Shown here in pieces: positions 1 through 64,000 of a stretch of 64,000 bases of DNA; position 1 is the first letter of the stretch; each line of letters begins with the position of its first letter. The DNA is from Mobula hypostoma (Eukaryota). The stretch spans positions 63,924,001 to 63,988,000 of the forward strand of contig NC_086097.1 in assembly GCF_963921235.1 (NCBI RefSeq), in the 5' to 3' direction. The notes beneath the pieces were generated by a model. That model did no database searches. It was given only the letters and a program-made list of their open reading frames with translations, and had not been told where the DNA came from. The position numbers and the translations under genes are program-made.

Positions 1-194
1 GTGAGTGTGATGCAATTGGTTTGTGCACGGAAGAGTGCTCAACAGAAGTGAGATGAGGGATATGTCTTAGTATTGGACATGTCCAGTTACTGTGTCATGA
101 TAATACAATAGTACCCAGTTGGTAGAGTTGGCTGTGTTAAAACAATGCAATATTATATTTTGTGTGCTATTTCTGTTCCCTGTTGCCTTGGGAA

Positions 195-600
195 AGGTCA
201 GAATCAGATTTATTATCATCGACTGAGATGACGTGGAGTTTGTTATTTTGCAGCAGCAGTACAGTGCAAAGACAATTATTATAAATTACAAAAATAAATA
301 GGAAGTTAGTGATCATGCACCATTCAGAAATCTGACCGTGGAGAGAAGGAAGCTGTTCCTGAATCGTCGAGTGTGGGTGTTCAGCTTTGTGGTCTTTCTC
401 CCCCATCAAGAAGAGGGCATGTCCTGAATGGTGGGGGTCTTTCGTGAAGAATACCAAATCTCCTTAAAGTCTTAACAAAGTAAAACTACTGACTTAGCTT
501 TGTTGTGATTGCATCAGTGTGTTGGGCCCTCTGAAAGATTGACGCCCTGGAGTGTGACACTGCTCACCGTATCTTCCACTGATCCCTCAATGAGGACTGA
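195..600 (-). mobile_element. Rex/Babar-type LINE 3' remnant
   Basis: KDPHHSGHALF motif and 3' UTR shared with other copies in the window. Confidence 0.6.
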
Positions 601-1438
601 CTTCCTTTTCACGTTCCAGTCAATGCTTGTGGGAAACTTCAGTGCAGAGACAATTCAAGATTGACTCTTTGAGAGTTGTCTTTTTTAAAAATCTCTTCCC
701 TCTGGCTCTGAATTGAAATGATTATAAAGTAACTCTTGAGCCCTTCAAGGGTATCCTGATGAGAGGGAATCTCAAAACTAATCCTGGGACAAGATGACTG
801 AAAAAATATTTCCTGGCATCGACAGGAACAATAATAGAGATAATCAGAAATGATTTTAATCTTGTTACAAAGGAATTGTTATATTGAGACTTTAAAATTA
901 AAATTTAAAATCACTTGGTTAACACACTCTGAGTAGCACACTCCTTTAAAAACACACCATGATATTTGAGAGTACATCTGATAATAGTTGTGGAAAACAT
1001 TGTGTAACTAAAACCAGCTCATTTACTGTTATAGGTTCTTTACATCCAAGTTGCTGTATCAAACAGGGAGCTTTCATATTTCAAGAGTGTATATGATGGA
1101 CCATTGTTCATAATTTGACCCAGCCTGTCCAATATTTTTGACCTATGTAAATACAGGATGACAGTACTGGCTTAATAGGGCTGATCTCAGTAATGCTAAA
1201 ATCCAATACCTTGAATTTCCTTTCCAAAGAAAATGTAAGCAACTGGAGACTGATTTTTCAAGTTATGCTGAAACTGGACAGAAGGTGTCTGTGTACTGTA
1301 TGTCATGGATCCAAGTGAGTAGGGCAGTAGCAGGAAATGCAGCAGGACAGCGCTCGTACTTCCTCCGCCAGTTTTTATTTGAATTTCTGTCAGCATACAC
1401 TTCAATGTTCAGGATAAGGCAACATCTACTACGAACTG

Positions 1439-1994
1439 CAGACATCCCACCCTGCAAAAACTGATTTCAGGGAGGTAGCACCATCAATTTGCGGGAGACT
1501 TCTGGGAGAGGTGGGATGTTTGCAATAGAGTAGCTCCTTAGCAACCAGACAGCTAGTTTAAATAACGTTAACTATGCCAATAAACGAATGACACCTGTTA
1601 AACTCACCTCAACATGTCTTTTACAGTCTTAACCCACCATGGGCAATAGAAAAGTCACTGTTGTAAACAGTGCAGCGAGCAATACTGTCATTATTTTTGA
1701 CCCCTATTAGGCAGGGGTACACTTTAGTGTAGTCTGGGGTGACGTACTTTTTATTTTTTTTTGGAACACTCTGCCATGGCGCGCCCTTGCTCTGTCTCTC
1801 ACGCTTTCTCTCGCGCTCTCTCGCTTGCTTTCTTGCGCTCTCACTTGCTCTCGTGCTCTCGCTTGCTTGCTTGCTCTTGCTCGCTCTTAAAAAAATTTGA
1901 TTTCTGTGATATTGTATATAATTTACGGGCATCAGGGAGCCACTAATTCATATGCGGGAGGCTTCTGGAACTTATGGGAGAGTTGGGATGTCTG
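1439..1994 (-). mobile_element. Non-autonomous hAT-like DNA transposon
   Basis: TIRs cagacatccca / tgggatgtctg; flanks gaactg / gaattg; remnant transposase N-terminus ARCTVYNSDFSIAHGG on minus strand. Confidence 0.65.
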
Positions 1995-2054
1995 GAATTG
2001 ACACTGTCAAATTTATTCTTTTGTGATTCTTCTAAATGGTTTATTTCTTAACAG

Positions 2055-2231
2055 CTGCAAGCAAGTGGAAAATCATTTGAGAATATAGAACTTGGAGACG
2101 TGAGCACAAGGAAACAAAAGGTTCCTCGGAGAATCATTCACTTTGCAAGTGGCGAAACAATGGAGGAGTATAGCACTGATGAAGAAGAGCCGGAAGAAGA
2201 TAAGAGAGATTTGTTGCCTACAATTGATGTG
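2055..2231 (+). CDS. FAM177A1: FAM177A1 internal coding exon (LQASGKSFENIELG...PRRIIHFASGETMEEYSTDEEE...IDV)
   Basis: ttcttaacag acceptor and gtaagt donor. Contains the FAM177 signature PRRIIHFxxGETMEEYSTDEE. The first exon is not seen and is presumably upstream of the window. Confidence 0.93.
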
Positions 2232-2318
2232 GTAAGTTTAAAATGTACTATAAAGTTATTTTTGCGAATCCTGGCAGTATGAGTGTCCAGGTATAAAGTA
2301 TCAAACTTTTTTTTCTAG

Positions 2319-2385
2319 AGCAAACTTCCATGGGGCCCATTTCTGTGGTTCTACATGCTAAGATTTGCAACAGGAACACTATCTG
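2319..2385 (+). CDS. FAM177A1: FAM177A1 exon (SKLPWGPFLWFYMLRFATGTLS)
   Basis: ttttctag / gtaagc; 67 nt, phase 0 to 1; matches recalled human TKLTWGPYLWFYMLRAATSTLS. Confidence 0.93.
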
Positions 2386-2592
2386 GTAAGCATGGTATTC
2401 AAGTAGTATCACTAACTACAATGGTCTTTTGTCTGGATTGGATGATGGTTCTATGATTAGATGCAGGAGTGTAATTAGTTGACAGAATAAAGAGTAAAAA
2501 ATTAAATAAAATCAACAACTAGAAAACAAACAAAATCTGACAATGATAAAACTGAACATTCATTAACAATTTTGTAATTTTGTTTTGAATAG

Positions 2593-2690
2593 TGTGCGAC
2601 TTCTTAGGAGAAAAATTAGCTTCCCTTTTTGGTATAAATGCACCAAAATACCAGTATGCTATCGATGAATACTATAGAATAAAGAAGGAG
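2593..2690 (+). CDS. FAM177A1: FAM177A1 exon (VCDFLGEKLASLFGINAPKYQYAIDEYYRIKKE)
   Basis: gaatag / gtaagc; 98 nt, phase consistent; conserved CDFLGEK..PKYQYAIDEY motif. Confidence 0.94.
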
Positions 2691-3859
2691 GTAAGCAAAT
2701 GGCATGCTATTATTCAGTAAAGAATGTGTAATTTGTCTCAAATCTCACTTTGGAGGTGCTTGTGGGAAAAAAAGTAAGCACGTTTGAACTCCTTAAACTA
2801 ATTAGAGACAACAAAGATGATCTGTAATTCCCCATATATAGCCTCAGAATTTGCATTTAGTGCTTTAGAAAGTTTACCCGATGCAGAGAAAAGGAAGCTT
2901 GAGATCATGGCTCCAGGATCATTCATGACTTGAAGAGGAATAAGGAATAAACAACAGCCATCTTAGGCTTGTCTCTGAACTTAGGCACCATCAACAACTG
3001 TATGACGATCTGACACAATTTAAATTTTAATATTTACATCTAAAAATACTAATATAGTGCTCATAATCATTTCTCTCTTTTGAAATCAATGAACAAGGTT
3101 TATCTGTGTCACATCTACATGGACAGAGGTTATTGGAATGAACAGAAATTATTTGTAGACAATAGGCAGTTGCTGCAATGTCACGTTCCCTCGCTACAGA
3201 TCTTTTGGAACCAATGTCAGTCGGGAAAAGTACCGCATACAGATCATTACAACTTAGGGACTCCTGACATAACTCTGCAAAGTCCTATTGATTTGCAAAG
3301 AGTCTCAGTTATATAGGTATAGCCATGATCATCATGGGGTGGTGAGAGGGCTCTGGGGAGTGGGTGATAGCAAGACGTAATCATTGATCGAGCGGCAATA
3401 CAAAATGTAGATTCTAACAAGATACTTAACAGGGTACTTCTTCCTAAAATGTTTCTATGTGAAGCATTTCAAATCTAAGATACTGACATTATATTTTAAA
3501 CTTTGAACTTGAAAATTCATTTATATCCAAGAGGCTTAAGGTAGTTTGCAAACTCTATCAAATTTCCAGACATTTCTATTTCTTTGATATAACATAGAGC
3601 CAAGGTTTAAAACACAGATATCAAACATAATTTTGGAAAAAAAGTCAACTTAAAACCAAAAGTTCAAGCAAGTTGTCCAGAGTGGAATCCTACTTTTACG
3701 TATTCCTGTGCAATTCTATACCATGTTTCCATATGTTCTATATTTTCCATATATTCTACATTTACATCAAGTAATTGTCCTCCAATACTCTATACTTTGA
3801 CCTGCATAAGCTGTAATTTGAGCTTCCTTACGGGTTTGTGGATGGTATTAATCCAGTAT

Positions 3860-4775
3860 TTCTTTAGGATCCTGGCGATCTGTAAGGAAGCTCAAATCAC
3901 AGTTTAAGCAGGTCAAAGATGACCTGGGACTTAGGGTGGCTAGTGTTTACAGGATTCCCTGTGAATGCAGAGCGGTGCATATTGGCCAGACGGGGCACAA
4001 GGAGAAAAGGTACATGAAGATACATGAAGCCTAGAAAAATAGAGGGCTGTGGTAGGAAAATTCTAGGCAGTTTCTAGATTAGGTTACATGGTCAGCATAA
4101 CTTTGTGGGCCAAAGGGCCTGTAATGTGCTGTGATTTCTATGTTCTAAGGAGCACAGGAGGTGTAACCGTTTGGGTTACTCAAAGAAATTGATAGAACAT
4201 CATTGCATTCACAATGGCCATAGGATTGCCTTTGACAGCACAAAACTACTGTGCCACGCCAATGGCTTTTGGGACTGCATGGTGAAGGAAGCCATTGAAA
4301 TTGTTGTTGTTTTGTATGGCAGGTGTTTTTCTCTTCACACCTCTAGTTGTCATGATGAAGTGTGGCCCCATAGGGGCAGATGCGAGTCTGTCAGTTTGGG
4401 AGCTGGGGTTGGATCAATCTCCATCTGGCATCTCGTCCAACATGGGTGGCCCTGAGTTGGCATCATTGCCTGGTGGAGTCCTCGAAGCACGCAAGCCTCC
4501 ATACGAGGTCAATGTGTTGATCCGGGCCATGAAGGAAGCCATTGAAATAAAACTAGAGAAAAAGAATTTTAACAAAGACAAAGGTCTCACTCTAGGTAAA
4601 AACTAGAATTTGGTTGTAAACAAGGTGGGTCAAGCAGAAACTTGATTGGATGAAGACTGACGGATAATGGTATATATACACCATCAGACTAGACCTGCCC
4701 AGGCATCATCCTGGATGAAGATGGAAAAGTTTGTCATCGAAACATCAGTTAAGATCGCTATCTGTATCTGGTTGG
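3860..4775 (+). mobile_element. Penelope-like element 3' part (GIY-YIG endonuclease remnant) with nested insertions
   Basis: VYRIPCECRAVHIGQTG and KEAIEIKLEKKNFNKDKG motifs; hammerhead-like motif at 4711-4748. Confidence 0.75.
4302..4529 (-). mobile_element. Short RTE-related non-autonomous retroposon
   Basis: 19-bp TSD tgaaggaagccattgaaat (4283-4301, 4530-4548); (AAC)n tail on minus strand. Confidence 0.65.
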
Positions 4776-4925
4776 TGAATTGTTGCAGAAGAGCAGGAAA
4801 CCGTAGAGAATTGGCATTAGATTAAACAATTTATTGCAAAGAATTAAGTAAAGGAATTTTATTGAATTAAGCTTAATTGCCAGTTTGCCTAAGACTGCTA
4901 ATATTTGAAACTGTAAATGTTACAG

Positions 4926-5132
4926 GAGGAGGAAGAAGAGGAAGAAAATAAAATGTCAGAAGAAGCTGAAAAGAATTTCCAAGAACAAATGGAAAAGCAG
5001 CAAGATGTAGTCAGTTCACATGAGGGTTTGCCAGCGGTTAACGCATCATTTGTAAATGTCAGTTTTGAAATAGAAAATGATCCTACACCTATAACGGAAA
5101 CCAAACAAAGAGGTGATCCTATCCCTTCTTAG
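4926..5132 (+). CDS. FAM177A1: FAM177A1 last coding exon (EEEEEEENKMSEEAEK...DPIPS*)
   Basis: gttacag acceptor, acidic run followed by SFVNVSFE motif, TAG at 5130-5132. Confidence 0.9.
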   Translation, partial: EEEEEEENKMSEEAEKNFQEQMEKQQDVVSSHEGLPAVNASFVNVSFEIENDPTPITETKQRGDPIPS

Positions 5133-5514
5133 AGGAAGCTCTACAAAAGGAGGATAAACAGGCACTCAAGTTCAGCACTCCTCCCCTCCCCCCCAAAAAC
5201 AGGCCTTAATTCACTGATTAAAATGCAGCTGTGCCTTGTTAAAGTCATTCACTTTTCACCTAATTTGACCTTCTGTCATGAATCTGCTATTATAATAATA
5301 CTGCACATCAGGTGTTTATTGTTTAATCTATATAATTACATTATTTATTTGTAGTTTGTTCTTTATAAATAAATTGTCTATTCACTTTTGTAAATTACAA
5401 AACTTTAATAAAATTTTACGCAAACTATTGTTACACTATGTACAGTTTTAAAAACTCAGTACAAATACTGATCAATTATAACTGAGGGGAAAGAAAAACA
5501 AGCAATGCACAAAA

Positions 5515-5703
5515 TCATGGATCTTCCAGATCAGCACCACCATCGTTGTCACTTGCAACAAGAACTTCTCGGTTTTCATAAGTCCAAAATCCATTTAGAT
5601 CAATCAGAATGCTGCTGACAGTGTCACCTTGCCCACTGCTTATTAAATCTTGAAGGGTGATTTTATATGGATCTTTAGGCTTAACCATGTCAAAGATTTC
5701 ATC
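5515..5703 (-). CDS. PPP2R3C: PPP2R3C exon 13, last (DEIFDMVKPKDPYKITLQDL...LEDP*)
   Basis: ttttgcag acceptor, TGA stop; close to recalled human C-terminus. Confidence 0.96.
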   Translation of the reverse strand, partial: DEIFDMVKPKDPYKITLQDLISSGQGDTVSSILIDLNGFWTYENREVLVASDNDGGADLEDP

Positions 5704-6141
5704 CTGCAAAATTTAAAATGTTCTTTAGAGAATTTTATAGATCAAACATTAATTACAGTAAAACAAGCCTAAGTTTTCTTATTCTACCAAGGTGTAACAG
5801 CTGAGCTAGGGCTTCCAGAGCTCCCAACAGAAACTTGTTGCCACATTTCTACAAAATGAGGCATAATTGCAGGTTTGTGTGCCTTTTTACAGTTGGATTG
5901 TGGAGGTGCAATTTAAAGCTGTATGTTAATAGCATAGGTCTTCGTAGAGCAATAGGAATACCAACAATTTGAAAGGAAAGTCGCTAGACAAACATTTGGT
6001 ACTCCCAATCACTGCTTTTGATTTGTGATAAACAATTTATTCCTGTCCCCATCTATTATGTTGATCAAATGACAAATTGCAAAATAGTTGTGCTTTTGTA
6101 TTATTTATCATCAATATGACTTCTCACAGTTACAAATATAC

Positions 6142-6201
6142 CTTAACATCCTGAAAAGAAACTGGTTCCTGCCCGTGAAGCTTCATTTGCTCCTGGATAG
6201 C
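6142..6201 (-). CDS. PPP2R3C: PPP2R3C exon 12 (AIQEQMKLHGQEPVSFQDVK)
   Basis: catatag / gtatat; 60 nt in frame. Confidence 0.93.
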
Positions 6202-6959
6202 CTATATGAATACAAACAAATAACATTAACTTCATTTCAATTGCAAATAAATCAGCAAAATGCTTTTGCTAAAATCTATGTCAGCATTTAGGTTTGTAAA
6301 CATGTAATGAACATTTGTTTAGAGTTTATTAATTTCCATGAAAACCGAACAGCTTTGCTAATGTCATGGAGGGAACGAATCTGCCTTGTATGTGACTCCA
6401 GCTTCACGCTAATGTTTGGCCCACCTGTCACTACATGGCCATTAAATCATCAAAAAGTAGATAGACATATGCAATATATCAAGGCATTATTCTGCAAAGC
6501 ATGCCTTGTTGATAAATCAAACCAGGTGTCAAAGTCTCCAGCTTGCATTCATTCATAATTATGTCTATGAGACAGTATCCCAAGCACCTTTCAGCATCAG
6601 CACAGTGGAGTCTTGATTATTGGGAGTTCTCAGTATTAGCCAGACTCTAAGTTATATATCAACAGGTTAAATAACAATGAACTCTTGTGCTGATTCTCAC
6701 CTCCCTTTATGAGGCACCATTCAGAGAAGCCACGAAAATAATGTACTTTGGGTGGAGATTATATATTCCAACGCTGAGGATGGTTTGGTACCTAGATAAT
6801 CTGGCCAAACCCTGAAGGATGTTGCTGTCAGAATGAGGCTGCAGCAGATGGCTCTTTCTCTATGGGTTGTTCAAAAAAAGCCTGACCATAGTCCATTGGA
6901 CCTCAGCCAAATTACATAACTACTTCCACATCTTAAATACAACAATCTCAAACAAGCTA

Positions 6960-8772
6960 TTGATCTGTTTGAGGATGAAAAAAAATAAATATTCAACAAG
7001 AATATAGGATATCAAAAGTTTCATCAGATACATAAAGTGTAAAAGAGAGGCAAGAGTGGATATCGGATCGCTGGAAAACAATGCTGGACAGGTAGTAATG
7101 GGGTCAACAAAATAATGGACCAACTGAATAAGTATTTTGCATCAGTCTTTACTGAGGAAGACACTAGCAGTATGGTGGAAGTTCCAGGTGTCAGGGGGCA
7201 TGAAGTGTGTGAAGTTACCATAATGAGAGTGAAGGTTCTTGGGAAACTGAAAGGTCTGAAGGTAGATGAGTCACCTGGACCAGTTGGTGTACACCCCAGA
7301 GTTCTGAAAGAGGTGGCTGAAGAGATCATTGGGGCAATAATCTTTCAAGAATCACTAGATTCTGGAATGGTTCCAGAAGACTGGAAAATTGTAAATGTCA
7401 CTCCACTCTTCAAGAAGGGAGAGTGGCAGAAGAAAGGAAATTATAGGCCAGTTAGTCTGACCTCAGTGGTTGGGAAGATGTTGGAGTAGATTATTCAGGA
7501 TGTCTCAGGGGACTTGGAGGCTCATGATAAAGTAGGCAGTAGTCAGCATAGTTTCCTCAGGAAAAACCTTGCATGACAAATTCATTGGAATTCTTTGAAG
7601 AAGTAACAAGATAGACAAAGGAGAATCGGTTGATGTTCTGTACTTGAACTTTCAGAAGGCCTTTGACAAGGTGTCACACATGAGGCTGCGTAACAAGTTA
7701 TGAGTCCATGGTATTACAGGAAAAATTCTAGCATGGATAAAGTCATGGCTGATTGGCAGGAGGCGAAGAGTAGGAATAAAAGGAGCCACAGGGGTCTGTG
7801 TTGGGACCGATTCTTCTTACTTTATATGTCAATGATTTTGATGATGGAATTGCTGGCTTTGTACAGTTTGCAGAAGACATGAAGATAGGTGGAGGTGCAG
7901 GTAGTTTTGAGGAAGTAGAGAGGCTACAGAAGGACTTAGACCGACTCGGGGAATGGGCAAAGAAATGGCAGATGGTATATAGTGTCAGGAAGTGAATGGT
8001 AGAAGAAATGGAAGGGTTGACTATCTTCTAAATGGAGAGAAAATAGAAAAAAACTGGGTTCAAAGGGACTTGGGAGTCCTTGTTCAGGATTCCCTAAAGT
8101 TTAATTTTCAGGTTGAGACTGTGGTGAGGAAGGCAACTGTGACGTTAGCATTCATTTCAAGAGAACTAGAATATAAAAGCAAAGACGTAATGTTGAAACT
8201 TCATAAAACACTGGCGAGGCCTCACTTGGAATATTATGAACATGTTTGGGCCCTTTATCTTAGAAACAATGTGCTGAAACTGGAGAGGGTTCAAAGGAGG
8301 TTCACGAAAATGATTCCAGGATTGAATAGCTTGTCATATGAAGAGTGTTTGATGGCTCTGGGCCTGTATTCAGTAGAATTCAGAAGAATGAGGGGTGACC
8401 TCATTGAAACCTATTGAATGGTGAAAGGCCTTTATAGAGTGGATGTGGAGAAGACGTTTCCTACAGTGGGAGAATCTTAAGAATAGAGGACACAGTCTCA
8501 AAATAGAGAAGCGTCCTTTTACAACGGAGATGAAGAGGGATTTCTTTAGCCAGAGTGGTGAATCTGTGAAATTCTTTGCCACAGGCAGCTGTGGAGGCAA
8601 GACTTTATGTATATTTAAGGCAGAGGTTGATAGATTCTTGATTGGTCAGAGCATGAAGGGATACAGGGAGAAGGCAGGTGATTGGGGCTGAGAGGAAAAT
8701 TAGATCAGCCACGATGAAATGGCAGAGCAGACTCGATGGGCTGAATGGCCTAATTCTGCTCCTATATCTTAT
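6960..8772 (+). mobile_element. CR1-clade LINE, 5'-truncated degenerate ORF2
   Basis: SPGPVGVHPRVLKE, NYRPVSLTSVVGK, FAEDMKIGG, RPHLEY motifs with stops and frameshifts. Confidence 0.9.
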
Positions 8773-9691
8773 GGTAACAATGCAAGTCCGGTGGTGGTAC
8801 TAAACAAATCAGCCTGATCAGCATAAAGGAGCGATCCGAGCTGGCATGGCCCTACCCGACCCTGAACATTTACTGGAATATATACTGCACCTGACCCAAA
8901 CCCAATACATACAGCTGGGCTCCAGCAGGTTTTAGTCCTCACCAATCTACTATTAGCTGATACATCTGTTAATGACACATCACTATTTGTTATCATTGCA
9001 ATCATTCTGGAGTGGCCATTTTCACAAGGGTGGGAGCATTGTGCAGCAATACCACCATGTTGAGTGTTTCAGATCAACAGATCCACTATCTTAAAAATCA
9101 GCTCTCAAAGCACTGTGCCCAAAGGCATTAATGGAAAACATTTCAGTGTCCTGTTTCTCACTGGGAAGGTACTGCCTGTTGTTCTGAATATCCCCAGCGT
9201 TTTGATTTCATTTTAGATTTACAGCAACTACTGTTTTTTGCTTTTCAATTAACAAGTGGGTAACTTCGCAAAGGTCTGCATCTTGAGCAACAAAAGACCC
9301 CAGCACTCTAATGCAAGTCTGTACAGGTTTCCATCATCCTGACTGGAACATAAAATTCTGTTCTCTTTCTTGCTTGATCAAAATTTTGGAAAATCTAATG
9401 CAACATCATTCTGTGCACGTTTAGAATGTACACTGAACAATTGGCTATTAATTCGGAGGTTACAGCATTTTATAGTATAAACAGGCCCTTTGGTGTACAA
9501 AACCTGTGCAGGCCATGGTGTCAATTAAGCTAATACCTTCAGTTTACACCTGATCTGTATCCCTCCACTCCATCCATATTCTTGTGCCTATCCAAAAGCC
9601 TCTTGATGCCACTATCATTTCCATCACCACCACCATCCCCAGTAGCACATCCCAGCTACTACCACTCTGTTTAAAAAAAACTTACCCCACA

Positions 9692-10372
9692 CATAGTCAT
9701 AGTCATACTTTACTGATCCTGAGGGAAATTGATTTTCGTTACAGTTGCCCCAACCAAGAATAGAGTATAAATATAGCAATATAAAACCATAAATAATTAA
9801 ATAGTAATATGCAAATTATGCCAGGATATAAGTCCAGGACCAGCCTATTGGCTCAGGGTGTCTGACCCTTCAAGGGAGGAGTTGTATAGTTTGATGGCCA
9901 CAGGCAGGAATGACTTCCTATGACGCTCAGTGTTGCATCTCGGTGGAATGAGTCTCTGGCTGAATGTACTCCTGTGCCCAACCAGTCCATTATGTAGTGG
10001 ATGGCAGACATTGTCCACAATGGCATGCAACTTAGACAGCATCCCCCTTTCAGACACCACCGTCAGAGAGTCCAGTTCCATCCCCACAACATCACTGGCC
10101 TTATGAATGAGTTTGTTGATTCTGTTGGTGTTTGCTACCCTCAGCCTGCTGCCCCAGCACACAACAGCAAACATGATAGCACTGGTCACCACAGACTTGT
10201 AGAACATCCTCAGCATTGTCCAGCAGATGTTAAAAGACCTCAGTCTCCTCAGGAAAAAGAGACGGCTCTGACCCTTCTTGTAGACAGTCTCAGTGTTCTT
10301 TGACCAGTTCAGTTTATTGTCAATTCATATCCCCAGGTATTTGTAATCCTCCATGACCACACTGACCCCCTG
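9692..10372 (-). mobile_element. Rex/Babar LINE 3' fragment
   Basis: MLRMFYKSVVTSAIMFAVVCWG...CNTERHRKSFLPVAIKLYN; (ATGACT)n tail. Confidence 0.85.
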
Positions 10373-10374
10373 GA

Positions 10375-13300
10375 CTCACCCACTATAGGAAACATCCTTT
10401 CAACATCCACTCTATCTAGGCCTTTCAATATTCGATAGGTTTCAATTAATCTACCCCATTCTTCTAAATTCCAATGAGTACAGATACAGAGCTATCAAGC
10501 ATTCCTCATACATTAACCCTTTCATTTCTTGAATCAATCACATAAACCTCCTCTGGACCATCTCAAATGCCAGCACATAATTTCCTAAGAGGCCCAAATT
10601 TGCTCATAATGCCCCAAGTGTGGTCTGACCAATACCTTATAAAGGGTCAGCTTCATATCCTTGCTCTTATATTTTAGTCCTCTTGAAATAAATGTTAACA
10701 TTACATTTGCCTTCCTTACCACTGATTCAACTTGCAAGTTAACCTTCAGGGAACTCACAACGAGGATTCCCAAGTCCCCTTGCACCTCTGAGTTTTGAAT
10801 TTTTTCCCCAGTTAGAAAATAGTCCACACCTTTATTCTTTTTACCGAAGTGCATGACCATGCACTTCCCTACACTATATTCTATCTGCCACTTCATTGCT
10901 CATTCTCCCAATCTGTGCAAGCCTTTCTGCAGACTCCCTGCTTTCTCAACACTGCCTGCCCCTCCACCTATCTTTGTGTTGCCTGCAAACTTGGCTACAA
11001 ATTCATTAATTCCATCATCCAAATCGTTGCCATTCAATATGAAAAGAAGGTAACCTGTGGGGAAAACCACTAGTCACTGGCAGCCAGCCAGAATAGGCCC
11101 CCTTTATTCTGACTCTTTGCCTCCTGCCAGTCAGCCAATCTTCTATTGATGCTAGTATATTCCCTGTAATATCCTGGGCTCTTATCTTGTTAAGCAGCCT
11201 CATGAGCAGCACCCTGTCAAAGGCCTTACAAAAATCCAAGTACACAACGTCCACTGACTCTCCTTTGTCTAATCTGCCTGTTATTTCCTCAAAGAATTCT
11301 GACAGATTTGTCAAGCAAGATTTCCCCTCAAGGAAACCATGCTGTCAATAGCCTATTTTACCATGCACTTCTCAGTACTCTGAAACCACATCCTTAATAA
11401 AGGACTCCAACATCTTTCCAATCACTGATGTCTAGGCTAACTGGCCTATAATTTCATTTCTTCTGCCTCTTTCCCTTTTAAAGAGTGAAGTGACATTTGC
11501 AATTTTCCAGTCCTCCAAAACCACTCCAGAATTTACTGATTTCTGAAAGATCATTATTAATGCCTCCACAATCTCTTCAGCTACCCCCTTCAGAACCCTG
11601 GATATAGTCCATCTGGTCCAGGTGACATCTACCTTCGGGCCTTTCAGCTTCCCAAACACTTGGTAATATAATAGCAACAACCCTCACTTCTGCCCCATGA
11701 TGTTCTCGAAGTTCTAGCATTCTGTTAGTGGCTTCCACAGTGAGGATTAAAACAAAATACTTGTGAAGTACATTCGCTATTTCATTAACCTCCATTACAT
11801 ACTCTCCAGCATCATTTTCTGGTGGTCCAATATCCACTCTCGACTCTCTTTTACTCTTTATATATATGAAAATAACCGTTAGTATTCTCTTTAATATTAT
11901 TAGCCAGTTTACCTTCATATCTCATCTTTTCTCTCCTTATGGTTTTTTAGTTGCCTTCGTTGGTTTTTAAAAGCTTCCCAACCCTCTAACTTTCCACTAT
12001 TTTTGCTATTGTATATGCCATCTCTTTCACTTTTATGCTGTCTTTGACAGTCCTTGTCAACCACAGTTGCTTCATCCTCTCTTTGGGATGTATTTATTCT
12101 GCACCTTTTGAATTGCCCTCAGAAACTCCATCCATTGCTGCTCTGATGTCACCTCTAGTATTGTCCCCTTCCAATCAACTTTGACCAGCTTCTCTCTCAT
12201 GCCTCTGCAATCCCCTTTACTCCACTGAAATATTGATACGTCCGATTTTAGCTTCTCCTTCACAGCCTGCAGGGTAAATTCTAACATATTATCATCACTG
12301 CCTTCAATGGATTTCTTCACCTTAAACTAATCAAATCTGATTCATTACACAACATCCAATCCAGAATTGCCTTTCCCCAAGTGGGCTCAACCACAGGCTG
12401 CTCAAAAAATTCCCTCTCTTAGATCCAGCACCAACCTGATTTTCCCAATCTACTTGCATATTGAAATCCCCCATGACTATCGTTAACTTATTACATGCCT
12501 TTTCTATTTCCCATTGATATTTATATCCCACATCCTGGCTACTGTTTGGGGGCTTGTACATAACTCCCATCAGGGTCTTTTTCCCTTTGCAATTTCTTAA
12601 CTCTACACACAAGGATCCTACGTACTCCGGTGCTGTGTCACCTTTTTCTAAGGATTTGATTTCAATTTTTACCAACAGAGCCACTCCATCCCCCCGCCTA
12701 CCTTTCAATACAAGGTGCATCCTTGGATGTTAAGTTCCCAACTATCTTTTCAGCCATGATTCAGTGATGCCCACAACATCAAACAACACATGCAAAATGC
12801 TGGAGGAACACAGTAGGCCAGGCAACGTCTAGAGAAAAAAGTAGTCAATGTTTTGGGCCAAATCCTTCAGCAGGCCCACAACATCATATCTGCCAATCCC
12901 CAACTGCACATGATCATCTATCTTATTCCATAAACTGCATGCCATCAGATATATCTCCAGTACTCTATTCATCACCCTTTTCAATTTTGACCCCATGTTA
13001 TACTTCTGCTCATGCCATTGATTGCAATTTTGCCCTGTCATCTGCCTGTCCTTCCTCACAATCTCACTCACATTGCATCTCATTGTATACCAATTGCCCT
13101 ATCATCACTCTGGTTCCCATCCTTCTGCAAACTTAGTTTAAACCCTCCTCAACAGCTCTAACAAACCTACCTGCAGATATTGCATCCCACCCCCACCCCG
13201 TATTCATCCTTTTTGTACAGGTCACACTTTCCCCAGAAGAGATATCAATGATCCAGAAACCTGAAACCGTGCCTCCTGCACTACTTCCTCAGCCACTTAT

Positions 13301-13900
13301 TCATCTGTACTATCGTCCTACTCCTGCCCTCACTAGTTTGTGGTACTGGGAGTAACCCACAGCTTCAGCCTCTTCTCCAACTCCGTATACTCACTGCGCA
13401 GGACCTCTTCCCCCTCTCTACCTACAGTATGTCATTATGCAACACAACCTCCAACTGCTCATCTTCGCTCTTGAGAATCTTCTGTAGCCGCTGAGACATC
13501 CTGGACACTAGCACCTCGGAAGCAACACGCCATCACGGCTTCTTCTCATGGCCACAGAATCTGCTGTCTGTTCCTCTGACTACCGAGTCTCCTATCACTC
13601 CTGCCTGATTTTACCCTTCCCTGCAGAGCCTCAGAGCCAGCATTAGTGCCAATGATCTTGCTGTTGATGCTGTGTCCTGATAGGTCATGTCCAACCCCCT
13701 CCCCCATACCCTGCAGCACCCACAGGGGTATTCTTGTTGCTGAAGAGAATAGCCATGGTGAACTCTGCTTACTTCTTCTGGTGGTCATCCACCTACTATC
13801 TGAAGACTGCACCCTGGGCGTCACCACCTCAGTAAGTCTCATCGCTAAAGTTTTCAGCATCTCAGATGGTCCTGAGTGCACCCAGCTCCAGTTCCAGTTC
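10375..13900 (-). mobile_element. CR1-clade LINE, long degenerate copy (ORF1 remnant, endonuclease, RT)
   Basis: GRRGDGVALLVK, IVMGDFN, VDVVYLDFCKAFD, RPHLGHY motifs. Confidence 0.85.
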
Positions 13901-14995
13901 CTTGACTAGTCAGTCAGTTGGGTGCACTTCCTGCAGAGATAATCATCAGCGAGACCATTAGGTACTCTGAAATCCCTCATCTCACAGGAGGAGCATTCTA
14001 CTATTGTCCTGCCTACGCTTGTTATACCTCTAACTTATCAAACTCAGGCTCTAGCCTGGGCCTGTTCTCACCCAAGCCTGTGGAGCTAAACCCTGCCCAC
14101 TCCAACAATGGCCACTCTGCTTAAACTTTGCTTCTTTTTACTGGCTCAGTAAACCTCTTCTGAATCCTCTGCACCCTTCCTGTAATGGGGTGACCAAAAA
14201 TGCACACACTAACCAGAAGTGCAGCCTAACCAAACTTTCAAGCAACTGCATCATGTCTTTGTGACTCTTATAACTTATGCCTTAGCGATGAAAGCAACTG
14301 TTACCATATGCCTTCTTTACCACTATCTACTTGCTTTGCTACTTTTATTACCTAGTGACACAATGCTTAAATTACTTAATGGTGAAAGTAATGGATGCGT
14401 ACTGTGTAAACAGATTTAGGTATTACTATATATAGTGAAAACAATCTTAACTAAATTCGAGTTTCATTTAATTAACAATATATTGCACTAAAGAATATAT
14501 AATGCAGTTAAACTTTGATAAGCTGGCATGCTCAGAACATTGGTGGTGCAAGACTAGCAGAATTTTGGTACTACTGGATGTTATTCCCTATTAACATCAC
14601 AACACATTATTATATTAAACTTCTGTGTAATATATTTATAACTTTTCCGATGAGCCAACTAAGTTCAATGGGAGTGCAGGAAATAGGGTCCCAGTGAGTT
14701 GAAAGGGATCATGAGAAACGTCACCCAGTGAGGAGCCCGATTTCAGAACTGCAGGAATTCCGAGCAGTTGGATAATACATTATTGGAGTTTTATTGTAAT
14801 GTAATAGTTAAATAACTTGGAGATTAGACACTAATTCACCTTTGAGAACTTGGGAAGGTGGGAAGGCCAAGCAGCTGGAATGAAAAGTCCCATGTGGTTA
14901 GAGCTCTGCTGGTAATGGCAAATGATTCACGTGGTTCCATGGTGAACAGTATTATCTACAGCATTTGTTAAACTTACACCAATCTCAACACTTAC

Positions 14996-15133
14996 TCTGA
15001 AAAAAAAATTGAGGGAAAAAACATTTAGGTATCCTTTATTTTCCATATCTAATAACTTAAAGATATACTGGAGTGCAGCAGGTTCCTTTCGATTCTCCAA
15101 AGCAAGAACAAAGTCTAGGTAAGTCTTGTAATC
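14996..15133 (-). CDS. PPP2R3C: PPP2R3C exon 11 (DYKTYLDFVLALENRKEPAALQY...FFFR)
   Basis: ttccag / gtaagt; 138 nt; EF-hand-like LLDMENKGYL. Confidence 0.96.
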
Positions 15134-15399
15134 CTGGAAAAAAAAATGCAAAAAAAGACAACATGACATCTATCTAACCTATGATTCACAAAGATATATC
15201 ACACGTAAATATTAAGCATGGTATTAATATGGTAAACAAAAATTAGTCAATTTCTCTCACACAACATTTTCATTTCCCTTTTAATTTACTGAGCAGAGAC
15301 ATTTTTCTTCTTTCACCTTTCCGTGGTTTCAGTAAGAATACTAACATTTTAAAATGACAAGTGACCAGCAAGAAACATTAACCAAAAGCAAAAGAGAAA

Positions 15400-16070
15400 A
15401 GGAATGTGATGACTGGAAATCGGAAATATGTACTGAAATAGTGGAAACATTCAGTCAGGAAGTATTTCAGTTGATACTTCATTGGTATTGGAGGAAGTTA
15501 ATTCCCTAACAAGTTTTAATTTGACACAAAATGTAGCGAAGCAGGATGGGGAGAGAACAAGAAGAAATATGACAACAGGAAATAATAAATTACAAAAAGC
15601 TGGTCATAGGTAAAAGGGTCGTAGAGGAACGAGAACGAAGAGTCGAGAGGAAATGTAACTGTGAATAAGAACCTTTACTAAATGCTGCTTTTCTAAAGAA
15701 AGCAATGATCATGATTTGAATGTGTTGAAATCATAAGACAATAAAGTTAATTTCTTAAGCAAGAAGTTGAGACGTTATTCCTCAACCTTACTTTTTGCCT
15801 GAGAGAAACAGGAAGCCAAGGAAAGAAATGTCAGTGGAAAAGTGTCAGGCAACAGGAAATTCAGTCAAGTTTACCAACTGAATGGATGTTCTGCAACATG
15901 AGCAGGGATTACAGTGTATGAAATGCAAAGTATAACAAATAAATTGTTATTTCACCTGGAAAGCACATTTGGGACCCTACACAAGAAAGGAAGCCAAATG
16001 GTGGTAGCAACTGAGGAGCGGACCAAGGTGTTACCATAGGAACAACTGCTTCAGAATGCTGAAAAGAGTG
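15400..16070 (-). mobile_element. Degenerate Penelope-like remnant
   Basis: Patchy similarity to the 26.4-28.3 kb element. Confidence 0.4.
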
Positions 16071-17256
16071 AGATCAAACTAGGAACGTAGAAGATTGAAG
16101 GATGGTCATACAGAGGTGTATAAAATCAAGAACGAACAGGTAGAGTGAACACACAATCTTTTTCCAGGTCTCAAAGCTAGAGGGCATAGGTTTAAGGTGA
16201 GAGGTGAAAGATTTCAAAGGGTCCTGAGGGGCAACTTCTTCATATAGAGGGTACTGCGTATAATGGAATGAGCTGAAGCAGGTATGATAATAACATTTAC
16301 AAGACATGTGGAAAAGTACAAAAATAGGAGGGTGTTAGAAGGACATGAGTCAAATGTGGGCAAGTGGGACTAGTTTGGTTGCACAATGACCAGCATGGAC
16401 GAGAAGGTCTGAAGGGCCGTTTCCTCTGTGACTGCTAGTAAAATGATAGAGCATTATCTATTGAATGTGAAGAATGAGCCTCCTTTAATTTATTAATTTC
16501 TCAGGACTGGTGTCACTGGCAAGGACAGCATTTGTTGGTCATGCCCATCCCTAGATGCCTTTGAAAAGATGATCATGACTCCCCAGCTGCAATCCTTCTG
16601 GTGAAGGCACTTCAGCAGAGCTTTAAGGTTAGGATGTTCAGATGTTATGCTCAGAGACTGGTGATGTGTAATTTGAAGGGGAATATATAGGTGGTGCTTT
16701 CTGAAGTACAATCAGAAAGCTGTGAGAGTCAATAGATGTTGGCTGTAAAGATCACCCTGAGATGAAAAATGGGGATATGAAGGTAAAGTGAGATCCAGAA
16801 ATGGACTATGGCTTCCTTTGACCCATAATAAATGAGGTAGGAAAAAAAGCTTGCATAACAATAACCATATGACAAATAATGGACTTATAATGCACAATAT
16901 AACTTGTCACATTAGACAATAATTGTTTGATACAAGTCATTTGACTTCAAATAGTAATCAGACATTCTTAATGGAGATAAAACATCAAAGAGCTTAATAT
17001 TTTTAAAGTATACTATCAAAGAATTACAGTGGATTTATGCATAAACTAGGGTTAGTACATTAAAATAGCAGATTCAGAAATAAATGTGCTATGTCCAGCG
17101 TTAATAATCTATGAAGTCGTCGTAAGTCATACAGCTATTATTTATTACAATAGGTTAATATTTTGTGATGGTTGCAATGATGGAATTCCATTTCAATACA
17201 CAAGGAAAAATTCTAACTAAAATAAATTGTTACAGGTTGAATTTGTAAACAATTAC

Positions 17257-17393
17257 CATTTCTCCATCATATGTTAGACACTCCTGAAAGACTCGATCCA
17301 AAAACACTCCTGTAAGAGTTCCAGTACCATAACGTGACAATTCTTCTTTGCTGAGCATTCCATTGTGATCTTTATCTAGATTTAAGTATTGTC
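17257..17393 (-). CDS. PPP2R3C: PPP2R3C exon 10 (GQYLNLDKDHNGMLSKEELSRYGTGTLTGVFLDRVFQECLTYDGEM)
   Basis: ccttag / gtaatt; EF-hand DKDHNGMLSKEE. Confidence 0.96.
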
Positions 17394-17490
17394 CTAAGGC
17401 ATAAACAAAATTATATTAGAAAAACATGATTATAAGTAGTTATACCCACTTATTATGAATATAAAGTTCATGTATGCATCTAACACATAC

Positions 17491-17566
17491 CATATACTCT
17501 CAATGCAGAGGGAGCAGAAAACCAGTTTGATTCTTGACTTTCTTTGGACAGTTCCTCATCTCTGAG
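17491..17566 (-). CDS. PPP2R3C: PPP2R3C exon 9 (LRDEELSKESQESNWFSAPSALRVY)
   Basis: tttgtag / gtatgt; 76 nt. Confidence 0.95.
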
Positions 17567-17658
17567 CTACAAATAAAAGCGCCAAGGCAAAAGCAGTCAC
17601 CATCTTTAAAATATATAAATACATCAGATTTGAAATTAAACTTTTATTAATGTTTTAC

Positions 17659-17714
17659 CTCCAACAAATCATCCAGAAAGCTGCAGGCCAAAATATCTTG
17701 GATTTTTATCTTGC
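17659..17714 (-). CDS. PPP2R3C: PPP2R3C exon 8 (GKIKIQDILACSFLDDLLE)
   Basis: ttctag / gtaaaa; 56 nt. Confidence 0.95.
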
Positions 17715-18369
17715 CTAGAAGGATATTAAATGAGAAAGTTTTGTATTGAACAATTGTATCAGCTTACATATAGTACCACGCAGAAGTGTTAGGCACGTAT
17801 ATATAGCTAGGGCACCCAAAACATTTGCAGAGCACTGTAGTAATGTCATGTATCACACTGTTCTGCTGCTGCAGCATAAAAAAAATCGTGACATGTGTGT
17901 GATGATAAACCTGATTCTGATGTGTGTCTCTACTGTGGACTGAGAGTGGGAGGGGGCAGGGAAAGGGGAATCACGTTTGGGAAAGAAAAGGGAAACAGGA
18001 GGGAGTGAGAAGCACCAGAGAGACATTCTATAATGATCAATAAACCAATTGTTTGGAATCGCATGACCTTGCCTGGTGTCTCAAGGCTGAGTGTGTCTGC
18101 ACCCACCCCTGGCACTCCTATGCCTATTGTCCCTCATCACCCTGCCATAGTGCTCCACCCTCACCATTCCCAACATCCTTTGCTCCTGCCAGATTTACAA
18201 ACTTGCTGTCTGCTCCACGTTGACAAATACAATAAGGTCCAAATGTCTTAGGCACCCTAGCTATGCATATATGTGCCTAAGACTTTAGCACAATACTGAA
18301 CATAAAAATAACCTAAAGTTAAAAGGTTTGAATCAACAGACACCAACCTACTACAATTTCCGTTCCGAT

Positions 18370-19410
18370 CAATTCTATCCATCAAATACCACAAGGATAA
18401 AAGGAGTGAATTTATACCTAGAGCCAGAGGATGTAAATGAAGTACTGGGACCGTTGCTTTTCACATTATTTAGATATTGGAATTGATGGCTTTGTTGCAA
18501 AGTTTGCAGATGATACGAAGATAGGTGGAGGGGTAGGTAGTGCTGAGGAAGCAATGCAATTGTAGTAGGACTTAAGACAAATTGGAAGAATGGACAAAAA
18601 GTGGCAGATGGAATACAGTGTTGGGAATTGTATGATAATGCATTTTGGTAGAAGGAACAATAGTGTGGACTATTATCTAATTGGGGAGAAGGTTCAAAAA
18701 TCAGAGGTGTAGAGGGACAGGAGTCCTCGTGCAAGACTTCCAGAAGGCTAATTTACAGGTTGAACCTGTGATAAAGGCGGCAAATGCAATATTGGCATTT
18801 ATTTCAAGGGAAATAGAACATAAAAGTAAGGAGATAATACTGAGCCTTTGTAAGACACTAGTCAGGCTGCACTAGAGTATCGCCAACAGTTTTAGGCCCA
18901 ATATCTCAATGTGTTGTCATTAGAGAAAATCCAGAGGAGGTTCACGAGGATGATTCTGGGAATGAAGGGGTTAACATATGAGGAGCGTTTGGTAGCTTTG
19001 GGCCTGTACTCACCGGAATTCAGAAGAATGTGGGGGAGGATCTCATTGAAACCTACCGAATGTTGAAAGGACTAGATAGAGTAGATATGGAGAGGATGTT
19101 TCCTGTGGTGGGTGTTCCAGAACTAAAGGGCACATCCTCAAAATTGAGACACGACCCTTTAGGACAGAGGTAAGGAGGAATTCTTTTAGCCAGAGAGTAG
19201 GGAATCTGTGGAATGCTCTGCCACAGACTGCGGTGGAGGCCAAGTCCATGCGTATATTTAAAGCGGAAGTTGATAGTTTCCTGAGGGCATCAATGGCAAG
19301 AGGGCAGGTGTATAGGGTTGAGTGGGATCCAGGATCAGCCATAATGGAATGAAGGAGCATACTCGATGGGCTGAATGGCCAAATTCTGCTCCTGTGTCTT
19401 ATGGTCTTAA
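18370..19410 (+). mobile_element. CR1-clade LINE 3' fragment
   Basis: AKFADDTKIGG and downstream CR1 ORF2 and 3' UTR similarity. Confidence 0.88.
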
Positions 19411-20342
19411 GTACTAAATGAGTATTAGATGGGCTGATTTGTACGCTTGCAGATGAACAGAAAAAATGGTGGAGCTGCGGATAGTGAAGAAAATCATCAA
19501 AGTTGTCAGTGGGATACGGATCAGCAGCAACATGGCCCAATAAATGTTTAATCCGGGAAAGTGTGCGGTGTTGCACTTTGACAGGTAAGGGGAAAGTATC
19601 CAGTAAATTCTAATTCCAAATACTGATGTGAACACTAGCTCTGTGAGGATTTCAAAACAATGTCATGTATTCTTGCAACCATATAGCTGGCGCCAAACAA
19701 CACGAGGTGATTCTTGTGAAAATATCGCACAGCTCTCAGATTATAAAACATCATTTGCTGTTTATTTGGCAGTAATCATTATGTACATGCTGTATGAGGA
19801 TTATCTGTTCAGCACTTCCAGCTGACCATAGTCAAGGTACGTACCTAGAAATAATAGTGTCAAAATTAGATGGAGACTATATTGGACTGGCACAAGGAGA
19901 GTGCCTTAAAAGGAGAGGACTCAGACCTTGAGTTTATTCAAAACAATGGATGGATTTCTGGATTCTAAAGGGAATGAAGGAACTGGGACAATGCATATAC
20001 GTAGATAGAGCTGATGTTGACTATCAGCCTTGCCGTTGTTAGATGGTGGAGGAGACTTGGGGGATGAGGTGGCCTATTCTTATTCCTACTTATGTTTCAG
20101 CCAAAAGCTTAAGTACATGAATCCCAGTCTGAGAATATTGTGAATCTACTTGCTCTCACATTTCATTGGATTGTGCAATTGTTTAACACCATCCTGGCAG
20201 CATGAGGACGAAAATAAATAATACGTTGGCTAATCATAGTGACAGTGCTAATTACCAAAACTGCTCAAGTAATCTACAATAGATATTCAAAATTAACAAA
20301 AACATTTGAATACAATGAAATATACAGTAGCATATAACTTGC

Positions 20343-20475
20343 CTGTTCTGAGTGGATCAAGGAAAAAGAAAAATTTTCTAACAGCTGTGCACACATAAAA
20401 TGAATAGAAGGACTTCTCTAAGCCATCAAGCTGTGGTAAAGTTGGAATGAGCTCCAAAATGTAATTTTCCAAGTC
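20343..20475 (-). CDS. PPP2R3C: PPP2R3C exon 7 (DLENYILELIPTLPQLDGLEKSFYSFYVCTAVRKFFFFLDPLRT); GC donor
   Basis: caacag acceptor; donor is CAG|GCAAGT; 133 nt keeps frame with exon 8. Confidence 0.93.
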
Positions 20476-20580
20476 CTGTTGGTATAATTTAGTAAAGTGT
20501 TAACATTTCATAGACACAACATATAGCATTAAAGGGGAATCATTTTAATTTAACCGTCAAGTCTGAGCACAAATACTTAC

Positions 20581-20651
20581 AGATTCACGAAGATATCCTT
20601 GACCTGCTACATCATACAAACTGAGTCCTATTCTTGTCTGATGTAGCCAAA
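20581..20651 (-). CDS. PPP2R3C: PPP2R3C exon 6 (VWLHQTRIGLSLYDVAGQGYLRES)
   Basis: tttcag / gtaagt; 71 nt. Confidence 0.95.
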
Positions 20652-20741
20652 CTGAAATGCAAGGTTTCAGTATGTTATAAATAACTGAATATTCAGTTAA
20701 AATAGAGATGAATGTACATTTATAGCTTATAATTCTATTAC

Positions 20742-20839
20742 CTTTTCGCATGACATAATTGAAGAACTGCATAATGGAAATCCTCCCATATGGATCATTG
20801 TGCAAAAGTTTTGCAAATATCTTAGCTGCGAAGAACTGT
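20742..20839 (-). CDS. PPP2R3C: PPP2R3C exon 5 (QFFAAKIFAKLLHNDPYGRISIMQFFNYVMRK)
   Basis: caacag / gtaata; 98 nt. Confidence 0.94.
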
Positions 20840-21200
20840 CTGTTGGAATTCATTAAAATGCAATACAAAAGCTCTAATAAATTAAAAATGTCCTAAGATT
20901 AACATTTAAAGTATATGCTTCCGTTTTAACTTCATATGAAGAAGCTGGATAATTCTCTACAAAAATTACATCACAACTTCGAACCACTGAAGCAAGTAAC
21001 AAGACACCAACCCACTCTTTTGAGAGTTTTCTGTTGTGCAGGCTACTTCAACAAAAGTAGCAGCTTTACTCAACTAATTACTTTATTTAATTTAAGCTAG
21101 GTCAAGTTACAAAGTATTATAAAGTTACGAAGTATTTTAATTAAAATACACTGAATTCCTTTGTTTTAAAAACCTCAAAAGATATACATAAGACACTTAC

Positions 21201-21313
21201 TTGCATTTCTGGCCTGCCTTTTCTTTGACCTGCAGAAAATTTTCATAATTTATCATTGCTTCCTCTCCTAGCAAAGGAGGGGTTTGATGTTTGTCTAGGT
21301 GAAACCACAGATT
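21201..21313 (-). CDS. PPP2R3C: PPP2R3C exon 4 (NLWFHLDKHQTPPLLGEEAMINYENFLQVKEKAGQKC)
   Basis: tttgtag / gtaagt; 113 nt. Confidence 0.95.
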
Positions 21314-21599
21314 CTACAAAACAAAATTAAACAAGAATAAGCTCAACTATTTCAGATTCAAAGTATTTGTTACGGAACCTGGAACACAGGTTGAACATTG
21401 GCTTTCGCATTGTGTTGTTAATCCAAAAGAAATCTAACATGCATCAGTAGAACCACAAACTTCTACAATCGAAAATATTTGTTTTAAATTTCTGTCAGCA
21501 AATTAAATTATAGATTCTGTTACAACTACTATGTGTAAACCATGACTAGGAAGCCAAATACTTTAGCAATTTACCAAGAATGCCATCCTTTTGTGATGC

Positions 21600-22845
21600 C
21601 TAGTCTGAATTATCTTGGCTCAAACTACCACGTCATGTGGCTAAGCATAACTCCAATGCCATCTTCAAATTTGCCCAGATACCACTGTTGCTGGATGAAT
21701 CAGACAAGGTGACGAGTCAGCTTACTAGAGCAAGATAGGGTACCTGATTACGCAGTGCCATAACAATAACCTCTCGCTCAATGCCAGCAAAACTAAAGAA
21801 CTGATTGTTGACTTCAAGAAGGGGAAGGAGGATAAACATGTGTGTCTATAACGAGGGATCAACAGTGAAGTAAGTCAGTATCTTTCAATTCCTGGGAATT
21901 AACCTATCAGGTGACTTGTCCTGGGCCCAGCACACCAATGCAATTAGAAGGAAAGCACTAACATCTTTTCTTTCTTCGGAGGTTAAGAAGGTTCGACTTG
22001 TCACCAAGCATTCGAACAGGGTACCTCAGTAGCGTCGCAGTTAGCGTGACGCTATTACAGCTCGGAACATCTGAGTTCAGATTTCAATTGCAACGTCATC
22101 TGTGAGGAGTCTGTACTTCCTCCGCAGGGCACGTGTGGGTTTTCTCCGGGTGCTCCAGTTTCTACCCACCGTCCAAAGACGTACCAGTTGGCAGGGTAAA
22201 TGGTCATTGTAAATTGTCCCGTGATTGGGCGAGGGTTAAATCAGGGGTTGCTGGGTGGCACAGCTCAAAGAGCCAGAAGGGCCTATTCTGCGCACTCTCT
22301 CTCTAAATAAACAAAAATAAATAACTTCTACAGATGTACTGTTGAAAGTATCCTGACAGGTTTCATTTGTGGTTTGGTATGGCAACTCAAAAACATAGGA
22401 ACACAAGAAGCTACTAAGAGAAGTGGACTCTGCCCAATAAATCATGGGCACATGCCTCCCCGCCACTGATGGTTTCTACTGGAGGCGCCACCTCAAGAAG
22501 ACAACATTGATCAAAGATCCCCACCATCTGAGCAACGCCATGTTTTTGTAGCTACCATCAGGCAGGAGATACAGAAGTCTAATGTTATACACCACCAGGT
22601 TCAAGAACAGCTACTTCCCTTCGACCATTTGACTCTTGAAACAACCAGCTGCAGTTTAGCAACACTATGATCACTTTGAACTCTTTGCACTAAAGTGGAC
22701 TTCTTTTGTTCTAATTGCACTTTCTGTGCATAACTGATGTTTAATAAATTGTTTCTCGTGAACCCTGTGTATAGGATGCTATGTGCCTGTGATGCTGCCG
22801 CATTGAAGTTTTTCAATGTACCTGTCCATGTAATAAACTTGACTT
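21600..22845 (+). mobile_element. Rex/Babar LINE remnant with nested SINE
   Basis: NNLSLNASKTKELIVDF and KDPHH motifs. Confidence 0.75.
22019..22322 (+). mobile_element. tRNA-derived SINE with V-domain-like core (HE1-like)
   Basis: A/B-box-like head, ctccgggtgctccagtttc...ccaaagac core, A-rich tail; sister copies at 23880-24165 (-), 31095-31345 (+), 52250-52570 (+), 59385-59685 (-). Confidence 0.75.
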
Positions 22846-23879
22846 GGAGACTGAGACTGTCCGTTTAAATTCTAGAACTGTGAGGAAAATACGGAGGGAA
22901 GAAAGGCACAGCAGACATTGATCCTGGTCCTCACATAACAGCAAGCCAAAATGAAAAATAATTCAAACTTGAACTCATAAATTCATGTTTGAATTGGGTG
23001 GGGAGAACAGGAACGCAGGGATGATCACAGTGCCAGAAGGATGGGGGCAGTATTACTGTGCTTTTGTTCTGTTGTTTATATACTAATTATCTGGAGGCAA
23101 TTAAACAACTTTCATTTTCACTTTGTATGTATCTTTGAATACAATGGTAGAGTTATGCTGTGTGAAATTTCTGCTTTTCCTGTGAACAGTATATATTAGG
23201 TGAACAAAACTTTACAAAGATTTTTGAAAGTGCAAGGCCATATTCAATCTGGTGTCAATTAAATCAGTGTTATTTTAAAAAGGGATTTTGATTGTATATT
23301 ATGCTAATTTTGGTGCTACAAATTAATTTTTCATCCTGACAGAGCAATTCATTAAAGCTTCAAACATATCTATGCTTTCCATCAAAAATAATATCAACCT
23401 ACTGTGCAAACGGTTTGATTTTCTTGAAGGCATCTACCTATCTTTATCTATCAATGCAAGTTCTCAAAACAAAAAGCAAGATTAAACTTCAAACATTTGT
23501 GCATGAATGTTTCTTCATAAGGTCAGATCTGGGCTTTTTTTGAAGATTGAACCATATTCTATTAATTGATTCTTCAAGAAAGTAAATAGTCCACACCTGT
23601 ACACGAGACATAGATACCTTCAGGCACAACCAGATAATTAACACACTATATTTGCGTCACAACAGTAGCAGACAACTCCATCAAGAAAGAATCTAAACAC
23701 TTACTTTGACCATTGCCAAGTTTTCCCACTGAAAACCTGGGAGTCTTAACTGGACCATATACTGAATAACATGGCTAAAAAATGAGTGTCCAAAAGAGAG
23801 TATATCCCTGACATCCCAAAGCCTTTCTATCACTTACAGCGCACAGGTCATAATAAAAGCAAACCAAAAAGGAAACTGC

Positions 23880-24165
23880 AATAATTTATTTATTGAGATA
23901 CAGTGCAGAATAGGCCCTTCAGGCCCTTAAAGCTGCACTGCCCAGCATCTCCCGACTTAACCCTAGCCTAATCACAGGACAATTTACAATGACCAATTAA
24001 CCTACCAACCGGTACATCTTTGGACGGTGGAAGGAAACTGGAGCACCCGGAGAAATTCCACGCATTCCATGGGGAGGACATACGAACTCCTTATAGATGA
24101 CATCAGAAATGAACTCCAAACTCTGACACCTTGAGTTGTAATAGCGTCATGCTAATTGCTATGAG
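23880..24165 (-). mobile_element. tRNA-derived V-domain-like SINE
   Basis: Reverse complement of the 22019-22322 family. Confidence 0.7.
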
Positions 24166-24447
24166 AGTTCAGTTAACAAAACTTTAAAATGCATTTAATA
24201 AAGATCTATTTGCCTCCTTTTTAACAAATGCTTTTTTTTTGCTACTCAGATACACTCAGTTACATTATTTAGCTCATGAAAAGCAAAACTATAACAAGCT
24301 CTTGCATTTACTTCCCTACTTTCTTGTTTGTGAATTACATAATCATGAATAAATATGACAATGAGGTAGATATCAAAATTAATCACACATTATAGTACAT
24401 TCTGGTATCATCAATCATCATCTTATAAATGTAGAGGTTTTTCATAC

Positions 24448-24552
24448 CTGTAACTCTTCATTATCTAACAATTCTCTACTCTTTCTTTGAAGAAATACTG
24501 CTCTGGATTCTTCTCTTAATTTCTGCAACAAAATTTCGTCTTCTGCTGGAAG
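24448..24552 (-). CDS. PPP2R3C: PPP2R3C exon 3 (LPAEDEILLQKLREESRAVFLQRKSRELLDNEELQ)
   Basis: tttgtaag (AAG) acceptor / gtatga; 105 nt. Confidence 0.94.
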
Positions 24553-24829
24553 CTTACAAAGCATTGAAAGGGTTTAGAAATCTTGTTAGTTTATTCTCAG
24601 CAAAACAGTTACAATTATGAAATACAGAAAGTAAATTACATTATCAACCAACATCAGTTATTAAAATACAAGAAATTACTCTAATTATAGTAAAACATTT
24701 GAACTTAAATTTAAAAACAAATAAATTTATACTGTTTCTATGATTATACAGATATTTGAAAATATATATTGCAATCCTGCAGCTTTTACATAGTGAAAAC
24801 TATGCAAGCTGGAAATAGAAATTACTTAC

Positions 24830-24957
24830 CCTATAATAAAATCTTGGGATGCTTCGGTAAGATAAATTGGCCATTTTCCTGTCTCCTCTCCATTCCACGT
24901 AATATTTAGTAAATAGTTCCATCTCATTATCCTTTAGTTCTTCATCTGTCTTTTTGG
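24830..24957 (-). CDS. PPP2R3C: PPP2R3C exon 2 (KKTDEELKDNEMELFTKYYVEWRG...IPRFYYR)
   Basis: aaatag / gtaagt; 128 nt. Confidence 0.94.
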
Positions 24958-26379
24958 CTATTTCATTAAAACAAATAAAATAATAACACTTCCTTCAGTA
25001 AGAATATTGTGACCATTATCAACGAGCTGTTTTACATGTATTATTCAGTTATTATAAGTATCTAATAGTGGGACATATGTAATGAATATTTTTTCACTTA
25101 TTTTCTTCTGCCAAGTACATTCAAACCGTTCTCAAAATTCTATTCTTACTCGCAACGCAATGTAAATATGGAAGAATCAAGTCAAGTGACTTGTTTTGCT
25201 AAGTAACCACAATATAAAAATAGGAAAATTGCATGTTTTGTATACATGCAATATTACTGTACTGTATTATCTTGCTGCTTATTTAGTTAATCAGCTTGTA
25301 GGCTGTTGGACTGATACTTGCACTGTTTATTCTATGAGCTTCTACTTAGTACAGTTAAAAGAAAACAATTTTTGCTTGAATTTCCAGTATCTGCGGATTT
25401 TCTCTTGTTTGGAATTTCTATATTTTCCCCAGGATCAACAACATTTCACAAATATCAGCCATTTAAAAATGGAGGAAGTTAATGGGAGAAACTGGAATGG
25501 TTTCAGTACTGAGCACAAACATGGTAGTGGTGTTTCTGCTCCCTTCAGAATGTCAATATTCTCTCTGAGTTTATGCTTAAAGAGTACTTCTATCATAGTG
25601 CAGCTAATATCCATGCACCAACACTGTAAGAGCAAAGATTAAACTCAACAAAGCTTCAGAGGCATTACAAATGTTGACAGGATGGTCCAATTTCAATTAC
25701 TAATGAGTGGTGTTTTCTGAGACTTACATGTTAAGTTCTAATGAAAGTTGTGCATTTTAGAGTTATGAAAATAGAAAGTCTGATGCTATGTATATGGACT
25801 TTTCAAATACCTTTTGAGAAACTGCTACCTAGAAGCAAAATTGAAGCCAAAAGGAACTGAAGAGGAATATAAAATGTATACATAATTAACTATAAATCAG
25901 AAAGCAGAATGGCTGATTGTCATTTTGGATGGAATAATAGTTATGACCCATAAGGAGGTGGTATTCGGATTACTGCTTATTTTAATACATTTGAATGGCC
26001 TGGAATCAGATATAAAGGACATCATTTTGAAGGCAGCAATAGTCTGAAATGGAGTTAACAACAAGGAGAATAGGTGCAGATATCATGGGAAAAAAAGAGT
26101 TGATAAAGCAAACACACACAGAAGATATTTGACAGAAGCAGAGAGGAAAGAATGCAATAATGCAACATAAGCAAGATGATATAATTTTAAAGGGAACTTA
26201 GTAACAATATTATCTGAGATTTCCCAAAGAATATTTTTAAAAGTGGAAGGACAAGTAATGAAGAAGAACACATTGATTTTGTATTTCTAAATACAAAAAG
26301 AAAAGACATGCTAAATCATTATATATCACTAGTTAAGCTACTGGAGAAAATAAGAACCATACCAGTGGACTGAGCAGAC

Positions 26380-28325
26380 GACACTCAAAATGCTGGAAGA
26401 ACTCAGCAGATCAGGCAGCATCCATGGAAATGAATAAAGTGTCGATATTTCAGGCTGACACCCTTCTTCAGGACTGGAAAGGAAGGGCGAAGGTGCCAGA
26501 ATAAAATAGTGGGGGGAGGGGGAGGAGGACTAGCAGGAAGGTCTTAAGTGAAGCCAGATGGGGGGGGAAGGCAAAGGGCTGGAGATGAAGGAATCTGATA
26601 GGAGAGGAGAGTGGACCATGGGAGAAAGGGAAGGAGGAGGGGCACCGGGGGAGGTGATAGTTGGAAGGGAAAAGGGCTGGAGAGGAAGGAATCTGATAGG
26701 AGAGGAGAGTGGACCATGGGAGAAAGGGAAGAAAGAAGGGCACCAGGGGAAGGTGACAGGCAGGCGAGGAAAAGAGGTAAGAGGCCAGAGTGAGGAATAC
26801 AAGAGGGAAGGGAGAGAAAAAATTACTTCCAGAAAGAGAAATAAATGTTCAGGCTATCAGGTTAGAAGCCACCTAGACGAAAAAATGAGGAGTTGCGCCT
26901 CCTCCCTGAGAGTGGTCTCCTCCTGGCAGGAGAGGAGGCCATGGACCGACATGTCGGAACAGCAACGGGGATAGGAATCAGGCATCTGAGGTTGGCCACC
27001 AGGAAATTCTGCTTTTTGCAGATGGAGCGGAAGTGCTTGACAGAGCGGTCTCTCAATATACGTCAGGTCTCACCAATATCGAGGAGGCCACATTAGAAAC
27101 ATCGGATTTCACAAACAAGCCCAAGAGATTTGCAGGTAAAGTCTTGCCTCACCTGGAAGGACTGTTTGGGGCCTGAATGAAGGTAAGGGAGGAGGTGAAT
27201 GGGCACATGTAGCAGTTCTGTCACCTGCAGTGAGATTAGTAGGGAGGGACAAATGGACAAGGGAATCATGGAGGGCGCAATCCCTGCAGAAAGCAGAGTG
27301 GGGGGGGTGAGGTAAAGATGAGTTTGGTGGTAAGATCCTGTTGAAGATGGCGAAAGTTGTGTAGAATGATGTGTTGGATGGGGAAGCTCATGGGGTGGTA
27401 GGAAAGGACAAAAAAGACTCTATCACTGTTAAGTCGGTGGGAAGATGGGGTGAGTGCAGATGTCTGGGAAATAGAGAAGATTTGGGTGAGGGCAACATCA
27501 ATGGTGGAAGAAGGGAAACCCCATTCTTTGAAAAAGAAGGACATCTCTGATATACTGGAAAGGAAAGCAGCAAGGAAAGGGAACAGATGTGGCAGAAATG
27601 AAGGAACTGAGAAAAGGAAATGGCATTTTTACAGGAGATAGGGTGGAAAGAGGTATAGTCAAAATAGCCATGGAAATCGGTAGGTTTATAAAAGATGTCG
27701 GTAGGCAGTTTGTCTCCAGAGATTAAGACAGAGAGATTGAGAAAAGGGAGGAAGGTGTCAGAAATGAACTGTTAATTTAAGGGCAGTACAGAAGTTGGAG
27801 GCAAAGTCGATGAAATTGATGACATCAGTCAACATGGGTGCATGAAGCAACACCAATGTAGTCATCAATGCAGCGGAAGGAGAGATGGAAAGCATTACCA
27901 ATGAAAAGACAGGCATAGCTGGTGCTCTGCGGGTACTCATGGCTCCCCTTGAGTTTAGAGAAAGTGGAAGGAGCCAAAGGAGGGTGTTGAGGATGAAGAC
28001 CAGTTCTGCCAGACAGAGGAGAGTGGTGGTGGAGGGGAACTGGTTGGGTCCTTAGTTGAGAAAGAAGTAGAGAGCTTTAAGGCTTTCCAAATGGGGGATA
28101 GAAGTGTTCAACAACTGGGCAGCCATGGTGAAAATGAGGTGGTCTGGGCCAGTTGTTGAGGAAATCGAGTACATATGAAACATTGGGGATGCAGGTGGTA
28201 AGGAAATGAAACAAGGGGGATTGAATGGAGTTGAGGTATGCGGACACAGGTTCAGTGGGGCAGGAGCAAGTAGAGACAACGACCATACCCGGTCTGCCAT
28301 GTTTGTAGATCTTGGGTAGGATGAA
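26380..28325 (-). mobile_element. Penelope-like element (RT, GIY-YIG and terminal repeat with hammerhead motif), degenerate
   Basis: Minus strand RCIDDYIG (RYIDD-like), LDIGET*RILRDR..H (YIGET), FFKEWGFPSSTID; hammerhead core at 26441-26476. Confidence 0.82.
26441..26476 (-). ncRNA. Minimal type-I hammerhead ribozyme motif
   Basis: cagtc-CTGAAGA-a-gggt gtca gcct-GAAA-t-ATC-gac. Confidence 0.6.
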
Positions 28326-30860
28326 CTTTCACCCACCACATCCATGCCATATTTATGTTTGCTCTCAACACCACTGCTGTTGGCTGAATCAAAAGTGGTG
28401 ATGAAACGGCATATACAATGGTGCTAGAAACTTTGTGAACTCTGTAGAATTTTCTCAATTTATGCATAAATATGACCTAAAATATGATCAGATCTTCACA
28501 CAAGTCTAAAACTAGGTAAAGAAAACCCAGTTAAGTAAATAACACTAAAAACATTATACTTGTTCATTTACTTATTGAGAAGAATTATTCAATATTACAT
28601 GTATTTGTTGGAAAAGAATGTATCTCTGGGGTAATGCCTTCTATAAAAGCTGTTTGGAGTCAGGTGTTCTAATCAATGAGGTGAGATTGGAGGTGTGAGT
28701 TGTAGAGGTGCCCTGCCCTATAAAAAAGGCACACAGAGTCAGGTTACTGACAAAGCCTGTGCCTCTCAAGAAAGAGCTGTTTATCTGCACTACGCCTCAA
28801 TCAAAACAACTTTTACAGCACCTTAGAAGAATTGTAGAGATGCATGAAGCTGAAAAAGGCTACAAAAGCATTTCTAAAAACCCGAGTGTTCATCAGTCCA
28901 CAGTAAGAGAAATTGTCCACAGAGGAAACTCAGTACTGATGTTACTCTCCCTAGGAGTGGGCATCAAACCAATAGCATAATGTGCAATGTTGAAGGAGAC
29001 GACAAAGAACCCAAGAGTAACAGCAAAAGACCTGCAGAAATCTCTAGAACTTGCTAAAAGTCCCGTTCATGTGTCCACTATAAGAAGCACAATGAACAAG
29101 AATGGTGTTCATAGAGGGACACCACGGAGGAAACCACTGTTCTCCAAAAAAAAAAGCATTGCTGCACGTCTGAAGTTTTCAAAAGACCATCTGGATATTC
29201 TACAATGCTTCTGGGACAATGTTCTGTGGACAGATGAGACAAGAGTTGAACTCTTTGGCAGAAATGCACATTGTTAGGTTTGAAAGAAAAAGGGCACTGC
29301 ACACCAACACCAAAACCTCACCCCAACTGTGAAGCATGGTGGTGGAAGAAGCATCATCGTTTGGGGCTACTTTGCCGCCTCAGGGACTGGACAGCTTGCA
29401 ATTGTAGAGGAAAGAATGAGTTCAAAATCGTATCAAGACATTTTACAGGAGAATGTCAGGGTAGCAGTCTGTCGCCTGAAACTCAATAGAAGTTGGATAA
29501 TGCAACAAAACAGTGATTCAAAAGACAAGGGTACATCAACAACAAAATGGTTTAAAAAGAAGAAAATTCATTTTCGAATGGTCGTCAAAGTTCTGACCTT
29601 AATCCTAGAGATGGTGTGGAAGGACCAGTTCATGCAAGGAAGCCCACCAATATCCCAGAGTCGAAGCAGTTTTATTTTTAAGGAGAAATGGCCTAAAATT
29701 CCTCCAAGCTGATGTGCAATACTGATCAACAATTAGCGGAAATGTTTGGTTGAAGTTATTGTTGTACAAGCGGGGGTCACACCAGTTACTGAAAGTAAAG
29801 GTTCACACACTTTTTCCAACAAATACATGTAATATGGGATATTTTTTCTCAATAAATAAATGAACAAGTATAATGTTTTTTGTGCTATTTTTTTAATTGG
29901 GTTCTCTTTATCTAGTTTTAGGGCCTGTGTGACGATCTGATCACATTTTAGGTCATATTTATGCAGAAATTGAGAAATTTCTACAGAGTTCACAAACTTT
30001 ATAGCACCACTGTAGGAGGGACAATGCAAATCTGGTTGAATGGTGCCACAACAACAACCTCTCACTCACTGTCAGCAAAACCAAAGAGCTTACCATTGAC
30101 TTCAGGAACAAGCTGCCAGAGGTCCATGAGCCAGTTCTCATCAGTGGATCAAAGCGGAGAGGGTCAGTAACTTTAAATTCCTTGGTGTTACCATATTAGA
30201 GAATCTGTCCTGGAACCAGCACGCAAGTACCATCAGAAAGAAGGCATGGCGGTGCCTCTACTTTCTTAGAAGTTTGCATTGATTCAGTATGTCATCCAAA
30301 ACTTTGACAAACTTTTATAGATGCACAGTGAAGAGCATCAGGGCCTGGAATGGAAACACCAATGCCCAAACGAAAAGTCTATAAATAGTGATGGATACAG
30401 CCCAGTCCATCACAGGCAAAGCCTTTGCCATCACTGAGCACATTTACAAGCAGCGCGAGCCCAAGAAAGCAACATCCATCACCAAGGACCCCCATCATCC
30501 AGGCCATGCTCTCTTCCTGCTAGCACCTTTGGGCAGGAGGTACCAGAATCTTAGGTCCCACACCACCAGGCTCCTGAACCAGAATGGATAACGTCACTCA
30601 CCTCAATGCTGAACTGATTCCACAATCTATACACTAATTTTCAAAGACACTATAACTCATACTCTCAGTATTACTTATTTACTTTTATAATTATTTTCAG
30701 AATTTGTCTTCTTTTGCACATTGGTTGTTTATCAGTCTTCAGTACTTCATAAATTATATTGTAGTTTATTTTTCTGTACATGGCTGAAGCTAAGGAATCT
30801 CAAGGTAGTGTATGGTGACACACAAGCAGTTCTGATAATAAATTTACTTTAAATTTTGAA
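28325..30860 (+). mobile_element. Rex/Babar LINE remnant split by the Tc1 insertion
   Basis: Flanks rejoin as gatgaaacggcata|ta|ggagggac...aatggtgccacaacaacaacc, colinear with the 41-45 kb copy. Confidence 0.75.
28416..30012 (+). mobile_element. Tc1-family DNA transposon, near full length, ~200-bp TIRs, decayed transposase
   Basis: TA at 28414-28415 and 30013-30014; long inverted repeats; GYKSISK, VLWTDETRVELFG, KHGGG.SIIVWGYF motifs; second catalytic D mutated (QQNSD). Confidence 0.93.
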
Positions 30861-31094
30861 CATTGACGATCAAATTCCCATCTATATTAATCCCATTTAC
30901 AAGCACTTAGTCAGTAGTCTTTTATACCTGGGGGATTCAAATAGGTATTTTGTACAAAATTGGTAAGAAAAAAAATTAATATCAAAATCACAAAGAGTTT
31001 AGCTCAAATAAAGCAAAAACTCTCTGCTGGGAGATGGTTTTTCATGTAGAGGATATACATTTAAAACGAGATGCGGAGGCTTACATGAATAATT

Positions 31095-31345
31095 ACAGGC
31101 AGCATGGCAGTGTAGTAGTTAGCACAATGGTTTACAGTACCAGTGATACAGGTTCAATTCCCACCGCTGTTTGTAAGGAGTTTGTACTTTTGCCCATGGC
31201 TGTGCGGGTTTCCGCTGGGTGTTCCGGTTTCCTCCCACGGCCAAAAATGTACCAGTTAGTAGGTTAATTGGTCATTGTAAATTGTCCCGTGATTAACTAG
31301 GATTGCTAGATGGCACAGCTCGAAGGGCTACTCTGTGCTGTCTCA
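31095..31345 (+). mobile_element. tRNA-derived V-domain-like SINE
   Basis: ggcagtgtagtagttagc ... ggttcaattccc boxes; same core as 22019-22322. Confidence 0.72.
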
Positions 31346-31461
31346 ATAAGCAATATGGAAAACATTACCATCAAGAGTAGCAGAACAAGTTTCATGGAAC
31401 ATTAAAAGTGATTTTAATAGACTATTGAAGATAATTTCAGAACAAAGGAGAAAGAAAGGGG

Positions 31462-32345
31462 CAAAAACAAGAGATTCTACAGATGTGGAAATCTTGAGTA
31501 ACACACACAAAATACTGGAGGAACTCAGCAAGTCAGGCAGCATCTACAGAGGAGAATAGAGTCAATGTTATGGGCCACAAGTCTTCATCAGGACTAGAAA
31601 GGAAGAGGGCAGAGACCAGAGGCCAGACTATGAAGGTGGTGGTGGTGGTGGTGGTGGGGTGTGAAGTACAAGCTGGCAGGTGATATGCAAAGCTTGGAGA
31701 GGTAGAAGATGGGTGGGTGGGGGATGCGGGATGAAGTAAGAAGCTGGGAGGGCACAAGTGAAAGAGGTTAAAGGCTGAAGGAAAAGGAGCCTAACAGGGG
31801 ACGATTGTGGACCATGGAATAAAGGAGAAGTGAACTAGAGGTGATGGATAGGTAAGAAGGTAACCAGAATGGGGAATGGGAAATGGGGAGAAGGGAGAGT
31901 ACCAGAAAATGGAGACAAGGGGAGAGTAATTATTGTAAGTTTATATACATTGATTTCTCTAACTTCTAGGTAATTACTACTTCCTCCTCTCTTTTTCCCA
32001 TTCCCCATTCTGGTTTCCATCTTACCCCTTCTCTTCTCACCTGCCCGTTGGCTCCCTCTGGTTCCCTTCCTCCTTCCCTATATTCCATGCTTAACAGTCC
32101 TCTCCTATTAAGACTCCTTCAGCCCTTTAGCTCTTCTACCTGTCATCTCTCAGCTTCTTACTTCATCCACCTTCCCACTCAATTAGTCTTAACTATCGCC
32201 TGCCTCTTTGCCTGCCCCAACTCCTTATTCGGTCTTCTGCCCCCTTCCTTTCCAGTCCTGACGAAGGGTCCCGACCCACAACGTCGACTGTTTCATTCGC
32301 CTCCATAGATGCTGTCCGAGTTCCTCCAGCATTTTATGTGTTGTT
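31462..32345. repeat. Two Penelope-like terminal repeats in inverted orientation
   Basis: Purine-rich left arm and pyrimidine-rich right arm with complementary ends (cacaaaatactggaggaactcag / gagttcctccagcattttatgtg). Confidence 0.7.
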
Positions 32346-32725
32346 GAGAAAAGCAACGTGACAGCTGGAAAATCCTTCCAAAGAGTAAGTAAAAGTGGAG
32401 CGAATTGCTTTTTGTGCTGCTTCGGAATTAAACCGATGATCAAAAATCAGATTTTCAACTTTTTACATTTTTGTTTTAGATTTCCAGCATTCGAATGTGT
32501 TCATGAGTTCAATCCTAGATACATATGCCTTCAGCAACTATTGCAATTCATTAAAAAGTTTACCGTAACTAAGCGATTTACAATCAGACAGCAATGTTAT
32601 CAGTAGCACAATTAATGGTGAAACCTCGCTTCTTTACTTACATAATTGCAAATACAAACCCCAAAATCCTAATGAGGAGATGAGTGCCTATGTGGTCTTT
32701 GTGCTCACTAAGCGAAGACACTTAC

Positions 32726-32858
32726 GTTTCTGGGAAGCCACAGTTCTCAACCGATTCTTTAACGTCTGTTTCCAATCCCGAGCCGGGGCCGGAGTCGGAG
32801 TCGGAGTCGGAATTGGGACCGGGGCCGCAGCCGGTGCCTGGCCCTCGACCGTCTCCAT
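32726..32858 (-). CDS. PPP2R3C: PPP2R3C exon 1 coding part (METVEGQAPAAAPVPIPTPTPTPAPARDWKQTLKNRLRTVASQK)
   Basis: Strong Kozak gcgccATGG; gtaagt donor; DWK..L..RL matches recalled human MDWKEVLRRRL; phase 1 joins exon 2 in frame; the 13 exons sum to 1437 nt. Confidence 0.88.
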
Positions 32859-33229
32859 GGCGCTGCTGCCGGAATCGCCGTCCGGCAACCTCATTGGTTG
32901 AATGTCTTTCACTCTCACCTCTGACCCTAAGACCTTCTCCAGACAACCAATGCTCAGCGGCGGCTTGTTGTCGTCATGAAGATGCGGCGGCGGCGGATGA
33001 TGTGAGTGCGTGCTGTATTTGGAAAGGAGAGTCGCTGTCGGCGGGGATTTAAGTCTCTAGTGCTGATAGCTGTTGTCCATTGCTGTTTTATACGTTCAGT
33101 GTGCTATGCTGACACCGGCTAGACCTGACTGGCGGAGAATTATTTGTGAATCGCATCGTTTCGCCCGGGAGAGCGTGGTTTTCAGCCGACCTGTTGTGAC
33201 GGTCGTGAGGTCAAGGAAACGTGCTTAGT
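32859..33229. promoter_or_regulatory. CpG-rich bidirectional promoter and 5' UTR region of PPP2R3C and PRORP, with two opposed CCAAT boxes
   Basis: Divergent start codons separated by 371 bp; local CpG enrichment; cattggttg 32892-32900 and caaccaatg 32944-32952. Confidence 0.75.
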
Positions 33230-34203
33230 ATGTTGCCTTGGCGTACAGGGACTTTTGCTTCCAATTTAAAACGTACGTTTACTTCTGTGATCAGAGCTCA
33301 AGGTGTACCGGGACTTTTGCCATGTTCCTTTGCTCCGTGGTCCTGCACCCCTTTGAGATTTTTAATGTTAGGTGTGAGTAGACAGGATGATGGCAACAAG
33401 AGGATTTCACCAAGTACTCAGCAAGAAAAAGTTCGCAGAAGTGCAACTGGTACTTCGTTTTCTTTGTTTACTGCAGGGGCTGCCAGAAAAAGAGCCGGGT
33501 TAGCAAAAAGCAAACTTGGTAACAAACTGATTGATGTTCCAAAGATAGTTAACTCTGCAAAAACGCCAATACCAATAAAACCTTTAAGTATTGATGAATG
33601 GAAGAAAATGAAAGCTGAAACGTACAACAAAACCCGTTTTGAAGTAAGCATGATGGAAAAGCTCCTGTCTAATCATGCAAGTATTGACATAGCTAAGTCA
33701 CTTTTAGTTTATGTGACAAAGGAAACTGGTACAGTTGACTATGAACTTCTTTTGAAATATTTAGCACTGTGTGTCCAAGGGAATCATGTAAATGAGGTGC
33801 TAGATTTATATGGCATTATGAAAATGAAATTTGAGACATTGGATACTGGAGCTTACAGCCTCTTCATCAATGGATTTAGCAAGACTGATCGTTGGAAGGA
33901 AGCCATGATATTTTTGGATTCAATCAAAAAGATGATTAACCCATCACCAAGAAATTATGGTGATATTATTATTTCTGCGCTCCAGCACAAAGAAGTAGAA
34001 ACCGCTTGGAGGTTATTTAAAGAGATGGAAGAGAGAAACCTAAGCCCAAATGAAGATACGTTACAGGCATTTTTTGATTGTGGTAAATCATCTTGTGATG
34101 AACATTATGAAAGTATGATGTTGAATATCCTTTCATATCTGAGAGACAATCAGATATATCCTGGAGAAAGTTTAATGCAGAGTATCCAGTCATGGTTTGA
34201 GAG
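33230..34203 (+). CDS. PRORP: PRORP (mitochondrial RNase P catalytic subunit, MRPP3) large first coding exon: targeting peptide and PPR repeats
   Basis: Open frame from ATG 33230 with a basic, acid-poor N-terminus; FTAGAAR motif; PPR-like repeats (AYSLFINGFSKTDRWKEAM, NYGDIIISAL); LRDNQIYPGES..SIQSWFE; gtaaaa donor. Exact start codon is inferred. Confidence 0.92.
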
Positions 34204-34445
34204 GTAAAAACAATAATCTGCTTTTTGAGGTTTAATAACAAATTCAATTTATCTTTGTTCCTTTATAGTGCTGTGGGTTAGGTACAGTTCCTTTGTGTAT
34301 GTTGTTTCAATGTAGCAAGCTGTTGATCTTTGCACAGAAAAACTCTTGACACCCAGTCTGCAATGCCCACTTTTTTTTTTAATGGTCACCTTCTATCACA
34401 AATTAGCACCATTTAACATTATTTGCTTGACTTTTATTCTTAGTC

Positions 34446-34660
34446 TTGTTGTTCAGTCGTTAAGTTGAGTCCAACTCTTCGTGATCTCATGGTCATAGGG
34501 TTCATAGGGTTTTCATGGCAAGATATGGAAGTAGATTTCCAGGCCTTTCTTCCATGCAGATGCTGCTGCTGCTGCCCTGGTTGGGACCCGGCTGGGTTTG
34601 AACTCAGGACCATCTGTCTTGAAGTTCAGTGCTGATGCCACTACACCACCAGCCGGCCCA
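34446..34660 (-). mobile_element. tRNA-head SINE with RTE-like (CAA)n tail
   Basis: 11-bp TSD tattcttagtc (34435-34445, 34661-34671); tggtgtagtgg and gagttcaaacc boxes. Confidence 0.8.
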
Positions 34661-35249
34661 TATTCTTAGTCACTTTTCATTTAAATGGAGATTTCATATA
34701 GAATAAGCTGTGAGTTTAATTATTACTCATTTTTTTAAGGAAAATATCCTTAGCTTTTCTTTTACCAATTGGACCAATTACTTGTGTGGGTACATCTTGT
34801 GATTCTGTGATAGTTTTGAGAGAAGATGATCTGTAATTTTCAAAGTTAATTGGTTCACTTGTATTAATCAATAATATAACAGTTTCAACATGATATTGAT
34901 GAAACTTTACTGTGCATGTATTCAACAATTACAGAATGATAATATCAAGATTGGAAGTTGGCTGTATCTAAAACTATGGACACTTGTATATGCTTTCTAG
35001 TGATCATCACAGAATGACTTGTCATAATTCAAATCCTTGCACTGTCTCTTATTTGATCATAAGACATGGCTCCAATATTCTGAAATGACTACAGTGTTCC
35101 TTATCATAGCCTATGTGAGTACTGGAATTTGGGAATATAGTAAAATATTTTGAACATTATTTTGAATGAACCTTTTTACAATAGCAAACTTTAAACTTTT
35201 TTTTCATTTATTATAGCTGTTATTTATTATGTTTTTATTGTAATTTCAG

Positions 35250-35297
35250 CCTTCCAGGTAAGAGATGGGTAGGACACAAAGCAACTATTGCACACAG
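35250..35297 (+). CDS. PRORP: PRORP exon (SLPGKRWVGHKATIAHS)
   Basis: tttcag / gtatgt; 48 nt phase 2-2; matches recalled human SVPGKQWKGQFTTV. Confidence 0.88.
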
Positions 35298-36369
35298 GTA
35301 TGTTCTTATAATTTAGATTCCTTAGCATCAGTGATTTTTATATATCCTCTTTATACAATAAAGAAGTAAACTTATTTTGTAAAATCCTGGCCCAAATTTT
35401 ATTCCTGATAGTAAGTTGAATTATCTGATCTTGGCTGGAGTTAGTGAAAGGAATTTGGTGGAGCTGAGTGTGAATGCTGAAAACTATGTGTACTTCATAG
35501 TTCAGTGAAATCATTTTTATGTACAGAACTAAACACCTCTTTGCTGTCTATAGTCAAAGCATGATGGCTTTTGAAAATAATTTTTTAGCATTCAAATGTA
35601 TTTTGTTCTGATTTACAGCCTGTTGTCTGTAGACTCAACAAAGGAGTAAATTTCCCTTTTATAGCATCATTTAAAAATAACCTACAACATGTAACTTTAG
35701 AACAATGTAATCTGATGCAGTGTCTGTTAAGTACATTTTTTCATTCATGTTGTTCAGTGTTTTTGCACATTAACACATTAAATTAAAATTATTTTATTTC
35801 TTAAATAGATGATAGAGTGGAAGTTGATCTTTGTGCTCTATTTATTATTATTATTATCATCATCAATACTACAGAGTCTAATTTGGATTCAAGTACAAAT
35901 CAGAATTGTGGACATTTTATGTTAAACATCCCCTGGACTCCACATTGTCTTGCATTTTTGTGCATGTGTATTCATGTCATTGAAATGGTTTTTTAAAGAT
36001 AGTTTGGCTTGATTTTAAAATTTTTCAGTGAAGACATCATTCACAGTTTAATTGCCAAGATTATTAGCTAATCCTTCGATTTAAATTGATTCTGCAAAAG
36101 CCAGAAGCAATCTTAGGTGGCAAAGACTTTAAAATTAGTTTACAGTTATTTTAAAGTTCGAACTGTTTCTTATTGTCGAACTGCAACTTGGATGACGATC
36201 ACTATTTCAATATGTAACATTACCACATGCCTCTAATATAAGATTGCAATCGATATTAAAGGAACTACCTACTATGGATTGCTAAAGTCATGCTTTAAAA
36301 AGTTGGTGTGATTTAAGGATTAGGGACAAGTTTGGACTGTGTTCTTTTGCACATTTTCCTTTAAACCTA

Positions 36370-37480
36370 CTTTAAATGTGTACTGTCTTGAGATTCATTT
36401 TCTTGCAGGCATAAACAAGAGAAATAAACACAATAGAATTTTATGAGAAAACTATATATAAACAAAGACTGTGCAAAAAGAAAACGAACTGCAAAGAAAA
36501 AAGTACTGAGAATATGAGTTGTAAAAAGTCCTTGAAAGTGAGTTTGTAGAATCAGCTCAGAACAGAGGTGAATGAAGTTATCCATGCCAGTTCGGGAGCC
36601 TGATGCTTGTAGGGTAAAACTGTTCTTGAATCAGGTGGTAACTATGGCTTCTGTATCTACTACCCAATGATAGTAGCAATAAGAGGGTATGGCTCGGATG
36701 GTGTGGGTCTTTGGTTGTTGCTCTCTTGTGGCAGCACTCTCTTGTAAATGTACTCAGTGCTGGGGATGGCTTTGTCTGTGATGGACTGAGCTGTATCCAC
36801 TGCTTTCTGTACCCTTTCTGTCCTAAGCATTAGTGTTTCTATACCTCCATGATATAATCAGTTGGGATACTGTTCATCTTGCATCTTTAGAAGTTTGTCA
36901 AAGTGTTTGGTGATATACCAAATCTACACAAACCTCTAAGAAAGTAGAGGCACTGTCGTGTCCGTGCGCTCCAAAGTTGAGTAAAGAGTCAGTGAAATGG
37001 CATCTACTCTTGACCGGTTGTGACAGTGTGCAAATTGGAGCAGGTCCAGGTCGTTCCTCGAGGAGGAGCTGGTTCGCTTCATGACCAACCACTCAAAGCA
37101 GTTCATCACAGTGGATGTGATTTCTGCATGATAGTCATCGAGGGAGATTACTATGTTCTTATTTGGCACAGGTATGACTGTTGCCTACTTGAAGCAGCTG
37201 GGTAATTCAGACTGCCAAAGTGAGAGATTGGAGATATCCACGAGACCTCCAGCCAGTTGATTAACACAAATTCTCAGTACTCGGTCACGTGTGTCACCTG
37301 AGCCAAATGCTTTTCACGGATTCACCCTCCTGAAGGATTCTCTCGTATCAGCCTCAGAGACTGAGATCACCGGCTCATCGGATGCTATGAGTGTTTGTGA
37401 AGGTGCCTCCACATTCTGACAGTGAAAGTAAGCATAAAAGGCATTGAGTTCACCTGGGAGTGAAACATCATTGCTATCAA
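36370..37480 (-). mobile_element. Rex/Babar LINE remnant, internally deleted
   Basis: DDYHAEITSTVMNCFEWLV..DLDLLQFA motifs and family 3' UTR. Confidence 0.75.
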
Positions 37481-39852
37481 TAGCTCATTGCCAAGGGCGC
37501 TTCTGACTCTTGCTTGTATTAAGATTCACCTAGTAATTTGGCACTCAAGACTTTAAAACAAATGAAGTATTAGAATAATAAAAGAAACAAGAAGAGAAAA
37601 ATACAAGAAAATATTTTCAAAAGCAGTGTAATGTGAAATATGGACGAATTAACTTTGATTTTTATAGAAACTGCACATCCTTGAAATGGTCCTCTTTAAT
37701 TACATGTGAACATGTAGTTGGTTTGTCAAGCCAAATATGGTAATCAATATAGAAACAGCAAACTATCACAAAGGATTAGCTAAATGTCCTGTTTATCCAA
37801 TTTTGACTCAAAATATCAACAATTCTTAACCAACCCACGCCCCCAAGAGGTGCTGCTTGACTCCCAGCAGGCTGATTGTCTGTTTTCTGAATCCATGAAA
37901 TGTGTAATTCCATTATCTGTGAAGAGACAAATGAAGTTAACAAGTCAGATGAATTGCCTTTCATCATTATGGGATGTTTTTAGTTGCAAAGGATGGGGAA
38001 GAATAGTGGTTCTGCTGAGAATATGGTGATTAATTGTTAGTTGTGGCTGATGCATCCAGTGGAGATGTATGGATAAGGACTATGATGCTAGTAAATCCAG
38101 TGCAGGTCAGGCAGCATCTGTGGAGAGGAGAGTAGAGTTGAGATTGCAGGTTGATAACCTTTCATCAGAATTGACCAGTTCCTAAAGCAAACAGAAAGGT
38201 TAATTATCTGAAATTTATTTAGATCAAAGTTGAGTCTGAAGGCCTATAATGTACATGGTAGAAGATAAGGTGCTTTTCTTTGAGCTCACATTGGATTTTG
38301 TTGAATCAGTGTTATAGGTCAATGATCAGGAGATCAGAGTTGGATAGAAAAACAAAGTGAGAGGTAGTTGGAGCTCCGGATTATCCAGATGGATGGAAAA
38401 GAGGGACTCTGCAAAGTGATTTCACGTTTTAGATTTGGTTTCTCAGATGTAGTCAAGACTATTTTGTTGATTCAAAATTGTTCTCTATCTTGAATGTTTC
38501 AGAAACTTGCAAACTTCACAGCCACCTTAGAGAGATTTGCAAAAATCCTCTACCTTTCTTTCATGAATATATTTCTTCACATCATATCACAGTCCTGAAA
38601 ATCCAAACCCTCTTTGACACTGACCCTTTGGACCTTGTAAGATCAGCTAAGGGAAACAACATCAATTGACCTTCCTCACTCAGTCGTGCGCGAGTTCTGA
38701 ATTTTTCAATATGGGATCCTCGCAGTTTTCAAAACTTTCTAGTCAGTCTAATCTCTCTCCCATAGGACAACAGGACCCATCACTAGAGTCAATCTGCTGA
38801 ACTTTCTAATGCAGTGTATCCTTCCTTTGGCAAGGAGGTCAGACCTATAGGTACTTTTCCAGTTGTGGCCTCATTAGGGTGCTATGTAATTGTAGTAAGG
38901 TGTCCTGACTCTTGCAATGATATTGCAATACTTTTTACCATGCCTCCTGTTAGCTTAAAGAGATATACATACAAGCATATGCATGCATTTCACTCTAAAG
39001 CCTTATTTCACTCCTAATCAGTAAGGCCTCATGCTGCAACCAGGCTTGTACAAAGTAAGTCATTTCAGAGGGCACAATAATCCTGAATATTTACTACCTC
39101 TTGATCTCTAGACATTTTTAAAAAAAACACTTCTCCCTTTCATTGTTGCTTTTCCTGTAAGTTAAGTTCTATCTGTACAATCTTGTGCTTTAACCTAGCC
39201 CTGATTTCATCTTGCAGAAGCCTCTCTGCATGCTATCTGCAACTTAAAACATACGTTTTTGGATCTGATGAAAATGTTAGAGCTATTTCTCCCTCTACTG
39301 GTGTTGTACAGGCATTTTATGATGATACGTTATTTCAGCATTTACATTTTTTTGTGCAACATCAGTGAGATATTTGAATCTCCACCATTTTGTGTCATAC
39401 TTGGCTTGTAATCAAAATTCTACTGAGAAGGTACCCAATGAAATTTCATATGGGAACATCTGGAAGCAGGTTTATGTTCTTTATTCAGCTCCCATGGAAG
39501 AAGGCATATGTTTCACATATTTGGTTATTTTCTTCAAATGCTTCATCTTGTGCAAGAATACCACTGTGCATGGTGAAATGAATCCCTAGTTGAAGATCAT
39601 TGAAATAGTGTGTATGCAGTGCAACATAACCCAATTTTTGTTTGTGGTCTTTACCAACTGTTTAATAGAGCAGGTGATCTGGTGTGGCACGATATCTTAT
39701 AAATATCCATGTAGCACCAATTAATGTGTTACCTATTTGAAAAATTAGTTTTCCCACAGTGTGCAGTAAAAGTGGCAGGATTAAAGTAATGATAGTAAAT
39801 GTACGTACCACCAGCATTTATAACTAATCAATTGAAATATTTCTTTTAACAG

Positions 39853-39985
39853 TGGGGAATGCCATATATGCAACAGATTGCTGGAGACCATTCAGCTGAA
39901 TGAAGATGAGTACAGTATATTAAAAGAACATGTGATGAACGATGTCATACAAGGAAATGATGTTTTTAGGAAGACAACTCCTGCG
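39853..39985 (+). CDS. PRORP: PRORP exon with zinc-binding CxxC (GECHICNRLLETIQLNEDEY...FRKTTPA)
   Basis: ttttaacag / gtaagc; 133 nt; GxCxxC and RKTTP motifs. Confidence 0.94.
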
Positions 39986-40203
39986 GTAAGCAGTGCGGAT
40001 AATATAATGTGGAATTCTACAAGTTGTTTATCTATATTTGAAAACAATGACTAAAATAACCATTGCTGACTACTGTTGTCAAGATTTCCTTTTGGCAATT
40101 GCCTGACCAAAGCCTTATTTCACTCCTATTCAGTGAGGCCTCATGCTGCAACCAGGTGTGTACAAAATTAATCATTTGAGAGGGTGCAATAAGCTCTGAC
40201 TAC

Positions 40204-40579
40204 CGTGTACATACGTCTACTGATGCTTCTGGACACATCTTCAGTGATGTTCCTGGAATCATCGGGTGCTTCGGGTCTTTCAACATCATACAACCTCTTC
40301 CAGGGGACCCAGCCGGGGCTGATCAGACCCCAGCTTGTGTCCAGATGGCTAGCTACTTATGACTCCATGGCTCCCCCCTTTTTGAGCCTCAACCATCTTG
40401 AGGCCCTCTCTGCCGCATCGGTGGTACTGCGGATGGCTCTCCTCTTCCTCTCTCCCTCGATGCCCAAAATGCTGAAGGCTCTAACTAAAGAACGGGCTAT
40501 GAATCCCCTACAACCAACCTCCACTGGGAGACACCTTGCTCTCCATCCAGCCTGCTGACAGTTGCTGACCAGTCCTGCG
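40204..40579 (-). mobile_element. Hero-like (restriction-like endonuclease) non-LTR retrotransposon 3' fragment
   Basis: Minus strand CQQAGWRARCLPVEVGCRGF...AAERASRWL; candidate 7-bp TSD tgactac at 40197-40203 and 40580-40586. Confidence 0.72.
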
Positions 40580-41174
40580 TGACTACAAAGGTGGCATGCA
40601 GATAAAATATACTTAACTCTTTAAGCTGTTTAGAACATATTCTGAATGTTACTGGTGGTCAAACTTACTATTTGATGCATAGATTGGGATTTAAGTAAAT
40701 AGAAAAGGTGGTAAATGAATGGAGTTAAAACTAACTACCTTGCAAATGTTTTGCTCATTGTTGTTGTATCTGTGGGAAGATCATATTAACACAGGATGAA
40801 GAATTGGCCTGATTTTGTAACCCCTCACTGGGAATTGCATCAGGATTCCAGCATTTTGTGCAGAGAATGAATAAGCAATAGAATTGTTCTTAGCAGGATT
40901 GGCACTTAGGGCAGGCAAGCTGGAAAATTTGCAATTTCCTGGTATTCACATCGGAAAGGCCGGGATTTCCACACACAATGGTATGAAAGAGTCTGCCGGA
41001 AGACACTATAAATTGTAGATTTCAATATTCTGCAGAAGAATTTTGCTGTGTCATAGGTAAAGTGGCTACCAGTACTTGCTGACTTTTCTCCATCTGCTTT
41101 TTGTTTTCATTTCATCTCCCTTGGTTGGAAAAAGTGATGGACAATACTAAATTGCCCTTTCACAAACCAGGCAA

Positions 41175-44100
41175 AATCAGAATTCGGTTTATTATGTTGT
41201 GAAATTTGTTAACTTAGCAGCAGCAGTTCAATGCAATACATAATACTGTATAGAAAAGAGAAAAAAATAAAATAAAAATAGTAATAAGTAAATCAATTAC
41301 AGTATACATTGAATAGATTTTTAAAAATGCAAAAATCAGAAATATGTATATTTTTTTTAAAAATGAGGTAGTGTCCAATGTCCATTTAGGAATCGGATGG
41401 CAGAGGGGAAGAAGCTGTTCCTGAATCGCTGAGTGTGTGCCTTCAGGCTTCTGTACCTCCAACCTGATGGCAACAGCGAGAACAGGGCATGCCCTGAGTT
41501 CTGGAGGTCCTTAAAAATGGACACTGCTTTTCTGAGACACCGCTCCCTGAAGATGTCCTGGGTACTTTGTAGGCTAGAACCCAAGATGCAGCTGACTAGA
41601 TATACAACCCTCTGCAACCTCTTTTGGTCCTGTGCAGTAGCCCCCCCCCCCCCCACCAGACAGTGATGCAGCCTGTCAGAATGCTCTCCATGGTACATCT
41701 ATAGAAGTTTTTGAGTGTATTTGTTGACATGCCAAATCTCTTCAAACTCCTAATGAAGTATAGTCACTGTCTTGCCTTCTTTATAACTGCATCAATATGT
41801 TGGGACTAGGTTAGGTCCTCAGAGATCTTGACACCCTGAAACTTGAAACTGCTCACTCTCTCCATTTCTGATCCTTCTATGAGGATTGGTATGTGTTTCT
41901 TCGTCTTACCCTTCCTGAAGTCCACAATCAGCTCTTTCATCTTACTGACATTGAGTGCCAGGTTGTTGCTGCGACACCACTCCACTAGTTGGCATATCTC
42001 ACTCCTTTACGCCCTTTCGTCACCACCTGAGATTCTACCAACAATGGTTGTATCGTCAGCAAATTTATAGATGGTATTTGAGCTGTGCCTAGCCACACAG
42101 TCATGTCTATATAGAGGGTAGAGCAGTGGGCTAAGCACACATCCTTGAGATGCGCAGTGTTGATCATCAGTGAGGAGGATATGTTATCACCAATCTGCAC
42201 AGGTTGTGGTCTTCTGGTTAGGAAGTAGAGTAACCAGTTGCAGAGGGAGGTTCAGAGGCCCAGGTTCTGCAACTTCTCAATCAGGATTGTGGGAGTGATG
42301 GTATTAAATGCTGAGCAGTGGTCGATGTACAGCATTCTGACATTGGTGTTTGTGTTGTCCAGTTGGTATAAAGCCATGTGGAGAGCCATTGAGATTGCAT
42401 CTGCCGTTGACCTATTGTGGTGACAGGCAAATTGCAATGGGTCCAGGTCTTTGCTCAGGCAGGAGTTCAGTCTAGTCATGACCAGCCTCTCAAAGCATTT
42501 CATCACTGTAGATATGAGCGCTACTGGGCGATAGTCATTAAGGCAGCTCAATTTATTCTTAGGCACTGGTATAATTGTTGCCTTTTTTGAAGCAAGTGGG
42601 AACTTCCGCCCGTAGCTGTGAGAGGTTGAAAATGTCCTTGAATACTCCCACTAGTTGGTTGGCACAAGTTTTCAGAACCTTACCAGGTACTCCATCGGGA
42701 CCATCTGCCTTGCGAGGGTTCACTCTCTTTAAAGACAGCCTAACATCGGCCTCTAAGACAGAGATCACAGGGTCATCAGGTGCAGCAGGGATCTTCACAG
42801 CTATAATTGTGTTCTCCCTTTCAAAGCAGGCGTAGAAGATGGTGAGTTCATCTGGTAGTGAAGCATCACTGCCATTCATGCTATTGGGTTTCACTTTGTA
42901 GGAAGTAATAGAAACATAGAAACATAGAAAATAGGTGCAGGAGTAGGCCATTTGGCCCTTCGAGCCTGCACCGCCATTTATTATGATCATGGTTGATCAT
43001 CCAACTCAGAACCCCGCCCCAGCCTTCCCTCCATACCCCTTGACCCCCGTAGCCACAAGGGCCATATCTAACTCCCTCTTAAATATAGCCAATGAACTGG
43101 CCTCAACAGTTTCCTGTGGCAGAGAATTCCACAGATTCACCACTCTCTGTGTGAAGAAGTTTTTCCTAATCTCGGTCCTAAAAGGCTTCCCCTCTATCCT
43201 CAAACTGTGGCCCCTCGTTCTGGACTTCCCCAACATCGGGAACAATCTTCCTGCATCTAGCCTGTCCAATCCCTTTAGGATCTTATACGTTTCAATCAGA
43301 TCCCCCCGCAATCTTCTAAATTCCAATGAGTACAAGCCCAGTTCATCCAGTCTTTCTTCATATGAAAGTCCTGCCATCCCAGGAATCAATCTGGTGAACC
43401 TTCTTTGTACTCCCTCTATGGCAAAGATGTCTTTCCTCAGATTAGGGGACCAAAACTGCACACAATACTCCAGATGTGGTCTCACCAAGGCCTTGTACAA
43501 CTGCAGTAGTACCTCCCTGCTCCTGTACTCGAATCCTCTCGCTATAAATGCCAGCATACCATTCGCCTTTTTCACCGCCTGCTGTACCTGCATGCCCACT
43601 TTCAATGACTGGTGTATAATGACACCCAGGTCTCGTTGCACCTCCCCTTTTCCTAATCGCCCACCATTCAGATAATAATCTGTTTTCCTATTTTTGCCAC
43701 CAAAGTGGATAACTTCACATTTATCCACATTAAATTGCATCTGCCATGAATTTGCCCACTCACCCAACCTATCCAAGTCACCCTGCATCCTCTTAGCATC
43801 CTCCTCACAGCTAACACTGCCACCCAGCTTCGTGTCATCCGCAAACTTGGAGATGCTGCATTTAATTCCCTCATCCAAGTCATTAATATATATTGTAAAC
43901 AACTGGGGTCCCAGCACTGAGCCTTGCGGTACCCCACTAGTCACCGCCTGCCATTCTGAAAAGGTCCCATTTATTCCCACTCTTTGCTTCCTGTCTGCTA
44001 ACCAATTCTCCACCCACACCAATACCTTACCCCCAATACCGTGTGCTTTAAGTTTGCACACTAATCTCCTGTGTGGGACCTTGTCAAAAGCCTTTTGAAA

Positions 44101-45425
44101 ATCCAAATATACCATATCCACTGGTTCTCCCCTATTCACTCTACTAGTTACATCCTCAAAAAATTCTATGAGATTCGTCAGACATGATTTTCCTTTCACA
44201 AATCCATGCTGACTTTGTCCGATCATTTCACCGCTTTCCAAATGTGCTGTTATCACATCCTTGATAACTGACTCCAGCAGTTTCCCCACCACCAACGTTA
44301 GGCTAACCGGTCTATAATTCCCCAGTTTCTCTCTCCCTCCTTTTTTAAAAAGTGGAGTTACATTAGCCACCCTCCAATCCTCGGGAACTAGTCCAGAATC
44401 TAACGAGTTTTGAAAAATTATCACTAATGCATCCACTATTTCTTGGGCTACTTCCTTTAAGCACTCTAGGATGCAGACCATCTGGCCCTGGGGATTTATC
44501 TGCCTTCAATCCCTTCAATTTACCTAACACCACTTCCCTACTAACATGTATTTCGCTCAGTTCCTCCATCTCACTGGACCCTCTGTCCCTTACTATTTCT
44601 GGAAGATTATTTATGTCCTCCTTAGTGAAGACAGAACCAAAGTAATTATTCAATTGGTCTGCCATGTCCTTGCTCCCCATAATCAATTCACCTATTTCTG
44701 TCTGCAGGGGACCTACATTTGTCTTTACCAGTCTTTTCCTTTTTACATATCTATAAAAGCTTTTACAGTCCGTTTTTATATTCCCTGCCAGTTTTCTCTC
44801 ATAATCTTTTTTCCCCTTCCTAATTAAGCCCTTTGTCCTCCTCTGCTGAACACTGAATTTCTCCGAGTCCTCAGGTGAGCCTTACCCCCAACATCAATAC
44901 CTTACCCCCAATACCGTGTGCTTTAAGTTTGCACACTAATCTCCTGTGTGGGACCTTGTCAAAAGCCTTTTGAAAATCCAAATATACCACATCCACTGGT
45001 TCTCCCCTATCCACCCTACTAGTTACATCCTCAAAAAATGTTCTGAAGACCACGCCAGAGTTGCCATGCATCCGATGTCGCCTCCAACTTCATTTGAAAT
45101 AGTCTCTTTGACCTTGAAGATCGCCCTCCGCAAATCATACCTGGTTTTCTGGTACAGGCCTGGGTTGCCAGACTTGAATGCCACAGATCTAGCTTTCAGC
45201 AGATGACATACCTTCTGGTTCATCCACGGCTTTTGGTTTGGGAATGTACAGTAATTGTTCGAGTCCCATCAGTCATGCTGCGAAACAACAGATATCATTC
45301 ATGTGGGTGCAAAAAACATTATCCAGATAAAAGCCGGTGGAGCATTTACCTCAGTGGAAGTAACTGTGGGATGCATCAGTGCAGATCACTGACTCTACAG
45401 CATGTCCTTGGATTTAATCTTCCCT
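41175..45425 (-). mobile_element. Rex/Babar LINE (RT region) interrupted by a CR1 insertion at 42910-45039
   Basis: [46 protein letters not shown]; host sequence resumes across the CR1. Confidence 0.88.
42910..45039 (-). mobile_element. Young CR1-clade LINE, 5'-truncated, near-intact RT (491-codon ORF plus one upstream frameshift)
   Basis: QHGFVKGKSC, YLDFQKAFD, GVPQGSVLGP, FADDTKL; (TTTCTATG)n tail. Confidence 0.95.
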
Positions 45426-46444
45426 CTGAGTCACTCAGTGTATAGCCCAGTACTGCAGGACACAAAAACGCAACCAATGAACATTAATGTGTATTTGGCA
45501 ATTTTTTTTTTGTGTGGCTCATATCCTGATTTGAGGGGAAATGGTTAAATTGACAGACTGGACATCAATATGGGGTTCCTCATCTCACAATAAGGATGAA
45601 GAATTACTTAACAGACAAAGAGTAAAAGTTCACATCAGTACAATATATAAAAGAAAACCTAAGTCATTAAAGTGGTTTGTTTTTTTTAAACATCTTTGCC
45701 TAAACTGGAGACTTTAGAGTGCCTTTGTCTTCTTGATTTTAGCCAGAAGGTGGCACTTTTGTCATAGGAGCTTCACAGACTTGATTACAGGCAAGAGGAA
45801 GCTTAAGCAAACCGTTTTTTATGTTGGTATCTAGCTTGAAATTTTTTTATTGTCTTCAGAAAGTGGAAGCATTAATATTGTGGTTATTACAATACTGAAT
45901 TAGAGAACTAGATGGGAATTATAATTAATTGTGGAATAAGACGGATTGTCATAAAAACATCTGATTTACAATTGTTTAAGGACTACTGTTAGGCCTTCAA
46001 GCCAAAACAGATCCACAGCAATATTAGCCTCCCTGACTTTGACAGTTTCAACATACCTCGTGGGTGAGGTGATGGGCAAAAAGCATTTTAAGTTCAATCT
46101 TCCCTCTGTTTTGAGATATATATGTTTAAAATTTGTGGTATGGATCCTGTCCTCTGCATTATTATTTATCATTCTGCTAAATCCAATGCTACTCTGTCAT
46201 GGATGGTCCCAAATCTGACTGCCAAACGAGGAGGGTTGGGCATTGGGCTAGAAACTCCTTTGCTTAAAAACTCAGAAGAGCTACCGAAATGCCAACAGAA
46301 GCTCCAAAGACTTCATTCCTGGGAGAGAAGGGATCTTTGCCTTGAAGACGTATGAAGTCGTTTGCTGAAAGTGAAAGTCATAGAGCTGATCAACCTTCTG
46401 TCGGCGCAGGACAGAGGACTCTGGGGTGCTGCTGTCGGCTGCCT

Positions 46445-47525
46445 ATAGAAGGATAACCTATAGCACAATACAGGCCCTTCAGCCCACAAAGCTCTGCTGA
46501 ACAGGTCCTTACCTCAGAAATTACCTAGGGTTACCCATAGCCCTCTATTTTTCTACGCTCCATGTACCTATCCAGGGGTCTCTTAAAGGACCCTATCATA
46601 TCCACCTCCACCACCGTCACCGGCAGCCCATTCCACGCACTCAATTCTATCAGGTCACCTCTCATCCTCTGTCGCTGCAAGGAAAAAAGGCTGAATTCAC
46701 TCAACCTATTCTCATAAGGCATGCTCCCCAATCCAGGCAACGTCCTTCTAAATCTCCTCTGCACCCTTTCTATGGTTTCCACAACCTTCCTGTAGTGAGG
46801 CAACCAGAACTGAGCACAGTACTCCAAGTGGGGTCTGACCAGGATCCTATATAGCTGCAACATTACCTCTCAGCTCCCAAACTCAATCCCACGATTGATG
46901 AAGGCCAATACACCGTATGCTTTCTGAACCACAGAGTCAACCTGTGCAGCAGCTTTGAGTGTCCTATGGACTTGGACCCCAAGATCCCTCTGATCCTCCA
47001 CACTGCCAAGAACCTTACCATTAGTACTATAATCTGTCATCATATTTGACCTACCAAAATGAACCACCTCACACTTATCTGGATTGAACTCCATCTGCCA
47101 CTTCTCAACCCAGTTTTGCATCCTATCAATGTTCCGTTGTAACCTCTGACAGCCCTCTACACTATCCACAACACCCCCAACCTTTGTGTCATCAGCAAAT
47201 TTACTAACCCATCCCTCCACTTCTTCATCCAGGTCATTTATAAAAATCATGAAGAGTAGAGGTCCCAGAACAGATCCCTGAGGCACACCTCTGGTCACCG
47301 ACCTTCATGCAGAATATGACCCATCTACAACCACTCTTTGCCTTCTGTGGGTAAGCCAGTTCTGGATCCACAAAGCAATGTCTCCTTGGATCCCATGCCT
47401 CCTTACTTTCTCAATAAGCCTTGCATGGGGTACCTTATCAAATGCCTTGCTGAAATCCATATACACTACATCTACTGCTCTACCTACATCACATCCTCAG
47501 TTTTAGTCACATCCTCAAAAAATTG
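46445..47525 (-). mobile_element. CR1-clade LINE fragment
   Basis: GVPQGSVLGPLLF, KFADDTKVGG, RPHLEYC. Confidence 0.9.
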
Positions 47526-47599
47526 CTCTAGTAGGGCTGATGGGTTTAAGAAAAAGAAGAAATCCAATGCCTGCTTTCTCTTGGCATTCTCATCCTCTG

Positions 47600-48215
47600 T
47601 TACATTGAACTACTATAGGATTTTTCATTGCTGGTGATTCCAATACTTACATCAATGATCTCTCAAATGCGAACTCAGCTGAATTCATGAGGTTACTAGA
47701 CAGCCTAGATCTTACCCAGTCCGTCACTGAGCCCACTCATCGACTTGGAAATGAATTTGACTTAATAATGACAAAAGATTATTAATGTTTCTCTGTCTGA
47801 TATCACAATCTCTGATTTTTGTATACTTTTTGATGCCCTCCTATCATAACCAAGACCACGAAATAAATTAGTTTAAAAAAACTGGTTTCTTGATGCTGCA
47901 ACACTACTTGAATTCGCTGAATTGTCTGGTTTATATGACCTATATTGCTCACTGAATGAAATCATTGATTCTTTCAGCTTGATAAATATATTAAAAACAG
48001 TGTCCCCACTGAAGGTTAAAAAGGAATCACTTGGTAAAATGTTGTCATGGTTAAACAATTCTGTCCACAAACTTGAGATCATGCAGAATAGCAGAGAGAA
48101 AATGGAGGAAAACTGGACCAGAAGTCCACCATAATATTTTCAAGGGAAAATTAAATTCCTTGAATTCTGTTATATGCTCTGCAAGAAGAGGCCATTTTCC
48201 CAAAATTACTATAGA
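47600..48215 (+). mobile_element. L2-like LINE endonuclease-region fragment
   Basis: IAGDSNTYIND...LDSLDLTQSVTEPTHRLGNEFDL. Confidence 0.65.
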
Positions 48216-49262
48216 GAATAGCAGCGATTCAAGAGTCAGGCAGGAAGGCAGAGGGGGTGGTATGGCTCTGTTGGTAAAATATGAAGTTAAATCATTAGAA
48301 AGAGGTGACACAGGGTCAGAATGTGTTGAATTGTTGCAGGTAGAGCTAAGGAACTGCAAGGGTAAAAGCACCCTGATGGGAGTTGTATGATGGTATCGAT
48401 GTGGTAACAGTAGTAAAGATGTGGTCTACAAACTACAATGGGAGATAGAAAATTCATGCTAAAAGGGCAATGTTACAATAATCATGAGGAATTTCAACAT
48501 ACAGGTAGACTGGGAAAATCAAGTTGGTGCTGGATCCCGAGAGGATGAATTTCTAGAATGCCTATGAGAGGGCTTTTTAGAGCAGCTTGTGCTTAAGCTC
48601 ACAACGGGATCTGCTATTATGGATTAGGTATTGTGCAGTGAACCAGAATTGATTAGAGAGTAGAATTGTTTAGAGAACTCTTGGGGGGAGGGGGAAATGA
48701 TCATAATACGATAGAATTCACCCTGCAATTTGAGGAGGAGAAGCTAAAGTCAGATGTATCGGTATTACAGTAGTGTAAAGGGAGTTACAGAGGCATGAGA
48801 GAGGAGCTTGGAAAAGAACACTGGCAGGTATGACAACAGAGCAGCAATGGCTGGAAATTCTGGGAGCAATGTGGAAGGCACAGGATATACAGATCCCAAA
48901 GAGGAAGAAGTATTCTAAAGCCAGGATGCCACAACCGTGGCTGACAAGAGAAGTCAAAGCCAACATAAAAGCTAAAAGGAGGTAATATAATAGAGCAAAA
49001 ATTAGTGGGAAATTAGAGAATTGGGGAGCTTTTAAAAACCAGAAGCCAACTAGAAAGTCATAAAGAAGGAAAAGATGGAATATGAAGGTAAGCTAGCCAA
49101 TAATATTAAAGAGGATACCAAAAGCTTCAGTGGATATATAATGTGTACAAAAGAGGCAAAAGTAGGTATTGGAGCACTGGAAAGTGATGCTGGGGAGGTA
49201 GTAATGGGAAATAAGAAAATGGTGGACAAACTGAATAAGCATTTTGTATCAGTCTTCACTGA
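48216..49262 (+). mobile_element. CR1-clade LINE endonuclease-region fragment
   Basis: RQEGRGGGMALLVK, VELRNCKGK; same family as 11.7-12.7 kb. Confidence 0.85.
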
Positions 49263-49954
49263 TCAATATTGGCTGGCTGATATCCCAGAGTCCTCCATTG
49301 TTACCCCTGATTATATAATGGTTCAGTGGTAGATCTAATGCACCAAAGTGGTTTGCAATTAAGAGGTGGTTCTGGGTGTCTTTAGTATTGATTCTGAACC
49401 CTATGGAAATTATCATTAAGCCATATATAGCGAGGTAAACTACCTGATTGGTATCTGCTGCTTCTCTCAGGTAAATTTATTATCCTTCATTTTGAACATG
49501 TAAAACGGAGAGTCAACTATAGTTGGGGATTTCAAAATACTCCTTCAAGAATGGTATGATAGCACTTATACTGAGCATGTTCACCAAGTTGAACAGCAGA
49601 ACTACAATGCAGAGTGTGGTATTTAATGAGAAAATTGACATCAAGGACAAGGCTACTTGCCAGTCTCCCTGTTTTGTGTGCATCTGCTCAAGGCTATTGA
49701 TAGGAGTAACAACACAGTCCCTCAGGGGAAAAGTCCTGCTTTCGTACTAAGGACACCCCAACAAAAAGATGGACAAATCCAATCTTGCAAATTACCACCC
49801 TTCAGTTTACTGTCAGTTACTAGCAAATTAATTGATTGTCAAGAAGTACTAAAAATCTGGATTTAATTACCAAGAACATGAAGCTCAGTGGTAGATTAAA
49901 GATCTAGACCTCCCTGCTAACTGTTAATCTGTTGGGTCTCCAAAATCTAACATC

Positions 49955-51660
49955 TTTATCAGAATGCAATTATCAGCCTATATATAAAAAAAATTAAGGA
50001 AGATATAACAAGATGGAACCTTATTCCTTTTCTTGGTCCACGTTCAAGGATTGAACCTATTAAAATGAATATACTGCCCAGACTGCTGTATCTCTTTCAG
50101 ACCCTACCAACAGAGAATAACCAAAATCAATTCAATGAATGGAACAAGATGCTATCAAGATATATATGGCAAGGTAAAAGGCCTAGAGTTCATCTCAAAA
50201 CTTTGCAATTAGCCAAGGAAAAGGGGGGATGGGGCCTACCTTCTCTTAGAGATTACTATTTTGCAGCACAGTTGAGAGCTGTGCTATGCTGGTGCAATCC
50301 ATCATATGACACTCAATGGAAAAACATTGAGGAAAGGATACTTTCCAGCCCCATACAAGCAATTTTGGCTGATAACAACCTACAAAGTTACATAAATAAT
50401 ATTGATAACCCATGGGTGAAATAGACTCTTAAAATATGCAAAATTATTATAAAAGAATATAAACTAGAGAGAGACATTGCAATTCTTAGATGGTGTGCAT
50501 ATGACTCGGATTTTACGCCGAATAAACTGGATGCTAGATTTAAGGACTGGACAGCTAAAGGAATAACAGCTATTTGCAATATAATGAAAGAAGAAACACT
50601 GTTCAGTTTTGAAATGCTCAAAGAGAAACACTTATTAAAACAAGACTTTTATCGATATTTACAGATGCATCATTATGTTAATAGGACGGTTAAGAATGTA
50701 ACCAAGGCAAGTACATGTTTGATAGAAATATTTAGAAAAGCATATAATTCAGACAACGGTGGTAGAATAATTTCAATCGTGTATAAGGGTTTGTCAAATT
50801 TTAAAACACATTCGACTTCATACATTAAAACAAAATGGGAGACGGAAGGAGGGATAATAATATCTGAGGAAGACTGGACAATAATATGGAGGTATCAATG
50901 GAAGTGTATCAGTTCACAGAAATGGAGGGAGTTCGGGTAGAAAAACTTGATAAGATATTTTATAATACCCTTTCAGAAATCTCATTATGATAGTAACCTC
51001 CCTGTTTGCTGGAGAAATTGTGGAAATCAGAATGCAAACCATTATCATATTTTCTGGGAATGCCCCGTTATCAAAGACTATTGGAGTGGGATACACAATG
51101 CCCTACAAGACATCTTTAAATGTGAAATACCCTTAGAAAGTAAGATCATATATTTTGGGTATATACCTCAAGAATGGTTGAAAAGAGATAAATATTTAAT
51201 GAATATACTGCTGGTGGCTGATAAAAAGACCCTTACTGGGAAATGGTTATCAAAGGAGAGCCCAACTTTAAATGTATGGATAGAAATTATAATGGACATT
51301 TACAAAATGGAGACGATAACAGCATCTGTTGATCACAAGTTGGAACAATTTGATTCATACTGGGAAAAATAGTTTAACTACATAACACCTCATAGGTCTG
51401 ACTTTATTCTCACAAGTCAATGAATATGTTGTAAAAAAAAATCACTCCCTACTCTGTACATAGTTTTCTTCTTTTGATTGTTCTTTCTTTCCTCTCCTTT
51501 CTGTAAGTGTATACCTCAGATAAATATTATGTGGAGATTTGTGACAAATATGACTATATGATAGATATATATACACACACACATACACAGTATCTAGAAT
51601 ACATCTTATGGAAAGTTTTGTTTGATGAACTTCAATAAAAAATAAATTACAAAAAAAACA
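49955..51660 (+). mobile_element. L1-clade LINE 3' part (post-RT region, CCHC finger, poly(A))
   Basis: MNILPRLLYLFQTLP, KEKGGWGLPSL, CWRNCGNQNANHYHIFWEC; AATAAA and A-tail at about 51633-51660. Confidence 0.88.
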
Positions 51661-52699
51661 AAGTTTCATGATTCCTTAAAAGCTCAGTTGTTAGTAGGTC
51701 ATCTGTGTACATCAGGACAATTCTGAAAATTATTCTAATCTATTTAATTCCTTTTGCAGAGGTATTGACTTGAGTTTCTGAAAATACTGCAAACAACTGG
51801 TCAAGCAGCATCTGTAAGAACAGAAACCGTTAACATTTCAGATCACACAAATTCTGATGAATGACCGTACCCTTGAAATGCTAACTCTATTTCTCTCTCC
51901 ACAGATTTTGTCTTACTTACTAAGTGCTTCCAGCATATTTGGCTTTTCTGTTTCAAGTTTCTAATAGCTGCAGTTCTTGGTTTTGCATTGGCATAAATCT
52001 CAAATTACATTACTCTAACACTGGCCCTTCTATTCCTTGTAGCTGCTGGAAGAGAAACCACTACTATTTCAGGTTGAGACAAAAGATTCTGCTGATGCTT
52101 GAAATCTTGAAACACACAACATGCTGCAGAAACTCAACAGGTCAGGCAGCATCTACTACATGAAAAGAACTGTCAGCATTCCAGGCTAAGACCCAGTGAA
52201 TGTAAGGGAGGGGTACGAGTCTGATGTGTTTAAGACCAGGGTATGATCTTTGGGTGGCACAGTGGCGTAGTGGTTGGCGTAACGCTATTACAGTGCCAGC
52301 TATCACCAACAGGGGTTCAATTCCCACTGTTACCTGTAAGAGTTTGTACATTTTCCTCATGACCTCATGGGCTTCCCCCCCCAAGTGCACCTGCTTTCTT
52401 CCTCAGTCCAAAGACAAACACTTGGGGTTAGTGATTGTGGGCATGCAGTGCTGGCACCGGAAGTGTGGCCACATTTGCAGGCTGCCCAGTGTCAATCCTC
52501 ACTTTGACACAAACAACACATTTCACTATGTTTTGATGTACATGTGTTGAATAAAGCTAATCTTTAAAGATTAATCCCTCTTCCTCAGTAACTTCTCCAA
52601 GAGAAATAGAACTTCTACTACTGAAGATTCAGCTCTGCCCCCTCCTTAATCTCAAACTATCCCAGCACATTAACATGCCCCTCTCTTTTTCACTATCCC

Positions 52700-54310
52700 C
52701 TAATTCCTTCTTGACAAATATTGGTATAAGTGCTCATTTAGTACCTTGGTCACTTACTCTGACTCCAAGTACAAATTCCTTCTTCTATCCTGGAGTGGAC
52801 CTCCCTCTCCTTAGTTATCTTCTCTCAATGTAAGTATAAAACGCTTTGGGATTCTCCTTGATCTTGCTCACCAGAATATTTCATGGTCTCTTTTAGCCTT
52901 CTCAATTGACTGCTTAGAACTTCCCTAGTATCTTTACATTCCACCAGGGCCAAGTCTGATTTTAGTTTCCTAAACCTTGCTCATGCTTCCATTTTCCTTC
53001 CTGACTAAATTTCATTCTTTCAGGTCATCCAAAATTCCCTTACCTTACCATCCTTGTGCTGCCTTCATACTGGAACATGCTGGTCCTGAATTCTGATCAG
53101 CTGGTCTCTTTTTTTTTCCGGAAAAAAAAAAGTCCTCAAAACTAGGTCTTGTACGTCTCTCCTCTAGTTGAACTCTCCACATACTCTTGCAAAAACCTTT
53201 ATTGGATTCATTAAAGAAATCCCACCCCCTTTTAAGTTTGTTGTGTTAAGTGAAGTCCAATTAAAACTGGGGAAGTTAATATCCCTACCATTACAATACT
53301 GTTGCGTCTGCATCTTTCCATAATCTGTCTATATCTGTTCCTCCACTCTATTGGGAGACCTATAATATCCTATCAGCCTAATTGTATCTGTCCTGTTTGA
53401 GCTCCATTCAAATTGCCTCAGTGGATAAACCCTCCACTATGTCACCAGAGTACTGCTGTGATATTCATCCCTATAAATAATGCGACCCCACACCCCTAAA
53501 GACAATGAAACTCAGAAACATCGAGCAGCCAGTCCTGTTCTCATGCAACCAGGTGTGTCTAATGCAAACTCATTGTAATTCCATAGACTGATCCAGGCTC
53601 TGCTTTCATCCTCCTTTCCTATAATACTGGTTTTGAAATAAACACATTTATTAGCCTGGCCCTTGCTGTCCTTTCTCACAGTTTTATTTGTCGTACCATT
53701 TTTCTTGCTTTCAATCCTACCACCTGTTTCCATGCCACTGTGGTTCCCATCTCCCTGGCACGCTCATTTAAACCCTCCTGAGGGGCACTACCAAACTTCA
53801 CAGTGAGGGTTTTGCTTCCTGGACTGTTCAGGTGCAATTTCCCTTGTACTAGTCCCACCTGCTAAGGAAGAGTTAGCAGCTGTTGATCCATATATCGAAG
53901 CCCTTCCTGCTCCAGCTCTGGAGCCACATATTGAACTGCACCATGTATCAATTTCTCACCTCATTAGCAGTAATCCTGAGATTACAACTCTGGTAGTCCT
54001 GTGCTTTAGCTTTCTAACCAGCTCTGTAAAATCACTTTGCAGGATCTCATCCCTGCTGCTGCCTATGTCAATGGTACCTATAATGGACATGGCTGCTCAC
54101 CTTCCCCTCTCAAAATATCCTGTACTTACTGCGAGACACCCTTGACCCTGGCACCAGAGAGGCACTGCATAATCCTGGACTCTCATTTGCAGCACCTATC
54201 TGCGCACCTTACTCTCAAGGTCCCTTTCGCTATTGCTCTGCCTGTCTTTATCTTTTCCTCAGCTGGGCATGTTGTCTCTGACCCTGCTACAGGTACTGGC
54301 CTCTGAAAGG
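52700..54310 (-). mobile_element. Old degenerate CR1-like LINE
   Basis: Patchy similarity to the ORF1/endonuclease region of the 10.4-13.9 kb copy. Confidence 0.5.
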
Positions 54311-57187
54311 TCATCCTCAATATCCTCAATATCAAGCCTCACTCAGTCCAGGCAGCCACAGATCAATTTGATAAAAGGGAGAACAGGATTACTGCAGAAT
54401 AGGGGGAAAAATAAAGTGATTGCAATGCATTGCTAAATATAGGTAATGAACTAGAAGAATTAAGAGCAGTTGTATCACAGGGCAACAATTTATTAGGACA
54501 ACAGAAGATCTGGTACTGAGTGGAAATAGAAAGGAACACATTGCCCCAGATTTTGTAGCAGGAATAACAGTGGTCACCATTATTTAAGAATAAGTTAAAC
54601 AGCACTATCTAGCATCCATTCACATATTCAATGCATGTGGAAATCAGGAAATTGATGTCTGATTTTTTTTTTCCTCTGCTCAATTCCTTGATATTCTGAA
54701 ACCTCACTGGAGAGTCGTCATTAGACATATAGCATGTATACAGTGCTTGCTGCACAAAAAAACAAAAACTATCTGGAAAAGGTTGAGCTTGTATGTTCAA
54801 CTGCAGATGAATATTTGTGTAAAACTTAGTAGTGTACTTGTCTATGATGTGCTGTGCCGTTTGTATTTACAGTTAATGTTCATTTATTACTTGTCCTAAA
54901 TTGCCAATCAATTGCTAGGCTTTTTCAGGGGGCAGTTAAGAGACAACTGCGTTGATATGTATGGGGTTATATTTGGGCCTGACTGGGTAAGCACAAAAGA
55001 TTAACATTTCTGAAGAACATTGAAGTACCAAATACATAGATTTTATAACAGTCCAATAGTTTTTTATGCTCAAAATTACTGATATTGGCTTTCCAAAAAG
55101 CAAGTAAATAACATACACTGTAATAGATATGTCTTTCATTGCTCTGAAATTGCTGGCTTCATGCATCAATGCAATACTCTTCCTCTGTAACTAAGTCTTT
55201 TGCTGAGAGGCTGGCTTCCAGCACTTCAAGGTGGCCCATTGCAACAAAGGGGATCACTCAGCCCAGGCAGTTGCTGACTCACTTTGATGGTTGGTGAGCC
55301 TTTGCTCCAAGCCTGTCAATGTAATCGGAGCTATTGAATGCTTGTGAGGTTCTTTGACATTCAGTAACATGCGAAAAGTCTCTGCGGGGAGGGGGAGGGA
55401 ATAAAATGTTAATTTTTTTTTACATGTGCCACTTTAAAGACATCCACGTGGATGAAATCTATTTTAAACCAGCATGAAACTAATTTAAATAAATAGTTTA
55501 ATAAGTTATTGCTAACTCTTTTCCTCCAACATTTGCTCTCTCCCACTCATTTGAAAGAGGGCTGCTGGTCTTATGTTGTGTTTAACCCAGCATAAACTCA
55601 GTGGGGTGTGTTCTGAGTTTGAGAACTGGGAAATGTTCAGATGTTTGCTTGGAGCTGCACGTTGTCACTGGTGATGTAGGCTGATGTAAGCAATGGAAAC
55701 TAGATTTCCAGTGGAATTAATCCTGGTATAAATGTTAGTTTAACAGTGGAGGATCTGCTTCAATCACTTCTTCACATACATTTTTCTAAACTTTTAACTA
55801 CAAAAGTGACTTCACTGGTTTTGCTTGACATAATGGCTGCACTTATACTGCTCTTCTGCTGACCCCAGCAGACTTTGCGTTATGGGAGTAGTTCATTTCA
55901 GCTGGCAATGATTCAGTGCTCCAATCAACTTCAGTGTTTCTAAATTTAAAAAAAGATGAAATTAATTTAAAGGTTCAAATACGATTTCTTTCCAAAATGC
56001 TTATTACAGCAGGTTTCTATACAAGCCACAGTTAAGGAAGGGTCTCAGCAATAATGTGTACTAAGATTAAATTGGTTGCTAAGTCCCCATTGAGACGAGT
56101 ATATGAATAAGGTATTTGGATTGCTAATCAGTTTATCATTGTCACATGTGAAGAGATACAGTGAAAAGCTTTTGCTTGCATGCCATCTAGACAGATCATT
56201 CTGCATGTAAATTCACTGAGACAGCAGAAAATGGGGGGAGCAGGATACAGAATATAATATTACAATTACAGAGGAACTGCAGTGCATGTAGACCAAATAA
56301 AGTGGATGGGCCATGATGACTTCTATTGGGAGGCGAAGGATTCATTAAGCTGTAGCCTTGGAGAAACTGGCACATTCAGAAAATACTGAAAGGAAAATAA
56401 CCATCATTGGATCACTATTGAAAGTTTACTAAAAGTAGAAGTCTTGGCTGATTTAATTCCTCCATTCCCAAAACTGCTACCTATCCCAATTAAATCTTGA
56501 ATTGGCAGAATTGAATGACTTGGTGACACTGGATTTTTGAAAACTTCCTCAGACTAATTTTTTTTTACAAGCTCTGCACAAAATGATACATATTCATTGG
56601 ACTAATACTGATTTGTATATGAATATTTGTAAGTGCACTAACAGATTATTCTAAAGTTCAAAGTAAATTTATTATCAAAGTACATCGGTCACCATATTCA
56701 ACCCTGAGATTCATCTTCTTACAGGCATTCACAGTAAGTTCAAGAAACGCTGTCCCCAACAGGACGGACGAACAGCCAATGTGCAAAAGATGACAAACTG
56801 TGCAAATACTAATAATAATAAGAAATAAATATTGAGATATGAGATGAAAAGTCCTTGAAAGTGGGTCTATAGGCTGAGGGAACAGTTTAATGTTGGAACA
56901 AGTGAAGTTATCCCCCTGGTTCAAGAGCCTGATGGTTGAGGGGTAATAACTGTTCTTGAAACCAGTGGTGCGGGTTCTGAGGCTCCCATACCTCCTTCAA
57001 AGATTCAAAGTACATTTATTATCAAAGAATGTATAAGTTATACACCTTGACATTTGTCTGCTTACAGGCAGCCACAAAGCTTAATCCCTAATGGCAGCAG
57101 TGAGAAGAGAGCATGGTCTGGGTGGTGCTTTCCTACTCTGTGTAGATGTGCTCAATGGTGGGGAATGCTTTATCAGTGTTAGGGCAG

Positions 57188-57625
57188 ATTCAGTCAGTCA
57201 GTGGGTGCCGTCCCAAATCCGGGATGGGTGGCTATGCACCTCCATCTTCTTCGATCTTGGGACAGCACCGAGTACAGCCTCTCCTCCAGTTTGTTCTCGC
57301 TGGCCGCCTTGGCACGCCCACCACTGCCCCCGCCGATCTCAAGCCCGAGGCCATGTTGGCCTCCGGCCATGGCCGCTTCTTCAAGCTCGGCCCTTCCTTG
57401 GGCAGGTCCGGGCACACGGTGCAGCGCCCCCAAGTTCATCATATCTCTTCTAACATAGCATATGATTTTTAGACACACGGTGAGGCTTTAATCTCTTTCA
57501 CAGAAGATGGTCGTTGGCTCACAAGGAGCTCATTCACCCTTTGTCAGGTCTCGTCTTTTTTAGTCCTGCTGGGTGTCCTCACACCCTCCTCACCAGACTA
57601 AGTCCAGTGGGGGAGCCCGCCCAAG
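57188..57625 (-). mobile_element. Internally deleted RTE-like remnant hosting a captured gene fragment
   Basis: RRDMMNLG...QDRRRWR RTE-type C-terminus and (CTGA)n tail on minus strand. Confidence 0.5.
57262..57425 (-). pseudogene. Circularly permuted fragment of a CYHR1/ZFTRAF1-like first coding exon
   Basis: Encodes CTVCPDLPK then ...[12 protein letters not shown]; recalled CYHR1 reads [20 protein letters not shown]. Confidence 0.75.
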
Positions 57626-57730
57626 TCGTCGACCACTCGACCACGGTCCCCGGCCGAGCACCGGGCACCCGCCCCCCACCGAATCTCTCCAAGCATCCGG
57701 CACCTGACCGAAAACCATGGTCGAGTGAAG

Positions 57731-57774
57731 TTGCACTGATGATGTTGCCTACTTAGGTAACGAAATGTCTGCAA
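57731..57774 (+). ncRNA. Minimal type-I hammerhead ribozyme with intact core
   Basis: ttgca-CTGATGA-t-gttgcct actt aggtaac-GAAA-t-GTC-tgcaa; stem I 5 bp, stem II 7 bp. Confidence 0.8.
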
Positions 57775-59049
57775 GCTAATAAGCCAGCTCAGCGAGCTAC
57801 TCAACAATAATCAGTTTATCATTGTCACATGTGAAGAGATACAGATTATGGAACAATGATTCCTGAGAGAAACAAGTTACCACTTCTTTCTCAAAGTACA
57901 AGCAAGCATGCGAGTCAGTTACTTGTAGCTGGGTATGGTTAGTTAGTTGGCAATTTACCAAGAACAGACAGTACTGCTGTCGTGGCAGAAATGGCTTGAC
58001 CCTTTGGTCCCTAATCGGTAATAATGCCTTAAATTTTCTTCCACAGTGGGGAAGGCTTTATCAGTGATGGACTAGGCCATATCCACAACGTTTTGAGGGC
58101 CTTTCCATTCAAGGCAATTGTTGTTTTGATACCAGGCCAAGACACAACCAGTCAATATACCCTCCTCCACACATCAATAGAAGTTTTGTCAAATGTTTAG
58201 ATGACATGACAAATCTTCGCAAACTTCTAAGAAAGTAGAGGCATTGCTGTGCTTTCTTCATAATAGCACTTGCATGCTGGATCTGGAACAGATTCTCTGA
58301 AATGATAGCACTGAGGAATTTAAAGTTGCTGACCCTCTGCAACTCTAACCCCGATGAGAAATGGCTCATGGACGTATGGTTTTCTCCTCCTGAAGTCAAT
58401 AATCAGCTCTTGCTGACCTTGAGTGAGAGATTGTTGTAGCACCACTCGGTCAGATTTTCAGTCTGTCTCCTATATGCTGATTTGTCACCACCTTTGACTT
58501 GGCCAGTGAGAGTGATGTCATCGACAAACTTAAGCATGACCCTGGAGCTGTGCTTAGCCACACAGTCATAAGTATAAAGTGAGTAAAGCAGGGGGTTAAG
58601 CCCACATCCCTGCAGTGCTCCTGTGCTGGTGGAGATTGTGGAGGAGATGTTTTTGCCAATCCAAACTGGCTGGGGTCTGCAAGTGAGGAAATTGAGGATC
58701 TATTTGCATAAAGAGGAATTAAGGGCAAGGCTTTAAAGCTTATTGATAGTTTTAAGGGGATAATATTATTGAACGCTGAGCTGTAGTCAATGAAGAGCAT
58801 CCTGATGTATGCATCTTCACTGTCCAGATGTTCCAGGTTTGAGTGAAGAGCCAATTAAATAGAATGTACTGCTGACCTGTTGTGCTGGTAAGCAAACTGG
58901 AGTGGATCCAAGTTGCTTCTCAGGCAGGAGTTGATGTAGGAGAGTATTCCACATATTTCCATAGTCTACCTGCATATACAATGATTTTATATTCTTTGTT
59001 AGAAAAGATTTGTAGCTCGGATTGAGGATGTTGTACATGTCATTTGAAG

Positions 59050-59093
59050 TTGCATTGATGATGTTGCCTCCTTGGGTAACGAAATGTCTGCAA
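59050..59093 (+). ncRNA. Second copy of the hammerhead motif (core C3 changed to U)
   Basis: ttgca-TTGATGA-t-gttgcct cctt gggtaac-GAAA-t-GTC-tgcaa. Confidence 0.6.
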
Positions 59094-59173
59094 GCTAATA
59101 AGCCAGCTCGGCGAGCTACTCAAGAGCATTTTATATTCTGCCAGCACAATGTATGTTTTCAATTTTTGTTTAG

Positions 59174-59281
59174 GAATTGCAAGATTTCCAGTCCTTCATG
59201 AAAAATCGTTTGCCTTTTGATGTTGTAATTGATGGATTAAATGTCGCCAACATCTCAGCTAAGGGTATGCAGTCCAGAATT
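59174..59281 (+). CDS. PRORP: PRORP exon starting the NYN metallonuclease domain (ELQDFQSFMKNRLPFDVVIDGLNVANISAKGMQSRI); gene continues beyond window
   Basis: tgtttag / gtgagt; 108 nt; PFDVVIDGLNVA catalytic-Asp motif. Confidence 0.94.
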
Positions 59282-60149
59282 GTGAGTATTCAATACAGAA
59301 TATTTAACAACACCCTTTATTTGATTTTTATCTGCAAGCTGATGCAAATGTTTGTATACTATGTTAAAACTTTATTTCTTATATTCAGTTTATTTAGCAA
59401 TGTAGTGCAGAGTAGGCTCTTCTGGCCCTCTGAGCCCTGCCAACCCCAGCAATCCCCACAAACCCAATCAACCCTAACCTAATCATGGGACAATTTACAA
59501 TTACCAATTAACCTACCTGGTACATTTTTCGATTGTGGGAGGAAACCAGAGCATCTGGAGAAAACCATGGGGCAGATGTACAGAAGCTAATTATAGAACG
59601 GTACGGAATCGAACTCCAAACTCTGGAACGCCCCAAGCGGTAATAGCCTTGTGCTAACCACTACGCTACACTACCATGGCACACCAGATAGCATCAAGTT
59701 AAGCACAGCCAACATTTATTTATATTTTTAGCTTCATCGTGTAGTGGCATAGTGCACTGCCCCTATGAGATACCGTAGACAGAAATGTACATGACTCTGG
59801 GCAGGAGTTCTGAGAAAATCCTTGTGGGTCAACTTGCTTCTGGTGGCACACTTGCGTGTTGAAATGCAGAAGCCAGAGCTGAGCTAGAAGTCAGACGCTG
59901 GTGAGCTCAATGCTTTGCATTTAGCTTCTGACCTGGTACAGGTAAAATCCAATGCTGTCTACATGTTCATTCAGTTAGAAATAGAAACGTCAATATAAAT
60001 AGTAAAGTTTCACTTTTAGGTTCTGACACTAATCAACATATAATCAATAATAAAATGCTTGTACACTCTTGATCTCTGCAGATATTTTATTTCTCCAACT
60101 GATTTTTCATCCTTCCTTTATAATTGCTTTGCTCCTTTGCATTACTTTA

Positions 60150-61097
60150 GACCATAAGACATGAGAGCAGAATTTGGCCTTTCGGCCCTTCAAGTCTACC
60201 CCACTGTTGCATCATGGCTGATTTATTGTCCCACTCAACCCCTTCTCCTGCCTTCTCCCTGTAATCTTTGATGTCCTCACCAAAAACCTATCAACATCCA
60301 TTTTAAACGTACCCAATGACTTGGCCTCCACAGATTCACCACTCTCACCATCTCTGTTCTAAAGGGACATTCTTGTATTCTGAGGCTGTGGCTTCTGATC
60401 CTAGACTCCCCCACTATAGGAAACATCCTTTCCACATACACTCATCTAGTCCTTTCAATATTCGATAGACTGCAATGTGAACTCCTCCCGCGCCCCCCCC
60501 CACCAAAATCCTTCTAAACTCCAGTGAATACAGGTCCAGAGCCATCAAATGCTCCTGATATATTAACCCTTTCTTTCCCATGATGATTCTAATGAACCTC
60601 CTCTGGACACTCTCCAATGCCAGCACATCCTTTCGTAGCTAAGGGTCCCAAAAATGCTCACAATGCTTTAAGTGTGGTCTGACTATTACCTTAAAAAGCT
60701 TCAGCATTACAACCTTGCTTTTATATTCTAGTCCTCTCAAAATGAATGCTCTCAAATTGGCTTCTTTACCACCGACTCCACCTGCAAGTTTAACCTTCAG
60801 GGAATCCTACTTGAGGACTCCCAAGTCCAATTGCACCTGTGATTTCAGAATTTCATCCCTATTTAGAAAATAGTCTACACCTTCACAGTATTCCTTCTAC
60901 TAAAGTGCATGACCATCCACTTCCCCACACTTATTCCATTTCAAACACATTTCACGACATATGCCAATGACATTAAATTCGGATGTGCCACTTTTTGCCT
61001 AATCTCCTAATCTGTTTAGTCATTCTGCAGACTCCCTGCTTCCTCAGGATTACCTGCCCCTCCACCTATCTCTGTATCGTTTGCAAACTTGGCTACT
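60150..61097 (-). mobile_element. CR1-clade LINE 3' fragment
   Basis: ALESVQRRFIRII..LDLYSLEFRR and CR1 3' UTR. Confidence 0.85.
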
Positions 61098-61619
61098 TTA
61101 ATTGATTTTATCAATGGTATTTAACAATATAATCTGTATATACTATATTGCAAATCTTGTATTGATCAAATATTGTGTGCACTTCTCCCTGATAAATTCC
61201 AACGAGTATGTTTTGTAGTAGAACTGCAAAAACAAAATTCTCAACAGCAGGAATGCATGATTGTAACAGGTCATATATTCGTCAATATCTACTGTAATGT
61301 GTGTATGTGAACAAGAGACATTACACTGGAACTATAAATGGGGCAACAAAACAGGACTGCATGACTTTAAAACAAGAACTGACCACTTGTGAAGTCCATT
61401 TATTTTTTGCCCTATTATTGCTCTGTGCACTTTCCATTTCCCAGGAACAGTGCCCTGGGTTGCTCATCTTGTATAGTTACTTGAAAACACAGATACTTGT
61501 TACTTGTGAAACTCATTACCTAATTTTCATCTTGGGGACATGACAATGTCTGTAGTATATCTGAAAATATGATCTCACAAGGTGTATTATGTCGAAGTTG
61601 CATTCTATAGTTTGTTCTA

Positions 61620-62454
61620 CAGGTCCACAATCCCTTATCCGAAATCCTTGGGGGGCCAGTTGCATTTCGGAATTCAGAATTTTTTGGATTTCAGACCCCC
61701 CCCCCGCCACCGATACCAAAAAACACGTATGCTCAAGTTCCTTATTTAACCTGTCTCAGTGTGATGCACTTTAGGACCCAGCGGCGCACCAAACCTACGC
61801 ACATCCTCCCGTATACTTTAAATCATCTCTAGGTTACATAATACCTAATACAATGTACATGCTATGTAAATAATTGTTATACTGTATTGTTTAGGGAGTA
61901 ATGACAAGAAGAAATTTTATTTCCAACAAAAGCATTCAATAAAACATAAAAATATACAGCTTCAAACAAACCGAATCAAACACATGGTGAATGACTTATT
62001 GGAATAAATGTAGAACGTCACTGTCACTATAAAACTTCAGTAACTTGTCTTTCTGTTTATTTAAATCATATACAGTGGTAGTTCCGACACTATTTTCTTC
62101 AGTAAGACGCCGCGCAGACACACCACTATCAAGCTTCTGCAATAACTCCACTTTCTGCGTTATTGATAGAGAAGATTCCTTCTCTTTTTCTCATTGTTAC
62201 CCATGGGGGTATCTGCAGCTCTTTTTGACATTTTTTCACAGTGAAATTAAACACAAAGTCAACAGTGAACACAAAATATCAGCAACCAGCAAATGCACTT
62301 GTAACCAGTATGAGCGCTGAGCCACAACTGACATCTGGTGGCCTCTGCTAGTGCTGCCACGTCACACCTGAGTGATGTCAGCTGTTGGCGAAAAAAACTT
62401 CGGTTTTCGGAGCTTTTTAAATTTCAGAATTTTGGATAAAGGAATGTGCACCTG
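61620..62454 (-). mobile_element. Tigger/pogo-family non-autonomous DNA transposon
   Basis: TA flanks; imperfect TIRs caggtccacaatcccttatcc / ggataaaggaatgtgcacctg; transposase N-terminal HTH remnant MSKRAADTPMGN...QKVELLQKLDSGVS...YDLNKQKDKLLKFY. Confidence 0.82.
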
Positions 62455-63475
62455 TAGTAAGTTCTTTGAGCCAAGTTGAGAAAGGCACACATAAATGTAA
62501 ACACACACTACAGTTAAAATAGACATCAACATTCAATTCTATATGGTGCCTAGGAAATACTATAAAGTAAAGGACAGAGTTTCTCCCCACACCTTGTTTG
62601 GCACATCAAACAGCAACCTTGCTGTTTCTTTAGCGTTTTGTCTGGTTTACGAGGCTGAGTTGCTGGCTGGACACTCAACACCGCACCGATGGAGAGCATG
62701 CAAGGAGTCAGCCGGATTTGAACCTTGTTCCAAAGTCCGCATGCTAATACCACTGCACCACCGGCACAGGCTGGAAATACTATATGTCTAATTTATACTG
62801 TATAGAGAAAAATACTTTAACAGATAATTTCAGTTGCTGTATTCAGTATGGTGTATGTGGTTTATTTGTGTCCAAATATCCGGACCTGCCTCTCGGTTTT
62901 TTTGCACTACCTTACTTTCCATTTTTCTATTTTCTACTTATGATTTAGAATTTAAAATTTTAATATTTACTAATTTTTACTATTTTTACTATTTTTAATA
63001 TTTAATATTTGTAACCCAGGGAGTGGGAAGCGCAGAATCAAATATCGCTGTGATGTTTGTACGTTCTAGTATCAATAGTTTGGCGACAATAAAGTATAAA
63101 GTTTTATATGGGGTTGTACTCTTTCCAACAATCATCTATTGAATCAATTCTTAACTTGGATGCTGTTGCATATTAATTAGGCAAGCTAGACAGTTAAGAA
63201 CTACAGAGAGGTTAACAATGAGGTGTAGACTAGTGAAATTCCGTCAAGGGGTTACAGGTCTGTTAAGCAGCGTAGACAGTTTAAAATAGTTTGACCAGTG
63301 GGATGAAAGAAAGCTCTGCATTCCAGCCACGTGCAGAGTTGTGAATGGCAGGAGACGGTTGTGCAGAAGAAGAGAGAGCATCAAAGGAAAGAATAGTGAA
63401 TATGTTCATGCAACTTGAACACATCCCCATTCCTTAATCATTGTTAGATCCAAATCCTGGAACTCGATACCAACA

Positions 63476-63669
63476 CACATCAAAGTTGCTGGTGAACGCA
63501 GCAGGCCAGGCAGCATCTCTAGGAAGAGGTACTGTCGACATTTCGAGCAAGGGTCTTGGCCTGAAACGTCGACTGTACCTCTTCCTAGAGATGCTGCCTG
63601 GCCTGCTGTGTTAACCAGCAACTTTTATGTGTGTTGCTTGAAATTCCAGCATCTGCAGATTTCCTCGTG
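63476..63669. mobile_element. Palindromic Penelope-derived short element
   Basis: 14-bp TSD actcgataccaaca (63462-63475, 63670-63683); about 75-bp inverted arms. Confidence 0.8.
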
Positions 63670-64000
63670 ACTCGATACCAACAGCATTGTTTGAATACCT
63701 TCAGAAAGGAACTACAGTGATTAAGTATGGCAGCTCACCATTACCTTTTTGAGGGAAGTTGGAGATTGATGATATATGTTGGCCTTGCTTGTAGTATCCT
63801 TATCTTAAACATTGAGTAAATTTAATTGCTGTACTTTAAAATATATTTAAGTTATGGGCACTCTCACACTTGACTAAAGAAATCAGGCAGTAATTATTAT
63901 TAAGGGAATGCTCTCAACATTTTTTCCAGCATCTTTCAAGACATGGGTCATTAGAAGTCACCTATCACAGCCTCCTGGTGAGGTTGAGATGGCATGCTAA

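Follow-up and report, generated by a model that had tools for sequence, protein, structure and literature searches.

The retroposon copy in the PRORP intron

The window, by which we mean the whole stretch of 64,000 nucleotides of Mobula hypostoma DNA analysed here, carries PRORP on its forward strand. Exons matching PF16953 were located at 39848-39985 and 59174-59272, the second match being weak (E 0.02), in agreement with the PRORP intron location given in a preliminary description of this DNA. Antisense within this intron lies a copy of a short non-autonomous RTE retroposon, truncated by 22 nt at its 5' end, and its parts are listed in Table 1. Its GC-rich part had been read as a fragment of a CYHR1/ZFTRAF1 exon, and the letters from 57425 to 57262 on the minus strand match that reading; the GC content is 0.57-0.69, against 0.35-0.5 in the AT-rich surroundings. 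No target-site duplication (TSD) was found in the window copy. By itself, the locus is an ordinary dead intronic copy, and the unusual part is the family to which it belongs. The same PRORP intron also holds a young repeat of a different family, whose 394 nt (window 44488-44881) share 97% identity with L079:1-394.

Table 1 Parts of the retroposon copy in the window
Feature	Position	Strand	Evidence
Non-autonomous RTE retroposon copy	57190..57725	-	88.3% to family consensus positions 23-577; 3.5% non-CpG divergence; PRORP exons on both sides
Fold-back hairpin, 5' arm (inverted duplicate of the adjoining downstream RTE-derived stretch)	57690..57725	-	Reverse-strand matches to RTE 5' copies
Hairpin, 3' arm (RTE 5' UTR-derived, 10/14 A-to-G changes)	57616..57671	-	Pair-by-pair count, consensus vs RTE copies
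Remaining RTE 5' part (7-nt and 10-nt deletions vs RTE)	57426..57615	-	Alignments with L077, L079, L080, L131 and 15 RTE 5' copies
CYHR1 exon 1 block B, placed first (native 1520-1549 here, 1520-1559 in the family)	57396..57425	-	29/30 identical to L016
CYHR1 exon 1 block A, placed second (native 1382-1519)	57262..57399	-	89.9% to L016; 4-nt scar of 13-nt deletion overlaps block B
Autonomous RTE 3' end and (ACTG)n tail	57190..57261	-	90-96% to RTE 3' ends

The native CYHR1 exon as donor

When searched with a pattern that put two short motifs in their native order, the 3.48-Gb genome gave a single locus (L016, at G000:C5:228.09 Mb), and the reversed-pattern control gave 0 matches. This locus contains an ATG, a CpG island and an open reading frame 65% identical to the N-terminus of Pristis pectinata ZFTRAF1 (P0001, the sole protein match). 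The frame ends at a GT donor located at the codon from which the Pristis protein goes on, and CYHR1 exons 2-4 follow ~91-158 kb downstream of exon 1 with 87-99% protein identity, which points to a cartilaginous fish as the host. By its ATG, CpG island, GT donor and downstream exons L016 is exon 1 of CYHR1/ZFTRAF1, and the origin from this gene that had been proposed was confirmed, as was a CpG-island exon as the source. The donor region has a GC content of 0.67-0.77 and a CpG o/e near 1. The exon 1 sequence upstream of block A has no second copy and was found at a single locus in the genome.

The rotated order that had been described was found in 15 of the 15 copies tested, the window copy included: two swapped blocks, block B before block A, which abut in the donor at native 1519|1520 with no base gained or lost. 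The native gene has the unrotated order, at its one locus only, and does not share the order of the insert. The consensus insert, built from 42 copies, is 178 nt long (40 + 138 nt), and 175 of the 178 nt are identical to the native exon. It is wholly exonic and sense to the RTE transcript. The near-nucleosome size suggested for the captured piece holds for this ancestral length. The 164 bp of the window copy, however, had been taken as the original length, and this was incorrect, since 13 nt are missing from the internal junction of that copy and a further 1 nt from another place in it.

A family of about 1,000 copies

The preliminary description regarded the window site as the place where a DNA circle had been captured inside an RTE remnant. 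The locus is instead a retrotransposed daughter of a repeat family: the insert does lie between RTE parts, but its flanks are parts of the family and not a one-off remnant. A 206-nt query returned 937 candidates, and 40 of the 40 scored matches cover nearly the whole query including the flanks. A pattern spanning the junction had 379 exact matches dispersed over the genome (control, 0), and the same pattern was present in 16 of 42 copies chosen by other searches. These two results together imply ~1,000 copies, an estimate that ranges roughly from 700 to 1,600 by binomial arithmetic and in which the 42 copies are mostly long.

The full element is 581 bp long, and its copies diverge 3.0% from the consensus at non-CpG sites. 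From 5' to 3' it consists of a hairpin head, an RTE 5' part, the rotated exon piece and an RTE 3' end with an ACTG tail. In a set of 88 copies, from which six duplicate loci and the native locus had been dropped, the 5' ends vary from position 1 to position 402. A TSD of at least 7 nt was found in 41 of the 85 copies having the 3' end, compared with 188 of 7140 mismatched pairs (2.6%). The copies go back to one founder, and its amplification bears the marks of target-primed reverse transcription. The lack of a poly(A) tail and TSD recorded earlier is correct for the insert alone, but the mobile element as a whole has its own tail, and nearly half of the 3'-complete copies have these duplications. 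Two copies, L085 and L086 (G000:C12:196.97 and 197.08 Mb), lie 100 kb apart in opposite orientation with the same flanking sequence and represent a local inverted duplication. Consensus positions 292-573 (window ~57460-57195, minus strand) hold a frame of 93 codons, which begins at an RTE ATG, crosses block A in the native frame of that block and closes at the RTE stop; this frame may be a chance product, and it is broken in the window copy.

Sequence data of other samples were also searched. When words were sampled from a full-length copy, seven organism labels contained 0.20-0.54 of them, and the values for labels C, D, F and G (0.20-0.32) may reflect the RTE ends only. No RNA run was listed among those containing such words. 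Contigs were examined in 4 of the 24 runs. The junction between exon and RTE 3' end is bridged in X1 and X16 (both label A, X16 possibly an RNA run) and in X11 (label E), so the family is present in labels A and E at least, either of which may be the window's own species. In X5 (label B) a contig runs from the flank of the window copy into its 5' end and shows 1 difference in 145.

The autonomous RTE partner

A 3'-end pattern that excluded the insert gave 175 matches; among 30 loci, 4 carried the insert, and the vicinity of the other 26 contained no 5' part of the element. Four loci were extended, of which three were 3.2-kb elements having both the element 5' part and the 3' end, and the fourth was 5'-inverted. 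The 5' part of the short element is 84-94% identical to four 3.2-kb RTE copies over ~210 nt, and its 3' end consensus is identical to the RTE consensus over 60 nt. The RTE 3' ends diverge by 2.3% at non-CpG sites (22 of the 30 loci used), near the value of the element. Domains for endonuclease and reverse transcriptase (PF03372, PF14529, PF00078) were detected in L079, whereas the 581-bp element has no reverse transcriptase coding. From its single-ORF layout, size and tail we take the partner to be an RTE; all its copies read were broken. The short elements are almost certainly a family mobilised by this RTE.

One RTE copy of 15 (L130) has the 7-nt deletion of the element. The peptide MMNLG was considered as the start of the RTE protein and rejected, for it arises from the 10-nt deletion. 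No empty precursor was found, and the 26 insert-free RTE 3' ends include no short empty element. Similarly, no intermediate that would order the events was seen: the insert was present in 7 of 7 matches of one search and in 29 of 30 matches to the head, the remaining one breaking off before the insert.

Several other features of the RTE copies were recorded. L060 and L063 (G000:C2:23.09 and 25.19 Mb) have in common a nested insert of ~275 bp near the 3' end with 98% identity, while their flanks and tail lengths differ, which indicates remobilisation of an RTE carrying the nested repeat. Both lie in the region of a local cluster of RTE 3' ends with common diagnostic variants (L059-L064, G000:C2:21.7-26.4 Mb). 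L078:2477-2991 (reverse strand) is an RTE copy with a 515-nt 5' inversion, a twin-priming pattern. L139 and L140 reach ~150 nt further 5' than the other RTE copies and share ~130 nt there (~988-1120), and L139 has an additional GC-rich low-complexity stretch. No ribozyme was found by Rfam in L139, L140 and L093, where the two matches fell below the gathering score. Directly 5' of an RTE copy, L141:1033-1122 is a short coding-like piece, possibly another host mRNA fragment fused by the RTE; its sole PDB match, MGRN1, is too weak to count (E 0.56).

Junctions of the insert

A 4-nt AAGG repeat had been pointed out at the internal junction of the window copy; as a microhomology of the circle junction it is rejected. 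The 13 nt concerned are kept in 95 of the 100 junctions listed and deleted in the other 5, so the repeat is the scar of a later deletion between two 8-nt near-repeats. The 13-nt deletion was observed in 7 of the 88 copies, together with one 12-nt variant, on different subfamily backgrounds. It therefore recurs between the near-repeats and does not represent the circle junction.

All three ancestral junctions are blunt and without microhomology when compared with the RTE consensus and the native gene. Between the RTE 5' part and block B no overlap exists against 14 of the 15 RTE copies; the remaining copy is L130, which shares the 7-nt deletion and would give a 3-nt microhomology at this junction. 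Block A joins the RTE 3' end without overlap. Microhomology in the donor at the two circle ends, which had been proposed as a check, amounts to 0 nt at the parsimonious junction of block B with block A. A 3-nt repeat appears there only after 2 nt are dropped, and 24% of random 170-190-nt fragments of the island allow the same; 52% of random junctions have no microhomology. A junction longer by 1-4 nt gave 0 matches in the pattern search of the genome and was not present among the 100 junctions listed. The circle junction is not a back-splice site, as a gap of 4 nt separates the end of block B from the splice donor.

A fold-back hairpin with clustered A-to-G changes

The head of the element (its first 104 nt) had no match to RTE 5' ends in the first alignments and was found in the element only. 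Comparison with longer RTE 5' copies showed, however, that positions 4-58 repeat positions 77-132 in reverse complement; the latter correspond to RTE sequence from which 4 nt and 98 nt have been deleted, and both arms share these two deletions. This inverted duplication of RTE 5' sequence explains the initial mismatch. A captured host promoter was considered as the source of the head and rejected, since the searches gave no outside source and the head is RTE-derived. The consensus RNA forms a 55-bp hairpin (z -6.75); among single copies the fold z is -2.3 in the truncated one of the window and lies between -2.4 and -7.0 in five of full length.

The stem contains 40 Watson-Crick pairs, 14 G-U pairs and 1 mismatch. 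Each of the 14 G-U pairs goes back to a single A-to-G change (the 3' arm has 10 of these and the 5' arm 4), and there is in addition one G-to-A change. The ancestral state was read from what most RTE copies have (of the 15, 4 for one segment and 6 for the other), and a 4-nt gap in the stem alignment was set from the 5' arm alone. The 5' arm keeps T runs complementary to the A runs of the RTE, which fixes the direction of change as A-to-G. On the RNA strand, A-to-G accounts for 14 of 18 sites in the stem and T-to-C for 0 of 18. The site of pair 44/91 needs an earlier change common to both arms, and without it the count is 13 of 17. Outside the hairpin no A was changed to G, in 0 of 55 sites of the downstream RTE part and in 0 of 28 and 0 of 17 elsewhere (0 of 100 in total), while 2 of the 5 A's in the loop were changed. 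By Fisher's test p was 8e-12 for the stem against the 55 downstream RTE A's and 2e-6 against T-to-C.

ADAR avoids A's with a 5' G neighbour, a preference that shows weakly at most: such a neighbour precedes 3 of the 4 kept A's against 5 of the 14 edited ones. A subfamily with the unedited state was not seen among the family copies. Further A-to-G changes in individual copies affect 11 of 303 sites in the stem and 138 of 8642 outside (p 0.018), a slight excess that hints weakly at continued editing. Were a DNA process such as biased gene conversion responsible, T-to-C would be expected as frequently as A-to-G on one strand. Clusters of A-to-G changes are a hallmark of ADAR (PMC2873906), and clusters of this type are described from retroviral inverted repeats (PMC12925331). 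Judged from the sequence pattern, the cluster in the hairpin very probably reflects ADAR hyperediting that was fixed in the founder.

Origin of the founder

The explanation that we consider best, with somewhat better than even confidence, is that a piece of CYHR1 was captured at the RNA stage, that the hairpin was edited by ADAR, and that the element was spread to ~1,000 sites by RTE enzymes. The RTE reverse transcriptase, having begun at the RTE 3' end, would have switched to CYHR1 RNA at native 1519, gone once fully round a circular or looped-back template, halted at its entry point and then jumped back to RTE 5' RNA. On such a template the enzyme would be expected to stop exactly where its own cDNA began. 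Alternatively, cut RNA pieces could have been ligated before copying, which would give the same blunt joints. Double template jumps are documented in LINE reverse transcription (PMC2104539), and ligation of RNA before retrotransposition has a precedent (PMC6789731). A fold-back duplication, following the two deletions common to both arms, would have produced the 55-bp hairpin; ADAR would have converted most A's of the stem to inosine, which reverse transcription would have fixed as G. The CYHR1 capture and the hairpin with its editing could have come in either order, and the founder would then have been amplified in trans.

For the insert taken separately, a capture at the RNA level, true back-splicing included, is slightly favoured. 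It is suggested by an insert that is sense, exon-only and ends near the splice donor, by the blunt joints, and by the other changes of the founder, which are RNA-stage events. Two points speak against it: the junction is not a back-splice, and 178 nt of a GC-rich first exon fits germline microDNA.

The latter point leads to the microDNA circle that had been proposed as the mechanism. A mono-nucleosome circle from the CYHR1 CpG island would have been cut once and ligated into an RTE copy, replacing ~2.9 kb of its interior and giving the founder. Microhomology occurs at the circle ends of eccDNA and microDNA in over a third of cases, but here it amounts to 0 nt. The blunt joints suit end-joining, and the exact same-strand rotation corresponds to the signature published for circle reinsertion (PMC7188851). 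The 178 nt, the GC content of 0.67-0.77 and the CpG o/e near 1 also fit the germline circles of ~180 bp, enriched in 5' UTRs, described in PMC10581685. Against this, the insert contains no intron or other untranscribed donor bases, and the route requires a clean cut in a tiny circle together with two breaks in the RTE and zero loss from the circle. The sense orientation would be a coin toss under a DNA route. Thus the rotation, the exon source and the size agree with the earlier proposal, while the DNA nature of the circle is putative and the event belongs to the founder rather than to the window site. We regard a microDNA origin as possible but doubtful, at roughly half the weight given to RNA capture.

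Less probable still is an origin without any circle. One break at native 1519|1520 would have left two neighbouring linear DNA fragments that were joined in swapped order into an RTE break, or else a replication fork would have changed its template three times. A single cut would account for the exact abutment, and lack of microhomology is common enough among random junctions (52%, see above). Ligation would nevertheless need both fragments, in the same orientation and in swapped order. Fork template switching normally uses microhomology, which is absent at all three joints.

A true back-spliced circRNA, a sub-case of RNA capture, is about equally unlikely. A circle of 180 nt from the exon 1 donor to a cryptic AG would have been copied, and the founder would later have lost 2 nt. 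Block A begins at an AG and block B ends just before the donor, so the 2-nt loss reconciles the junction with splicing, and in the mouse at least 33 pseudogenes with flanking LTR sequence derive from circRFWD2 (PMC4897178). However, no copy with the full junction was found in the genome pattern search or among the 100 junctions listed, and this route needs one event more than a blunt join.

An assembly chimera or a chance likeness can practically be dismissed: the window copy has no TSD and, among the matches listed, no public contig spans the internal junction by 31 nt on each side, but the 379 dispersed exact junction matches, the TSDs of many copies and the contigs of X1, X11, X16 and X5 refute it.

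Comparison with known systems

The retroposon SVA_F1 carries MAST2 exon 1, spliced and colinear, at its 5' end and is driven by L1. It is alike in that a CpG-rich first exon of the host was amplified in a non-autonomous retroposon, whereas the CYHR1 piece is rotated and RTE-driven.

The closest structural relatives are the bipartite non-autonomous RTE LINEs (Bov-A, RTESINE1/2, WALLSI3 and MAR4_MD; PMC5786205). As described there, they likewise combine the 5' part of an RTE with the 3' end of that same RTE, have no reverse transcriptase coding, end in a microsatellite tail and are mobilised in trans. The examples given in that source consist of LINE parts only and usually keep the extreme 5' end of the LINE, while the CYHR1-carrying element has a rotated host exon piece as its interior and an edited fold-back hairpin in place of that end. 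We file it as a variant working like a bipartite non-autonomous RTE LINE.

The circRNA-derived pseudogenes of mouse circRFWD2, as reported in PMC4897178, are alike in a non-colinear host exon, the lack of poly(A) and multiple copies beside retroelement sequence. The CYHR1 junction differs in lying off the splice sites, with a piece that comes from inside one exon and makes exactly one turn; moreover, its carrier is a LINE derivative with ~1,000 copies instead of tens. The eccDNA-mediated duplications of PMC7188851 share the same-strand rotation and blocks that abut in the donor. Those described there derive from segmental duplications of >1 kb, in contrast to a 178-nt piece that was then retrotransposed and for which a DNA intermediate is putative. 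LTR-mediated retrocopies (PMC5131818) and tripartite LINE chimeras (PMC2104539) are alike in that a piece of mRNA replaces the interior via two template switches and can be remobilised. The LTR retrocopies reported in PMC5131818 are colinear and show microsimilarity at 25 of 29 junctions, compared with 0 of 3 in the rotated CYHR1 element. The Rous-associated virus and the avian leukosis virus (PMC12925331) also have clustered A-to-G changes of an inverted repeat that were carried into DNA by reverse transcription. In these avian retroviral cases about half of the A's are affected, against 14 of 18 here, where the changes were fixed in a germline non-LTR founder and inherited.

The new part is the ADAR-pattern fold-back hairpin in the founder, whereas a bipartite non-autonomous RTE is of an already known kind. 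No report of an ADAR-edited non-LTR founder or of the CYHR1-carrying family was found in the open-access literature searched.

Implications

The family is a high-copy fossil of a tiny piece of a host exon permuted by one circular turn and of RNA hyperediting that a non-LTR retroposon made heritable, both of which are rarely caught in germline DNA. Since the parent RTE, the donor exon and many copies are all at hand, the order of events is obtainable from related species. Hairpin arms that are polarised relative to the parent LINE also offer an easy way to look for edited founders among other families of repeats. A bolder reading, which we consider unlikely although it deserves mention, is that the RTE enzyme copied a cellular RNA circle exactly once and that the element succeeded only after ADAR had rewritten its hairpin to G-U pairs. 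If this were true, one family would preserve, in ~1,000 inherited DNA copies, the traces of an RNA circle and of an editing event on RNA, and the near-perfect CYHR1 exon 1 in each copy could guide small RNAs against the host gene.

What the first reader, a model, noticed from the sequence alone, without database searches (positions are those of the whole stretch)
57726..59123. Two sense-strand hammerhead ribozyme copies 1.3 kb apart, just upstream of the PRORP catalytic exon
Seen: 79-bp direct repeats at 57726-57804 and 59045-59123 with 4 mismatches. Copy 1 has every hammerhead core element: stem I ttgca/tgcaa, CUGAUGA (57736-57742), a 7-bp stem II with tetraloop, GAAA (57762-57765) and GUC (predicted cut after 57769). 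Copy 2 keeps both stems (its stem II change gives a U-G wobble) but has C3 to U, and ends 50 nt before the 59174 acceptor. Stem III is only AUGU with no loop. Established: minimal hammerheads from Penelope-like elements cleave as tandem dimers pairing through a palindromic stem III. Inference: both copies lie in one PRORP pre-mRNA, so they could form an intramolecular dimer and cut the intron co-transcriptionally, affecting processing of the RNase P transcript. No Penelope ORF is evident next to either copy.
Basis: partly seen in the sequence, partly recalled or inferred. Interest (0 to 1): 0.75.

Follow-up and report, generated by a model that had tools for sequence, protein, structure and literature searches.

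The report
Duplicated Penelope ribozyme debris in PRORP
The two hammerhead-shaped motifs are real, but they are decayed end-pieces of a known kind of jumping gene (Penelope-like), one likely copied from the other by a later insertion accident, and they most likely do not cut the RNase P gene's RNA.

Summary
The sequence observation holds: 79-bp repeats with 4 mismatches, copy 1 with a full minimal type I hammerhead, both sense-strand in a 19.2-kb PRORP intron. Both are ends of a Penelope-like element (PLE) family of likely a few hundred copies. Copy 2 is an ordinary 132-bp PLE insertion with an inverted tail and a 12-bp target duplication. Copy 1 shares a loop variant found nowhere else in the genome and sits inside a later insertion of an unrelated repeat, beside a second locally copied 37-mer. 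It is likely a templated local duplicate. The AUGU stem III is a CpG-decayed ACGU palindrome; copy 2 has uncompensated C3U. A relative's copy 2 has lost U16.1 at that site. Published PLE minimal hammerheads cut weakly even as dimers, or only with PLE protein. Cleavage was not testable here. The scan has reported this kind of motif on other DNA, including this genome. Ordinary.

The parts
57726..57807 (+). Copy 1: PLE pLTR fragment with a complete minimal type I hammerhead core; likely a local templated duplicate of copy 2's ancestor
57736..57769 (+). Copy 1 core: C3-A9, 7-bp stem II, G12-A14, AUGU (family majority ACGU), C17 at 57769. An ATG at 57742 opens a short frame as described for Poseidon PAc; here it has a stop at codon 5
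58996..59127 (.). Copy 2 insertion (132 bp): inverted PLE tail 58997-59034 on the minus strand joined to a sense piece 59035-59127; C3U at 59055, C17 at 59088
58984..58995 (+). Left copy of the 12-bp target-site duplication of copy 2
59128..59139 (+). Right copy of the 12-bp target-site duplication of copy 2
57191..57725 (-). Unrelated high-copy ~540-bp repeat with an (ACTG)n tail; copy 1 abuts its 5' end; its five relatives examined have no hammerhead there
57808..57844 (+). 37-bp exact copy of 56125-56161, joined directly behind copy 1, with CAG microhomology to the target
56125..56161 (+). Source of the 37-bp piece, in its original repeat context
57179..58045 (+). Outer insertion: low-copy repeat fragment (57179-57190 plus 57842-58045) split by the inner insertion 57191-57841 at a 6-bp duplication CAGATT; flanked by a 21-bp duplication (57158-57178, 58046-58066) in an older LINE-like repeat
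59174..59281 (+). PRORP exon with the VIDGLN motif
39853..39985 (+). Preceding PRORP exon; the intron is 39986-59173

Best explanation
Both motifs are decayed end-fragments of a Penelope-like retroelement, and copy 1 is likely a local duplicate of copy 2 made during a later, unrelated insertion, so the pair most likely does not cut PRORP pre-mRNA to any extent that matters. Shown: family membership, copy 2's inverted-tail insertion with a 12-bp target duplication, the variants private to the two copies, and the nested position of copy 1 with a second locally copied piece. Inferred: a PLE transcript was reverse-transcribed from its two preferred start points to give copy 2, which then gathered a few mutations. 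Later a ~540-bp non-LTR repeat inserted 1.2 kb upstream; its growing cDNA end switched to nearby DNA, copied 82 nt of copy 2 and 37 nt from 56125, and closed on a CAG microhomology. Inferred: in the parent element the hammerhead works as a dimer through an ACGU palindrome or with the element's protein; here it is a passenger.
For: Dispersed family: 39 other matches at 88-94% among 40 scored of 209 candidates; 58 exact matches to a family 20-mer. Coding sequence upstream of family copies resembles HTH_animal (score 0.98; family on 52-57% of cluster members) and GIY-YIG (0.94; on 11-51%) (one source of evidence). In 13 of 15 paired loci the arms end at positions 84-86 and 123-125, the two-ended tail signature of PMC11167929; copy 2 has the same two ends. 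The loop II variant pattern has 2 matches in the genome, both here; 0 of 74 other copies have it; the copies differ by 4, each from its nearest relative by 6. Removing 57179-58066 restores a continuous older repeat (13 hits span the joint); 4 of 4 relatives of the low-copy repeat run continuously across the inner insertion point. CpG decay hits essential G12 in 20 of 74 copies, like other CpG sites (27-34%). Organism D's copy 2 has U16.1 to C (same 384-nt contig covers the exon). Literature: a monomer shows no cleavage and dimers or trimers low cleavage (PMC4209133); the Poseidon hammerhead cuts only with PLE protein and no RNA-seq ends map to its site (PMC11167929).
Against: Copy 1 is one of only 13 genome-wide matches with intact core and stem II arms and is kept in organism B with 1 change in 145 nt, in loop II, against 1.6-2.1% in flanks (about 3 expected, not significant). 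Non-CpG core positions vary less than all unconstrained positions (14 of 300 against 59 of 570, p 0.004); against unconstrained positions inside the motif there is no difference (14 of 300 against 12 of 180, p 0.41). A direct-orientation pair is unusual for the family (0 of 60 other loci). Published templated insertions usually come from within 15 bp of the site, here 1.1-1.2 kb, so the copying step is atypical and inferred. Pfam itself did not recognise the ORF fragments, and no full-length element was found. No cleavage or RNA-end data.
Confidence: 0.9

Rival explanations
1. The accidental duplication made a working cis double hammerhead: copy 1's intact core pairs with copy 2's GUC and cuts at 59088, 85 nt before the acceptor, enough to affect PRORP splicing or output.
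For: All pairs needed for the nested dimer are standard or G-U pairs. Core 1 is intact here and in organism B. Both copies are sense in one intron. Intronic ribozymes that tune splicing exist (CPEB3, PMC10919898, start of abstract seen).
Against: Stem III has two tandem wobble pairs after CpG decay; second core is U3-G8, uncompensated; organism D lacks U16.1 at this site; intact PLE dimers cut weakly in vitro or need PLE protein; 1.3 kb of competing RNA lies between the copies.
Confidence: 0.04
2. The two copies are the direct-repeat ends of one PLE insertion that carried 1.2 kb of other DNA between them, or lost its ORF.
For: Intact PLEs have direct pLTRs; the copies share private variants.
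Against: Copy 2 has its own 12-bp duplication. The DNA between the copies continues an older repeat that begins upstream of copy 1. Copy 1 lies inside a separate 6-bp duplication with another element. No PLE coding sequence lies between them.
Confidence: 0.03
3. Two independent PLE insertions landed 1.3 kb apart by chance.
For: The family is dispersed over many contigs.
Against: 0 copies in 600 kb sampled outside the window; the shared loop variant occurs only in these two; copy 1 has no tail partner or target duplication of its own.
Confidence: 0.03

Closest known systems
Minimal type I hammerheads (min-HHR) of metazoan PLE pLTRs, Cervera and De la Pena 2014, PMC4209133 (parts 1-2 of 4 read)
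   Same: Helix II 7 bp, helix I 5 bp, extra nucleotide before G10.1-C11.1, palindromic 15.2/16.2 in the family, mostly solo copies, pairs on opposite strands 100-700 bp apart.
   Different: The two copies here are in direct orientation 1.3 kb apart without an ORF; palindrome decayed to AUGU; copy 2 has U3 with G8, not the U3-A8 covariant described there.
Poseidon PLE of Anolis (PAc), Frangieh et al. 2024, PMC11167929 (parts 1-2 of 4 read)
   Same: C-terminal GIY-YIG; ATG at the start of stem II opening a frame through the pLTR end; two insertion ends about 40 nt apart; AT-rich target.
   Different: No full-length element or clade tree obtained here; cut site 28 nt from the ATG against 26.
Non-LTR retrozymes, PMC7229834 (12 passages) and bioRxiv 10.64898/2026.07.22.740005 (parts 1-2 of 5)
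   Same: Non-coding, PLE-related, type I hammerhead, dimer-dependent in vertebrates.
   Different: Not a tandem repeat; the spacer is a mosaic of unrelated repeats.
Templated insertions at L1 integration sites, bioRxiv 10.1101/2024.08.27.596794 (3 passages) and PMC11702581 (4 passages)
   Same: Short (<250 bp) pieces of nearby genomic DNA copied into a non-LTR insertion.
   Different: Templates here lie 1.1-1.2 kb away on both sides, not within 15 bp; germline, non-L1 element.

Membership tests
PLE minimal type I hammerhead | Core C3UGAnGA9, G12AA, A15.1-U16.1, H17 | tested here: met
   Copy 1 complete
PLE minimal type I hammerhead | Same core in copy 2 | tested here: not met
   U3 with G8; C in 70 of 74 family copies
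PLE minimal type I hammerhead | Helix II 7-8 bp, helix I 4-5 bp, extra nucleotide before G10.1-C11.1 | tested here: met
PLE minimal type I hammerhead | Palindromic helix III for dimer pairing | tested here: inconclusive
   Family majority ACGU is a palindrome; both window copies AUGU pair only through two wobbles
PLE minimal type I hammerhead | Located in the pLTR of a PLE | tested here: met
   Family copies lie downstream of GIY-YIG-like and HTH_animal-like coding sequence
PLE minimal type I hammerhead | Self-cleavage | not testable with these tools
   Needs in vitro assay or RNA-end data
Penelope-like element (EN+) | Two-ended insertions with a 30-40-nt tail and inverted partial repeats | tested here: met
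   13 of 15 paired loci; 24 of 60 loci divergent pairs; copy 2
Penelope-like element (EN+) | Single ORF with telomerase-like RT and GIY-YIG | tested here: inconclusive
   Only broken C-terminal fragments found; Atlas look-alikes support, Pfam scan blank; RT core not seen
Non-LTR retrozyme | Tandem units each with a hammerhead | tested here: not met
   Copies are separated by 1.24 kb of unrelated repeats
Conserved intronic ribozyme (CPEB3 or amniote hammerhead type) | Single locus conserved above neutral across species | tested here: not met
   Multi-copy family; core lesion in organism D copy 2; only close relatives could be examined

The most novel reading that the evidence does not exclude
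A template-switching accident built a double hammerhead from transposon debris inside the PRORP intron: copy 1's intact core cuts copy 2 at 59088, 85 nt before the acceptor of a catalytic exon, perhaps only when PLE protein is present, linking transposon activity to mitochondrial RNase P output.
Probability: 0.03. Interest if true: 0.65.

Novelty: new member of a known kind. Interest (0 to 1): 0.1.

Why it matters
As found, little: it is one more decayed PLE hammerhead family in a vertebrate intron. The small useful points are the reconstructed origin of the direct pair by local copying from more than 1 kb away, and the corrected test site (59088). If the pair did cut, it would show a route by which transposon debris becomes a cis-acting intronic ribozyme in an essential gene.

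Tried and rejected
Rfam: no hammerhead match. Loose core pattern: 22 overlapping matches against a shuffle mean of 13, uninformative. Folding of the native 1,441-nt RNA puts the double hammerhead 17.2 kcal/mol above the ensemble, but controls with the ACGU palindrome and no spacer are equally disfavoured (16.1-16.8), so this does not discriminate; two stack-energy lines in that output are a script error. Pfam on three scans of ORF fragments: no relevant family. No intact autonomous element among the 20 and 12 loci fetched. Sequencing runs: no RNA holder listed. One contig of a run guessed to be RNA matches 57747-57900 without differences and crosses 57769, but with only 23 letters on the 5' side, under the 31 needed, so it is not counted. 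Presence of copy 1 in organisms C, D and F could not be told: no junction-spanning piece was listed, which proves nothing; a D contig matching 57756-57807 without differences is unexplained. The 37-mer as a target duplication of a 1.65-kb insertion was rejected because the repeat continues past 56161 in other copies. tRNA scan of the 540-bp repeat: none in 6 loci. Literature: 'PRORP' plus 'hammerhead' gave 17 papers, 10 listed, none by title or abstract start on an intronic ribozyme in PRORP; 'hammerhead Penelope shark intron' gave 1 review. Supplements were not read; those of PMC4209133 and the 2026 preprint may list this family.

Full report
Observation. The two 79-bp repeats are at the stated coordinates with 4 mismatches. 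The 44-nt cores fold better than shuffles (z -3.6 and -2.5) but the whole 79-mers do not. A strict descriptor finds copy 1 and one unrelated locus in 664 kb and nothing in 5 shuffles. Rfam gives no hammerhead match. The exon at 59174-59281 matches human mitochondrial RNase P protein 3, and the previous exon ends at 39985, so both copies are sense in one 19,188-nt intron.

What the repeat is. It is dispersed: 41 matches from 40 scored of 209 candidates, 39 outside the window at 88-94%. A family 20-mer has 58 exact matches; it is kept in 2 of 16 protein-selected and 6 of 14 BLAST-selected copies, which suggests roughly 130-460 copies. None was found in 60 stretches of 10 kb outside the window. 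Upstream of many copies lies broken coding sequence whose Atlas look-alikes carry HTH_animal (0.98) and GIY-YIG (0.94) on part of their members; Pfam scans were blank and no intact element turned up. An ATG at the start of stem II opens a frame to the end of the repeat in a family copy, as described for the Poseidon element PAc; copy 1 has a stop in it, copy 2 does not. Of 60 non-redundant loci (chosen by best match, pattern or protein, not at random) 36 are solo, 24 divergent pairs, 0 direct pairs. In 13 of 15 paired loci examined the arms end at positions 84-86 and 123-125, and 11 of 15 share a 7-15-nt word across the flanks (no shuffle control; short ones may be chance). This is the two-start tail signature of PLEs.

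Copy 2. It spans 58996-59127: an inverted tail 58997-59034 joined to the sense piece, between two copies of a 12-bp word. It is an ordinary short PLE insertion. Organisms B and D hold it on contigs that include the exon, with the family base C at 59124.

Copy 1. Its loop II variant occurs twice in the genome, in these two copies, and in 0 of 74 other copies; the two differ by 4 letters and each from its nearest relative by 6. It abuts the 5' end of an unrelated ~540-bp repeat with 1,608 candidates, whose five relatives examined have no hammerhead there, and is followed by an exact 37-bp copy of 56125-56161. These three pieces interrupt a low-copy repeat at a 6-bp duplication; 4 of 4 relatives of that repeat run straight across. 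That fragment in turn lies between 21-bp duplications in an older repeat, and 13 hits span the joint when it is removed. Inference: during insertion of the 540-bp element the growing end copied two nearby stretches of the same strand, 1.2 kb downstream and 1.1 kb upstream. Templated insertions are described for L1, usually from within 15 bp, so the distance here is atypical; a repair polymerase could equally have done the copying. Organism B has copy 1 with its junctions, 1 difference in 145 nt, in loop II.

Decay. Among 74 ungapped copies (10 of 84 dropped for gaps or partial cover) helix III reads ACGT 24, ATGT 24, ACAT 13, other 13: CpG decay of a palindrome. Essential G12 is altered in 20 of 74, like other CpG sites. 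In a subset of 30 copies, non-CpG core positions vary less than all unconstrained positions (4.7% against 10.4%, p 0.004), but not less than unconstrained positions inside the motif (4.7% against 6.7%, p 0.41); the excess lies in C/G positions 3' of the motif. That subset is skewed by how duplicates were assigned, and selection on source elements would also give a conserved core, so this neither shows nor excludes selection after insertion. 14 of these 30 keep all 11 core letters, so an intact core in copy 1 is not surprising, although only 13 places match core plus exact stem II arms.

Mechanism of a dimer. In a double hammerhead A15.1 of one copy pairs with U16.1 of the other, so each core cuts the other copy's site (follows from the topology; the dimer idea is, the cross-over is my deduction). 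Core 1 would cut after 59088; the site at 57769 would depend on core 2 with U3-G8. C3-G8 is needed in PAc (C3G and G8C abolish cleavage); natural core variants lower the rate; a strong loss for C3U is recalled, not read. All required pairs are possible, but the folding model cannot rank native against ideal constructs. In organism D copy 2 has U16.1 to C, which would break the one plausible site. Intact PLE minimal hammerheads showed no monomer and low dimer cleavage, and PAc cut only with its protein, with no RNA-seq ends at the site. That slow intronic cleavage often leaves splicing intact is recalled and was not read (listing only).

Comparison and verdict. It is a member of the PLE minimal hammerhead class by anatomy and context; activity is untested. 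It is not a retrozyme (not tandem). Earlier notes of this scan report the same kind of motif on other DNA, two in this genome; my reading was fixed before I saw them. Searches found no paper on a hammerhead in a PRORP intron. Neutral debris 0.9; functional dimer about 0.04; interest 0.1.

Noticed in passing
A relative (L096) has a 12-bp flanking duplication.
   Followed up: partly
window 57842-58045; G000 C2:28652613-28661557 and C62:70044263-70053972: Low-copy repeat (17 candidates); two pairs of same-strand copies lie 8.7 and 9.6 kb apart, as LTRs would.
   Followed up: no
L087 9837 (-): A second, unrelated minimal-hammerhead descriptor hit with an ACGU helix III in the randomly placed sample.
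   Followed up: no
L097-L099 (G000 C1:140.86-140.95 Mb): Three related copies of the same PLE fragment within 90 kb, two with long shared flanks, suggesting a segmental duplication.
   Followed up: no
window 57788-57800 and 59107-59119: A small palindromic hairpin follows the hammerhead in both copies and the family; loop II (AGCU) is also palindromic in the family.
   Followed up: no
window 63476-63636: 74-nt inverted repeat, 93% complementary, 18 nt apart.
   Followed up: no
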